From positions 8,794 through 72,793 of the forward strand of contig JAJDXX010000240.1 in NCBI GenBank assembly GCA_022823055.1: a stretch of DNA of 64,000 nt, read 5' to 3'. The stretch's first letter is position 1; each line of letters starts with the position of its first letter. Positions 1 to 64,000 of the stretch are shown here, piece after piece. The notes under the pieces are model-generated. The model ran no database searches. It had not been told where the DNA came from and worked only from the letters and a program-made list of their open reading frames with translations. Position numbers and translations under genes: made by a program. The DNA comes from Candidatus Binatia bacterium (lineage in GTDB: Bacteria; Desulfobacterota; Binatia; UBA9968; JAJDTQ01).

Positions 1-1
1 C

Positions 2-112
2 TACATCATGACGCTGGGCCTGCAGCCCGCCACCGCGGCCAAGGCCGAAGCGGTGCCGGCCGCGGGGTCGTCGAAACAGCCCGCTGTTGAGGAACAGAAC
101 AGGCAGGGTTAG
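2..112 (+). CDS. 3' end of an unidentified CDS that starts upstream of the window
   Basis: Frame open from window edge (...YIMTLGLQPATAAKAEAVPAAGSSKQPAVEEQNRQG*), TAG at 110-112. No motif recognised. Confidence 0.3.
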   Translation, partial: YIMTLGLQPATAAKAEAVPAAGSSKQPAVEEQNRQG

Positions 113-157
113 ACTAAGAACCGTGAGAGGGCTATGACCGCGGAAGGAGACAAGAAA

Positions 158-865
158 ATGGATCGCAGGTTCTCATTGCTCGTCGCGCTGGTGTTCGCCA
201 TGACCGCCGCGCTGGCATTCGGTGCCGTTCAGACGGCCATGGCCGCCGGCGGAACCATTTCCGGTGCCGTCGCGTTCAAGGGCGACGCCCCCAAACCGAA
301 GAAGCTCAAGATCACCAAGGACAAGAAGGCTTGCGACAAGCGGCCCAAGTTCGACTCGTCCCTGGTCGTCAAGGACGGCAAGCTGGCCAACGTGGTCGTC
401 TATATCGCCGAGGTCAAGGGTGGCAAGGCGCTGGAGAAGAAGGCGGTGACCCTGGACCAGAACGGTTGCGAGTATCAACCCCATGTGCTGGCCGTGGCCG
501 CGGGCGCGGACGTCACCATCCTCAACCCGGACAAGGTGCTGCACAACATCCACACCTACAGCAAGATCAACAAGCCCATGAACCGGGCGCAGCCCAAGTT
601 CAAGAAGAAGCTCAAGGTGAAGTTCGACAAGCCCGAGATCATGGAAGTCAAGTGCGACGTCCACGGCTGGATGGGCGGCTGGATCTTCGTCGCCGGCAAC
701 CCATATTACAGCGTCACCGGGGAAGACGGCGCCTTCAGCCTCACCGACGTGCCGGCCGGCAAGTACCAAGTTCAGATATGGCACGAGAAGCTCGGCACGC
801 AAACCAGGGAAGTGGAGGTCAAGGACGGAGAGACCGCCAAGCTCGACGTCGAGTTCGCAGGCTGA
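158..865 (+). CDS. Secreted cupredoxin-like (putative Cu-binding) protein with C-terminal carboxypeptidase-regulatory-like beta-sandwich
   Basis: GGAG 8 nt upstream of ATG 158. Signal peptide MDRRFSLLVALVFAMTAALAFGAVQTAMA. His...Cys-x2-His-x2-Met pattern (HNIH...KCDVHGWM). C-terminal GAFSLTDVPAGKYQVQIWHEKLG block. Confidence 0.6.
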   Translation: MDRRFSLLVALVFAMTAALAFGAVQTAMAAGGTISGAVAFKGDAPKPKKLKITKDKKACDKRPKFDSSLVVKDGKLANVVVYIAEVKGGKALEKKAVTLDQNGCEYQPHVLAVAAGADVTILNPDKVLHNIHTYSKINKPMNRAQPKFKKKLKVKFDKPEIMEVKCDVHGWMGGWIFVAGNPYYSVTGEDGAFSLTDVPAGKYQVQIWHEKLGTQTREVEVKDGETAKLDVEFAG

Positions 866-886
866 TCCTCGGAGCCGTTTGGAGTC

Positions 887-926
887 AAAAACGCCATGCC
901 GACGTTATCGCCGGCATGGCGTTTTT
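887..926. terminator. Bidirectional rho-independent terminator between convergent genes
   Basis: Perfect 15-bp inverted repeat AAAAACGCCATGCCG (887-901) / CGGCATGGCGTTTTT (912-926) with 10-nt loop. A/T runs on both sides. Confidence 0.7.
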
Positions 927-1608
927 ACATGCCCACCCGGCTCTTGAAGAAGTTCCAGGCGCGTTCCATGTCCGGGGGCGGCAGCGCCTCTTTCTGGCGC
1001 GAGCCGGCCGCCTCCCTGGGGAGGAAGCGCGGCGCCCCCACCTGCATGGCGCCGTAGAGCACCTGCGCCGCCTCCTCCAGGTAGATGGCCATCATCACCG
1101 CTTCCGGGATGGTCCTCCCCACCGTCGCCTGACCGTTGCCCTGTAGCAGCACCGCCGCCGCATCCCCCAGCGTCGCGGCCGCGCCTTCGCCCAGCTCGCG
1201 CGTGGAGATGAGGTCGATGGTCCTGAAAACCGGCACTCCGCCGCTGAAGAAGCTGCCGTGGTTGTGCACCGCGTCCAGCGGGGTGTCCGTTATCGAGAAC
1301 ATGTTCGCGGTCCTCGCATGGATCCGCGTGACGGCGTTGACGTCCGGCCGAGCGTTGAAGATGGCCGTGTGGAGCGCGGTCTCGAAGGATGGCGGCGCCG
1401 GCGCCTCCAGCACCTGACCCTGCAGATTCACCACCACCAGTTGTCCGGGCTGCACCAGCTCCAGGGCGATCCGTGGGGTGATCACGAACAGGTCCGAGTC
1501 CGGAATCCGCGCGCTCACGTGGCCGAACCCCTGCACCAGCCCTTCACGGCTCAGAATCCTGGCCGCCGCGATGATGTCCTCGTTGAGCTGTTCGACTCCG
1601 TCCGGCAT
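925..1608 (-). CDS. Class II aldolase/adducin-family protein
   Basis: 227 aa. N-terminal ...LVQGFGHVSARIP..., HTAIF, and VTRIHARTANMF / NGQATVGRTIPEA blocks typical of the class II aldolase fold. Confidence 0.75.
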   Translation of the reverse strand: MPDGVEQLNEDIIAAARILSREGLVQGFGHVSARIPDSDLFVITPRIALELVQPGQLVVVNLQGQVLEAPAPPSFETALHTAIFNARPDVNAVTRIHARTANMFSITDTPLDAVHNHGSFFSGGVPVFRTIDLISTRELGEGAAATLGDAAAVLLQGNGQATVGRTIPEAVMMAIYLEEAAQVLYGAMQVGAPRFLPREAAGSRQKEALPPPDMERAWNFFKSRVGM

Positions 1609-1677
1609 GCTTCTCCCTTTCGATTTCGGCGAACGTTGAACGATAGTGGGACGTGCGGAGGAAACGGCGCTGACGCG

Positions 1678-3705
1678 TCACGCGGGTATCTCGCGTCTCT
1701 GCTCGGAGATGCGGAAGTGCAGCTTCTTGCTGGGCTTCATCGATGGTAGGGGACTGAACCGGAGCTTGTAGTCCGCGGGCGACACATCGATGGTGAAGTA
1801 GTGCGCGAGCATCAGCACGTTGACGGCCAATTGCAGCTCCAGCCACCGGGAGCCGAGGCACGTGTGCGTGCCCAGACCGTACGGGGCGTATCCGGGACCG
1901 TGGTGCTCATTGCGCGGAGGCAGATAGCGGTCGATGTCGAACGTGAAGGGGTCCGGGAAGACGTCGTCCATGTAGTGCGTGGCGGTCTGGGCAATGTAGA
2001 TCTGTGTCCCCACCGGCAGTTCGTAATCTTCCACAACGCACGTATTCATGACGTTTCGCATGGACATCGGGACGATAGGGTACATGCGCAGGCACTCCAT
2101 GAGGAAGCGATGAGTCACTTCGATGGCGGAAGGAGTAAAGGCCTCGCTAGCCGGATCGCCGCCGTTGAACAGCGCATCGGCTTCGTTCTGGATCCTGGCG
2201 TAGAGCGCTGGCTGTGACGCCATGGCGTAGACCGCGAAGCTGAAGGCATCGCCGAGGTACACGCTGGCGATCAGCGCCGCGGAAAGGGCGAAGCGCAGGT
2301 TCGACTCCGGGACGAACTGAGGATCGCTCGCATGCAGGCTCAGGAGGTCATCCGCAAGGTCCCGAGCGGCGTCGGCCCGCTGGGCGGACGTATGGACACT
2401 CTGGACCCGTGCCAGCAACGTGTCGACGGCTTTCGCCCGACGCTTCATTCCCGGGGTGCTCAGCATGAACTTGGGCAGGACCTTCACGATGTGAGTGCTG
2501 AGCGCTCGTTCCTTGTACGTCATCAGGTCGTCGATGATGTCCTGCGTGTCAACGCCCACGGAAAGCGGAGAAATCTGGGCGTTGATCATCCGCCGGCACA
2601 TGTTCGTGGCGGGGAAGGTGTCTCCAACCGTCCAGTTCGCCACGTATTTTCGGGCATGGTGGTAGAGCTGGTCCAGTTGCCCTTCCAGTCTTCCGCGCGA
2701 ATACGCCGGCGCCATGGACTTGCGGAGCCGGAAATGATCGGCGCCATCCAGGGAGGGCAGTACTCCATTCGCGCCATAGACCTTCTCGAAGTCGGAAAAG
2801 TAGTCCTTGGCTCTCAGGTACATGCGACCGCGTTTGTTCGTCCAGCGATTTGTCTCGACTCCGGCGAGGAAGATCATGGGCTTCTTGAACGGCGGGCGGA
2901 TCTTGAACACCGGGCCGTATTCTTGCGCAATGTCCGCAAAGAGAGCCGGGATGTTGCCGTCACGAAGATGTGGATTGAACAGCAGTTTACGCAATGGGAC
3001 CGTCGGGATTTTCTTGGTGAGGTGGGAACGTCGAAGCAACGGGCCGGCAAGGTTGTGGGCGACCGCCTCGGCGATGGAGCGGCCGATCAGTTCCAACTGG
3101 CAAACGACCTTGATACGCGCCTCCGACTCGTCATCGAGTTCGAATATGAAGCGCAGGACATCGCACGTATTGAGAAGGCCGACGATGATGATGTCTCTCG
3201 GCGTAGGAATCTCGTTGTAGAAGATCACCTTCGTGATGCGCGATGTGACGAACTCGACCGCCGTGCCTTCTCCATTGCCTGTGTTGATGTGCTCATGACC
3301 GACAGCGTGGGAAAGCGTCCAGAAGTCGCCGTCGTGATGCTCCAGGATCTTCAGGTCAACGAGGCGATCCAGCGTCAAGTCAATGATCGAGTCCGCCCGG
3401 GGAGCGAGCCGTTCGATCCAGTATCGCGCATTCTGTTGGACCGGTTCCTCGGCGATCTCCTTGAGGACGGAGTCCAGGGCGGGGTCGCCCACCGCTGTTC
3501 GGTCCAGAAGAATCAGGGACCTTCTATCGGTGTCGATGCGGGACACGAGCGACAGCTCCGCGAGCACCGCACCGATGACGGCGCAGTTCAGGTCCCAGCC
3601 GGGCACTTGGTGAAAGTAGCCGGACTCTCCGTTCAGGAGCATCAGCAGCAACTCCTCGGGCAAGCTCAGTTGCTGGGTCGCGATACCGTCTGTTGAGAGA
3701 GCCAT
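1678..3705 (-). CDS. GPP34 (GOLPH3/VPS74-like) domain fused to a cytochrome P450
   Basis: AGGAGG-type RBS before ATG 3705. N-terminal ~220 aa LPEELLLMLLNGESGYF...AVIGAVLAELSLVSRI...GDPALDSVL (GPP34 pattern). C-terminal P450 with ExxR (ECLRMYP) and heme loop YGLGTHTCLGSRW. Confidence 0.75.
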   Translation of the reverse strand: MALSTDGIATQQLSLPEELLLMLLNGESGYFHQVPGWDLNCAVIGAVLAELSLVSRIDTDRRSLILLDRTAVGDPALDSVLKEIAEEPVQQNARYWIERLAPRADSIIDLTLDRLVDLKILEHHDGDFWTLSHAVGHEHINTGNGEGTAVEFVTSRITKVIFYNEIPTPRDIIIVGLLNTCDVLRFIFELDDESEARIKVVCQLELIGRSIAEAVAHNLAGPLLRRSHLTKKIPTVPLRKLLFNPHLRDGNIPALFADIAQEYGPVFKIRPPFKKPMIFLAGVETNRWTNKRGRMYLRAKDYFSDFEKVYGANGVLPSLDGADHFRLRKSMAPAYSRGRLEGQLDQLYHHARKYVANWTVGDTFPATNMCRRMINAQISPLSVGVDTQDIIDDLMTYKERALSTHIVKVLPKFMLSTPGMKRRAKAVDTLLARVQSVHTSAQRADAARDLADDLLSLHASDPQFVPESNLRFALSAALIASVYLGDAFSFAVYAMASQPALYARIQNEADALFNGGDPASEAFTPSAIEVTHRFLMECLRMYPIVPMSMRNVMNTCVVEDYELPVGTQIYIAQTATHYMDDVFPDPFTFDIDRYLPPRNEHHGPGYAPYGLGTHTCLGSRWLELQLAVNVLMLAHYFTIDVSPADYKLRFSPLPSMKPSKKLHFRISEQRREIPA

Positions 3706-3793
3706 TGGTCTCCCCTCCTGAAGCGAACCTTCATTATCAAGGTTGTTATCAATTCTAGCACAGCAGGCGCGAGAGTGATACAAATTCCCTTAA

Positions 3794-4834
3794 ATGAGGA
3801 CGAAGGCCACGAACGCCCCTTTGCCTTCCCCGTTTCCCGAGGGTTGGTACTTCGTAGCAACCCGCCGAGCCGTGCTGAAGGCCGGACTTGTCCAAAAGAC
3901 ATGGATGGGTGAGAACGTCGTCGTGTGGTGTGACGGGGACGGGCGCGTCTGCGTTGCCGAATCGGTTTGCCCGCACCTGGGCTCCGATCTCGGACCTGCC
4001 GCGGGAGGCCGCGTACGCAACGGCCGGCTCGTCTGCCCCTTCCACGGCTACGAATTCGATGCCACCGGCCAGTGCGTCGCCACTCCCTTTGCCCCTCCAC
4101 CCAGGACCGCGAAGCTGCGGGTCTTCGAAACGCGGGAAGCTCTCGGCCTGATCTTCGCCTGGTGGGGGCTCGACGGGCGGGATCCGCAATGGAGCCTGCC
4201 GGCGGGGCCGCCGGACCAGCCGGGCTGGAGCGGCTTCGAGATCAAGACCCTCCGCTTTCCCGGCCATCCCCAGGAGACGACGGAGAACTCGGTGGACTTC
4301 GCCCACCTGCGGCACGTCCACGGCTACGACGACGTGAACGCCGTCAGCGTGTCCGTGGACGGTCCCTTTCTCGAGAGTCGTTTCGACTTCAAGACGAAGC
4401 GGAACATCGCCAGGGTCGCAACCCTCACCTTCGACACCTCGGTCATCACCCACGTCTTCGGGCTGGGTTACTCGTTCGTGGAAATCCGCGAGCACTCCAT
4501 CGGCGTGGATTCGCGCCTGTGGGTGCTGGCGACGCCGGTGGACGGCACGCTCATCGACCTGTCGCTGGTCTCGCAGGTGCGGGAGATACGCAAGCCGCGG
4601 AGGAAGATCGCAGGCTTGGGGTTCCTGCCGGTGCGATGGCGCGCCCCCCTGTTGAACAAGTTCATGGTGTCTCAGCAACGGCACGACGTTCTCCAGGACG
4701 TGGTCATCTGGAGCCGCAAGCAGTACCGATCGCGCCCGCGCCTGTGCGCTTCCGACGGAAGGATCATGCCCTTCAGGCACTACTGCGCACAGTTCTATGC
4801 CGATCCGTGCGAGTCCGACGAGCCCACTCCCTGA
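3794..4834 (+). CDS. Rieske [2Fe-2S] domain oxygenase (KshA/PobA-like alpha subunit)
   Basis: Rieske motif CPHLGSDL...x17...CPFHGYEF. About 340 aa single-subunit architecture. Divergent from the P450 fusion. Confidence 0.8.
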   Translation: MRTKATNAPLPSPFPEGWYFVATRRAVLKAGLVQKTWMGENVVVWCDGDGRVCVAESVCPHLGSDLGPAAGGRVRNGRLVCPFHGYEFDATGQCVATPFAPPPRTAKLRVFETREALGLIFAWWGLDGRDPQWSLPAGPPDQPGWSGFEIKTLRFPGHPQETTENSVDFAHLRHVHGYDDVNAVSVSVDGPFLESRFDFKTKRNIARVATLTFDTSVITHVFGLGYSFVEIREHSIGVDSRLWVLATPVDGTLIDLSLVSQVREIRKPRRKIAGLGFLPVRWRAPLLNKFMVSQQRHDVLQDVVIWSRKQYRSRPRLCASDGRIMPFRHYCAQFYADPCESDEPTP

Positions 4835-4880
4835 CGCTCCGTAGGCGTCGGAGTGGACGACAGCGCGGTGGTGGATCGAA

Positions 4881-7169
4881 TCAGGTCTTCCGGTCGATGA
4901 CCATCAGCAGAGGCGGGAGTAGGAGCAGGTCGAGGACCAAGGCGAAGCCGATGGTGAGCGCCACAAGCAGGCCGAGCATCCAACTGATGGCGAATCCCGA
5001 CGAAGCGAACACCAGGAAGCCCAGCACCAGCATCAGGGTCGTGATGGCGCACTCACGACCTACCGAGTTGAACGAGTAGCGTACGGCCTCCGGCGCGGAC
5101 CGGCCCTCGCGACGCGCTTCCAGGTACTTGGCCATGAGGTGAATCGTGTCGTCCACGACGGTGCCGAAGGCGATGGCGGTTACGAGAGATCCGGCGGGCC
5201 CCACCTCGCTGTACAGGTAGCCCCACACACCGAAGGCCATGGCCGCCGGGACGAGGTTGGGCACGAGGCTGAGGAGGCCGAGGCGCACGCTCCTGAAAAT
5301 CCCGATCAGGATCAGCGAGATCACCACCATGCCGGTGAGCGTGCCCCACAACATGCTCAAGGTGTTGCGGATGGCCAGGTGCGCGAAGATGAGGCTGTAG
5401 CCCGATGCCCCGCTCGCGAGGTCGGAGGCGTTCGCGCGAAGCCAATCCTGCCCGCGCATTTCGAGCGCGCGCAGTTCCTCGGACTTCAGCCTGCGGACCG
5501 TGACGGTCATGCGCGTCGCGGACTTGGCGACGTTGATGCGGTTGTTGAGGTCCATGCCGAAGGGAACCGAAAGCTCGTAGAGCAGCAGGTACTGGGCGGC
5601 AAGCTCGGGGTCGTCAGGCAGGCGGTAGAACGCGGGATCGTCGCCGTGCATGTTCTTGTTGAGACGCTTCATGATGTCCGAGAACACCTGCACGTGCGCC
5701 ACCTCCGGCTGGGCGCGGTACCATTCGGCGAAAGCGTCGACCTTGCCGAGATAGGCGGGATCGGTGATGCCGCCGTCGCGCCCGGAGTTCAGGCTGTACT
5801 CCAGGGTTTCGACGCCGGTCAGGTTCTCGATGACGAAGTCGGTATCGCGCCGGAACGCGTACCGCTCATCCAGATGCGTCGTCCAATTGTCCGTCAGTTC
5901 GACGCGGGGCACGCCAACCAGGAGGACCACCGCCACGGCGCCCACGAAACAGAGCAGCAGCGTGCGGCGCGCGACCACGAAGGCGCCGAGCCACTCGAAG
6001 AAAGCGGAACTCCCGGCGCGCGCGGCGCGCCCGCGCAGCGGCAGCACCGACAGCAGCGCCGGCAGGAGCGTCACCGAATACACGTACGCGGCGGCCATGC
6101 CCACCGCCACCATATTGCCGAGAATCCGGAAGGGCGGAGAGTCCGACGCGTTCATGCTCAGGAACCCGATGATCGTCGTGATCGACGTCAGGAACACCGG
6201 CCAGGCATTCTCGCGCAGCGATTCGGCGATGGCCGCGTCCCGGTCCAGACCCCGGCTCATGCCGGCCATCATCGTCCCGATGATATGCACCGAGTCCGCG
6301 ATGGCGAGGGTCATGATGATGAGCGGAACGCCGGAGTTGGCGGCGTTGAGCACCAGGCCGGTCCAGCCGACGATGCCCATAGTGGAGCCGATGACGAAGA
6401 TGAGCACGGCGATGAGGCACAGCGTGCCCAACAGCGAGCGCAGAAGGATGGCTCCGACGGTCACGATGACCAGGAACGCCAGGGGGGCAAGAACTCCCAT
6501 GTCGTCCTGGGCCGCTTCGGTCAGGACCTGGTTCACGAAGACGTTGCCGGTCACGTGATAGGCGATGTCCGGATGCTTCGCGCGGACCTCGTCCAGGAGG
6601 CCGTGGAGATAGTTGAAAATCTGGATTTCGGCGGCGTCCGAGTGGTCGGGCAAGACGAAGCTCAGCGCCAGTCCGGCCACGCGCCCGTCGCGGGACACGA
6701 GGCGGCCCACGATGCTGGGCTCGCCCAAGGCAATGCTCTTGATCCGCGCAAGGTCTTCAACGCTGAGCGCCTCCGCGCCGTCCACGAGCCGCTCGACCTT
6801 GAGGTCGTCCTCCACCGACTCGGTGTGGTTGTAGTTCGTGAGGGAATCGACCCGGCTGGACCAGGGCACCTGCCACGCCGCCTCGGTCAGCTCCTCGATG
6901 GCGCCCAGCGCTTCGCGGGTGAATACCGTGCCGCTCTTGGGCGCCACCGCGATGATCGCGCCGTTCGTCGCCGTATAGGTATCCTCCAAGGCATCGAAAG
7001 CGACGAGTTCGGGATTGCCCTCGTCCAGCATGTCGCGCCAGTCATTGGAGATGACGATGAATTGGAGGCCGGCGGCGAGAGCCAGCATGACCGCCACGGA
7101 CGACGCGAGCATCAGCCATCGGCGGCGCAGCATGAACGCGATGTAGTGGTCGAGGAAGAGAGAGTGCAT
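4881..7169 (-). CDS. RND-superfamily exporter, MMPL/HpnN-like
   Basis: 762 aa. Two repeats of a large loop plus a 5-6 TM bundle (e.g. ...VPLIIMTLAIADSVHI... and ...AFGTVVDDTIHLM...), typical of MMPL/RND exporters. Confidence 0.8.
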   Translation of the reverse strand: MHSLFLDHYIAFMLRRRWLMLASSVAVMLALAAGLQFIVISNDWRDMLDEGNPELVAFDALEDTYTATNGAIIAVAPKSGTVFTREALGAIEELTEAAWQVPWSSRVDSLTNYNHTESVEDDLKVERLVDGAEALSVEDLARIKSIALGEPSIVGRLVSRDGRVAGLALSFVLPDHSDAAEIQIFNYLHGLLDEVRAKHPDIAYHVTGNVFVNQVLTEAAQDDMGVLAPLAFLVIVTVGAILLRSLLGTLCLIAVLIFVIGSTMGIVGWTGLVLNAANSGVPLIIMTLAIADSVHIIGTMMAGMSRGLDRDAAIAESLRENAWPVFLTSITTIIGFLSMNASDSPPFRILGNMVAVGMAAAYVYSVTLLPALLSVLPLRGRAARAGSSAFFEWLGAFVVARRTLLLCFVGAVAVVLLVGVPRVELTDNWTTHLDERYAFRRDTDFVIENLTGVETLEYSLNSGRDGGITDPAYLGKVDAFAEWYRAQPEVAHVQVFSDIMKRLNKNMHGDDPAFYRLPDDPELAAQYLLLYELSVPFGMDLNNRINVAKSATRMTVTVRRLKSEELRALEMRGQDWLRANASDLASGASGYSLIFAHLAIRNTLSMLWGTLTGMVVISLILIGIFRSVRLGLLSLVPNLVPAAMAFGVWGYLYSEVGPAGSLVTAIAFGTVVDDTIHLMAKYLEARREGRSAPEAVRYSFNSVGRECAITTLMLVLGFLVFASSGFAISWMLGLLVALTIGFALVLDLLLLPPLLMVIDRKT

Positions 7170-7312
7170 GGCTTTGTATTCAATAGTTGGAAACCACGGC
7201 TACGGTCAACTGAACCCGTCAATTGCCAAGACCAAAGAAATCGCTCCCTTGCTCCTCTCGGTCAAATGGGGTAGGGCATTCAACGCATGACGACCCCACG
7301 AGGAGGATGCCC

Positions 7313-8350
7313 ATGTATTTCAAGACACTGTGCGGTTCGTTGCTGGTGCTTCTGGGAATGGCGGGCTTGTCCGCGACGGGCGCCGAGGGTTCGTCCGCTG
7401 CCGACTTCTACCGGAACAAGACGATGCGCATCATCGTCGGCTACACGCCCGGCGGCGCCTTCGACACCTACTCCCGTCTTGTGGCGCGGCACATGCCAAG
7501 GTATCTCCCCGGCAACCCCAAGTTCATCGTGCAGAACAAGCCGGGCGCGGGGGGCTTCGTGGCGGCGCGCAGCGTCTTCACGGTGGAGCCCAAGGACGGC
7601 ACGGTGTTCGTGAGCACCAATCAGGGGCTGGTGCTGCAGAGTGCCATCGGCCGCAAGGGCATCGACATCGACATGGGCAGGTTCAACTGGCTGGGCGCGG
7701 CCAACAAGCCGCGTGGCGGTTGCGTGGTGCGCAAGGACCTGGGCATCGACAGCATCGAGGACGTCACCAGGCGCGAGGTCACCACCGGCACCAGCACCCC
7801 CGGTTCCATGGGCTATGATATTCCCGCAGTGCTGAACGCGGCGCTGGGGACCAAGTTCAAGATGATCACGGGCTACCGGGGCATCGCCCCCGTACAGGCC
7901 GCGTTGCTGCGCAAGGAGGTGGACGCCTTCTGTCCGGCCGATCCATTGGCAGGGGTTCTCGCCACGACCCTCCGGGGCGAGGATGCGGCGGCCAAGGTGA
8001 TCGTGATCATGGGCGAGGAACCGTCGGACGCACCGCTCCTCAAGGGTGTGCCGGCCGCGGGCATGCTCGCCAAGACCGCGGAGCAGAAGGAGATGCTGCG
8101 GGCCATCAATGCTCCCTTGAGCATGGCTTTCCCATGGGCCGTGGCGCCCGAGGTGCCGGCGGAACGGGTCAAGGTCCTGCGCGACGCCATGGAGAAGACC
8201 TTCAACGACGCCAAGTTCCGCGCCGAAGCCAAGAAGGCCAAGATGGGCGTCCACTTCAGCAACGGCCAGGAAGTGAGCCGGATCGTGAGCGGCATGGTGA
8301 ACGCGTCGGCGGAGACCTTGGCCAAGCTCAAGGCAGTCCTCGGCAACTAG
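7313..8350 (+). CDS. Tripartite tricarboxylate transporter substrate-binding protein (Bug/TctC family)
   Basis: GGAGG 6 nt before ATG 7313. Signal peptide. Bug-family N-terminus FYRNKTMRIIVGYTPGGAFDTYSRLVARHM...NKPGAGG. No tctA/tctB adjacent. Confidence 0.8.
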   Translation: MYFKTLCGSLLVLLGMAGLSATGAEGSSAADFYRNKTMRIIVGYTPGGAFDTYSRLVARHMPRYLPGNPKFIVQNKPGAGGFVAARSVFTVEPKDGTVFVSTNQGLVLQSAIGRKGIDIDMGRFNWLGAANKPRGGCVVRKDLGIDSIEDVTRREVTTGTSTPGSMGYDIPAVLNAALGTKFKMITGYRGIAPVQAALLRKEVDAFCPADPLAGVLATTLRGEDAAAKVIVIMGEEPSDAPLLKGVPAAGMLAKTAEQKEMLRAINAPLSMAFPWAVAPEVPAERVKVLRDAMEKTFNDAKFRAEAKKAKMGVHFSNGQEVSRIVSGMVNASAETLAKLKAVLGN

Positions 8351-8492
8351 TGTCCTGCGTCACACCATGAACTCATGAATCCGTGGGTTCTTTGGCCGCT
8401 GGCTGACAGACGGCCGGCTTGAGCCCGTGGGGCCCTTGGTTCCACGACACGTTGGGGGTGAACCGGTGAGCGTCGATCAGCAGAGCCGCAGG

Positions 8493-10151
8493 ATGTCGGG
8501 AGGCCACGCGGTGGCGTGGTCCTTGCGCAACGAGGGAGTGCGCCACGCCTTCTCCGTGCCGGGCGAGAGCTACATCGCCCTGCTGGACGGGCTTCGGGAC
8601 ATCCCCGAGATCACCCTCATCACCAACCGCCACGAGGGCAGCGCGTGTCTCATGGCCGAGGCCTACGGCAAGACCACCCGCACGCCCGGCGTGTGCATCG
8701 TCACCCGCGGCCCCGGCGCCACCAACGCCAGCATCGGGGTGCACCTCGCCAAGTACGATTCCACGCCGCTGGTCCTGCTCATCGGCCAGGTGGCGCGGGC
8801 GCACCGGGGCCGGGAGGCCGGACAGGAACTCGACTACACGCACTTCTTCGGCAGCATCGCCAAGTGGGTCATCGAGATCAACGACCCGCGCGAGGCGCCG
8901 CGCATCATGGCGCGGGCGTTCCACGTGGCGCGGTCGGGCCGCCCGGGTCCCGTGGTGGTGTCCCTCCCCCGGGACATGCTCGAGGAAGAGGCGGACATCA
9001 CCATGGTGGACCCATATCCCGAGGTCCGGCCGAGCCCGGATCCGGAGCTGATCCGAGAGATGGTGGAGCGTGTCAACCGCGCCGAGAGGCCGGTGCTCCT
9101 GGCGGGTTCCGGCGCCCAGTACGCGCGCGCCCGGGACGAGTTGGTGGGCTTCGCCGAGAAGTTCCAGATACCGGTATTGAGCGCCTTCAAGCGCCAGGAC
9201 GCGTTCCCCAACACGCATCCGCACTACGTCGGCAACCTGGGCAGCCGCAACAACCACTCGCGCCGGATCGTGGATGAAGACGCCGACCTGCTGCTCATCG
9301 TCGGCTGCCGGGTCAACCAGCAGGTGTCCGGCAATTACCGGCTGCCGCACGCGGGGCTGGCGACCATCCAGATCGACGCCGACGCCGGCAACATCGGCCA
9401 GAACTTCAGCCCGGACATGGCCGTGCTGGCGGATCCGCGCAAGGCCCTGTCAGCGGCGCTGGAGTGCGACGGCGCCGGTCCCAACGAAGCGCGTGCCGCC
9501 TGGATCGCCGATTATCACGCCCGGCAGCGAGCCTACGCCACCCCGCCCGAGCGCCCCACCGGCGCCGTCTCCATGGAGCGGGTCATGGCGGACATCAAGG
9601 CCACGGTCCCGCCGGACACGATCCACACCCACGACGCCGGCAGCTTCGGCGGCTGGGTGCAGCGCTACATCGAGTTCGACCACGCCGATTCCTACATCGT
9701 TCCCAACTTGGGCAGCATGGGCCCCGGCGTGCCCGCCGCGGTAGCCGCCAGGCTGGCCCATCCCGACCGCACCGTTATCGCCCACGTGGGCGACGGCGGC
9801 TTCCTCATGACTGGCCAGGAGATCGCCACCGCGCGCCAGTACGGCGTGAAGATTATCGTGATGGTGTACGCCAACGGCTCCTACGGCACCATCCGCGTGG
9901 ACCAGGAGGCCCAGTATCCGGGGAGGAACTACGGCACCGATTTGGTGAACCCCGACTTCGCCGCCTTGGGGAACGGTTACGGCGCCCTGGGCATAAAGGT
10001 CACCCGCGACGACGAGGTCCTGCCCGCGCTCAAGCAGGCCCTGGCCGCTCCCGGCCCCGCCCTCATCGAGGTGATTACCGACCTGGAGTACGTTTCGCCC
10101 ACCACAACCCTCACGGAAGCGGCTGCATCGCGAAGCGTCGCGTCGTCATGA
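8493..10151 (+). CDS. Thiamine-diphosphate-dependent enzyme (acetolactate-synthase-like large subunit family)
   Basis: N-terminal Pyr domain ...RHEGSACLMAEAYGK...GPGATNA... C-terminal ThDP motif GDGGFLMTGQE...NGSYGTI. Start (ATG 8493) uncertain. Confidence 0.8.
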   Translation: MSGGHAVAWSLRNEGVRHAFSVPGESYIALLDGLRDIPEITLITNRHEGSACLMAEAYGKTTRTPGVCIVTRGPGATNASIGVHLAKYDSTPLVLLIGQVARAHRGREAGQELDYTHFFGSIAKWVIEINDPREAPRIMARAFHVARSGRPGPVVVSLPRDMLEEEADITMVDPYPEVRPSPDPELIREMVERVNRAERPVLLAGSGAQYARARDELVGFAEKFQIPVLSAFKRQDAFPNTHPHYVGNLGSRNNHSRRIVDEDADLLLIVGCRVNQQVSGNYRLPHAGLATIQIDADAGNIGQNFSPDMAVLADPRKALSAALECDGAGPNEARAAWIADYHARQRAYATPPERPTGAVSMERVMADIKATVPPDTIHTHDAGSFGGWVQRYIEFDHADSYIVPNLGSMGPGVPAAVAARLAHPDRTVIAHVGDGGFLMTGQEIATARQYGVKIIVMVYANGSYGTIRVDQEAQYPGRNYGTDLVNPDFAALGNGYGALGIKVTRDDEVLPALKQALAAPGPALIEVITDLEYVSPTTTLTEAAASRSVASS

Positions 10152-10304
10152 CGGCGTAGACCCCGCGGGCCAGGAGCCTGCGCCACAGAAGACGGCTTGA
10201 ATTGTCATGCCTTGTTGAGTCCGTGATTCCCTGTTGCATTCGATCGTTCCCGCGCAACAGGCTGTGTCAAAATCCCATCTTGGAAAGCCAGCAACCCCCT
10301 GAAA

Positions 10305-10471
10305 CGTCATTGATATGAAATAAACAATTGTTCACTGATTTCGGGTAATTATGGGATCCCGCTACACCCCAATGAGTCATTCCCGCGGAAGCGGGAATCC
10401 AGGCGGGGTGGGGCCGAGCAATGAGGCCGCCACACCCCCCGCCCCTGGATTCCCGCTTCCGCGGGAATGAC
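10305..10471. repeat. Palindromic nested-hairpin repeat (core 10376-10471) with AT-rich 5' extension; 167-bp direct copy 1
   Basis: Core GTCATTCCCGCGGAAGCGGGAATCCAGG...CCTGGATTCCCGCTTCCGCGGGAATGAC. The extension CGTCATTGATATGAAATAAACAATTGTTCA...ATCCCGCTACACCCCA is repeated at 11541-11612. Confidence 0.9.
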
Positions 10472-10517
10472 GAATGCCAAATTAGGGCCAGGTCGCGCTT
10501 CAGCACGCGCGTGCCTG

Positions 10518-11429
10518 TCACTCCCGGTTCAACTCGGCGATGTAGTCGCGCAGACCTGCTTCAAGCCGGTACTCCGGCGCGTACCCCAGTTCGTCGCGCG
10601 CCCGGGTGATGTCCATTTGCGGCCGCTTGGGTGTCAGCGTGCCCCGGCGCAGACGGATGTCGGGGAAGATCGCGTGCAGCGCCGCCTCCACGTCCTCCAC
10701 GGTGGTGAGCGTGCCGCTGCCGAGGTTGTAGACGTCATGGGCCAGCGGTGCGGTGTGCACCGCCCGCGCGATGCCGTCGGCCAAGTCCTTGACGTAGACG
10801 AAGTCCACGGTTTCATAGGCGTTGAGCACCGCCTCCTCTCCGGCCATGGCCGCCCAGACGGCCTCCTGCACCGCCACGCCCGGGCCGCCCGCCACCGACC
10901 GGTAGCCGTACACCCCCGCGAAGCGCAGCAGCACCAGTTCGAACGCCTGCTTGGCGGCAAAGGTCCTGAGTACGTGTTCGCAGGCCACCTTGGAGGCGTT
11001 GTAGACCCGGCCGCGGCCGTCCTGGGGCGAGTCCTCCCGCAGCAGCTCGCCGGGGTCGGCGTCCTGGTACACTGCTTGGGTGCTGGCGTGCACCAGCCGG
11101 CGCACGCCGGCAAGCCGTACCGCCTCGGCGACGTTCAGGGTGGCCACTAGGTTGACCTGGAACCCGGCGTAGAGGTTGGGGATGTTGGACTCGCCGACGG
11201 ACGCCGCCAGATGGATGACGCACTCGGGCTTCACCGTGAGAAAGGCGTCCATCAATGCCGCCAGGTCGCAGATATCGCCCCGGATCAACGGGAGGTCCTT
11301 GCCGGTGACGTGCCGGATGTAGTCCGGCTTCAGCACCACGTCGAAGAACGTGACGTCGTCGCCGCGTCCGCTAAGTTCGGCCGCTACATGGGAGCCGATC
11401 AGCCCGGCTCCTGTAATCAATACGCGCAT
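10518..11429 (-). CDS. NAD-dependent epimerase/dehydratase (extended SDR)
   Basis: [15 protein letters not shown] Rossmann motif; YxxxK (YNASKVACE). 303 aa. Confidence 0.85.
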
Positions 11430-11540
11430 GGTTTCTCCTTTTCGTTTCGTCCTTTTCTTGCGAGTATCGGGTTCCGATGCCCTTCCTCACCGCCGGATTC
11501 CAGCTTGCCTCGCAGTAACCGTCATTCCCGCTCTTTCCTC

Positions 11541-11707
11541 CGTCATTGATATGAAAATAAACAATTGTTCAATGATTTCGGTTAATTATGGAATCCCGCT
11601 ACACCCCAAAGAGTCATTCCCGCGGAAGCGGGAATCCAGGGGGGTGGGGCCGAGCAATGAGGCCGCCACACCCCCCACCCCTAGATTCCCGCTTGCGCGG
11701 GAATGAC
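11541..11707. repeat. Palindromic nested-hairpin repeat (core 11613-11707) with AT-rich extension; 167-bp direct copy 2
   Basis: Near-identical to 10305-10471 over its whole length, same orientation. Confidence 0.9.
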
Positions 11708-11766
11708 TCTTTGGGGGGAGGCGCCCCGTTTTCATCCCCCTTTGTGTCGGCTGCAAGCCGACATGG

Positions 11767-11884
11767 GTGATTCCCGCGAAAGCTTGCCCTCGACCCGATC
11801 GGGGCGGGAATCCAGGCGGGGTGGGCCGGGGCGATGGAGCCGCCCACACCGCCGCCCCTGGATTCCCGCTTCCGCGGGAATGAC
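11767..11884. repeat. Palindromic repeat copy with about 19-bp insertion in the left arm
   Basis: GTGATTCCCGCGAAAGC[TTGCCCTCGACCCGATCGG]GGCGGGAATCCAGG...CCTGGATTCCCGCTTCCGCGGGAATGAC. Confidence 0.85.
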
Positions 11885-12020
11885 GATTCAAGGGGTCTCT
11901 ACCTCGGGAGTTTTGACACGGCCTGTTTCCCGGAAATAACAATTCGAAGGGTCCTTGCCTCACGAGTCTTGACACAGCCGCCTGCTTCCTATCAACCACA
12001 AACCCTGCTACCCGTGACAG

Positions 12021-13313
12021 GTGGTTACAGGCGGTTCAGCGCGTCGCATCGGTGTATCGAGCCGGATCTACTACGGCTGGTACATCGTCGCCGTCGGATT
12101 CATCGCCAACGTCGGCTCTTCGTTCGCTCTTGCCAGCACCCTGAGCATATTTCTCAAGCCCATGACCTTGGACCTGGGGGTGTCCCGTGGAGTCTTCTCC
12201 ATGCTGCGGTCGGGCGAGGGCCTGATCGCGGCCTCCATGGCTCCCGTGGTTGGCTCCCTCGTGGACAGGCACGGCAGCCGGTGGCTGCTGACCGTGGGCG
12301 CGATGGTGGCGGCTGTCGGCTACCTCTTGCTGAGCCAGGTCGAGGTCTTCTGGCAGTTCGTGGCGGTGCGCTGGACCCTGGTGACCATCGGCGACGGGCT
12401 GATCGGCTACATGGTCGTCAACGTGATGATCGCCCGGTGGTTCGTGGTCAAGCGCGGCCGGGCCATGGCCTTTGCCAGCATGGGCATCGGCTTCGCCAAG
12501 GTCGTCATGCCGTTCCTGGTGGCGCCGCTGCTGGTGTGGCTGGGCTGGCGCCACACCTGGGCGGTCTTCGCCTTGTTCACCGTGGCCCTGGTGGTGGCCC
12601 CGGCCTTGATCTACGTCCGGCGCTCCCCCGAGGACATGGGGCTCCATCCCGACGGGCTGGAGCCCGGGGCGATGCCGGAGGGGAAGACACGGCGCCCGGG
12701 GGCACACACGGCGAGCGAGACCCGTACCTGGAGCCGGGCTGCCGGTATGCGGACCCAGGCTTTCTGGCTGATCGTGGCCGTCTTCGGCGTATCCTCCGTG
12801 GGCGTCACCGGCCTCAATCTGCACGTCTTCCCCTACATCACCGACCTTGGTTATTCGGACCCGGTTGCCGCCGGCGTCATGGCCGTCATCGCTTCCATGC
12901 AGCTCAGCTCGCCGTTGGCCTGGGGCCTCATCGCCGATCGCATGGACGTGCGCTGGACGACCCTGGCCAAGTTCCTGATCCAGGCGTTGGGCCTTATACT
13001 GGCCATCACTTCCGATTCGCTGCCTCTGGTGTACGCCGGCTTTTTCTTTTACGGTATCGGGCTCGGTGGTAACATGGTGCTGCCCGACCTCATGTGGGCG
13101 CGGTTCTTCGGCCGCATGTCCATGGGCAGGATCCGTGGCCTGGGGCTTTTTCTGATTCACGGGTTCGCGGCGATCGGACCGCCGTTCTTCGGTTTTCTCC
13201 ACGACTGGCAGGGCAGCTACACGGTTTCCTTTGCCATCTTCGCCGTGACGCTGGTGATTTCCGGGTTCCTGAGCCTGTTCATCATCGCGCCGGTTCGGAC
13301 CGATACCGCGTAA
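12021..13313 (+). CDS. MFS transporter
   Basis: 430 aa, about 12 predicted TM segments. N-terminal RIYYGWYIVAVGF typical of the OFA-like MFS subgroup. GTG start uncertain. Confidence 0.8.
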   Translation: MVTGGSARRIGVSSRIYYGWYIVAVGFIANVGSSFALASTLSIFLKPMTLDLGVSRGVFSMLRSGEGLIAASMAPVVGSLVDRHGSRWLLTVGAMVAAVGYLLLSQVEVFWQFVAVRWTLVTIGDGLIGYMVVNVMIARWFVVKRGRAMAFASMGIGFAKVVMPFLVAPLLVWLGWRHTWAVFALFTVALVVAPALIYVRRSPEDMGLHPDGLEPGAMPEGKTRRPGAHTASETRTWSRAAGMRTQAFWLIVAVFGVSSVGVTGLNLHVFPYITDLGYSDPVAAGVMAVIASMQLSSPLAWGLIADRMDVRWTTLAKFLIQALGLILAITSDSLPLVYAGFFFYGIGLGGNMVLPDLMWARFFGRMSMGRIRGLGLFLIHGFAAIGPPFFGFLHDWQGSYTVSFAIFAVTLVISGFLSLFIIAPVRTDTA

Positions 13314-13335
13314 CGGTCCGCGAGGAGCATCTCTC

Positions 13336-14334
13336 ATGGTCATCGACGTTCACACCCACGTCGTTCCCGAGAACTTCCCACCGGTGGGCGACCGCGCCGC
13401 CGGCAACCGCTGGCCGTCCATGGACCACACCGGGGCGGAGACCGCCAACGTGATGATCGCCGGGCGGAACTTCCGCACCGTGCTGGACCGCTGCTGGGCG
13501 GTGCCGCGCCGTCTGCGGGAAATGGCCGCGGCCGATTACGCCGTGGACCGCCAGGTGCTGTCGCCCATGCCGGAGCTTCTGGCCTACCGCCTGGACCCGG
13601 AGGACGGGCGCGACTTGGCGCGCTACCTGAACGAGGTGCTGATGCGCATGGTGGACGAGGCGCCGGATCGCTTCTACGCGCTGGGCTCGGTCCCGCTCCA
13701 GGACGTGGACTTGGCGGCGGCGGAGTTGGACCGGGTCAAGTCTCTGGGCCTTCACGGCGTCGAGCTGCTCAGCAACGTCAACGGCAAGAGCCTGGGCGAG
13801 CCTGAGTTTCTGCCGTTCTTCAAGGCCGCCGAGGAACTGGACGTGCCCATCTTCGTGCACGCCCAGCACGTCACCTTCATGGACCGCGTGGTGGGGCCGC
13901 CGTTCATCGAGAACATCGTCGCCTTCCCGTTGGAGGGCGCCCTGGGCATTGCCAGCATGGTCACCGGCGGGCTCATGGAAGCCTGCCCGAACCTGCGGCT
14001 GTGCTTCAGCCACGGCGGCGGCACCTTCACCCAGCTCCTGCCGCGGCTGGAGAACGCCTGGGACAAGAACCCCAACTTCCGCGCGCTCATGCCCCGGAAG
14101 CCCTCCGAGTACGCGCGCATGTTTTTCTACGACGACGTGATGTTCGACAACCGCACCATACGCTATCTCATCGACACCGTGGGCGCGCGGCAGGTGGTCA
14201 TCGGCTCCGATTACCCGTTCCAGTTCCGGGACCAAACGCCGGACGACGAGTTTGGCCAGCTCCAGCTCACGACCGAGGAACGCGAGTGGATCTCGTCGGG
14301 CAACTGCCTCCGGTTCCTGGGGCTGGAGGGCTGA
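13336..14334 (+). CDS. Amidohydrolase-2 family protein (ACMSD-like decarboxylase/hydratase)
   Basis: GAGGAG RBS. N-terminal MVIDVHTHVVPENFP metal-binding HxH. About 330 aa TIM-barrel family pattern. Confidence 0.8.
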   Translation: MVIDVHTHVVPENFPPVGDRAAGNRWPSMDHTGAETANVMIAGRNFRTVLDRCWAVPRRLREMAAADYAVDRQVLSPMPELLAYRLDPEDGRDLARYLNEVLMRMVDEAPDRFYALGSVPLQDVDLAAAELDRVKSLGLHGVELLSNVNGKSLGEPEFLPFFKAAEELDVPIFVHAQHVTFMDRVVGPPFIENIVAFPLEGALGIASMVTGGLMEACPNLRLCFSHGGGTFTQLLPRLENAWDKNPNFRALMPRKPSEYARMFFYDDVMFDNRTIRYLIDTVGARQVVIGSDYPFQFRDQTPDDEFGQLQLTTEEREWISSGNCLRFLGLEG

Positions 14335-14389
14335 GGGAACTCTTGTCTGGTCTCGTCCGCGGGTAACAGGTTTCCCCAAGGAGGTCGAA

Positions 14390-15910
14390 ATGGACTATCT
14401 CGTTCGAGGCAAGTTCGTGGTGACCATGACGCGGGACGGGGCCGCCGGCGTCATCCGCAACGGCGCCGTGGCCGTGTCGGGCCGGGACATCGTCGAGGTG
14501 GGACGCTACCAGGACCTCAAGACATCCTACGCCAACGCCGCGGTGGTGGGCTCCTCGCGCCACTGGGTGATCCCGGGGTTCGTCAACGCGCACCAGCACG
14601 GCAAGGGGCTCACGGACTTCCAGTTGGGCGGCAAGGACGATTGCTTCGAGATCTCCCGGTTCGCGGCGGAACCCCGCGCCGGGATCGATCCCTACCTGGA
14701 CGTGCTCTACGCCTGCAAGACCATGATCGAAGCCGGCATCACCACGTGCCTGCACTACAACTCCAGCCGCTCGCCCGAGACCTACGACGCCGACGTGGAC
14801 GAACGGCTGCGCGCCTACCGCGACGCGGGCATGCGCGTGTCCTTCGGCCTCGACATCCGCGACCGCAACCACATCGTGTACGGTGACGACGAATTCCTGG
14901 CGTCGCTGCCGCCGGCGCTGCGGGAGCAGGCCGCGGAGCGCTACGGCCGCTCTCGCACCGCCGCGCCGGACGACTATTTCCGGACCGCGCGGCGCCTTGC
15001 CGGTTCACTGGATGGAGACGGCGGCCGTGCGCGGCTGTTCCTGACCCCCGCCGGCCCCCAGTGGTGCACCGGGGACCTCCTGCGCGCCATCCGCCGGGAG
15101 GCCAGCGAGCGCGGCCTGGGCATCCAGATCCACGTGCTCGAGACCAAGTACCAGCGCTCGTATTTCCTGCGGGAATACGGCAGGAGCGCGGTGCAGTGGC
15201 TCGCCGGACTGGATTTTCTGGCGCCGGACGTGAGTCTGGCTCACGGCGTGTGGCTCAACCGCGAGGATACGCGCACCACCGCCGCCAAGGGCGCCGCCGT
15301 GGTGCACAACCCCAGCTCCAACCTGCGCCTGCGCAGCGGCATCGCCCCGCTGACGGAGTTTCACGCCGCGGGCGTACGCCTGGGCATGGGGCTCGACAGC
15401 AGCCCGCTGAACGACCGGCCGGACATGTTCCAGGAGATGCGCCTCGCGGCCAACCTGCAGCGCATTCCCGGGGCCGGCCCGGGGCTCGTGCCGCTGGAGG
15501 CCATCTTCCGCGCGGCAACCGCGGGCGGAACGGATGTCCTCGGTTGGGGCGCGCACTACGGCACCCTGGAGCCGGGCAAGCGCGCGGATCTGGTGCTGGT
15601 GGACTCGCGGTCCATCGTGGAACCGTATCTCGCAAGACATCAAACGCCGGTGGACGCCATGGTCTACAGGGGCGCGGCAGGGGCCGTGGACACCGTCATG
15701 GTGGACGGCGAGGTCCTCTACCGCGGCGGCAAGCACGTACGACTCGACGAAAAAGCATTGCTCAAGGAGGTCAAGCAGAAGATCGCGCCCGCGCCGCGCC
15801 GGAAGGCGGGCGGGCTGGAGGCGCGCCTCGCGCCGCGTGTGCGGGACTTTCTCGAGTCGCACGAAGAGTACCCCGTCGACCCGTTCTACAAGTTCAACGA
15901 CGCCGGCTGA
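14390..15910 (+). CDS. Amidohydrolase (chlorohydrolase / aminohydrolase, cytosine-guanine deaminase-like)
   Basis: AAGGAGG RBS 6 nt before ATG 14390. PGFVNAHQHG metal motif; HVLE; AHGVWL; VHNPSSNLRL; typical SsnA/AtzA-like layout. Confidence 0.8.
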   Translation: MDYLVRGKFVVTMTRDGAAGVIRNGAVAVSGRDIVEVGRYQDLKTSYANAAVVGSSRHWVIPGFVNAHQHGKGLTDFQLGGKDDCFEISRFAAEPRAGIDPYLDVLYACKTMIEAGITTCLHYNSSRSPETYDADVDERLRAYRDAGMRVSFGLDIRDRNHIVYGDDEFLASLPPALREQAAERYGRSRTAAPDDYFRTARRLAGSLDGDGGRARLFLTPAGPQWCTGDLLRAIRREASERGLGIQIHVLETKYQRSYFLREYGRSAVQWLAGLDFLAPDVSLAHGVWLNREDTRTTAAKGAAVVHNPSSNLRLRSGIAPLTEFHAAGVRLGMGLDSSPLNDRPDMFQEMRLAANLQRIPGAGPGLVPLEAIFRAATAGGTDVLGWGAHYGTLEPGKRADLVLVDSRSIVEPYLARHQTPVDAMVYRGAAGAVDTVMVDGEVLYRGGKHVRLDEKALLKEVKQKIAPAPRRKAGGLEARLAPRVRDFLESHEEYPVDPFYKFNDAG

Positions 15911-15988
15911 GCTTGATGGCCTGTAGCGTCCAAGTTCATACTATGCTGCGAATTGACCGGGACACCTCACAAGCAAAAGGAGCAGCGC

Positions 15989-16714
15989 ATGTTCGGCTAC
16001 CGCGCCCGAATCGGCTACATCTCTCCCTCCGTCATCGAGCTGAATGCCTATGACTTCTACCGCATCGTGCCGGACGGGGTGGGCTTCATCGGAGTGGCGT
16101 GCATGGTGGGCGGCTGGAAGGAGGAAGCCTACAAGGAAGCGCTCAAGCAAGTGGAGGCCTGCGCGCACGAGCTCAAGCGCCGCTCCTGCGACTTCATCAT
16201 CCACGGCGGCTCGCCTCTGGTGCTGAGCCAGGGCAAGGGGTTCGAGACCAAGCTCATCGATCAGCTCGAGACCATCACCGGGGTGCCCTGCACCACCAGC
16301 ATCGTCGCTGCCCTCGACGCGTTCAGGGACCTCGGGGTGTCGCGCCTGGCTGTCGTCGATCCCTATCCGCCGGACCTCAACGAAAAGGTGATGGGCTATC
16401 TCAAGGCGTGGGGGTTCGAGGCGTCGTCGCTGGTTTCCCTGGGGACGGACTTCACGACATCGAGCATCGTGTCGGTTGCGGATATTTACCAGGCGGCCAA
16501 ACGAGCGGTGCGGGAGGCCACCGACCCGGACGGCATCTACATCCCCTGCGCCAATTTTCCGGTCGTGGACGTCATCGAAGACATGGAGACGGACCTTGGG
16601 CTTCCCGTCATCGCCAACATGACCTCGCAACTCTACGTGGCCTTCAAGAAAATCAACATGCGCGAGCGGATCGACGGTTACGGGCGCCTCATGCGCCTGC
16701 TGGCCGGTGAATAG
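15989..16714 (+). CDS. Asp/Glu racemase superfamily protein (maleate isomerase / arylmalonate decarboxylase-like)
   Basis: AAAGGAG RBS. MFGYRARIGYISPS... N-terminus and two-lobe about 240-aa layout with catalytic-Cys-containing IPCANFP block. Confidence 0.65.
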   Translation: MFGYRARIGYISPSVIELNAYDFYRIVPDGVGFIGVACMVGGWKEEAYKEALKQVEACAHELKRRSCDFIIHGGSPLVLSQGKGFETKLIDQLETITGVPCTTSIVAALDAFRDLGVSRLAVVDPYPPDLNEKVMGYLKAWGFEASSLVSLGTDFTTSSIVSVADIYQAAKRAVREATDPDGIYIPCANFPVVDVIEDMETDLGLPVIANMTSQLYVAFKKINMRERIDGYGRLMRLLAGE

Positions 16715-16757
16715 CGGCCGGGTATTGGGCAATGGGCGCGAACCCACGCCACAGAAC

Positions 16758-16772
16758 GTCATTCCCGCTTCC
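16758..16772. repeat. Half-site of the palindromic repeat
   Basis: GTCATTCCCGCTTCC. Confidence 0.6.
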
Positions 16773-16826
16773 CAGGCCGTGTCGAAACTCCGTTCGCCTA
16801 CAAAGCGGCACCGCCACCCCCAAATC

Positions 16827-16924
16827 GTCATTCCCGCGGAAGCGGGAATCCAGGCGGGGTGAGGCGGGGAATGCGCCCGTTTGCCCCCTTCCCACCCCTG
16901 GATTCCCGCTTCCGCGGGAATGAC
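16827..16924. repeat. Palindromic nested-hairpin repeat, full copy
   Basis: GTCATTCCCGCGGAAGCGGGAATCCAGGCGGGGTGAGG...CCCACCCCTGGATTCCCGCTTCCGCGGGAATGAC. Confidence 0.9.
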
Positions 16925-16976
16925 GATTCGGGGGGTTGGTGCCATTCGTGTCCGGGCAGAGTTTTGACACACTCTG

Positions 16977-17049
16977 TTCCGCGGGAATGACGTATTTGTA
17001 ACGTCTTCGCTTGACGAGTTGTGACACGACATCTTCCGCGGGGAATGAC
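16977..17049. repeat. Two right-arm half-sites of the palindromic repeat
   Basis: TTCCGCGGGAATGAC (16977-16991) and TTCCGCGGGGAATGAC (17034-17049). Confidence 0.6.
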
Positions 17050-17126
17050 GGTCGTGGCGACCGCCGGGTCCGGCTTGACGCTGGCTATTCCCAAGGGCTA
17101 TCTCATGACGACGGAGGGTCGCGACC

Positions 17127-18017
17127 ATGATCAAGGGTATCGTCATTCCCGTCATCACGCCGTTCGAGCACGACGCCTCGGTGGACGAGCCGATGTTGCG
17201 GAAGCTCGTGGACTTCTATGTCGACGCCGAGGTCCAGGGGCTGTTCATGCTGGGATCGTCGGGACAGGGGCCGGCCATGTCCATGGCCGAGCGCAAGCGC
17301 ACCGCCGAGATCGCCGTGGACCAGAACGCCGGGCGGGCGCCGCTCATCGTGCACGTGGGCACCGCGGACGCGGAGAGCACCGTAGAACTGGCGCGGCATG
17401 CCGCGGAGGCCGGTGTCGACGGCATCGGCGTGATCCCGCCGTACTACTACGCCGACCACTCGGAGTACGAGATCATGGCCCATTTCCGGGCGGTGGCGGA
17501 TGCGGTATCGTTGCCCATCTTCATCTACGAGAACCCCAAGTACTCGGGCATCTCCGTCGCGCCGCCCTTCGCCCAGCGCATGAAGGAGGAGATCCCCACC
17601 ATCCGCGGCATCAAGGTGGCCTACGGCGCCGGCGCCATGCTGGACTATGTGCGGCTGTTCCCGCCGGACGTGTCGGTGTTCACCGGCAACGCGGACATCT
17701 TCGGGCTGGTGCCCTTCGGCGTGGCGGGCATGATCAATCCGCCCACGAGCTGCATCCCCGAGCTGTGCGTCGAGCTGTGGCGCGCGCTGGAGCGGGAGGA
17801 CTACCCCCAGGCGGTGCAACTGCAGCGGCGGGTCAACGACGTTACCGCGGTCATCATCGGACTGATCAAGCGTCACGGCCGAGCCGTGGTGGCCGAGATG
17901 TATCGCATGCGCGGCTTCGCTATCAAAAGGTTCCCGAAGTGGGAGACGAAGCCGCTGCCGCCGGAGGCGAAGGACTCGGTGCATCGCGAATTGAGCCGCG
18001 GCGGCTTCCTGGACTGA
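17127..18017 (+). CDS. Dihydrodipicolinate synthase / N-acetylneuraminate lyase family (class I aldolase)
   Basis: GGAGGG RBS. MIKGIVIPVITPF...GLFMLGSSGQG... and IKVAYG (Schiff-base Lys region) typical of the DapA family. Confidence 0.8.
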   Translation: MIKGIVIPVITPFEHDASVDEPMLRKLVDFYVDAEVQGLFMLGSSGQGPAMSMAERKRTAEIAVDQNAGRAPLIVHVGTADAESTVELARHAAEAGVDGIGVIPPYYYADHSEYEIMAHFRAVADAVSLPIFIYENPKYSGISVAPPFAQRMKEEIPTIRGIKVAYGAGAMLDYVRLFPPDVSVFTGNADIFGLVPFGVAGMINPPTSCIPELCVELWRALEREDYPQAVQLQRRVNDVTAVIIGLIKRHGRAVVAEMYRMRGFAIKRFPKWETKPLPPEAKDSVHRELSRGGFLD

Positions 18018-18051
18018 GGTCAAGCGGCAGGCGCGGAACCGGGGTTATCGG

Positions 18052-19290
18052 GTGGACACGTTCAGAAGCACCAACAAGGACATTCCGCGGGTGGGACGCG
18101 GCACGCCGGGCGGCGAGTGGCTGCGGCGCTACTGGCTCGCGGTGGGCACGGAGCAGGAGTTGCACGACGTCCCCCAGGCGGTGCGGGTGCTGGGCGAGGA
18201 CCTGGTGCTGTTCCGCGATCTCCAGGGGCGCCTCGGCCTCATCGGGCGGGACTGTTCCCACCGCGGCTCGTCGCTGGAATACGGCGACATCGAGGAGCGC
18301 GGCATCCGCTGCCCTTACCACGGCTGGCTCTACGACGTGGCGGGCAACTGCCTGGAACAGCCGTCCGAGCCGCCGGCGACCAGCTTTTGCGCCAAGGTCA
18401 GGCATCCGGCCTATCCGGTGCGAACGCTGGGCGGCCTGATCTTCGCCTACATGGGGCTCGACTCCGCCGATCCGCCGCCCCTGCCCAACTATTCTCCACT
18501 GGTGGACCACGGCGGGCAGCGGCTGGTGGAGAGCACCCGGTACTTCGACTACAATTGGTTCAACTTCTACGAGAACAGCGCCGATCCCTGCCACGTGTGG
18601 ATCCTTCACAGCCGTAGCGCCTACGGCGAGCAGACCTGGGGCGGCGAGTTCTTCAGCGCCAAGAGCCCGCCTGCCTACGAGCCCGTGGAAACCCCTTACG
18701 GCATGAAGATGGTCATGTCCAAGCCGGGTCCCGTGGAAGGCACCGAGTTCGTCGACGAGATGAGCCTGGGGCTGCCGAGCATCCTCCAGGTGGGGGACAC
18801 CGAGTTCGTGCACGCACGGGTGGAGCCGGAGGTGCTGGAGAAGGTGGGCTCCAACTACGAGCACTTCATGTTCCTCACGCCCAACGACGACGACCACTTC
18901 ATGCTGTTCACCGTGGACTACTACACCGGCCCCGATCCGGACATCTTCGAGCGGCTGGGGCGGATGCGGAAGCGCGAGACTCCCAAGGGAGAGGTCAAGC
19001 CCTACGACACGCGGCCGCTCATGCCTTTCCGCGGCAACATCCGGCAGGAGGACATCGTCACCCAAGGCACCCAACGCCTGCTGGGCGAGCGCGAGGAGCG
19101 CCTGGGCACCTCCGACCGCGGCATCATCATGCTGCGCCGGATGATCCGGGACTGCATCGACGCCGTGGCCGAGGGCAGGGAGCCCAAAGCGTTGCGCCTG
19201 GAGGAAAACGCGGAAGGGCTGGTGAAGCTGGATTCTTTTGTGGGAGTGAGGCCCGCGGAAACAGCGAGACTGACAAGCCGTTCGTCCTGA
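18052..19290 (+). CDS. Rieske [2Fe-2S] aromatic-ring-hydroxylating oxygenase, alpha subunit-like
   Basis: CSHRGSSLEYG...x...CPYHGWLYD Rieske motif. C-terminal catalytic domain with NxxENxxDxxH-like block (NFYENSADPCHVWILH). Confidence 0.8.
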   Translation: MDTFRSTNKDIPRVGRGTPGGEWLRRYWLAVGTEQELHDVPQAVRVLGEDLVLFRDLQGRLGLIGRDCSHRGSSLEYGDIEERGIRCPYHGWLYDVAGNCLEQPSEPPATSFCAKVRHPAYPVRTLGGLIFAYMGLDSADPPPLPNYSPLVDHGGQRLVESTRYFDYNWFNFYENSADPCHVWILHSRSAYGEQTWGGEFFSAKSPPAYEPVETPYGMKMVMSKPGPVEGTEFVDEMSLGLPSILQVGDTEFVHARVEPEVLEKVGSNYEHFMFLTPNDDDHFMLFTVDYYTGPDPDIFERLGRMRKRETPKGEVKPYDTRPLMPFRGNIRQEDIVTQGTQRLLGEREERLGTSDRGIIMLRRMIRDCIDAVAEGREPKALRLEENAEGLVKLDSFVGVRPAETARLTSRSS

Positions 19291-19389
19291 GCCCCTCGAC
19301 AAGCCTGCGCTGAGCTTGTCGAAGGGCCCAGGACAGGCGTAGCGTCACGAAGTCGAAGGACACATACTTTCTCGGACAAGACACCAGAT

Positions 19390-20280
19390 ATGCTTAAAGT
19401 CGTGGTCACCGGCGGCAGCGGCCGCCTCGGACAGCACGCCATCGGGCACCTTCTCGAGCACGGCTACGAAGCTCTGAGCCTGGACATCGCGCCGCCGCCG
19501 AACAAGCAGTGCGAGTCCTGGCTCTGTGACCTGCGGCGCTCGGGCGATCTCTACGAGGCTTTCAGGGGCGCCGACGCGGTGATCCACCTGGGGGCCTACC
19601 AGGCCCCCAGCCTGGCGCCGGACTGCGAGACCTTCGGCAACAACGTTACCGCCACCTACAATGTGCTCAAGGTCGCCGTGGACCTGGGCGTCCGCCGCGT
19701 CGTGTGCGCTTCGAGCATCGCCGCCTACGGGTTTCTCTATGCGCCCGCAATCTGGGAGCCCGACTACCTGCCGCTGGACGAGGCCTACCCGTGCCGGCCC
19801 CAGGACCCGTACGCCCTCTCCAAGGTGTTCGGCGAGCAACTGGCCGACTCGGTCACGCGGTACAGCGACGTCACGGTGGTCAGCCTGCGGTTCAGCGGCG
19901 TGAACTTCGACCCGGCCTTCGAGACCCTGCCGGCACGCTGGACCGACCCCGGACGCAGGATGGGCACGTTCTGGAGCTACGTGGACGCGCGCGACGCCGC
20001 GGTCGCCTGCCGCCTGGCCGTCGAAACGTCCCTGTCGGGGCACGAGGTCTTCAACATCGCCGCGGCCACCAGCCGCTATCTCGAACCCACCGGGGAGTTG
20101 GTGCGAAGATACCTCCCCGGCACCAGGATCAAGGAAGGTTATTCAGGACACTGGGGCGGTCTCGACGTCACCAAGGCGGCGGAGGTGCTGAGTTTCGAGG
20201 CCGCCCACGTCTGGCGGGACTACTTGAACTCGGACGGCACCCCTAAAACCCCCTCGCCCACCGGGAGAGGGTCGGGGTGA
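19390..20280 (+). CDS. NAD-dependent epimerase/dehydratase (SDR)
   Basis: MLKVVVTGGSGRLG Rossmann motif; YALSKVFGE (YxxxK). Confidence 0.8.
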   Translation: MLKVVVTGGSGRLGQHAIGHLLEHGYEALSLDIAPPPNKQCESWLCDLRRSGDLYEAFRGADAVIHLGAYQAPSLAPDCETFGNNVTATYNVLKVAVDLGVRRVVCASSIAAYGFLYAPAIWEPDYLPLDEAYPCRPQDPYALSKVFGEQLADSVTRYSDVTVVSLRFSGVNFDPAFETLPARWTDPGRRMGTFWSYVDARDAAVACRLAVETSLSGHEVFNIAAATSRYLEPTGELVRRYLPGTRIKEGYSGHWGGLDVTKAAEVLSFEAAHVWRDYLNSDGTPKTPSPTGRGSG

Positions 20281-20290
20281 GGGGGCTCCG

Positions 20291-20671
20291 TCAGGCCAGC
20301 GCCACAACGTCCACTTCCACCAGCGCCCCTTTGGGCAGACCCGCCACCGCCACCGTGGTGCGGGCGGGCCTGGCGGATCCCAAGTAACCCTCGTAGATGG
20401 CATTGACGGCGGCGAAATCGGCCATGTCGTTCAGGTAGATGGTCGTCTTGACGACCTGGCCCCACGAGCTGCCCGCCGCTTCCAGAACCGCGGTGACGTT
20501 GTCGAGCACCCGGCGCGCCTGCGTCTCCAGGCCCCCGGACACGAGTTCGCCGGTACCCGGCTCCAGTCCGATTTGCCCTGCGGTGTAGACGAAGCCGTTG
20601 GCCTTGATGGCCTGCTCGTAGGGGCCGATGGCGTCGGGGGCCTTGTCGGTGTGGACGACTTCTATGGACAT
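20291..20671 (-). CDS. ridA: RidA/YjgF/UK114 family reactive-intermediate deaminase
   Basis: 126 aa; ...APDAIGPYEQAIKANGFVYTAGQIG...TTIYLNDMADFAAVNAIY...PARTTVAVAGLPKGALVEV, the canonical RidA pattern. Confidence 0.9.
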   Translation of the reverse strand: MSIEVVHTDKAPDAIGPYEQAIKANGFVYTAGQIGLEPGTGELVSGGLETQARRVLDNVTAVLEAAGSSWGQVVKTTIYLNDMADFAAVNAIYEGYLGSARPARTTVAVAGLPKGALVEVDVVALA

Positions 20672-20766
20672 CGTATCTCCTTGCCTGTTGGAATTCCCGG
20701 AAATCTACTAGAAGATCTACAAGATATGGGAAGCTAGGGATATACCTCGACCGGAATGCTCAAGCC

Positions 20767-20958
20767 ATGAAACTGATCACCGCCCACAAGATACTCATCG
20801 GAACGTCCATCGTCTTCTTCGTCTTCTTCAGCGGCTGGGAGTTGACGAACTTTTTCGGCGCGGGCGCGGGCTGGGCGCTTGCCCGGAGCCTCCTCTATCT
20901 CGGCGTCGCCGGGGGCTTCGCCGTCTACTTCAGGACCCTCAAGAACAAGGTGCTGTGA
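20767..20958 (+). CDS. Small membrane protein (2 TM), unknown function
   Basis: 63 aa, two hydrophobic helices. Stop TGA 20956-58 lies 1 nt before the HNH gene start. Confidence 0.45.
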   Translation: MKLITAHKILIGTSIVFFVFFSGWELTNFFGAGAGWALARSLLYLGVAGGFAVYFRTLKNKVL

Positions 20959-20959
20959 G

Positions 20960-21232
20960 ATGACGCCGGACCCCGATGCCTTCCTCGTTCCGGTCACCGA
21001 GGGCGAGATCCGCCGGGAGCGCCGGAAGGCGCGGGAGCTGCGCAACAGCCAGTGGTGGAAGAACCGGACGAGCCAGGGTCTGTGCGCCCACTGCGGCGGC
21101 CGGTTCCCACCGCGCGAGTTGACCATGGACCACGTCGTGCCCGTCATCCGCGGCGGCAAGAGCACGAGGGGCAATGTCGTGCCAAGTTGCAAACCCTGCA
21201 ACAGCGCCCGGAAGCACAGCCTGCCGTTCTGA
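20960..21232 (+). CDS. HNH endonuclease domain protein
   Basis: CAHCGG...MDHVVPVIRGGKST..NVVPSCKPCNSARKH: Cys4 plus H-N-H core. 90 aa. Confidence 0.8.
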   Translation: MTPDPDAFLVPVTEGEIRRERRKARELRNSQWWKNRTSQGLCAHCGGRFPPRELTMDHVVPVIRGGKSTRGNVVPSCKPCNSARKHSLPF

Positions 21233-21252
21233 CCCCGCCGCCGTCCGGCTCG

Positions 21253-21684
21253 TCACTTCGGTGTGTAGTCGCTCCGCAGCACGAGAACGTGGACTCTCCC
21301 GTTGAGGCCATACTTGGGCACGTCGGCGAAGACGGCGCTGACCTTCTCGTTGGCGAAATACTTCCCCGCGTCTTCGAAGTTGTCGAACTCGAACTCGACG
21401 ACGCGGTGCGGAGATGCCCCGTAGTAGTCGTCGTAGGAGGTGATACGCCGCACTTCGGCCGGAGCCTTGAGTACTTCCGCGACGCTTGTCACCCAGGCGA
21501 TATACCTGTCCTTGCCGTCCACGGGATAGTCCACCGTGAAGACGTATTTCACGGATGGACGGCCCTTCATGGCGTCCTGGCCGTGGACCTGTGACGTACC
21601 CGGCAGCAGTGGAGGTCCGAGCAGGCTCAGTGCGAGGAGCGCGGCCGATGCCGCCGAGAGGAGCGGTTTCGGTTGAACAGCCAT
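21253..21684 (-). CDS. Secreted hypothetical protein (possible dimeric alpha/beta-barrel-like domain)
   Basis: Signal peptide MAVQPKPLLSAASAALLALSLLGPPLL. Fold assignment is only a guess from size and pattern. Confidence 0.45.
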   Translation of the reverse strand: MAVQPKPLLSAASAALLALSLLGPPLLPGTSQVHGQDAMKGRPSVKYVFTVDYPVDGKDRYIAWVTSVAEVLKAPAEVRRITSYDDYYGASPHRVVEFEFDNFEDAGKYFANEKVSAVFADVPKYGLNGRVHVLVLRSDYTPK

Positions 21685-21846
21685 GGTTCGTTCCTTTCGT
21701 TGTGTCGATGGACTCCGTTCCGAAAACGGATGTTTGATAACCCTGGCGTCGAATGACGTCAACAACGGTGCCGGCCGATGTCCTGCGGTTCCGACACCGA
21801 TCCCGTGGGAGATCCCGGTACCGGGGCGCGCCGGGGCGGCCGGCGG

Positions 21847-22583
21847 TCATGCCAGGGCCCAGGCCGACCGTGCGATGATGTAGCCTCCCAGCACCGACAA
21901 GGCGATGAAGAGTACCTGCCTGAACCGCTCCTCGGAGAGGCGTCCGCGGATGCGCCGGCCCACGATCATGCCCAGGGCTGCGGGCGCCAGGGCCGCCGCG
22001 GACCATGCGCCGTAGGACACGTCGAGTACGCCGTTGCCCCTTAGCGCCAGGGCCAGCGCCACGGTCGACAGCGTGAAGAATATTCCCATGGCTTGCACGA
22101 GCATGTCGCGGGCGAGGCCGATGGCCTGCAGGTACAGGACGCCGGGTACCACGAAGGAGCCGGTCATCCCGGTGACGACGCCGTTGACCGCGCCGACCAG
22201 CGGGCCGGCCCAGGTCTCCTGTCCGGGCGTAAGGGCGATGCGCACGCCGGCCAGGTTCAACACCGAGTAAACCACCAGCAGCAGCCCCAGCAGCGCCGAC
22301 AGCCATGCCACGCCCACGCGTGCCAGCACCAGGGCGCCGATCCACACCGTGACCGTCGCCATCACGAGAAAAGGCCAGAGGCGGGCCAGGATGGCGCGGC
22401 CGTTGCCGCCCACCGCCGCCTGCCACACGTTGGTGACAAAGGACGGTACCAGCAACAGCACCATGGCGGTGGTGAGGTCGAAGGCCACGGTCAGCAGGCC
22501 AAGGCTCACCGTGGGCAGGCCGAAGCCCACCAGACCCTTGACTCCGCCCGCCAGCAGGAAGACGGCGAAAATGATGACGGCGG

Positions 22584-22599
<16 letters not shown>
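21847..22599 (-). CDS. TauE/SafE-family anion (sulfite-type) permease
   Basis: 250 aa; MPDPLTAVIIFAVFLLAGGVKGLVGFGLPTV... with about 7-8 TM segments, the family signature at the N-terminus. Start overlaps the upstream gene stop by 16 nt. Confidence 0.8.
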
Positions 22600-24929
<2,330 letters not shown>

Positions 24930-24943
24930 GGCGAGGCTGTCCC

Positions 24944-25648
24944 TTACCCTCCGAACGTCGACTGGTAATCCTGCCACGCCTTGGGGCCGGCCCGGTCGAA
25001 GACCTTCTCGCGGAGGCCGCCGGCGTACTGGGCGGGGATGAAGTTGATCTTCTCGGTGAGGGACGGCTTCAGGCGTACGCCTTGGGCGCGCAGCTCGTCG
25101 GCCATGACGAGGTTGTCCAGCACCACGCGGATCTCGTCGTGGTCGGTCCACATGGCCTTGTAGACGATGCGGCCCTCCTTGCTGACGATGTAGACCATGT
25201 TGGGGAGGACACCGTAGAGCTGGTGCACGGTGCCTTCGAGGTCATCCACCAGCAGGGGGTTCTCGATGCCGTCCTGGTCCCGGCAGTGGCGCGCGTACTC
25301 CAGCTTTTGCTCGATGTCCTTGTGGGGGCCGTAGTTCTCCCCTGGATGGGGTTCGCGCACGTAGATGGTGAGGAACTCGAAGCCCTTGTCGCGATAGTTC
25401 CGGTACATCTCGTTGAGGGGCGAGACCTCGCCCACGAAGGGCGGTCAGGTGATGCTGCCGAACTCCAGCAGCACGTGCTTGCTGCCCTTGAACGCGGAGA
25501 GCCGGACCTCTTCGCCTTCCAGGGTCTGAAGGGTGAAGTCCGGAGCCTCCTCACCGGCCCGCAGGCGCGCGGCGAACTCGCCGGCCTTGGCCGAGCTTTC
25601 CGACCGGTTGAAGGTTTCGTAGTTGTAGGCGCTGACTGATTGACCCAT
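24944..25648 (-). CDS. Deiodinase-like thioredoxin-fold protein, predicted selenoprotein (in-frame UGA at 25445-25447)
   Basis: AAGGAG 7 nt before ATG 25648. Two same-frame ORFs joined by TGA give ...LLEFGSIT-U-PPFVGE...FLTIYVREPHP, matching the deiodinase FGSxT-U-PPF / IYIxEAHP blocks. Downstream hairpin. Confidence 0.7.
25418..25433 (-). promoter_or_regulatory. Candidate bacterial SECIS hairpin
   Basis: mRNA GGGCGA-GGUC-UCGCCC begins 11 nt 3' of the UGA. Apical loop starts with G about 17 nt from the UGA. Confidence 0.5.
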
Positions 25649-25776
25649 TTGTGAACTCCTTTGCCTTGGTGGGCGGCGCAAGGGCCGGTCCGAATGGCCG
25701 GGATTCTACTACCAAATGACGGGATAAAGGAACCCGGGTCACGTCTCCAGACGGAGACGCTGCCGGATCTCGGGAG

Positions 25777-26748
25777 TCACGAACGCGCGTCTACCGCGAG
25801 CGCCTCCACAAGCGACCGCATGTCGGCCGGCATGGGCGCCGTCCATTCCATAGCTTCAGCCGTTTCCGGATGGGACAATCCGAGTCGTCCCGCGTGCAGG
25901 GCCTGCCGTCGAAAGCCGCGCAACAGTTCCGTGACGCGGGAATCTTGGCCCTTGACAGCCGCTCCGCCGCGACCGCCGTACACCGGATCGCCCATCACCG
26001 GATGTCCGATGTGGGCCATGTGTACGCGGATCTGGTGGGTGCGGCCCGATTCCAGCCTGACCCGGAGCAACGTGTGACTCCGGTAGGCCGCCGTCACCGT
26101 GTAGTGACTGGTGGCCTCCTTGCCGCGCTGCTGTACCGACATGCGGGTGCGGTGAACCGGGTGCCTGCCAATGGGCGCGGCAACGGAGCCGCCGGCCCGG
26201 ACGACGCCGCGCACCAGCGCCAGGTACTCTCGCTTGATGCGCCGCGCCTGCAGCTCCCGAACCAGCCGCAGGCGCACGGCGTCGGTCTTGGCCACCACCA
26301 GGAGGCCCGAGGTGTCCTTGTCCAGCCGGTGCACGATGCCGGCGCGCGGCACGGCCACGAGCGAGGGGGCGTGGTGCATGACGGCGTTCAGCAGGGTGCC
26401 TTCGGCATTCCCGGCGCCGGGATGAACCACCATGCCGGGCGGCTTGTTGATCACGAGCAGGGAGTGGTCCTCGTGGACGATTTCAAGCGGGATGGGCTGC
26501 GCCTTCCAGGAAACCTCCGCGGACTCCGGCAGCTCCATCTCGATGCAGGCTCCGGCCGCGACCTTGTCCGAGCACTCCGGGATGCGGCCGTCGAGGCGGA
26601 CGTGCCCGTCGCGCACGAGCCGTTGGAGGCGAGAGCGCGAGTGGTCGGGCAGGAGCGCCGCCAGGGCCGCGTCCAGCCGCTTGCCGTGAAGGGTTTGGGG
26701 CACCGTCAGGCGGATCTCCGGTGCGGGGTCTTGAGTCAGCGTGCTCAT
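25777..26748 (-). CDS. rluD: 23S rRNA pseudouridine synthase, RluA/RluD family
   Basis: S4 domain (RLDAALAALLP...RSRLQRLVRDGHVRLDG) plus catalytic HRLDKDTSGLLVVAKT and RTHQIRVHMAHIGHPVMGD. Start taken at ATG 26748. Confidence 0.85.
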   Translation of the reverse strand: MSTLTQDPAPEIRLTVPQTLHGKRLDAALAALLPDHSRSRLQRLVRDGHVRLDGRIPECSDKVAAGACIEMELPESAEVSWKAQPIPLEIVHEDHSLLVINKPPGMVVHPGAGNAEGTLLNAVMHHAPSLVAVPRAGIVHRLDKDTSGLLVVAKTDAVRLRLVRELQARRIKREYLALVRGVVRAGGSVAAPIGRHPVHRTRMSVQQRGKEATSHYTVTAAYRSHTLLRVRLESGRTHQIRVHMAHIGHPVMGDPVYGGRGGAAVKGQDSRVTELLRGFRRQALHAGRLGLSHPETAEAMEWTAPMPADMRSLVEALAVDARS

Positions 26749-26917
26749 GGAGACGAAAGGCGCCGGCGGATTCGTGCCGGACTCAGCCAGAGCTTGTTCC
26801 TTTCGTCCGGTGATTGCAACGGACGTTCTCAAGGCCGGTTGAACCGACTGGATTTCGACTGCCCGGGGCTGTGTCGATACTTTGCTCGGACACGGGGTGG
26901 CGCCGTCACCCCATACC

Positions 26918-27013
26918 GTCATTCCCGCGAAAGCGGGATTCCTGGCGGGGAATGGGGGGGAAATACGCCGGTTGGCCCCTATCCACCCCTGGATTCCCGC
27001 TTCCGCGGGATTG
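26918..27013. repeat. Palindromic nested-hairpin repeat, slightly degenerate copy
   Basis: GTCATTCCCGCGAAAGCGGGATTCCTGG...CCCCTGGATTCCCGCTTCCGCGGGATTGA. Confidence 0.85.
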
Positions 27014-27071
27014 AGGGAGGGGGAAAGGGAGTGACGTTGACGGCCGCGCGGCCGGGCCGTAGACTCTGGCG

Positions 27072-28436
27072 ATGGACCTTCGAACCTACCTCGACTCCGT
27101 CAGGCAACTCGCCCCTGAACGCCTGCTGGAAGTCACGGACAAGCACGACATCAACCTGGAAGTGTGCGCCATGATCGCGGATCTGGAGAAGCGAAAACGT
27201 GAGCCGTTGCTGCTCTTCTCCAACATCGACAACCTGAGCGGCGAGCCGTCGGAGTTCCCGCTGTTGATGAACACGTTCGCGTCACGCGCGGCCTGCGCGG
27301 TGGCGCTGGGGCTGGCCCCGGAGCAGGCGGGCCGCGAGCTGATGTTGGAATTCCAGGCGCGCGAGGCGCAGCGCGAGAAGCCCGTGGTGGTGAAAGCCGC
27401 GGACGCGCCGGTGAAGCAGGTCAGGATGGACCCGAACCTGTACTTCCTGCCGGTGCTGACGCACCACACAGCCGACCTGGGTCCCTACCTCACCATGACC
27501 TGGGCCGCCCGCGACCCGGACACGGGCGTCTACAACTCTTCGTTCCACCGGTGCTACGTGCGCGACCCCAACCACCTGATCATGTTCTTCGAGCGCCGGC
27601 ACCTGTGGGACTACTACGTGCGCGCGGAGCAGCGCGGCGAGGCGCTGCCGGTGGCCTGCGTCATCGGTCACCACCCGGCCTACTACCTCGGCAACTGCAT
27701 CCTCAACGGCATCGCCGAGGACGAGTACGAGAGCATCGGCGGGCTCATGGGCGAGCCGCTGCGGCTGGTGCCGTCGGAGACCTTCGGCGACGAGCTGCTG
27801 GTGCCCGCGGACGCGGAGATGGTCATCGAGGGCCGGGTGCTGCCGCACCAGAGGGAAGTGGAGGGACCATTCGGAGACTTCACCGGCCTGTACGGTCCGG
27901 CGGGCGAATCGCCGGTTGTGGAAGTGACCGCCATCACGCACCGTCAGGGAGCGATGTGCATGGACATCCTGGCGGGCCACCGCGACCACCGCCTGCTGGG
28001 GGCCGTGCCCAAGGAGGGCAGCATCTTCCGCAACGTGCGCGCGGTCGTGCCCACCGTCGAGTCCGTGTGCCTGCCCCTGAGCGGCGCGGGCCGGTTCCAC
28101 TGCTACATCAGCATCGACAAGCGCTGCGAGGGCGAGGCCAAGCTCGCCGCCATGGCCGCGTTCACGGCTTCGGAGCTCATCAAGCACGTGGTGGTGGTGG
28201 ACGCCGACATCGACGTGTACGACGAGGAGGAGGTGTTGTGGGCGGTGGCCACCCGGGTGGACGCGGCCACGGACATCTCCATCATCGAACGCGTGAAGGG
28301 CAGCCGCCTGGACCCCGTACATCCGGGCAAGGACTGGGGCTCGAAGCTCATCGTCGACGCCTGCCGCAACGAGGAGATCGAGTTCCCGGAGCGCATCAAG
28401 GCGGCCCCGTACCGGCCAAAGGAGGGAAGTTTTTGA
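27072..28436 (+). CDS. UbiD-family (prFMN-dependent) decarboxylase
   Basis: 454 aa; MDLRTYLD... N-terminus, ...EGPFGDFTGLY... prFMN-binding block and overall UbiD layout. No ubiX nearby. Confidence 0.85.
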   Translation: MDLRTYLDSVRQLAPERLLEVTDKHDINLEVCAMIADLEKRKREPLLLFSNIDNLSGEPSEFPLLMNTFASRAACAVALGLAPEQAGRELMLEFQAREAQREKPVVVKAADAPVKQVRMDPNLYFLPVLTHHTADLGPYLTMTWAARDPDTGVYNSSFHRCYVRDPNHLIMFFERRHLWDYYVRAEQRGEALPVACVIGHHPAYYLGNCILNGIAEDEYESIGGLMGEPLRLVPSETFGDELLVPADAEMVIEGRVLPHQREVEGPFGDFTGLYGPAGESPVVEVTAITHRQGAMCMDILAGHRDHRLLGAVPKEGSIFRNVRAVVPTVESVCLPLSGAGRFHCYISIDKRCEGEAKLAAMAAFTASELIKHVVVVDADIDVYDEEEVLWAVATRVDAATDISIIERVKGSRLDPVHPGKDWGSKLIVDACRNEEIEFPERIKAAPYRPKEGSF

Positions 28437-28440
28437 TCAC

Positions 28441-28959
28441 TTGGGTGTATCGCCCGCGCGTACCGCGGCAAGACACGTTCGGTTCTCATCCGCCGCCGCG
28501 GTGAGCATCGTGGGCAAACCGGAGCGTCCGTCCGGAGAGGCGGGAGCGGAGCCGTGTGTCAGGGTCGAGCAGACGGCATGCGCGGGCGGCGACGGGGGTT
28601 GGCGCATCGCCTGGCGCATCACGAACCTCACGGCCTCGGAGTTGCGGTTGTTGGATGCACGCTTCCCCCACGGGCAGTTCCGCGGCGGCCTCGTGGAGTT
28701 GGAAGGCCTCACGATTGCGCCTCGGGGCAGTACCCGACTGGAGGTCGTCGTGGCCTGCCAAGGCGGTCCCGACGACGTAGTGGAGAACGCCTTCCTGATC
28801 ACCACGGCGGAATGGCGGGAGGTCCTTTGGCGCATCCTGGCGCGCCTTACCGTGCGCTTCACCGCGGACAGGGTGCCCGCCGCGACCACGGAGCTTGTGA
28901 CGGTTCAGCGGGTGGGGTTCTCGCGCCCCGAGCGTCAAGTTCCCGTGTCTAAGGTTTGA
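28441..28959 (+). CDS. Hypothetical protein, co-transcribed with the UbiD-family gene
   Basis: High GC3 coding signature. Begins 4 nt after the UbiD stop. No recognised motif; start codon uncertain (TTG 28441 or GTG about 28501). Confidence 0.45.
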   Translation: MGVSPARTAARHVRFSSAAAVSIVGKPERPSGEAGAEPCVRVEQTACAGGDGGWRIAWRITNLTASELRLLDARFPHGQFRGGLVELEGLTIAPRGSTRLEVVVACQGGPDDVVENAFLITTAEWREVLWRILARLTVRFTADRVPAATTELVTVQRVGFSRPERQVPVSKV

Positions 28960-29291
28960 CGAAATGCCTGCGGAATGACACTAAGGGACGGGAACCGGGC
29001 TCAGGACCACGGTTCACATCCAAACCGGACCGAGGCGGTTCGCCGCCTCCGAAGGGAAAGCATGACCGAACGCGAAAAGTACATCTTCAAGCGCATGGGC
29101 GGCTGATACCGCAATTGAGGCCTCGGCTTCGAAGAGACCGCGGGTATGGTCTCCAACACGCTTGACATGGAACTCGACGACCTCGTCGCGACGCTGAAAC
29201 GCGTCCGGGAAACCTCCGGCGAGGACCCCGAGTACCTGGAGTTGCGCGCGCCGCTGCCGGACGATTGGCTGATCTGAGGGAAACATGCCGC

Positions 29292-30062
29292 CTACGCCCG
29301 CCGTGCCTCCGGCAGTCCGCCCTCCGCCTTCCGCGGGTCCAGGGGCCGGAGGCCCGGCCAGAAGTCCCGCCAGCCGGTCATGGCCTGGACGTGGCCGTCC
29401 CACTCCAGGGTGAACGCGGTGATGCCGAGCTTTACGGCGCGCAGGATCTTTTCGCGCGTTTCCACGTCCGTGGCGGCGCGGCGCAGGGTGTCGATCTGCC
29501 GGGAACCGTGCCCCACGTCCTGCTCGGCGTGGATCCGGTACGTCTCCACCTGCCGCTCGGAGAAGCCATAGTGTCCCACCAGCTCCTTGTAGACCCGCGC
29601 GGCCGCGCCGTCGGGTCCGCCGTGCTGGCTCTCCACGAAGGCGAGCATGGCCACCCCCTCCAGCGCGGACCTGCGCTGGCAGCAGCCGATGATCATCTCG
29701 ATGGCCGCCAGGGTCCCGGGCGTGGGCTCCGTGTTGTCCGCTTCCTCGCGCGAGATCCCGGCTTCCTCCAGGAACTGGTACATGATGTCCACGTGGCTGC
29801 GGTCGCCGGACAGCTCCTCCATGAAGTTTTCGAGCACCACGTCCGCGAGCCCCTGCTCCCGGTTCGCCACCGCGTTCACCGCCATGTAGCCGAAGTAGAT
29901 GGGGTTGGTGCGCACGCGCAGGTAGTGCTGCACCTCGCCCAGGACGATCTGTTCGCGGGTCCAGCGGTGGTCGACGATGCCCTTGAACCAGGGATGCTCC
30001 ACCATTGGCACCTGGTTTGCGTATTCCCACAACTCATCGATGAACTGATCCGGCGACGTCAC
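29292..30062 (-). CDS. Haem-oxygenase-like fold protein (TenA/PqqC / iron-containing redox enzyme family)
   Basis: GAGGAGG 7 nt before GTG 30062. All-helical about 255 aa with HPWFKGI..., ExxH-type pairs (EVQHY, ...EELSGDRSHVD..., HAEQDVGH) typical of this fold. Confidence 0.6.
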   Translation of the reverse strand: MTSPDQFIDELWEYANQVPMVEHPWFKGIVDHRWTREQIVLGEVQHYLRVRTNPIYFGYMAVNAVANREQGLADVVLENFMEELSGDRSHVDIMYQFLEEAGISREEADNTEPTPGTLAAIEMIIGCCQRRSALEGVAMLAFVESQHGGPDGAAARVYKELVGHYGFSERQVETYRIHAEQDVGHGSRQIDTLRRAATDVETREKILRAVKLGITAFTLEWDGHVQAMTGWRDFWPGLRPLDPRKAEGGLPEARRA

Positions 30063-30228
30063 GGCGACACCTCCTCGACAGGATTGATCCGGCCCATGCA
30101 AACGAGCATACTCGTATCATCGGGGCAAGCCAATACTCCGGGCACCGGACGTGTCGGGATCGGCACGTGGGCCGGGAGGCGCAATGACGAGGAGGCCGGA
30201 ACAGGGACCGGCTATCGAGGAGCACGAC

Positions 30229-30696
30229 ATGCCTTGGTGGGGCTGGCTGAGCATCGGGATCATCCTGATGGGAGTGGAGCTGACCGCGGTCGACGCCGCG
30301 TTCTATCTTATCTTCGTCGGCGCGGCCGCGGTCCTCGTCGGGATCATCGGACTGGCGGGTGTCGACCTGCCCGTCTGGGGCCAGTTGGCGGCATTCGCGG
30401 TGCTGGCGGTGGTGTCCATGGTGCTGTTCCGCGGGAAGCTCTACGACCGCATCCGCGGCGGGCTGCCGGGTTTCGAGTACAAGGTCGCGGGCCGCATCGT
30501 GTCGGTGGCCGATGAGGTCCCCTTGGGCGGTGAAACACGGGTGAGTCTTCAGGGCACCCAATGGACCGCGGTCAACGTGGGGCCGGCGCCGATCGCGGCG
30601 GGCGGCCGCGCGCGCGTGGTCGGAAGAGACAGCGTAAACTTGTCCATCGAAGGACTCGCCGACGACGCTGTCAACGAACCGGGAGGGGGACGGTAA
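30229..30696 (+). CDS. NfeD-family membrane protein
   Basis: N-terminal TM helices plus C-terminal OB-like GxxVxV...G..W.A block. TAATG overlap with the SPFH gene (classic NfeD-SPFH pair). Alternative start 30184. Confidence 0.75.
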   Translation: MPWWGWLSIGIILMGVELTAVDAAFYLIFVGAAAVLVGIIGLAGVDLPVWGQLAAFAVLAVVSMVLFRGKLYDRIRGGLPGFEYKVAGRIVSVADEVPLGGETRVSLQGTQWTAVNVGPAPIAAGGRARVVGRDSVNLSIEGLADDAVNEPGGGR

Positions 30697-31664
30697 TGGT
30701 TGGACTGGATGCGAACCTGGGTTTCCTGATCACGACCGGCGTTCTCGCCCTCGTCGTGCTGATCGTGCTCATCAAGACGGCCGTGGTGGTGCCGCAGCAG
30801 AACGCGTACGTCGTCGAGAACCTCGGCAAGTACTCGCGTACTCTCAAGCCGGGCTTCAACATCCTGGTGCCGTTCCTGGAGCGGGTCGCCTACCGCCACA
30901 GCCTCAAGGAGCACGCCCTCGATATCGAGGAGCAGATCTGCATCACGTCGGACAATGTCCAGGTGGGGGTGGACGGCGTGCTCTACCTGCAGGTGGTGGA
31001 ACCGGAAAGGGCGTCGTACGGCATCGGCAACTACGTGTTCGCCATCTCCCAGCTCGCCCAGACCACGCTGCGCAGCGAGATCGGCAAGATCGAGTTGGAC
31101 AAGACCTTCGAGGAGCGGGGCCACATCAACCAGTCCGTGGTCGAGGAACTCGACAAGGCCTCGGATCCCTGGGGGGTCAAAGTGCTCCGGTACGAGATCA
31201 AGAACATCAACCCGCCGTCGGACGTGCTCTCGGCCATGGAGAAGCAGATGCGCGCGGAGCGGGAGAAGCGCGCCACCGTGCTGTCGTCCGAAGGCGAACG
31301 GGACGCCAAGATCAACGAGGCCGAAGGGGACAAGCAACAGGTCATCAAGGCTTCGGAAGCCGCCAAGCAGCGCCAGATCAACGAGGCCGAGGGCGAGGCC
31401 GCTGCCATCCTCGCGGTGGCCGGCGCCACCGCCGAAGGGCTCAAGAAGGTGGCGGAGGCCCTCGACTCCGAAGGCGGGGACAAGGCCATGCAACTCCGGG
31501 TCGCCGAGAACTACCTGGAACGCTTCGGCAACCTTGCCAAGGAGGGTAACACGCTCATCGTCCCCGCCAACCTCAGCGATCTCACCTCCATGATCAGCGC
31601 CGCCACCACGGTGCTCGGCCACACCCCGGGACGGCGCAACCAGGAGCCGGGGCAGAACGGCTGA
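30696..31664 (+). CDS. SPFH/band-7 (stomatin/prohibitin-like) protein
   Basis: N-terminal TM, VVPQQNAYVVENLGKY...TLKPGFNILVPF...TSDNVQV...RSEIGKIELD, plus C-terminal coiled coil EAEGEA. Confidence 0.9.
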   Translation: MVGLDANLGFLITTGVLALVVLIVLIKTAVVVPQQNAYVVENLGKYSRTLKPGFNILVPFLERVAYRHSLKEHALDIEEQICITSDNVQVGVDGVLYLQVVEPERASYGIGNYVFAISQLAQTTLRSEIGKIELDKTFEERGHINQSVVEELDKASDPWGVKVLRYEIKNINPPSDVLSAMEKQMRAEREKRATVLSSEGERDAKINEAEGDKQQVIKASEAAKQRQINEAEGEAAAILAVAGATAEGLKKVAEALDSEGGDKAMQLRVAENYLERFGNLAKEGNTLIVPANLSDLTSMISAATTVLGHTPGRRNQEPGQNG

Positions 31665-31686
31665 GGGCGGCCGGAACCGGAGCGTC

Positions 31687-31995
31687 GTGTCGAGTTGCCG
31701 TTTCGAGGACCCGAGGGTCGTGGCGCTGCTGGCGGGGCTGGTGCGCGCGTTCAGGGCTGGCGACATCGAGATGCGCTTTGACGAAGCGGACCGCGCGGTT
31801 CTGGGCAGACTGGGCGAGGACGGTCTGGTGGATCTGGCCAACGACGGCTTTCGGCTGAACCAGAACGGCGGTTCCTACTCGGTACGTTCACGCGTGCCTC
31901 CGGTGACGCCCAAGGGCATTTTGTTTCTGGAGCGCCTCCCCATCGACCAGTTTGCGGATCGGCCGGGGCTGTTCCGTTTCCTCGGCTGGCTGTGA
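31687..31995 (+). CDS. Hypothetical protein
   Basis: 102 aa, GTG start, high GC3. Follows the SPFH gene by 22 nt. No motif recognised. Confidence 0.4.
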   Translation: MSSCRFEDPRVVALLAGLVRAFRAGDIEMRFDEADRAVLGRLGEDGLVDLANDGFRLNQNGGSYSVRSRVPPVTPKGILFLERLPIDQFADRPGLFRFLGWL

Positions 31996-32077
31996 CGGAC
32001 TCTGCGGCCAGGATGGATGTCCTGCGAATGGTCGAATCGTCACTGGTACGAAAATGGCCGCGGACGCGCGGCACCCG

Positions 32078-32106
32078 CCATTCCCGCGAAAGCGGGAATC
32101 CAGGGG
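32078..32106. repeat. Solo arm (small hairpin) of the palindromic repeat
   Basis: CCATTCCCGCGAAAGCGGGAATCCAGGGG. Confidence 0.7.
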
Positions 32107-32146
32107 TAGCGGAGGCAGTCACTGTCGTTTGAAAGGGACAGACACC

Positions 32147-33505
32147 ATGGATGGGCTTGCGGACAAGGTTTCGGAATTCGTCGTCGACAATGACTTCGAC
32201 AGGCTGCCGCCGGAGGTCGTGGCGGCCGCCAAGTCGGCTTTCCTGGACTGTGTCGGCGTGGCGCTGGCAGGCTCGGACGAGGAGAGCGCGCGGATCTGCG
32301 CGGCGATGGCACGACAGGAATCCAGGGTCGGCGAGGCTACGGTCATCGGGCAGGGATTCCAGACCTCGGCCATGCTGGCCGCGCTGTGCAACGGCACCTC
32401 GGCGCACGCCCTGGACTTCGACCACAGCTATCTCATGGGTCAACCCACGGCCGGCCTGATCCCGGCGGTGCTGACCATGGGGGAGGCAGTGGACGCCGGC
32501 GGGCGGGAGATCCTCGCCGCCTATGTGGCGGGCTTCGAGGTGGTGTCGCGGCTGGCTCGTTCCATGCCGCAGCTTTCCACCCACGGGCACTGGCACGCAA
32601 CCTCCAGCATCGGCGCGGTGGGGGCGGCAGCCTGTTGCACCCGCCTCGCGGAGTTGGACGCCGCGGGCGCGCGTAACGCCCTCGGTATCGCCGCTTCCAT
32701 GGCGTCGGGGATGGTGTGGAACTTCGCCACCATGACCAAGCCGCTGCACTCGGGCCTGGCGGCGCAGAACGGTGTGCTGGCGGCGCGCCTGGCCGGGCAG
32801 GGCTTCACCTCCAGCCCGGCGGCGCTGGAGGAAGGCAAGGGGCTGCTCGACTGCTTCGGCCGTGGACTCGACTGCGACGCCGCCCCGTTCGAGAGCCTTG
32901 GCCGCACGTTCGATCTCACGGGCATCGGCATCAGCGTCAAGCCGTACCCTTGCGGCGGCCTGACCCACGCGGCCGTGGACGCCGTGCTGGAACTGCGGCA
33001 GGAGGGTCTTCGCCCGGATCAGGTGGATTCCATGCGGGTGGGGGTGACCTCCCAGGTGTTCGACCGGATCATGAACGCACTGCCGGCCAACGGCATCGAG
33101 TCCAAGTTCAGCATGCCCTACATCCTGGCGAGGGCGCTCGCGGACGGTGTGCTGGTGCTGGACACGTTCACCGACGAGACCGCGGCGGACCCCGCGATCC
33201 GGCGCCTCGCGGAAACCATCGTCATGGAGCTGGATGCCGGCCTCGTGGAAACCGCGGACGGCGCCCGTTCCGCCGACGTGACGGTTCGTCTCAAGGATGG
33301 CGGTGTGTTGCGCCGGCGGGTGGACCACTCACGGGGCCGGCCCGAAAAGCCCCTGACCCCGGCGGAGCTGCGGCAGAAGTTCGATACCTGCGCGGCCAGG
33401 GCGCTGGACGCCGAGCGGGTCGGGCAGGTCGCCGAGCTCATCGCCGGCTTGGAGGGCCTGGAGAGTATCGGCGGGCTTTGCGAGCTATTGAGCGGGTCGA
33501 AGTGA
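32147..33505 (+). CDS. MmgE/PrpD-family protein (2-methylcitrate-dehydratase-like)
   Basis: 452 aa; ...FLDCVGVALAGS...ALCNGTSAHALDFDH...KPYPCGGLTH..., the PrpD family pattern. Confidence 0.85.
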   Translation: MDGLADKVSEFVVDNDFDRLPPEVVAAAKSAFLDCVGVALAGSDEESARICAAMARQESRVGEATVIGQGFQTSAMLAALCNGTSAHALDFDHSYLMGQPTAGLIPAVLTMGEAVDAGGREILAAYVAGFEVVSRLARSMPQLSTHGHWHATSSIGAVGAAACCTRLAELDAAGARNALGIAASMASGMVWNFATMTKPLHSGLAAQNGVLAARLAGQGFTSSPAALEEGKGLLDCFGRGLDCDAAPFESLGRTFDLTGIGISVKPYPCGGLTHAAVDAVLELRQEGLRPDQVDSMRVGVTSQVFDRIMNALPANGIESKFSMPYILARALADGVLVLDTFTDETAADPAIRRLAETIVMELDAGLVETADGARSADVTVRLKDGGVLRRRVDHSRGRPEKPLTPAELRQKFDTCAARALDAERVGQVAELIAGLEGLESIGGLCELLSGSK

Positions 33506-33520
33506 CCGGACAGGAACCGC

Positions 33521-33841
33521 TCAGTTGATGACCGACAACGCGGTCGCTTCGAGCGCGGTGACCACCATGGCCTCCCGGTCCAGCATGGCCTGGATGTCGG
33601 GGACCACCTCGTTCTTCCAGTAGTTGCTCTCCGCGATGGTCTTGGCGAAGGCTTCCTTCTGCTCCTGGCTGTCGAAGCGGCGCAGCCACACGTAGGTGTC
33701 GTCATCGTCCCGGCCGGTAAAGCTGCCGGAAATCACGACGCCGTTGGAGGCGTGGAACGGGATGATTTTCTCTTCCATTGTCTTGACCCAGGCGTCGCGC
33801 TGGCCCGGTTTGGTCTTGTACTGGCGCAACTCGAAAAACAT
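33521..33841 (-). CDS. NIPSNAP-family protein
   Basis: 106 aa; MFFELRQYKTKPGQRDAWVKTMEEKIIPF... typical NIPSNAP/Dabb N-terminus. Confidence 0.6.
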   Translation of the reverse strand: MFFELRQYKTKPGQRDAWVKTMEEKIIPFHASNGVVISGSFTGRDDDDTYVWLRRFDSQEQKEAFAKTIAESNYWKNEVVPDIQAMLDREAMVVTALEATALSVIN

Positions 33842-33887
33842 GTGATTCTCCCTTGATGGTGTTTTCTGTTTGGGTTGGTGAACGGCC

Positions 33888-34898
33888 TTACCGGCCGTCG
33901 CCGGACCCGTTCTCCTCCTCGGTTTCCGGAACCCAGCCTTCGCCGAACTCCTCCGCCTCCTGGATGCCTTCCGCACGCCACTCGTCGATAAGTTGCTGGA
34001 CGGGTATCTTGCGCCGCATCAGTCCCTTCATCAGGTGCTTGTACATGGGCGCGACGGGGGTCTGGGCGTTGATGGGGCAGACCGTAAGGCATACTTTGCA
34101 GCCCTCGTACTGCTCGAAGAAAGGACGGCAGGTGGGGGTGTCCACGTGCCAGCGCACGGTGCCGAAAACCTCCTGCTTCTGGGGGACGATGGAATCCCCG
34201 GGACAGAAGTTCGTGCACGCGTTGCAGCGCAGGCAGAAGTCGTCGAAGCCGAAGTCCGCGGGTTGCGCCTCGGGAATCAGCGGCATTTCGGTGGTGACCG
34301 CGCCCAACCGCACGCTCGGGCCGAACTTCTTGGTTATGAGCGAGCCGTGGCGCCCCAGTTCGCCCAGGCCCGCTTTCCAGGCCACCGGAATGAACAGCAG
34401 GTCGCCCTCGTTCGCATAGCCCACCGCGTGGTAGCCGTAGGCGCGGATGTACTGCGCCAGGCGGACGGTGACATCGGACAGAAGATAGTAGACCTTGTGC
34501 ACCTCGGTCTGGGCCAGGGGGCCCAGACGCTTCATCTCCTCGAAGCTCATGTGAATGGCGAAGGAGATGGCCACCTTGTGCCCCTCGGGTGGCTTGGTGC
34601 CGCGTACGTAGTCGAACTGGTCTATGGGCGCGACGCCGACGATATCCGCGCCCATGTCCAGCACCACCTTCTTGATGGTGCGGGTGACCCCGGCCCAGTC
34701 CTCGGTCTCCAGCCGGTCCGGGTTCACCGGGCCGTCGTGCAGGTTGCGACGGTCGTGGTCCTCCCGCATGAACATGTACCGGCGAGTGAGCGGGTGACGC
34801 TGGGCCTTTCTCGCCTGCCCCACCTTCTTGTCGGGGAAGGGCCACTGCTTGACGGGCTGCCCCCGGCGCTCCGTGAATATGATTCCGCTGGGTTCCAT
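33888..34898 (-). CDS. Reductive-dehalogenase-like / QueG-like corrinoid Fe-S protein (no Tat signal)
   Basis: GGAG RBS before ATG 34898. AGLGELGRHGSLITKKFGPSVRLGAVTTEMPL block. Two clusters: CLRCNACTNFCP and C-x10-CKVCLTVCP. Confidence 0.6.
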   Translation of the reverse strand: MEPSGIIFTERRGQPVKQWPFPDKKVGQARKAQRHPLTRRYMFMREDHDRRNLHDGPVNPDRLETEDWAGVTRTIKKVVLDMGADIVGVAPIDQFDYVRGTKPPEGHKVAISFAIHMSFEEMKRLGPLAQTEVHKVYYLLSDVTVRLAQYIRAYGYHAVGYANEGDLLFIPVAWKAGLGELGRHGSLITKKFGPSVRLGAVTTEMPLIPEAQPADFGFDDFCLRCNACTNFCPGDSIVPQKQEVFGTVRWHVDTPTCRPFFEQYEGCKVCLTVCPINAQTPVAPMYKHLMKGLMRRKIPVQQLIDEWRAEGIQEAEEFGEGWVPETEEENGSGDGR

Positions 34899-35080
34899 GA
34901 GTTGCTCCTCTCGGCATGGATACTCGCGGAGGCTGAAGCTCCGCGGGAACTCCTCCCGGTTCACGCAGGCCGGATCTTACCAGAGGTGTCCGACGGATGC
35001 CACGTTTGGTTCGTCACCTGACCGGCACATACCGTACGGAGTGTTGAAATTATCCATCAAGAGAGCGAATATTGTTTCCG

Positions 35081-35734
35081 ATGATCAAACAGGCTCCAAA
35101 AAAGCGTCGAAGAAGGAATTTTTCTCGCATACCTCGCCGTGCGCAGATCCTCGACATCGCGGTCGATATCCTCGTGGAGCGGGGATACCGCGACACCACC
35201 ATGCTTGAGGTAGCGCAGCGCGCTTCGGCTTCCAAGGAGACGCTGTACACCTGGTTCGGGGACAAGTTGGGGCTGTTCGAGGCAGTGATCCGCCGGAACG
35301 CGGCGCGGATGCGCATGGCGGTCAACGGGTATCATGGCAAGGAAGTTCCGGTCGAGTCCGTATTGACCGACTTCGGCCGGGCACTGGCGGCGGTGCTTCT
35401 CGACGAGAAAGCCGTCGCCATTGACCGGGCTGCGATTTCCGAGGCGTGCTCGGGGCCCTCGTTGGCCGAAAGCGTTGCCAAACTGGGCCGTGATCCCACG
35501 CTGCGCGCCTTCGCCGGCTATCTGGAACGGTGCCAGGCTCACGGCGTTCTCCAGTTCGATGATGTGCACGACGCGGCGGAGACCTTTCTGGCGCTCCTCC
35601 TTGGAGATGTTTATGCACGAAGGTTGCTCGGTGTGATCGAGACACCGTCGGAAGCCGACATCGACAACAAGGCCGAACGAGCCGTGCGGAAGTTCCTCCG
35701 GCTCTACGGCGTCCAGGACAACCCGTTGGCGTAG
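35081..35734 (+). CDS. TetR-family transcriptional regulator (paralogue 1)
   Basis: HTH ILDIAVDILVERGYRDTTMLEVAQRASASKETLYTWFGDKLGLF. About 55-60 % identical by eye to 49093..49698. Confidence 0.85.
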   Translation: MIKQAPKKRRRRNFSRIPRRAQILDIAVDILVERGYRDTTMLEVAQRASASKETLYTWFGDKLGLFEAVIRRNAARMRMAVNGYHGKEVPVESVLTDFGRALAAVLLDEKAVAIDRAAISEACSGPSLAESVAKLGRDPTLRAFAGYLERCQAHGVLQFDDVHDAAETFLALLLGDVYARRLLGVIETPSEADIDNKAERAVRKFLRLYGVQDNPLA

Positions 35735-35900
35735 TTTTCGCGTCTTCACCCGCCGGAATCGGTCATGCCGGCGCAGCCCCATTCAGCCGGCGTCCGCCAC
35801 TCTTGTTTTGCCCGCCTGCCTCCTTTACGGTTCGGGGATAGCCTCGAAGGCATCGAACCTGGCGCCTAGCGCACCGGACCCCCCCTGGAGGAACCACATC

Positions 35901-37589
35901 ATGAAAATGACCGCGGGACATGCGGTTGCCGAAGTGCTGGCGCAGCTAGGCGTCCGCAAGGTGATCGGCGTCGTGGGCTCGTGCATGCTCGAGATACTCG
36001 ACGGCATGTACGGCCGGGACGACATCCAGTTTCTGTCCACGCGCCACGAGCAGGCCGCGGCCCTCATGGCCGACGGGTTTGCGCGCATCGCCGGCCGTCC
36101 CGGCGTGTGCATCGCCACCAACGGCCCCGGCGCCACCAACCTCCTGACCGGGGTGGCCAATGCCTTCCACGCCCAGAGTCCTGTGCTGGTCATCACCGGC
36201 GCGCCCATGCTGAAGGACATGTTCCGGGATTCCGCCCAGGAGATCGACCAGCAGGCTATGTTCCGGCCCGTGGTGAAGTGGTCGGCGCAGGTGCGCAAGC
36301 CCGAGCTGGCCGCGGCCATGACTTGGGAAGCCTACCAGCGCACCATGACCGGCGTCCCTGGGCCGGTGCACCTGGACCTGCCCCGGGACGTGTTGAACGA
36401 GAACGTGGAGATGCCGGACATGGGCCGGCTCTTCCGGGGCGACGTGGCTGTCCCCGCGCCCGACGCGGAAGCCGTGACGGCGGCGGCCCGGCTGATCGAG
36501 AAGGCGCGCCGGCCGGTGCTGTTGGCCGGCGGCGGCGTCCTCTGGTCGGAAGCGAGCGACGAGGTCATTGCGCTGTCCAAACGCCTGAGCGCGCCCGTCA
36601 TGTCCTCCACCGGGCGTGACGACGTCGCGCCGCCGTCCTATCCTCTTTACTTGGGTACCATCGGTCGGGGGGCGCTGCCCGAGGCCCAGGCCTTCTTCAA
36701 GCAGGCCGACCTGGTGCTGGCCGTGGGCACGAGCCTGGGCCACCTCACCACCTTCTGGCGCCCGGACTTCTTCGCTCCCGGAACCAGGCTCATTCACGTG
36801 GCCCAGGACCGGAACAACATCGGCCGGGTCTACCCCGCGGACGTGGGCATCCAGGCCGACGCAGGGGTCGCCGTCAAGGCGCTGCTGCGGGCGGTGAAAC
36901 GGAACGGCGCGGGCCGCGTGGGCTGGCTCAGGAAGGCCGCCGCCGTGCGCGCCGCGCAGGACAAGCACCGGAACCGCGCGGCCCGCTTCGACGGCCGCCC
37001 CATCGACCCGCGCCGGGCCCACGCCGCCCTGCATAAGGTCCTCCCCAAGGACGCCATCGTCTCCATCGACGCCGGCGTCGGCCCCGGCTACGTCTACGAG
37101 TACCAGACCTTTGAACGCCCGCGGAGCCTGCTGGCGCCCCAGGGCCTCGCCGCCATCGGCATCGGCTACCCCGTGGGCCTCGGCGCCAAGCTCGCCGCCC
37201 CCCACCGCCCCGTCGTCACCCTGAGCGGCGACGGCTCCTTCCTATACAACGGCGCCGAGCTCGAGACCGCCGTGCGCGAAGGCATTCCCACCACCTGCAT
37301 CATCCTCAACAACTTCAACTACGGCTCCGAGCGGGCCTACCAGAAGTTCTACTACGACGAGCGCTACATCGGCGACGCCATTGGCAACCCGCCGTTCGAC
37401 GAGTATGCGCGCGTCTTCGGCGCCGCCGGCCTGCGCGTCACCGAGCCCGGCGAGCTGGAGGATGCTTTCGCCGAGGCGCTACGTTTGGGCCGCGACCAGC
37501 CGGTGCTGGTGGACGTGCTGTGCACGCCGGACGTATTCCCGGAACCGCGTCGGAAGGAGACGGTGAAGGCCGAGCGATTGAGGGTGTAG
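35901..37589 (+). CDS. Thiamine-diphosphate-dependent enzyme (acetolactate synthase / sulfoacetaldehyde acetyltransferase-like)
   Basis: GGAGG RBS. ...RHEQAAALMADGFARIAGRPGVCIATNGPGATNL...; ThDP motif GDGSFLYNGAELET...NNFNYGSE. Confidence 0.8.
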   Translation: MKMTAGHAVAEVLAQLGVRKVIGVVGSCMLEILDGMYGRDDIQFLSTRHEQAAALMADGFARIAGRPGVCIATNGPGATNLLTGVANAFHAQSPVLVITGAPMLKDMFRDSAQEIDQQAMFRPVVKWSAQVRKPELAAAMTWEAYQRTMTGVPGPVHLDLPRDVLNENVEMPDMGRLFRGDVAVPAPDAEAVTAAARLIEKARRPVLLAGGGVLWSEASDEVIALSKRLSAPVMSSTGRDDVAPPSYPLYLGTIGRGALPEAQAFFKQADLVLAVGTSLGHLTTFWRPDFFAPGTRLIHVAQDRNNIGRVYPADVGIQADAGVAVKALLRAVKRNGAGRVGWLRKAAAVRAAQDKHRNRAARFDGRPIDPRRAHAALHKVLPKDAIVSIDAGVGPGYVYEYQTFERPRSLLAPQGLAAIGIGYPVGLGAKLAAPHRPVVTLSGDGSFLYNGAELETAVREGIPTTCIILNNFNYGSERAYQKFYYDERYIGDAIGNPPFDEYARVFGAAGLRVTEPGELEDAFAEALRLGRDQPVLVDVLCTPDVFPEPRRKETVKAERLRV

Positions 37590-37753
37590 AGGGGGAACGA
37601 CAGGCTGTGGGAACACTCTGCTGGGGTGGTCGGAGTTGCCTCCGGACGGCGATTCCACACGGGGCTTCGAACCGGCCAACGGGTTCAAGGCACCGTAAGG
37701 CTCCTAGGCTCCCTCTACGCAGAACCGATCCCAGGCCGCAACGCACTTATCCA

Positions 37754-38347
37754 TCAACGTGGATCCGGCAGGTAACCGCGATAACGAAAGAAGCGCCGGA
37801 GAAACGTTCGGAATGAATCCGACGAGTTCTCTACATCCTTCAGCAGCCTTCCGTCCTCGATTCTTGCCGCAAAGGAAATGCATTTCTCTTCCTTCGCTGC
37901 CTCGGGTATTCGAAGTTGCGCAAACTCGGGATGTGTCTTGCTGCAGAAATCGCGAACACTCGCCCAACGACATCGCGATCCATGCGAAAACGATGAGGCG
38001 TATTGAACCTCGACCTCCTGTTCGCCCCCATATACTTCCCGGGTCGAAATGGCCAGTTCCTTTTTCGATTCGGCTTCGACGTAGAGACCCGACAAACTCG
38101 CTACATACTCGCCGACGTCCAGGTACGACCTGGGATTGTCAAACACCACTCTAATTTGTGGGTTGGCGCAAATGATGTCGTATTTCATCGGGTTCGATAT
38201 GACAAACTCAGCGGATTGCCGGTCGTCGGCTACAACGACCGTCTGCTTCACCACGAGATCGACGGTTCGAAAATTCGGCGGGCTGTACGTGCATGAACTC
38301 ACGAACAAGACGGCGAGGAAGATTCTCGAATACCTTGGTTTTGCCAT
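37754..38347 (-). CDS. Putative lipoprotein, unknown function (operon gene 6)
   Basis: MAKPRYSRIFLAVLFVSSC: signal peptide with lipobox-like VSS-C. Lower GC. No family recognised. Alternative start 38365. Confidence 0.55.
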   Translation of the reverse strand: MAKPRYSRIFLAVLFVSSCTYSPPNFRTVDLVVKQTVVVADDRQSAEFVISNPMKYDIICANPQIRVVFDNPRSYLDVGEYVASLSGLYVEAESKKELAISTREVYGGEQEVEVQYASSFSHGSRCRWASVRDFCSKTHPEFAQLRIPEAAKEEKCISFAARIEDGRLLKDVENSSDSFRTFLRRFFRYRGYLPDPR

Positions 38348-38348
38348 T

Positions 38349-38843
38349 CTAGTACCCACGCTCACGTTGTTTGAGTGATCTCGGGTGTCCCGAGCACCTC
38401 ACTTCCCTGAGTTCCTCTCCCATGGTCGTGTTCGAAAAACCCGTCATCTGCAAGGCCACGACTTCTCCTCTCCGGTTGGTTCGAAGAACGAGGTCCACCG
38501 TCCTGTTCCAACCGAGGCCGCTTGCGTGTTCCGACGTGAATATTTCCGCGGGATGTGACAAGCGTGGTTGGTGGTCCGCGGGAACTTGCGGCGAAAACAG
38601 GGCCAGGACATGGTCGAAACGGGCGTCCCGCACACGTAGCCACACGCGCCGGTGACAGCTATTGTCGGCGCATCGGTTTGTCGTCTTCTCGGTCCATATT
38701 TCCAACTGACAGTCGAAAGCTCGTTGCCGCGGAATCCCGGAGAGCACGGACCAGAATGCGAGGTTGCTTTGCGTTTCGGCCAATGCGGGTCCGGCCGGCA
38801 GGAGGATGGAAAGGGCGGCGAGCAACAAACGATGCAGGACCAT
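38349..38843 (-). CDS. Secreted hypothetical protein (operon gene 5)
   Basis: Signal peptide MVLHRLLLAALSILLPAGPALA-ETQ. Several Cys. No family recognised. Confidence 0.6.
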   Translation of the reverse strand: MVLHRLLLAALSILLPAGPALAETQSNLAFWSVLSGIPRQRAFDCQLEIWTEKTTNRCADNSCHRRVWLRVRDARFDHVLALFSPQVPADHQPRLSHPAEIFTSEHASGLGWNRTVDLVLRTNRRGEVVALQMTGFSNTTMGEELREVRCSGHPRSLKQRERGY

Positions 38844-38849
38844 TGGCCG

Positions 38850-39557
38850 TCACCGGGTCGCGCCATACTGTGGCAACTTGTCGAGGAGGTCCCGGACGTT
38901 CAACCAGTCGACACTGGTCGCCAAGGCTACGCGGCCTGTTCGATCCTTGATCCAGAAATGGAGGGCGCTATTCTTGCAAACGTCCAACGTAGACAAAGTG
39001 AACTGCACGGTGACGCGGTCCGACAACGGGCGAAGCAAGACCCCGGCGGCAACCTGCGGGCCGCTATGGTCCCTGACCACGAAGGCCCGTCTGCGAGAAG
39101 TGACAATAAGGTTTAGTTGGTAGGGCAACGATACCTGCGGGTTGCGGATGTGAATGGCGAGCTTCACGGAAACCCGCGGCTGTTCAACAGGCAAGGTCCT
39201 CAACACGGCGCGGTGCCGGATGTGTGCCAGCGTATTCGCGTCGAGAGTCCTGTAGATGCTGCGACGGGGCTGCGATGTAAGGTGCCGGTTGGCGGCTCGC
39301 GCGATGCGGTTCTGTTCCTCCAGGAAGCCGTTTACCGCTTCGCAACCGAGCGGGAAACGGCCGACTTCGGTGGCTTGAACTGAAACCGGGCCTTCGAAGA
39401 CCGCGGACCTCAGGCGGTTGCACAGATCGGCGGAAAGGGCGTGGAAATCCGATACGCATTGGATGGGCAAATCGCGGAAACCGGTCGCAAGATCGCGACC
39501 GTGCGCCGCCGTGGGCGCTGTGACCGAAAGAAGGAGCACCAGGGAGAAACGCCACAT
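38850..39557 (-). CDS. Secreted hypothetical protein (operon gene 4)
   Basis: Signal peptide MWRFSLVLLLSVTAPTAAHG. 5-6-nt gaps to neighbours. No family recognised. Confidence 0.6.
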   Translation of the reverse strand: MWRFSLVLLLSVTAPTAAHGRDLATGFRDLPIQCVSDFHALSADLCNRLRSAVFEGPVSVQATEVGRFPLGCEAVNGFLEEQNRIARAANRHLTSQPRRSIYRTLDANTLAHIRHRAVLRTLPVEQPRVSVKLAIHIRNPQVSLPYQLNLIVTSRRRAFVVRDHSGPQVAAGVLLRPLSDRVTVQFTLSTLDVCKNSALHFWIKDRTGRVALATSVDWLNVRDLLDKLPQYGATR

Positions 39558-39562
39558 GTCGC

Positions 39563-41182
39563 CTATCTTTCTGTACCGAAGGAAATCGTCGTATAGCGGA
39601 TGACCGGGCGCGAACTGTCATATTCTTCGACAACGACGACGTTTCGCCGGCGCATGAACTCTTGCAGTTGTGTTTCACCTCCAAATACCGCGTGGGAAAG
39701 ATCGATGAGCACGGCGCCCGCCTGGCACCAGGGATTCGCGCACCTCGTCCGCAGGGCCTCCGCCGCTTCGGGAGCGGCCGGGTCTCTCTTGTCGAGCGTG
39801 AGGGTGAGGTCGTTTTCGGGTACATATCGTGCGTCGATCAGGTCGAAAGCCCGCTGTATGACCGCATTCTTGACGGCTTCTATCGTGTCCCGTTTCTGAT
39901 CTTCTGCCAGGTCGGTTGTCGAAAACCTCACACTGATGACCTCATCGCTCTTGTTGATGTCGGTCACCCGGACCATGCGTTTGGTCCGAAAAAAGCCCCC
40001 TGTTGCGGATTCTTTTCGAAGACGTTGGTACAAGGCGCCGTGGTCCACCTTGACCGTGTAACTTGTGCCGACCAAGACCGGGAAATTCACCAAAGCCGAA
40101 AGTCCCATCGAACCCTCTTCCAACGCTTCGCCCAACCCGGTGCGGTCATGGCCGTGCCGGAGTGCCGAACATGCGGCGGGAAGATTCAGGACGACCTCCG
40201 CGGCGAGAGAGTTTCCGAGCTTGATTTGGCCGGAGGTGTCACGAAGGCCGACGATCTGGCCCTTCAACAAGGCCGGAAAGAGGGTGCCGTCGAAGAAACT
40301 TGAACCACCCGCTATCGTCATTTGGACCGGGAGGGGCACCACCTTCGAGCCGGGGTTCAATCGTTGCCACTCCGACACGTGTTCGGCAAAACCCACGGAG
40401 ATTTCCAAAACGCCGGTGGCGCCGGCGACTCTCGAGTTCCTCTGGAGGTAACCCATGTAGGCCGCGCCGGCGCGTTCCAGAGTGGCGATGGCGTGATGAT
40501 CACGGTTCGAGTCACCGGGTTCGGCGGTGTGGTTCAAGCGTTGCTGACAGCCCGAATTGTCAAACCACAGCCGCAATGGGACGAGGTCGCGGCCCAACAA
40601 CTCCAGTTCCGCGCGCTTACTTCGCGCCGCCGCCTGGAACGCCGGGAACTCCCGGGCCAGGACCTCCAGCACGGAAGGCGGCGCCTTTCCGCGAGTCAAT
40701 GCCAGTAGTTGCTGCGATAGCGCTTCGCGTTCCTTTATGATGGTTTGTATATCGTTTTCGAGTTTTGTTGCGGTGGCTTCCTTCGACTTGATGGCGGCCT
40801 CGGCCCGCTTGCATGTCTCCATTGGAAGGTCGGTTGTGGCGCCTCCTTGGGGGTGATCAGTTCCGGGCGACTCCAGAGCCCGGGCGGCGATGTCAACCGC
40901 CTTCTTGAAACCGGTCAAGACCTGGTCAAACACGGCACATTGGTGCGGTATCGCCGCGGGCAAAAAACGATCGACACGCACTTCCCCGCGTCGCGGTGGC
41001 CCGACAAACAGGGTCTGACACGTGCGATCGTGAAAAAAAACGGAAGCACCTACCGGGACAGTCGGGGCTGGGCAAGCCGACAAGAGCAGCGGTCCCGAAG
41101 TGGAGTAGACGGAATCCACGGACAGAAAGACGACACAGAACAACAGGCTCGCCGTCCACCGCGCGAGAACGGAAGACCTCAT
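39563..41182 (-). CDS. Large secreted Cys-containing protein with coiled-coil segment (operon gene 3; paralogue of gene 1)
   Basis: Signal peptide MRSSVLARWTASLLFCVVFLSVDSVYS. ATGA overlap with the upstream gene. Shares ordered Cys-containing blocks with 42220..43719. Confidence 0.7.
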   Translation of the reverse strand: MRSSVLARWTASLLFCVVFLSVDSVYSTSGPLLLSACPAPTVPVGASVFFHDRTCQTLFVGPPRRGEVRVDRFLPAAIPHQCAVFDQVLTGFKKAVDIAARALESPGTDHPQGGATTDLPMETCKRAEAAIKSKEATATKLENDIQTIIKEREALSQQLLALTRGKAPPSVLEVLAREFPAFQAAARSKRAELELLGRDLVPLRLWFDNSGCQQRLNHTAEPGDSNRDHHAIATLERAGAAYMGYLQRNSRVAGATGVLEISVGFAEHVSEWQRLNPGSKVVPLPVQMTIAGGSSFFDGTLFPALLKGQIVGLRDTSGQIKLGNSLAAEVVLNLPAACSALRHGHDRTGLGEALEEGSMGLSALVNFPVLVGTSYTVKVDHGALYQRLRKESATGGFFRTKRMVRVTDINKSDEVISVRFSTTDLAEDQKRDTIEAVKNAVIQRAFDLIDARYVPENDLTLTLDKRDPAAPEAAEALRTRCANPWCQAGAVLIDLSHAVFGGETQLQEFMRRRNVVVVEEYDSSRPVIRYTTISFGTER

Positions 41183-49781: not shown

Positions 49782-50612
49782 TCAAAAGGTCGGACAACGG
49801 GCAGGCGCGCCCAGCATCGCGTTGAGTTGCATCCTCGTTACCTTCACCGTACGCGCATCATTATATTCCCCTTGGACGGCCTTTCGAAAATCATCCCAAC
49901 TGGCCTTTGCTCTTTCGCAGTCGCCGAATGCAGCCTCCGAGAGAATCCAATCGGTATACACGTTCGCGAGTAGTCCCGACTTGAGGAACGTTTCCATGCG
50001 TCGTACCGAGTCCAGCGCGCGCCCGAACATTGCACGCGCCGCACGTACGTCCTGGCCCTTACCGGGTGCGAACAACGTTTGTGCGACTATACGTTGGGCC
50101 TCTACTCGTTCAGCGTTCGTGGCAGCCGATGAAAGAGCCTGTTTGGCGTATTCTTGGGCGCGCCCTGTGTTCCCCAATTGAAAATGTTCGACCGAGAGAG
50201 TGAAGGATATGGCGAAATTGGTCATATCGCTGCGTTTGGATACCAGGTCGTCCGCCAGCCTCAAGATGGAGACCTTCTCCGCATTCAACGTCTTCGCCAA
50301 GGATTGTGTAGCCCAGTCGTCCTTTGTGGAAAAGTAGGTCGACGTAATTCGACTATTCAGCTCGGTAATCCGGCGAATATGGTCGGCCAACGTTCGTCGG
50401 TCGGCCGCCCTCTCTTCGCGTTGTTTGAGGACGATATTCTCATACACCTGGAAGCCGCCGACGGTAATCGAGACAATCAGTGCAAGTAAGGCCATCCACT
50501 GGCCTATTGTCGCTGTCCACGACTTGTCTGCCGTGTCAAGGCGACCCTCGAGCTTCGCTATTCTTTCGGGAATGGAATCCACGGCTTCGTGGTTGTCGGG
50601 GTGTTCAGACAT
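49782..50612 (-). CDS. Single-pass membrane protein with helical-repeat (TPR-like) C-terminal domain, unknown function
   Basis: N-terminal coiled segment, one TM (WMALLALIVSITVGGF), then an all-helical Ala/Leu-rich region. Lower GC. Confidence 0.55.
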   Translation of the reverse strand: MSEHPDNHEAVDSIPERIAKLEGRLDTADKSWTATIGQWMALLALIVSITVGGFQVYENIVLKQREERAADRRTLADHIRRITELNSRITSTYFSTKDDWATQSLAKTLNAEKVSILRLADDLVSKRSDMTNFAISFTLSVEHFQLGNTGRAQEYAKQALSSAATNAERVEAQRIVAQTLFAPGKGQDVRAARAMFGRALDSVRRMETFLKSGLLANVYTDWILSEAAFGDCERAKASWDDFRKAVQGEYNDARTVKVTRMQLNAMLGAPARCPTF

Positions 50613-50653
50613 GCAAAACCCGCTTGGAGATATGAGGAACAGGCTCGTTTCAA

Positions 50654-51331
50654 CTAGGCTACGCGAACGTCGGCCAGGAACCGGAGATGACCGTGGGGCA
50701 AGGGTGCAAGTTCTATCGGAGGGAGATCACGAAACCCGGGTCCCATGTCGGGCGCCCAGAAGGGTTGGGGAAAGGGATCCGCGACCCATGCAGCGATGAT
50801 GTTCGGCTGTTCACAGGATACTCTGCCGTCATAGGTGACGCCGATCAACACCATCATGTGGGACAGATTGCAGATTACCAAGGGTTTTTCGCGATGTAGT
50901 GAACGAATTATGTCGCAATTGGTTAGTTGAGACACGCCGAAGTCGGGCGCAAAGATGCGGCTGCGGACGCGGAAGGGGCGGCCGGCATGGTCGCGGTAGT
51001 CACGATTTGTCGCTTGCAGCAAACTGAACGGGTCGAGTGCGGTGGGGATGGCCGCGCCGTAGGTCTGCGTGACGAGGTCTCGCTGGGACACGCGTTTCCC
51101 GTACCATGCGAAAACCATCTGAAGAACGGCGGCCCAACACCACAGCATGGTCTGCTGGTAGGCGCCGACACGGCGAAAGTCGGCACTCTTTATTCCGACG
51201 TCGCAGATGTAAGGGGGAAGGTTGTGGTACCCGCATAGGCGATACGCCTGGGCTAACGAGCTGAGTGACAAGGTGCCTGCGGTCCCGGCAAGTAGTGACA
51301 AGAATCGGCGTCGGGATAGGTCGTGTATCAT
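50654..51331 (-). CDS. Tat-exported papain-fold cysteine peptidase-like protein (C39/C70-like)
   Basis: Twin-arginine signal MIHDLSRRRFLSLLAGTAGTLSLSSLAQA. Gln...Cys block QQTMLWCWAAVLQMV and downstream His (LSHMMVLIGV). Alternative start 51355. Confidence 0.6.
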   Translation of the reverse strand: MIHDLSRRRFLSLLAGTAGTLSLSSLAQAYRLCGYHNLPPYICDVGIKSADFRRVGAYQQTMLWCWAAVLQMVFAWYGKRVSQRDLVTQTYGAAIPTALDPFSLLQATNRDYRDHAGRPFRVRSRIFAPDFGVSQLTNCDIIRSLHREKPLVICNLSHMMVLIGVTYDGRVSCEQPNIIAAWVADPFPQPFWAPDMGPGFRDLPPIELAPLPHGHLRFLADVRVA

Positions 51332-51477
51332 CGGAAGTCCACCCAATTCGCGCATGAGAGACGATCGTTTCCGGGGTGTGAAGAGGGCGCCGATAACGCT
51401 CCGGCCGCGTGGATGGCCGTGGCGCGGCGTAACGGGGGTGGTGGTGGGGTGGTCATTTGGCGCAGGGGGTTCGCGAG

Positions 51478-52659
51478 TTAATCACTTACCAATCTCCAAA
51501 CATTTGGCCACCCATGTCGCACCGGCTCACGCGTCCTGTCTCGCGAATCCGGCGGCAAACCGTCGATGCACTGGCGTATGTCGTCGTTGACGGCCCCGCA
51601 GTGGTAGTAGCTATGCTCGACGATGCCGCTTACAAGGCGGCTACAATCGACTTGATGCACGCGATCGGGAAGATAGGCCGGCCATTCCGCGCCGTCCCAA
51701 CCGAGGCGGTCGGTGTTTCCTTTGGTGTAGTCGGAAACGGGCATGGTGAGGTCGCCGCGGTTGTGGTAGATGGTGACCGACTTTGCCATTTGAGGAAGGC
51801 GGTGGAAGGGCTCTCCGGGCTGGAACACGTCGGCAGCGACATCGGCGGCGCAGAGGAAGACGCGCTCGAAGATTCGGGGCAAGCGGCCCCCGATCGAGTA
51901 GTTGGTGAGTCGTTCCAGGGCGTTCAACAGGACGTAGTTGCCCATGGAATGGCACAGCAGGTATAGGGACCGGCCGCAGGGCGGTTCGCTCCTGTGGCGA
52001 CTAAGGCGGCGTGTGTCGATGAGATAGTCTCTGAGTTTGAGGAGACCGCGGCCGAAAGCGTATCCGGAGACCTTCGCGTCGCTACGGTCGGAGAAGTAGG
52101 ACCAGTAGGGGATCGCGCGGCCGTCGGAAGGCCAAGTAAACAGGACGACGTGCACCGGCGTCGAATCGTTTGCGGGGTCGGGGCTGCAATCGCGGTTCAG
52201 CATGCATTGCAGGCTGGCGGCGGATGCGACGGCCTCCCACCAAGACACGTTGAAACCGTGGACGTAGATGAGGACATGGTCGCCGGCGACCAGCTTGTCG
52301 CGTAGTTCAGAGAAGGCACGCGTCGAGCCTAGGCCCTGTCGCGGTTGGGTGGACTCGTTCTCTTCCTTCCGGAGATCTTCGCGGAACGCCTCGATGGTGG
52401 CGGTGCGCCGCTGTCGAATGAGGTATTTTGCGAGCCGGATTCCGTCGCCGGTTCCGAATCCACAGTCCGCTTCAAGGCATTCGGCGACCTTCCTGCTGTC
52501 ACAGGGGAGCGTCACCATGCCGAACCGCAGGTTCTCGGTGCCGTCGTTGCTCGGTTCGATGCCGTATCCGGTCGGCTGCCAGCGGTCGAGACCGCGGTGA
52601 CGCCGATTGGTTGCGTAGTAGACGTGGATGCGGTCCATAGGCTGGGCTGCTGCATCCAT
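51478..52659 (-). CDS. Alpha/beta hydrolase of the DUF900 type (paralogue 1)
   Basis: ...IHVYYATNRRH... N-terminus, VLIYVHGFN, nucleophile elbow CHSMGN, FLCAADV. About 60 % identical by eye to 56537..57700. Alternative start 52638. Confidence 0.7.
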   Translation of the reverse strand: MDAAAQPMDRIHVYYATNRRHRGLDRWQPTGYGIEPSNDGTENLRFGMVTLPCDSRKVAECLEADCGFGTGDGIRLAKYLIRQRRTATIEAFREDLRKEENESTQPRQGLGSTRAFSELRDKLVAGDHVLIYVHGFNVSWWEAVASAASLQCMLNRDCSPDPANDSTPVHVVLFTWPSDGRAIPYWSYFSDRSDAKVSGYAFGRGLLKLRDYLIDTRRLSRHRSEPPCGRSLYLLCHSMGNYVLLNALERLTNYSIGGRLPRIFERVFLCAADVAADVFQPGEPFHRLPQMAKSVTIYHNRGDLTMPVSDYTKGNTDRLGWDGAEWPAYLPDRVHQVDCSRLVSGIVEHSYYHCGAVNDDIRQCIDGLPPDSRDRTREPVRHGWPNVWRLVSD

Positions 52660-52700
52660 GGTTTGAAGGTCCGGTAACCGCTCCTTTCTTCGAGCTTAAT

Positions 52701-52756
52701 CCGTACCTATAAGTACGGTTATGGTTGTAATAACCACAAGCGTAGCGATCTGTCAA
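52701..52756 (-). promoter_or_regulatory. Putative promoter plus palindromic operator upstream of DUF900 paralogue 1
   Basis: Minus-strand reading: GAAAAAATTC-TTGACA-N18-TATTAC-...-CCGTAC-TTATAG-GTACGG, then AAGGAG and ATG. Confidence 0.5.
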
Positions 52757-52781
52757 GAATTTTTTCGAAAGCGAGGTGGGG

Positions 52782-53600
52782 TCAGTTGGTGACCTGGAAT
52801 TGCAGCAGTCCAGCCGGCGTCTTGTAGTACGCGGCGCGGGCGTCCGCCTCCGAGCCATACTGACCGGCCGGCATGCGCCGCGCGCGCACCGTGACCTGGA
52901 GCGGCGCGATGTCGAAGGGGTAGGGGTCCATCCGCACCGAACCGTCGGGGTTCGGGGTGATGCGCAACTCGACGCTGTTGTCGGGTGCGTAGCCGGCGGG
53001 GACGGGCGCGAGGCACTCTTCCTTGAAGCCGTTGCCGCCGTAGCCGTCGCAGCAGAAGTAGAGGGATAGCAGGTCGAAGAGCTGCAGCATGCGGTAGTTG
53101 ACCCACAACTCATCTTCGAACACGGCCTTGCCGGCGGCGAGCGTGGCCTTGTCCTGCCGCTGCTGTGCTTCGAGTTCGTCGAGCGCCGCCTGTACCGGGG
53201 CGCTCAGTTCGCGCACCCGCGGCTTGGGACTGGTAAGAACGTCGTAGCGGCCGCACCACAGGCCGGTGCGGTGCATGGAGACCAGGATCCCGGCGTAGAG
53301 GTCGTGGCCGCGGACCCAGTCCACGTTGCGCCGGTAGGCGGTCAACTCGGTGGCCTCGAAGTCCGGGATCCGTTCGCGATGACCGTAGGGCCGCCCCTTT
53401 GCCGCGTCCATCCGCGGCACTCCTTCCCACTCGCGGTACCCGCTGTCGTGGTACGTGGTGGCGAACACCATGGTGTCGTAGGGTCGGAGGCGCTCGAACC
53501 GGTCGTTGCCCCAGTGGGCGGCGAATTGCGCCGAAAGCTCGGCGTGCTCTTCCTGCGTGCTTACGTAGGTGGAACCGTCAGCGACTTCACGTATGACCAT
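52782..53600 (-). CDS. DUF3891-like protein
   Basis: 272 aa; MVIRE...STQEEHAELSAQFAAHWGN...TTYHDSGYREWE matches my recollection of the DUF3891 pattern (HA.LSG..A..WGN / HD.GW). Confidence 0.5.
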   Translation of the reverse strand: MVIREVADGSTYVSTQEEHAELSAQFAAHWGNDRFERLRPYDTMVFATTYHDSGYREWEGVPRMDAAKGRPYGHRERIPDFEATELTAYRRNVDWVRGHDLYAGILVSMHRTGLWCGRYDVLTSPKPRVRELSAPVQAALDELEAQQRQDKATLAAGKAVFEDELWVNYRMLQLFDLLSLYFCCDGYGGNGFKEECLAPVPAGYAPDNSVELRITPNPDGSVRMDPYPFDIAPLQVTVRARRMPAGQYGSEADARAAYYKTPAGLLQFQVTN

Positions 53601-53687
53601 GGTCGGTCCTCCTTTGACCGCGGACTGTATTCCTCATCTCAAATTCCCTTTAGCGGAGTCAAGGTCACGGGGCGTCAGGGGCGACGG

Positions 53688-54962
53688 TTGGTTGCCCGGC
53701 GGTTGTCCCTGTTCTATCGTCTGAGGGTGAGAACGGCCGTTGACAGCAGCGCCGACAGGAGTGCCCGCATCCTCGACCGCCTCCGGACGGCCGGGGGTTT
53801 CCACTTCCCGGACTACCGGGGCGGCTCTCTCGTGAACCTGCTCTCGTCCATCATCCGGGCGTTGGGCGGGACCTCTCCGCATCTCGGGCTGCGCGCGCTG
53901 GACGAAGCCACGCTCAAGGGCGTCCGGCACATCGTCTATCTTGTCCTCGACGGCGTGGGCTGCGAGCAACTGGACCGGTTCACGGCCGCGGGCGGCGGTG
54001 AGCACTTCTTCTCCCGGCATCCTCGCCAACGCATCACCACGGTGTTCCCCAGCACCACGGCTGCCGCGGTGACGACCCTTTCCACCGGCGCCGCCCCGGC
54101 GGAGCACGGGGTGCTGAGCTGGCACCTGCACCTCCACGACCTGGGCCTCGTGGGGGCGGTGTTGCCGGGGAAGACCCTTACGGGCACCCCGCTGGCGGAG
54201 GAAGACTTCAACCTCAGGCGCTATCTCGGGCTGCCGTCGTATCTCTCGTCGGTACACCGGCACAAGCGACTCCTGTCCTTCGGGACGCTCGGACGAAGCG
54301 CCTATTCCAACGCCGGCACTCGCTGGAACGGGTACGGCGCCTACCGCACGCTCGTGGGCTTGGAGCGACAGACCGTGCGCTTCGCCCGCGAGGGCGGTCG
54401 CGGCGTCGCCTATGTCTACTGGCCGCTGTACGACACCCTGTGCCACCAGGAGGGGGTCCAGGCCCGCAAGACGAGACTCCATCTCGCCGAGATCGACAAG
54501 TCGTTGGAGCGTCTCGTGAGCGGACTTGCCGGCACCGGGACCCTGCTCCTGATCACCGCGGATCACGGGGTGGTGGACGCGCCTCCGCCCCGGCGGATCG
54601 AGCTGACCGCCGTACCGGGCCTGCTCGACTGCCTCGCCCTCTTGCCCGCGGGTGACGGCCGTCAGGTTTCCTGCTTCGTCCGCCCGGCGCACGAGGCGCG
54701 CTTCCGCGAGGTGGTGGCCCGTCACTTGGCCGAGGCGTGCTTGTGCATTACCGGGGAGAAACTCCTGGAAAGCGGCCTCCTCGGGCCGGGCGATCCGCAT
54801 CCCTCGCTGTGCAATCGCGTCGGCGACTACGTCCTCCTGGCCCGGGATGACTACGCCTTCCGCGTGACCCCGCCCCTCACCAAGGCCAGGATCCACAAGG
54901 GCAACCACGGCGGGCTGTCATCCGATGAGGTGTATGTGCCGCTCTACGCCCTGCGCCTGTGA
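53688..54962 (+). CDS. Alkaline-phosphatase-superfamily phosphodiesterase/pyrophosphatase-like protein
   Basis: Metal and nucleophile motifs LVLDGVGCEQL, VFPSTTAAAVTTLSTG, LLLITADHG, GNHGG. Start uncertain (TTG 53688 / GTG 53727). Confidence 0.65.
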   Translation: MVARRLSLFYRLRVRTAVDSSADRSARILDRLRTAGGFHFPDYRGGSLVNLLSSIIRALGGTSPHLGLRALDEATLKGVRHIVYLVLDGVGCEQLDRFTAAGGGEHFFSRHPRQRITTVFPSTTAAAVTTLSTGAAPAEHGVLSWHLHLHDLGLVGAVLPGKTLTGTPLAEEDFNLRRYLGLPSYLSSVHRHKRLLSFGTLGRSAYSNAGTRWNGYGAYRTLVGLERQTVRFAREGGRGVAYVYWPLYDTLCHQEGVQARKTRLHLAEIDKSLERLVSGLAGTGTLLLITADHGVVDAPPPRRIELTAVPGLLDCLALLPAGDGRQVSCFVRPAHEARFREVVARHLAEACLCITGEKLLESGLLGPGDPHPSLCNRVGDYVLLARDDYAFRVTPPLTKARIHKGNHGGLSSDEVYVPLYALRL

Positions 54963-54977
54963 AGCCGAGGCCTCTTG

Positions 54978-56516
54978 ATGAAGCTTCAGGAACTTACCGA
55001 CCTCTCCGCCCGGGTAACCCGGAGTGCCGGCCGGCTGGCCAAGATCGGACACTTGGCCGAATGCCTGCGGCGCCTGGAGCCGGGGGAAATCCCCATCGCG
55101 GTAGCATACCTGTGCGGTGAGCTGCCCCAGGGAAAGGTTGGCATCGGCTGGTCCATGCTGAAGGACGCGCTGGCCGGCGGGGCTTCCGAAGGCGGCGTCT
55201 TGACCCTGGCAGATGCCGACGCGTGTTTCGAGAACGTGCGCCGGACCACAGGCCCCGGGTCGAGCGCACGGCGGGGCGAGCACTTGGCCGGGCTACTCGG
55301 CCGGGCCTCGGAAACGGAACGAGGGTTTCTGCAACGCCTGGTCATGGGAGAGATGCGTCACGGCGCCCTGGAGGGGGTCATGATGGAGGCGGTGGCCAAA
55401 GCGTCGGGGCTGCCGTCCCGCACCGTGCGGCGTGCCTACTTCGTCAACGGCTCCCTCGGACAAGTGGCTTTGGTTGCGCTGATCCAGGGAGAAGCCGGCC
55501 TGGCCGGTTTCCAACTGACACCGGGGCGGCCTATCCTGCCGGCGCTCGCGCAACCCTGCGACGATGTCGCCGACGCGGTGCGGCAGCTCGGAACCGCCGC
55601 CCTGGAGTACAAGATGGACGGGGCGCGTGTGCAGGTCCACAAGGTCGGGTCGGACGTGGCGGTGTTCACTCGGGGGCTAAGGGACGTGGCCCCCGCGGTG
55701 CCGGAGTTGGTGGGTACGGTGCGTGCGCTAGGCGCCGGGGATCTGATTCTGGACGGCGAGGTGCTGGCCTTCCGGCCGGACGGCAAGCCCCACCCGTTCC
55801 AGACCACCATGCGGCGTTTCGGCCGCAAGCTCGACGTCGCCGAGATGCGCCGGGACCTGCCGCTGACGCCGTACTTCTTCGACTGCCTCCATCTGGACGG
55901 CAACGCCCTCATCGACGCACCCGGCCGGGAACGCATCGACGCCCTGGCCGCCACGGTGCCGGCCGCTCTGCGCATGCCGCGAATGGTCACCGACAGCCCG
56001 GCAGTGGCCGAGGCCTTTTTCGCCGCGGCCGTGTCGGCCGGCCACGAGGGAGTCATGGCCAAGGCCCCGGACGGCCTCTACGAGGCCGGCGAGCGTAGCG
56101 GCCACTGGCTCAAGATCAAGCGCGTACACACGCTGGACTTGGTGGTCCTGGCGGCGGAGTGGGGTCACGGCCGCCGCCGTGGCTGGCTCAGCAACCTGCA
56201 CCTGGGGGCGCGCGACCCATCCAACGGCTCGTTCGTCATGCTTGGCAAGACCTTCAAGGGCCTGACCGACACCATGCTCACGCAGCAGACGGAGTTCCTT
56301 CAGCGACTGGAGACCGCCCGGGACGGCCACACCGTGTACGTGCGGCCGGAGACGGTGGTAGAGGTGGCCTTCAACGACCTTCAGGCAAGCCCGCAGTACC
56401 CCGCCGGGCTGGCGCTGCGATTCGCCCGCGTCAAGCGGTACCGGCCCGACAAGCGCGCCGAACAGGCGGACACCATCGAGACCGTGCGCGCGATCCATGC
56501 GGCCGGGGTGGAATAG
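54978..56516 (+). CDS. ATP-dependent DNA ligase (three-domain DBD-NTase-OB type)
   Basis: GAGG 7 nt before ATG 54978. Motif I EYKMDGARVQVH. Motifs III-VI recognisable (ILDGEVLAF, HEGVMAK, WLKIK). 12-15 nt after the phosphodiesterase gene. Confidence 0.9.
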   Translation: MKLQELTDLSARVTRSAGRLAKIGHLAECLRRLEPGEIPIAVAYLCGELPQGKVGIGWSMLKDALAGGASEGGVLTLADADACFENVRRTTGPGSSARRGEHLAGLLGRASETERGFLQRLVMGEMRHGALEGVMMEAVAKASGLPSRTVRRAYFVNGSLGQVALVALIQGEAGLAGFQLTPGRPILPALAQPCDDVADAVRQLGTAALEYKMDGARVQVHKVGSDVAVFTRGLRDVAPAVPELVGTVRALGAGDLILDGEVLAFRPDGKPHPFQTTMRRFGRKLDVAEMRRDLPLTPYFFDCLHLDGNALIDAPGRERIDALAATVPAALRMPRMVTDSPAVAEAFFAAAVSAGHEGVMAKAPDGLYEAGERSGHWLKIKRVHTLDLVVLAAEWGHGRRRGWLSNLHLGARDPSNGSFVMLGKTFKGLTDTMLTQQTEFLQRLETARDGHTVYVRPETVVEVAFNDLQASPQYPAGLALRFARVKRYRPDKRAEQADTIETVRAIHAAGVE

Positions 56517-56536
56517 GGACCGTCGGTTCCCGTTTC

Positions 56537-57700
56537 CTAACCGTCTACGAGACGCCAGACATTCGGCCAGCCGTGACGGGTGGGTTCGCGCGTGCGGTCG
56601 CGCGAGTCCTGCGGCATCCCTTCGATGCTTTGGCGAATGTCGTCGTTGACCGCGCCGCAGTGGTAGTAGCTGTGCTCGATGAGACCGCTCACGAGCTGGC
56701 TGCAATCGACCTGATGGACACGGTCGGGCAGATACGCGGGCCATTCGGCGCCGTCCCGCCCAAGTCTGTCGGAGGCCCCCTTCGCGTACTCGGAAGACGG
56801 CATGGTGGGGTCACGCCTGTTGTGGTAGATGGTGACGGCTTCTGCCATCTCCGCCAGCCTGTGGAAGGGCTCTCCCGGCTGGAACACGTCGGCAGCCACA
56901 TCCGCGGCGCACAGGAATATCTGTTGAAAGATGCGCGGCAGCCTGCCGCCGGCGGAGAACTTCGCAGTCCGCTCCAGGGCGTTCTGCAGGACGTAGTTCC
57001 CCATGGAGTGGCAGAGAAGTTGTATCGGCTGTCCATAAAGGCTCTCGCCTTTTCGACGGGCGAGGCTCCGTGCATGGAGGAGGTAGTCTCGAAGCTTGAG
57101 GAGACCGCGTCCGAGGGCATAACCGGACACCTTGGCGTCGGTGTGGTCGGAAAAATAGGACCAGTGCGGGATTTCCCGGTCGCCTGACGGCCATGCGAAC
57201 AAGACGACGTGAACCCGCGGCGACTGATTCGGGGACCCCTCGCCTCCTGAGTGGCGGTTCAACATGCATTGCAGGCTGAGGGCGGATCCAACCGCCTGCC
57301 ACCAGTTCATGTTGGGACCGTGGACGAAGATGAGGACGTGGTCGCCGCTGTTCATCTTCGCCTGCAATTCGGAGAACGCCCGGCTGGAACCGAGCTTCCG
57401 CCGCGGCTGGTCGGATTCGTTGGCCTCCCTCGAGAGATTTTCGGTGAAGGCGTTGATGGCCGCCTTGCCCCTCTGATCGTAGAAGTACCTTGACAGCTTC
57501 TCTCCGTTCCCGGCGCCGAATCCACAGTCGTCCTCCAGGTACCGGGTTACCTTGGCGTGGTCGTAGCGGATGGTTACAAGCCCGAACCGGAGGTTTTCGG
57601 TGCCGTCTTCACTCGGTTCCGGGCCATATCCCGTCGGTTTCCAGCGCTCTCTTCCGCGGTGGTGCCGGTTGGTCGCGTAGTAGAGTTGCGTCGTTGCCAT
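56537..57700 (-). CDS. Alpha/beta hydrolase of the DUF900 type (paralogue 2)
   Basis: GGAG 9 nt before ATG 57700. ...QLYYATNRHH..., VLIFVHGPN, CHSMGN, FLCAADV. Same C-terminus RHGWPNVWRLV as paralogue 1. Confidence 0.7.
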   Translation of the reverse strand: MATTQLYYATNRHHRGRERWKPTGYGPEPSEDGTENLRFGLVTIRYDHAKVTRYLEDDCGFGAGNGEKLSRYFYDQRGKAAINAFTENLSREANESDQPRRKLGSSRAFSELQAKMNSGDHVLIFVHGPNMNWWQAVGSALSLQCMLNRHSGGEGSPNQSPRVHVVLFAWPSGDREIPHWSYFSDHTDAKVSGYALGRGLLKLRDYLLHARSLARRKGESLYGQPIQLLCHSMGNYVLQNALERTAKFSAGGRLPRIFQQIFLCAADVAADVFQPGEPFHRLAEMAEAVTIYHNRRDPTMPSSEYAKGASDRLGRDGAEWPAYLPDRVHQVDCSQLVSGLIEHSYYHCGAVNDDIRQSIEGMPQDSRDRTREPTRHGWPNVWRLVDG

Positions 57701-58044
57701 TGGCGGTGGCTCCAGGGACGTCATGGGCAATACCCGTCGTGCTCAGCATGAGCCAGAGTCACTCATTGAAGCCTCTTCCGCTACTCGTTCCCCAGAACGT
57801 CTCAGTTTCGTGTCGAAACAGTATAGCGCTCTACGGTTTCATGGCCCGCCCCAAGATTGGGAAGGGCATAAAGGAGGCAGCTCGGCCACCGCGCTTACCC
57901 GGCTATGCCGTAACCCATGTGCCTTCCGTCACATGGACGAGGTCGAAATGCGTAAACCTCGCTGAAACAATCGTATCCAGGATACTTGCGGCACCCGGCG
58001 GACGGCGCAACGTACGCTCCCCAGTATGGGGCCTCCCTGGATTT

Positions 58045-58092
58045 TGGGTTCTCGCCCACCGTACTAGTTGGGTTCTCGCCCACCGTACTAGT
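58045..58092. repeat. Perfect 24-bp tandem duplication
   Basis: TGGGTTCTCGCCCACCGTACTAGT x2 (58045-58068, 58069-58092). The second copy supplies the left half of the CCGTAC-N6-GTACGA palindrome. Confidence 0.95.
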
Positions 58093-58126
58093 AAGTACGA
58101 TTATAGCTTCCACCTCTACCTGTCAA
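58083..58126 (-). promoter_or_regulatory. Putative promoter plus palindromic operator about 390 nt upstream of DUF900 paralogue 2
   Basis: Minus-strand reading: TTGACA-N15-TATAAT immediately followed by TCGTAC-TTACTA-GTACGG. Confidence 0.45.
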
Positions 58127-58264
58127 GGGGAATCTTTGCGGTTTATGGAACGCGATTCTGGTTCTTCGCCGATACTAGGGACGACCGCCGACACCATCGT
58201 CGAAACCGCGTGCGCTGTCCACGGTGCGGGCATTGGCGAACGGGGCTGGTCGAGGACCCGTTGT

Positions 58265-60508
58265 TCACTCGCCGCGAAACCGCCGCAGCACGTTGTCGAT
58301 CATGCGCGAGATGTTGTTGTCGAAGTCGTTGTGGGGAAGGCTTCCGCAGAACGTGATCGAGCCTACCGAGAACACCGCGCCGCCGTTGGGCGTCTCGAAG
58401 AACACGATCTCGGCGCGGAGGAGATCCCGCACGAGGTGGGGCCGTCTGCGGTAGAGGGCCACGATCTCCTCCGGGACCAGCGTGAAGCTGTCGTCTGGCT
58501 CCGCCGAGCGGGCGAGCACGAGCGCGTGAGGCGGAGATCCCAGGTTCGTGTCCAGCCGGTCGAGCTCGAAGCCGGCCGCGCCCCCGCCGCTCAGTCCGAA
58601 GTCGCCGAGGACCTCGTCGTCGATGCCCTCTAAGATCCAGGCGGCGCGTGGGTCGTTGGAAGCCGGGAGGCGCCGGTAGCAGGTGCCGCGAAAGTCGCCC
58701 TGTGAGATGAACCCCACTCCCGCCAGACGCTGGGGAGCGCGGCCGCTGCTCCGCCACAGCCCGCCGTAGCAGCCGTCGAAGGCGTTGTAGTACTCTCCGG
58801 GCTCCGCCGCCCAGGCGCGGATCCCGGTCTCGCCCCGGCGGATCTCCACCGCGCCGGGGAACTCCGGACTGACCGCGACGCGCCAGTAGAAGCCATTGCC
58901 GCCGAGGTACATCAGGCGCCCGCCCTGCTCGGTGTAGCCGGTCAGGGCGTCGAGCGAGCGCGGGGTCTGGTACTCCGGGTGCGTGGTGGTCATCACCACC
59001 TTGTACGGCGCGATGGCGTCGACGCCGTCGGCGTCGAGGTCTTCGTCGGTGATGACGTCGAAGTCGTGGCCCAACGCCTCCAGCCACGCCAGCAGGTGGG
59101 TGTCGGCGGGGAAATGGCGCAGGCCGGAACCGGCCTTGGGATCCGCGTAGGACAAGTAGCCGGAGCGCTGGTTCAGGATGGGACGGAGCCGCGACGAATA
59201 GCTCACCCCACTGCCGTCGGGGTGGTAGTTGTAGGTGGAGATGCCGTACTCGGGATGCTCGTCCGGCGTCCAGGGGCGCGCCCCCCAGCGCGCCACGTGC
59301 TCGCGGTAGGCGTCGTTGGCCCGGTCGCGGACGGAGTTGGCATAGACGATGTAGGTGAAGATGGGGATGAGCACGCAGGCGCTAGACTGGGGCCGCCCCG
59401 GCGCGGCGCGCACGAAGAAGGGCACCATGTCCTCGTCCCCGCCCGCGCGCAGGCGCACCGCGTAGACGCCGCTCTTGAAGTCTTCCGGCACCTCGAAAGT
59501 GAAGTCGGTCTCCCAGCCGCAGTCGTAGAGGTCGTCGTCGTGGAAGTGGATGGCGCCGTAGTGCTCGGGGGCGTGGCGCCAGCACATCTCCTCGCCCGTC
59601 CACCGCGAGCCTTTCATGGCGCGAGTAGGCAGGTTTACGGTCTCGCCGTGCATGGCGTGGGGGCCGGCGTCGATGATGCGCGCCGACGACATCTCGCGGG
59701 AGAAGTCCCACGCCCCCACGACTTCCTCGCCAAGACCGGACGCGTCGTCCGGGCCGACTCCCTCGCCGGACCCAGACGCCTCGCCCGCGGCGCGGAACGC
59801 CGTGTCCGGGCCGAGCGCCTCCGCCAGCACCTTCGGCGCTTCGAGCTTGCCGTTGTAGTGGTCGCAAGGGGTCGAGCCCGCGCGCGCCGCGAACAGGAGA
59901 TCACCGCTCCCCGCGCAGCTCCCCGCGAACGCGGCGACGGTGGTGACGACGCCCGAGTCGTCGACCATCATCGCGGGCGCGAGCGGCTTCTGCCCTACCG
60001 CGACTTCGCCTTTGTCCGCGTCGAAGCTGACGAATACCCGGTACCAGGCGCGGGCGCGCAGTTCCTTGCCGACGCTGGCGCCGTGTGTCGCGGTGCCGTC
60101 GCTCAAGGTGGCCGCCACGGAGCCCTCCTCGTCGATCTCCAGCGTGAAGCCCGCGCCGGTGGCGGCGTCGATCCGTGACACGAGGCCCTGTCGGCGGGCG
60201 AGCGCGGGCAGGGTGGGCCAGATGACGGCGCTCACGGTGAAGCTCCGAAGGGCGTCCATGGGTGCCGCGCCGGCGACCCGGACATACGAGCCGCTGTGGA
60301 TCGGCTGGACCCGCGACGGGTAGCGTCCGGCAAAGGCGGCATCCACGGGCTGCTCTCTCATGCCCGGACCCGCAGGATTGGGGTCGCCGCTGATGACTCG
60401 CACCAGGCGTGCCTCGTAGTCCTCGGCCGCGGCCGAGCTTACCTTGAACGCGATGGTCTCGCCCGGCGCGACGGAGTAGCGGTCGGCATAGGCGGTGATG
60501 GGTAGCAT
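58265..60508 (-). CDS. N,N-dimethylformamidase large(beta)-subunit-like protein with N-terminal LamG/concanavalin-like domain
   Basis: 747 aa. N-terminal ...YSVAPGETIAFKVSS... and a LamG-like segment. Central/C-terminal blocks (IPIFTYIVYAN, YLGGNGFYWRV) as I recall for this family. Confidence 0.6.
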   Translation of the reverse strand: MLPITAYADRYSVAPGETIAFKVSSAAAEDYEARLVRVISGDPNPAGPGMREQPVDAAFAGRYPSRVQPIHSGSYVRVAGAAPMDALRSFTVSAVIWPTLPALARRQGLVSRIDAATGAGFTLEIDEEGSVAATLSDGTATHGASVGKELRARAWYRVFVSFDADKGEVAVGQKPLAPAMMVDDSGVVTTVAAFAGSCAGSGDLLFAARAGSTPCDHYNGKLEAPKVLAEALGPDTAFRAAGEASGSGEGVGPDDASGLGEEVVGAWDFSREMSSARIIDAGPHAMHGETVNLPTRAMKGSRWTGEEMCWRHAPEHYGAIHFHDDDLYDCGWETDFTFEVPEDFKSGVYAVRLRAGGDEDMVPFFVRAAPGRPQSSACVLIPIFTYIVYANSVRDRANDAYREHVARWGARPWTPDEHPEYGISTYNYHPDGSGVSYSSRLRPILNQRSGYLSYADPKAGSGLRHFPADTHLLAWLEALGHDFDVITDEDLDADGVDAIAPYKVVMTTTHPEYQTPRSLDALTGYTEQGGRLMYLGGNGFYWRVAVSPEFPGAVEIRRGETGIRAWAAEPGEYYNAFDGCYGGLWRSSGRAPQRLAGVGFISQGDFRGTCYRRLPASNDPRAAWILEGIDDEVLGDFGLSGGGAAGFELDRLDTNLGSPPHALVLARSAEPDDSFTLVPEEIVALYRRRPHLVRDLLRAEIVFFETPNGGAVFSVGSITFCGSLPHNDFDNNISRMIDNVLRRFRGE

Positions 60509-60804
60509 ATCGTGTCTCCGTGGTTGAACGTGCCTCTGCGGTTGAACTGCCTCGGGCGGCAGCGCGCGTGAAAGCGCGGATGCCCGCGTAGTTCGCGACC
60601 GGGCGCCGCCCCGGAATCCTCATCTGCCCGCGGGGCATATCGCTGTGCTCCGGCACGCGGGCACACGTATTAGAGCGCAGGCCGAAGTCGCCTTCAAGAC
60701 CACGATGGGCGCTCGTGGAACCTTCAAGGGCTTGACAGACGCCACGCTCATGGAGCAGACGGAGTTCTTGCCGCTTTTCCGGCGCCGTCGATACGCCCCG
60801 AATC

Positions 60805-60905
60805 GTCATTCCCGCGCAAGCGGGAATCCATGGGTGGGGCGGGGGAACGACCATGGTTTCCCGCCTCGCCCTGCCTGGATTCCCGCTTCCGCGGACGGGA
60901 ATGAC
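60805..60905. repeat. Palindromic nested-hairpin repeat, full copy
   Basis: GTCATTCCCGCGCAAGCGGGAATCCATGG...CCTGGATTCCCGCTTCCGCGGACGGGAATGAC. Confidence 0.85.
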
Positions 60906-60978
60906 GTGAAGAGGACGGGAACGGCGGAAGCACCCCGATGAGAAGGGACCGCAATGACTCGGACAGAGAAAGACCCCG

Positions 60979-62124
60979 ATGAGTGATCTGGCAACCATGA
61001 GGACCGACGTGGTGGGGAGCCTGCTGCGCCCTGACGGGCTCAAGCAGGCGCGCCGCCGCTTTGAGGAGGGCGAGCTGGACGCGGACGGCCTGCGGGAGGC
61101 CGAGGACGCGGCCATCGGGGACGCCGTGGCACTCCAGGAGAGCGCGGGCCTGGGCGTGGTCACCGACGGCGAGTTCCGCCGGCTCAACTTCCAGGACAGC
61201 TTCGGCGCGTGCGTGGAGGGGTTCCGCTCGGGTGCGGCGCGGATGGAGACTCTGGAGCGCCAGTCCCGAGGCGGGACCGCGCTGCGGCGTTGGGACGTGC
61301 AGCGCGACGTGAACCCGGAGGTGCCGGTGTGGCATAGGCTGCCGGCGGTGGAACGCCTGCGCCTGGCACGGAACCTGCCGCTGGAAGAATACCGCTTCCT
61401 CGGTGCCGCGACCCGCACGCCGGCCAAGGTGGCGCTGGTGGGACCCGACCGCATCAGCCAGCGCTTCGACCACGAGAACTCGCGCGACGTCTATCCCGCC
61501 ATGGAGGACTTCCTGGCCGACGTCGTAGCCATCGAGAAGGCCATGGTGGCGAGCCTGGTGGAGGCCGGCTGCCGCTACGTCCAGATCGACGCCCCCGGCT
61601 ATACCGCCTACGTCGACGAGCCGTCCCTGGCGGCCATGCGCGAGCGCGGCGAGGACCCGGACACTAATCTGGAGCGCTCCATCGCGGCCGACAACCAGAT
61701 CGTGGAAGCCTTCGGCGACGCCGTGTCCGGCATCCACCTGTGCCGCGGCAACCAGCGCAGCATGTGGCACCGCGAGGGTTCCTACGATGCGGTGGCGGAA
61801 CGGCTGTTCTCCGGCCTCCGGCACCGCCGGCTGCTGCTGGAGTACGACACCGAACGCGCCGGCGGGTTCGAGCCGCTGCGCTTCGTCCCCAAGGGCACGG
61901 TGGTGGTGCTGGGCCTGGTGAGCACCAAGGTGCCGGACCTGGAGAGCGTGGATTTCCTGAAGCGGCGCATCGATGACGCCGCCCGCTACCTGCCGCTGGA
62001 GCAATTGGCCATCAGCCCCCAATGCGGCTTCTCCTCGGACGTGGTGGGCAACCTCATCACGCCCGACGACCAGAAACGCAAGCTCGAGCGGGTAGTGGAG
62101 ACCGCACGGCAAGTGTGGGGTTGA
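60979..62124 (+). CDS. Cobalamin-independent methionine synthase II (MetE C-terminal-like) family protein
   Basis: 381 aa; ...RTDVVGSLLRP...VVTDGEFRR.NF...IQIDAP...HLCRGN...ISPQCGF, typical of the family. Confidence 0.8.
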   Translation: MSDLATMRTDVVGSLLRPDGLKQARRRFEEGELDADGLREAEDAAIGDAVALQESAGLGVVTDGEFRRLNFQDSFGACVEGFRSGAARMETLERQSRGGTALRRWDVQRDVNPEVPVWHRLPAVERLRLARNLPLEEYRFLGAATRTPAKVALVGPDRISQRFDHENSRDVYPAMEDFLADVVAIEKAMVASLVEAGCRYVQIDAPGYTAYVDEPSLAAMRERGEDPDTNLERSIAADNQIVEAFGDAVSGIHLCRGNQRSMWHREGSYDAVAERLFSGLRHRRLLLEYDTERAGGFEPLRFVPKGTVVVLGLVSTKVPDLESVDFLKRRIDDAARYLPLEQLAISPQCGFSSDVVGNLITPDDQKRKLERVVETARQVWG

Positions 62125-62170
62125 GCATTCCACGGTGTGTCAAACCAGTGAGGCAGGGCCCTTACGAATC

Positions 62171-62270
62171 GTCATTCCCGCGAAAGCGGGAATCCAGGGG
62201 TGGGGCGGGGCTGAAATGGGGCTGTTCCCCCACCTCACCCCGCCTGGATTCCCGCTTTCGCGGGAATGAC
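62171..62270. repeat. Palindromic nested-hairpin repeat, full copy
   Basis: GTCATTCCCGCGAAAGCGGGAATCCAGGGGTGGGG...CCCCGCCTGGATTCCCGCTTTCGCGGGAATGAC. Confidence 0.9.
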
Positions 62271-62300
62271 GGATGTGGGGTCCCGAGAGTGTGAGAACCC

Positions 62301-62867
62301 ATGAGCGATTCCACGAGTTTCCCCAGCTTTGTGGGCGGCCGCGTGACCGTCAAGGTGGGGGACATCACCCAGGAGGCGGTGGACGCGGTGGTGAACGCCG
62401 CCAACGGCACGCTGATGGGCGGCGGCGGGGTGGACGGGGCGATCCACCGGGCGGGCGGGCCGGCCATCCTGGAGGAATGCCGTAATATTCGCGCCACGCG
62501 CTACCCGGACGGGCTTCCCACGGGCGGCGCGGTGATCACCACGGCCGGGCGCATGCCCGCGCGCCACGTGATCCACACCGTGGGGCCGGTGTACGGCGGT
62601 GGCGGCCCGGGCAAGGCCGAGAAGCTGGCGCAGTGCTACGCCAATTCCCTGCGGATCGCGGCCGAGGAGGGTCTGGCGACGCTTGCCTTCCCGGCCATTT
62701 CCACCGGCATCTACGGCTATCCCATGGACGAGGCGGCCACGGTGTCGTCCCGCGCCGTCCAGGGCGCCCTGGGTTCCTACCCGTCCATCCGGGAAGTCCG
62801 GCTGGTGTTCTTTCTGCCGCGGGACGCCGAGGTGTTCGTGCGCCACCAGGCTTTCGCCGCCGAGTGA
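62301..62867 (+). CDS. Macro-domain protein (O-acetyl-ADP-ribose deacetylase, YmdB-like)
   Basis: VGDITQEAVDAVVNAANGTLMGGGGVDGAIHRAGGP...AFPAISTGIYGYP, canonical macro-domain motifs. Confidence 0.9.
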   Translation: MSDSTSFPSFVGGRVTVKVGDITQEAVDAVVNAANGTLMGGGGVDGAIHRAGGPAILEECRNIRATRYPDGLPTGGAVITTAGRMPARHVIHTVGPVYGGGGPGKAEKLAQCYANSLRIAAEEGLATLAFPAISTGIYGYPMDEAATVSSRAVQGALGSYPSIREVRLVFFLPRDAEVFVRHQAFAAE

Positions 62868-62929
62868 GGACTTGTCGGACCAATCATGGGCGAAGGACAT
62901 CCCATGGACACGAACAGAGACCCGACACC

Positions 62930-64000
62930 ATGAAGATCACCGCCATCAAGACCCAGCGGCTCTCGAACATTCCCCTGGACCTGCCTTTCCACGAGCGCCG
63001 GACCGCCTCCGTCGACCTGTTGTGGGTGGAGACCGACCAAGGACTGGTCGGCACGGCCGAGATCGGCCACGGTCCGGGCGCCGCCATCCTGCGATTCATC
63101 GAGACCGACCTCACGCCTTTCCTCGTCGGCCGCGATCCCCTTGAGAACGAGCGCCTCATGCACGAGATGCGCTGGCGCTTCAACCCGCGGGCCGAGCCCG
63201 GCGTGTGGAATCCCGCGGTAAGCGCCGTGGACGTGGCGCTGTGGGACATCAAGGGCAAGCTCTACAAGCAGCCCGTGTGGCGCCTGCTGGGAGGGGCGCA
63301 GCCGACGGTTCCCAGCTACTTCACCTTCGGTCTCCGGAGCTACGACCGGGAAGCGCTGGTGGAAGCGGCACGGCATTGGGTCAACCAAGGCCACAAGCGC
63401 CTCAAGCTGATGGTGGGACGCCTCAACATGCGCGGCGAGATCGACATGCGCGGCGCCAGCGGCGTCCACCGGGAGGATGACCCTGCGGAGGACGAGCGCC
63501 GGGTGCGGGCGGTGCGGGAAGCGGTGGGGGACGAGGTGGAGCTCATGGTCGATGCCGCCTGCCTGCTGCGCTACGACGCGGCGCTGCGCTGGTGCAAGCG
63601 CCTGGAACCCTACAACCTCATGTGGTTCGAGGAGCCTCTCCTGCGGAACGATCCCGAGCGGTTGGCGGCGCTCCGGCGCCACACCTCCATCCCCATCGCC
63701 GCCGGGCAATGGGAGGACTTCCACGGTCTGGCCGGGCTGGCGCGGGCCGGCGCGGTGGACTTCCTGAACATCCAGGTGGGCTCCGTCGGCGGCTTCACCA
63801 TGGGCATGAAGGCGGCGGCGGTGGCGCAGGCCTTCGACCTGCCCATCGGCAATGGCGCCTACTACGACATGAACCTCCACGCCGCCGTGCCCAACGGCTG
63901 GCGCACCGAGTTCCACGTCAACGACTGGCACATGGCCGAGACTCTCTACAAGGACCCGCCCGCGCCGGAGGACGGCTGGGTGACGCTGCCGGAAACCCCC
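62930..64000 (+). CDS. Enolase-superfamily enzyme (mandelate racemase/muconate lactonizing family), 3'-truncated by the window edge
   Basis: ATG 62930; MKITAIKTQRL...AVSAVDVALWDIKGKLYKQPVWRLLGG...KLKVG-like...MVDA...WFEEP. Frame open to the window end. Confidence 0.8.
   Translation, partial: MKITAIKTQRLSNIPLDLPFHERRTASVDLLWVETDQGLVGTAEIGHGPGAAILRFIETDLTPFLVGRDPLENERLMHEMRWRFNPRAEPGVWNPAVSAVDVALWDIKGKLYKQPVWRLLGGAQPTVPSYFTFGLRSYDREALVEAARHWVNQGHKRLKLMVGRLNMRGEIDMRGASGVHREDDPAEDERRVRAVREAVGDEVELMVDAACLLRYDAALRWCKRLEPYNLMWFEEPLLRNDPERLAALRRHTSIPIAAGQWEDFHGLAGLARAGAVDFLNIQVGSVGGFTMGMKAAAVAQAFDLPIGNGAYYDMNLHAAVPNGWRTEFHVNDWHMAETLYKDPPAPEDGWVTLPETP

Follow-up and report, generated by a model that had tools for sequence, protein, structure and literature searches.

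A predicted exported peptidase and its candidate membrane-tethered partner in a variable slot beside a DUF900 hydrolase gene of sponge-associated, Binatia-like bacteria

Exported papain-fold enzymes are accompanied by dedicated partner proteins in several described systems. In the staphopain-staphostatin and SpeB-Spi operons, the gene for a secreted papain-fold cysteine protease is followed by the gene for a dedicated inhibitor, and the partner in operons of this type is thought to protect the producer. The periplasmic papain-fold BTLCP cysteine protease LapG is held by the inner-membrane receptor LapD, and in the NlpI-MepS/Prc system a TPR envelope adaptor controls a papain-fold NlpC/P60 hydrolase. 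In the type VI secretion system (T6SS), Tle phospholipase effectors such as PldB have Sel1-like immunity proteins in the periplasm (PA5086-5088 in the case of PldB). Among proteins related to DUF900, the only characterised one is cinquedea, a phospholipase A that Haloferax larsenii secretes and that kills bacteria; in archaea, a DUF900 domain is present in 69% of its homologues (bioRxiv 10.64898/2026.06.10.730825).

The locus described here lies in a 64,000-nucleotide stretch of DNA (the window) and resembles each of these systems in part. As in the staphopain-staphostatin and SpeB-Spi operons, the gene for a putatively secreted clan-CA cysteine peptidase is directly upstream of a small gene for a candidate dedicated partner, here called TM276, and a classification paper places the C70 family near the C47 staphopain group (PMC10318531). 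Unlike the staphostatins, which are soluble cytoplasmic beta-barrels, TM276 is predicted to be a membrane-anchored protein of helical repeats; it is also paired elsewhere with a metallopeptidase-like protein, and its role as an inhibitor is putative. The proposed likeness to LapG-LapD and NlpI-MepS/Prc is one of logic, in that an envelope cysteine hydrolase is controlled at the periplasmic face through its binding to a membrane-attached or TPR protein. However, TM276 is homologous neither to LapD, with its output-sensing HAMP-GGDEF-EAL domains, nor to the outer-membrane lipoprotein NlpI, and LapG and MepS belong to papain-fold families other than that of the window peptidase. C70 (AvrRpt2) and C39/C39_2 (PCAT/AMS transporter domains) share with the window peptidase the papain fold and the Gln/Cys/His/Asp arrangement, but the latter is a stand-alone protein of ~200 residues with a Tat signal, neither a type III effector nor fused to an ABC transporter. 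As in the T6SS Tle-Sel1 pairs, a lipase-like hydrolase adjoins a helical-repeat envelope protein, but there are no T6SS genes at the window locus, and the linkage between DUF900 and TM276 is confined to one syntenic site.

The earlier note on this DNA described three co-directional, minus-strand genes of lower GC content, and both points hold (Table 1). The GC3 values of TM276 (0.63), the peptidase gene (0.69) and DUF900-A (0.76) are all below those of the backbone genes (0.81-0.90), and the region is compositionally atypical. Public gene calls start the peptidase at M9 (position 51331), giving 225 aa, and this is probably the true start. In locus L008, the gaps between all three genes are 41 nt, so co-transcription of the pair with DUF900 is possible in the lineage of the window and L008; a search for RNA-seq runs carrying the locus found none. 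PADLOC defence-protein models gave no matches for DUF900, the peptidase, TM276 or DUF3891, and the only NCBIfam match was a sub-threshold Tat signal in the peptidase.

Table 1. Positions of the genes and sites discussed, in window coordinates
Feature	Coordinates	Strand	Description
DUF900-A	51478..52659	-	393 aa; predicted cytoplasmic alpha/beta serine hydrolase; PF05990 match
Peptidase gene	50654..51355	-	233 aa; predicted papain-fold C70/C39-like cysteine peptidase, twin-arginine signal
TM276	49782..50612	-	276 aa; predicted single-pass membrane protein: conserved N-terminal helix, long stalk, TPR-like helical-repeat domain
TetR-family regulator	49093..49698	+	TetR_N and TetR_C_7 matches; convergent with the cluster; far border of the variable slot
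DUF900-B	56537..57730	-	Second paralogue, PF05990 match; without downstream cargo
1,519-bp segment	49762..51280		TM276 and the peptidase gene minus its first 25 codons; missing from near-identical strains
Operator-like palindrome CCGTAC-N6-GTACGG	52701..52718		Exact match, in front of DUF900-A
TTGACA, -35-like hexamer	52751..52756	-	Upstream of DUF900-A; read from sequence

DUF900-A matches PF05990 with 87 bits (E 1.7e-24; Pfam gathering threshold 20.5) and has the nucleophile elbow HSMGN at residues 237-241, confirming it as the alpha/beta hydrolase that had been proposed. No signal peptide or other export signal was detected in it. Two PF05990 copies over the cut-off were recovered by a profile search of the window's own genome. 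The second, DUF900-B, is 69% identical to DUF900-A, has the same motif and is convergent with a ligase gene 20 nt away. The gene is itself an ordinary member of a large family (>1,193 homologues, across phyla), and its subfamily of ~380 residues occurs in many bacterial phyla; a PDB sequence search with DUF900 returned nothing. By analogy with cinquedea, also an alpha/beta hydrolase with a serine nucleophile, DUF900-A, whose DUF900 HMM match is strong, is probably a lipase or phospholipase-type esterase. In contrast to cinquedea, it lacks a signal peptide, has an extra N-terminal region of ~120 residues and belongs to the separate ~380-residue subfamily. We looked for a conserved partner gene by clustering the neighbours of 80 DUF900 loci. 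Conserved neighbours were found only inside the Binatia-like lineage, and none in the ~70 loci from other phyla; this is the lineage's own synteny, and a conserved partner was rejected.

Downstream of DUF900-A, the gene content changes between close relatives. The order at the syntenic site is DUF3891 - DUF900 - slot - TetR, with TetR syntenic in L008, L018, L019 and L020. Orthologues of DUF900-A at this site are 94% (L018) and 88% (L019) identical and are followed by different genes, namely a 263-aa ORF and a 923-aa kinase in L018, and a P-loop membrane protein and a PG_binding_1 membrane protein in L019; in L020, the slot is empty. Nucleotide homology to these three loci breaks off ~16 nt short of the DUF900 stop codon and picks up again within the 3' end of TetR. 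The space between the 3' ends of DUF900-A and TetR is a fast-turnover variable slot. Sponge-metagenome contigs from runs X5 and X7, with ~99% identical flanks, lack exactly the 1,519-bp segment and keep DUF900; at their junction, 5 nt separate position 49761 from 51281, and a GTCCCG lies close to each edge of the segment. The full form of the locus is present in runs X1 and X3. The peptidase-TM276 pair is gained and lost as one unit. In L008, a pair with 74% and 62% protein identity to that of the window sits at the same site. The flanks of L018 are much closer to the window than those of L008, yet it is the window and L008 that have the pair in common. With occupied and empty alleles in public metagenomes, the locus cleanly illustrates a fast-turnover accessory slot of uncultured sponge symbionts.

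Because slot contents vary, homology breaks at the slot, DUF900-B has no cargo and DUF900 neighbours are not conserved, DUF900 is independent of the pair. Comparison of the loci indicates that DUF900-A is a resident gene of a sponge-associated, Binatia-like lineage, duplicated and with its own conserved operator-like site. This does not agree with the three-gene module suggested by the earlier note, which in substance falls to the refuting condition named there, that the three genes never co-occur elsewhere. The trio occurs only in the window and one other lineage (L008-L010), at the same syntenic site, and DUF900 is kept with other downstream genes (L018, L019), with none (L020) and after loss of the pair. 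The three genes lie side by side by an accident of neighbourhood.

The window peptidase marginally passes the Peptidase_C70 model (PF12385; 21.1 bits, cut-off 19) and scores 16.7 bits against Peptidase_C39_2 (PF13529), under the gathering threshold of 24. Peptidase_C70 is also matched by 30 of 38 distant relatives, with a best E of 1.4e-9. Across 13 homologues, R15, R16, Q67, C73, H166 and D193 are invariant; among the 38 distant relatives, H166 and D193 remain invariant, and C73 and Q67 are at least 90% conserved. The AF2 model (pLDDT 80.7) has as its top Foldseek matches C39 double-glycine peptidase domains (6mpz, PCAT1), together with other papain-fold enzymes. A profile search against PDB sequences detected no similarity to any solved structure. 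The N-terminus (SRRRFLSLLAG...AQA) has the invariant twin arginines, scores 13.1 bits against TIGR01409 (below the cut-off of 16.7), and two TatC genes are present in the genome. The protein is predicted to be a papain-fold cysteine peptidase exported via Tat, as had been claimed from its motifs. Of the families named earlier, PF05990 and C70 exceed their cut-offs, and C39_2 and TPR fall under theirs.

A role as an AvrRpt2-type type III effector was ruled out by the conserved twin-arginine signal and by the lack of type III context at any locus. A PHROGs search with the peptidase gave no match. In the L003 prophage, the peptidase gene lies between GemA and a Dps-like moron and belongs to no PHROG family; cargo is the more likely reading there, and a role as prophage endolysin is unsupported. 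TM276 is missing from four of the six contexts of window-type peptidases (G003, the L003 prophage, L004 and L011), where the solo homologues are 48-71% identical, so TM276 is dispensable for the peptidase. The ORF downstream of the peptidase in G003 was rejected as a partner, being Arg-rich and spurious-looking.

For TM276, the proposed single transmembrane helix and TPR-like helical domain are supported by the predicted structure; assignment to a TPR family is not, with all Pfam TPR models at a sub-cut-off 12-15 bits and no Pfam family over threshold. The AF2 model (pLDDT 82) is all helical, with helical repeats behind a single long helix that makes up the transmembrane segment and stalk, and matches generic TPR, 14-3-3 and NprR-like folds, all at E of at least 0.01. 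A PDB sequence search with its profile returned nothing, and PHROGs gave one weak match to a family of unknown function. We found 12 homologues among 5.8 billion proteins. In 400 genomes of the phylum TM276 occurred only in the window's own genome, and JGI metagenome contigs contained no relatives. The N-terminal helix motif (E16, R17, A19, L21, E22, G23, D26) is strongly conserved, and the C-terminal domain has exactly two conserved Cys and an invariant FGDC block. TM276 is predicted to be an inner-membrane protein, its TPR-like domain most likely facing the periplasm; the export signals of all its partners, the two conserved Cys and the R/K pair before the transmembrane segment in most homologues suggest this orientation. 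The charge flanking this segment is nearly balanced and the window protein lacks the R/K pair, so a cytoplasmic TPR domain is possible; the positive-inside rule does not settle the orientation. In L012, an ORF upstream of TM276 was rejected as a partner, since it is also Arg-rich and spurious-looking.

In all of the readable TM276 contexts (10/10, drawn from few sample sets), a small exported peptidase-like gene is adjacent. These partners are of three kinds. In the window and L008, a Tat C70-like peptidase gene is 41 nt upstream of TM276. In L101 and L103, 3 nt separate TM276 from the end of a Sec-type Peptidase_C39_2 gene upstream of it, and L102 has a frameshifted C39_2 remnant adjoining it. 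In L012, L014/L015, L016, L100 and L105, TM276 adjoins a gene for a secreted HExxH protein (71-75% identity between loci), which in four of the five is convergent with TM276 rather than in one operon with it. The HExxH partner was not found in 60 relatives. The C39_2 partner aligns with the window peptidase (hhalign 95%, E 4e-8; Q/C/H/D aligned) and is its distant homologue. TM276 clades largely follow partner type, and DUF900 was found in none of the TM276 loci other than the window and L008. The earlier proposal of a peptidase with a membrane scaffold therefore stands for the two downstream genes and fails for DUF900. The conserved unit is TM276 plus an exported peptidase, a pairing not previously described.

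We favour, at a probability of roughly 55%, a composite of two independent units. The first would be DUF900-A, a resident, duplicated and operator-controlled cytoplasmic serine hydrolase. The second would be a 1.5-kb accessory cassette encoding a Tat-exported papain-fold cysteine peptidase and the inner-membrane TM276, which would bind the exported peptidase, or present its substrate, at the membrane surface. In this capacity, tethered TM276 could restrict the place and time of cleavage by the peptidase, whether as its guard, its inhibitor or its docking adaptor; its most likely role is that of a binding partner anchored in the membrane, as guard or docking adaptor. We counted against this explanation the solo peptidases (4/6), the ambiguous TM276 charges, the convergent HExxH genes, the few contexts and the 41-nt gaps in L008.

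More tentatively, TM276 could found an undescribed family of membrane-anchored, periplasm-facing TPR guards (immunity, inhibitor or docking) that serve small exported peptidases of either class, cysteine or metallo, each moving together with its peptidase as a mobile two-gene envelope module of sponge symbionts and soil bacteria; we regard this wider generalization as doubtful. If the pairing is functional, it would represent a new mode of control for exported proteases in Gram-negative envelopes, with one conserved membrane-tethered helical-repeat protein and interchangeable peptidase classes on mobile DNA. Two so far uncharacterised families would then also gain a first functional entry point: the C70/C39-like peptidases that stand alone and are exported via Tat (~600 sequence clusters), and a family of secreted HExxH proteins that has no Pfam entry.

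Alternatively, the exported peptidase could be an antibacterial (e.g., cell-wall-cleaving) toxin released from the periplasm, with TM276 as the producer's periplasm-facing immunity protein. The gene order from enzyme to partner with gaps of 3-41 nt, the mobile contexts (transposases, HigBA, HicAB, prophage), the low GC, the presence or absence of the cassette between strains and the weak resemblance in fold to the endolysin of a Gordonia phage (E 1.3e-3) are consistent with this, and the swapping of partner type resembles polymorphic toxin logic. A toxin gene should, however, never occur without its immunity gene, and the peptidase stands alone in its four solo contexts, with neither TM276 nor another conserved neighbour, the opposite of what is expected of a self-toxic protein. 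In addition, no delivery domain or secretion-system genes were found nearby, PADLOC and PHROG families are not matched, and a single immunity family would need to deal with Cys and metallo enzymes alike. We consider a toxin-immunity pair improbable.

TM276 could instead be a substrate or signal transducer whose extracytoplasmic part is cleaved by the peptidase, releasing or activating the short N-terminal cytoplasmic segment. The strong conservation of the N-terminal helix motif is indeed notable in a tail just 35 residues long, the FGDC block is invariant, and TM276 stays constant while the protease class of its partner varies. This proposal is purely speculative and carries less weight still, as TM276 has no output domain or DNA-binding part, shows no cleavage motif common to known C39/C70 substrates, and the GG at its transmembrane end is not conserved. 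It is also quite unlikely that the two genes are functionally unlinked and landed together in integration hotspots as unrelated accessory genes. Each of the two families is tiny and linked to mobile elements, and the peptidase is frequently solo; against this, every readable TM276 context has an exported peptidase-like neighbour from one of three rare families, the gap is 3 nt in two of them, and the TM276 clades track partner type.

Least probable, and largely refuted by the comparative data, is a single system of all three genes, with DUF900 as lipase effector, the peptidase in processing or control and the TPR protein as scaffold or immunity protein: the co-directional order, the uniform L008 gaps, the one operator-bearing upstream region, the bactericidal activity of cinquedea and the Sel1/TPR-like immunity proteins known for T6SS phospholipases speak for it, but the trio is limited to two lineages and to a single syntenic site, DUF900 is retained beside other cargo, without cargo or after precise pair loss, no other TM276 locus has DUF900, its loci in other phyla share no neighbour, and it has no export signal.

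The palindromic promoter described upstream of DUF900-A is confirmed as an exact palindrome, downstream of the TTGACA hexamer in minus-strand sense; as a promoter, it was not called by a simple sigma-70 consensus scan, because the -10 candidate (TTATTA) is weak. In the window, CCGTAC-N6-GTACGG recurs as a further exact copy at 43852, with one mismatch at 58083 in front of DUF900-B, and with two mismatches at 48999 in front of TetR. L018 and L019 each have an exact copy ~45 nt upstream of the DUF900 start.

All three minus-strand genes that an earlier note had placed within 49782-52756 were recovered as ORFs, and its remark on their lower GC is borne out at third codon positions (GC3 of 0.76 for DUF900-A, 0.69 for the peptidase and 0.63 for TM276, versus 0.81-0.90 in the flanking backbone genes). 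The locus is composite, and the three-gene system proposed for it is not real. As their recurrent adjacency shows, the conserved unit is TM276, a single-pass membrane protein, together with an exported peptidase. This membrane TPR protein paired with interchangeable exported peptidases constitutes a smaller, previously undescribed pairing. Searches of the cluster proteins against NCBIfam, PADLOC and PHROGs added nothing to the Pfam picture.

Coordinates of features in the window and in loci with homologues (L handles)
Feature	Coordinates	Strand	Remarks
DUF900-A	51478-52659	minus	ORF, 393 aa
Peptidase-like protein	50654-51355	minus	ORF, 233 aa; public gene calls begin at M9 (225 aa)
TM276	49782-50612	minus	ORF, 276 aa
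DUF900-B	56537-57730	minus	69% identical to DUF900-A; beyond ligase gene, no cargo
TTGACA	52751-52756		upstream of DUF900-A
Palindrome CCGTAC-N6-GTACGG	52701-52718		exact; upstream of DUF900-A
Palindrome copy	43852-43869		exact
Palindrome copy	48999-49016		2 mismatches; in front of TetR gene
Palindrome copy	58083-58100		1 mismatch; far upstream of DUF900-B
GTCCCG	49750-49755; 51282-51287		edges of segment missing in X5/X7
HExxH gene, L014	6279-6770
HExxH gene, L105	4527-5030
HExxH gene, L012	8615-9100
HExxH gene, L100	5956-6429
HExxH gene, L016	8059-8937
Slot, L018	7256-10694		DUF900 protein 94% identical to window; 263-aa ORF, 923-aa Pkinase protein
Slot, L019	7412-10234		88%; 480-aa membrane P-loop protein, 421-aa membrane PG_binding_1 protein
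Slot, L020	7180-7780		76%; empty
Slot, L008-L010			73%; window's peptidase type and TM276
Prophage genes, L003	3576-11845		Gam, GemA, holin-like, gp27-like small terminase, large terminase
DUF3891 duplication, L008	2046-6547		partial

The prediction of a papain-like peptidase holds, and the arginine pair of its putative twin-arginine signal is conserved. The protein matches Peptidase_C70 at 21.1 bits, narrowly above the 19-bit Pfam cut-off, and scores under the cut-off for Peptidase_C39_2. Close homologues number 13 among 5.8 billion proteins; an exhaustive HMMER search returned a family of 624 representative clusters, mostly 200-230 aa long, and 30 of 38 scanned relatives match Peptidase_C70. 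R15, R16, Q67, C73, H166 and D193 do not vary among the close homologues. In the distant set H166 and D193 are invariant, C73 and Q67 are conserved at 90% or more, and the N-terminal RRxFL consensus is retained. The genome carries two TatC genes. The AF2 model (pLDDT 80.7) best matches C39 double-glycine peptidase domains (6mpz, PCAT1, ComA), followed by UfSP, IdeS and deubiquitinases, all papain-fold enzymes. A few longer relatives bear extracellular TIG, Big or FG-GAP domains, and comparison with viral proteins gave a weak match to a Gordonia phage endolysin.

For TM276, the single transmembrane segment and TPR-like helical domain described earlier stand in the structural model (pLDDT 82), whose fold matches are generic (TPR, 14-3-3 and NprR-Rap-like), but its Pfam matches, to TPR only, are all sub-threshold. 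A conserved N-terminal helix (ERIAKLEGRLD) is followed by the transmembrane segment, a long stalk helix and the helical repeats. TM276 has 12 homologues. The C-terminal domain contains exactly two cysteines, C232 being invariant and C273 present in 11 of 12 sequences (the twelfth ends before that position), and most homologues have an R/K pair immediately before the transmembrane segment. These features are mild evidence for an N-in topology, which would leave the TPR domain on the outside; the charge balance does not decide the matter. TM276 is very rare: of 401 genomes of the phylum one encodes it, and JGI contigs yielded none. Transposases or toxin-antitoxin genes flank many of its loci.

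An exported peptidase-like neighbour adjoins TM276 in 10 of 10 readable contexts, a recurrence that sits poorly with adjacency by chance. The partner in the window and in L008 is the Tat C70-like peptidase, 41 nt upstream of TM276. A Sec-type Peptidase_C39_2 gene (250 aa) stops 3 nt short of TM276 in L101 and L103, and in L102 the neighbour is a frameshifted C39_2 remnant. The C39_2 partner is remotely homologous to the window peptidase and its catalytic residues align (hhalign 95%, E 4e-8), with the QQTxLWCWAAVLxM block alone in common by BLAST. In L012, L014/L015, L016, L100 and L105 the neighbour is a secreted HExxH protein of 163-167 aa (AHECAHHVLGH...EMDADCWA; 71-75% identity between loci), fused to Sel1 repeats in L016, with weak Peptidase_M78 and DUF2201_N similarity and no Pfam family above threshold. 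Wherever the HExxH protein was seen, a TM276 homologue adjoins it. In the TM276 tree, the C70- and C39_2-partnered proteins and most of those with an HExxH partner fall into separate supported clades; there are two exceptions.

TM276 probably binds the exported peptidase, or presents substrate to it, on the outward-facing side of the inner membrane; in this reading it would be a guard tethered there or a docking adaptor. The closest precedents for such peptidase-partner logic are the staphopain-staphostatin operons, LapG-LapD and NlpI-MepS/Prc, none of which is homologous to TM276. Less probably, TM276 could itself be the substrate of regulated proteolysis. The pair could also, with low probability, be an interbacterial toxin and its immunity protein; however, in the readable contexts TM276 never occurs without a peptidase but the window-type peptidase is often found without TM276, which argues against a classical toxin-immunity pair and favours TM276 as an accessory control factor. 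Solitary peptidases lie between alcohol dehydrogenase and biotin synthase genes in a same-genus genome, beside HicAB and an IS1595 element in L004, among metabolic genes in L011 and within a Mu-like prophage in L003. The prophage homologue (65% identical) has a Dps/ferritin-like gene as its neighbour and resembles moron cargo.

That all three genes form a true system is contradicted most directly by population data. In contigs ~99% identical to the window from sponge metagenome runs X5 and X7, position 49761 is followed after only 5 nt by 51281. TM276 is missing, the peptidase gene is reduced to its first 25 codons, and DUF900-A and TetR are intact; the complete form is present in runs X1 and X3. 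Peptidase and TM276 are thus gained or lost as one unit, and the persisting 5' remnant of the peptidase gene makes a deletion the best reading of the empty allele. GTCCCG hexamers at the two edges of the missing 1,519-bp segment were possibly the microhomology used. Syntenic relatives keep DUF3891, DUF900, a slot of varying content and TetR, with nucleotide homology breaking off ~16 nt short of the DUF900 stop codon and restarting within the TetR 3' end; the slot is an accessory-gene hotspot. When the neighbours of 80 DUF900 loci were clustered, shared ones appeared only inside this lineage's synteny, and ~70 loci from other phyla had no conserved neighbour. Slot cargo in L018 and L019 is low in GC and quite different in kind from the window's, and the kinase domain of the 923-aa protein is akin to defence-type kinases.

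The upstream palindrome reported earlier is exact. Operator-like copies precede DUF900-A, DUF900-B and the DUF900 orthologues of L018 and L019; together with the copies at 43852-43869 and before the TetR gene, they point to a small regulon that the TetR protein possibly controls.

DUF900-A is, as proposed, a cytoplasmic-looking DUF900 hydrolase (PF05990, 87 bits, E 1.7e-24), with an HSMGN nucleophile motif and no signal peptide. Its homologues number more than 1,193 (45-60% identity) and are spread over many phyla. The family is classed as of unknown function (PMC11878206), and the only functional information found on relatives in the literature concerns cinquedea, a bactericidal phospholipase A that Haloferax secretes (bioRxiv 10.64898/2026.06.10.730825). 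DUF900-A and DUF900-B, the latter convergent with an ATP-dependent ligase gene, bracket a DUF3891/phosphodiesterase/ligase block. Nearest genomes and run metadata indicate a sponge-associated, Binatia-like bacterium. In L008 a 148-aa DUF3891 fragment lies beside the full copy, with gamma-glutamyltranspeptidase and HTH genes inserted between the two.
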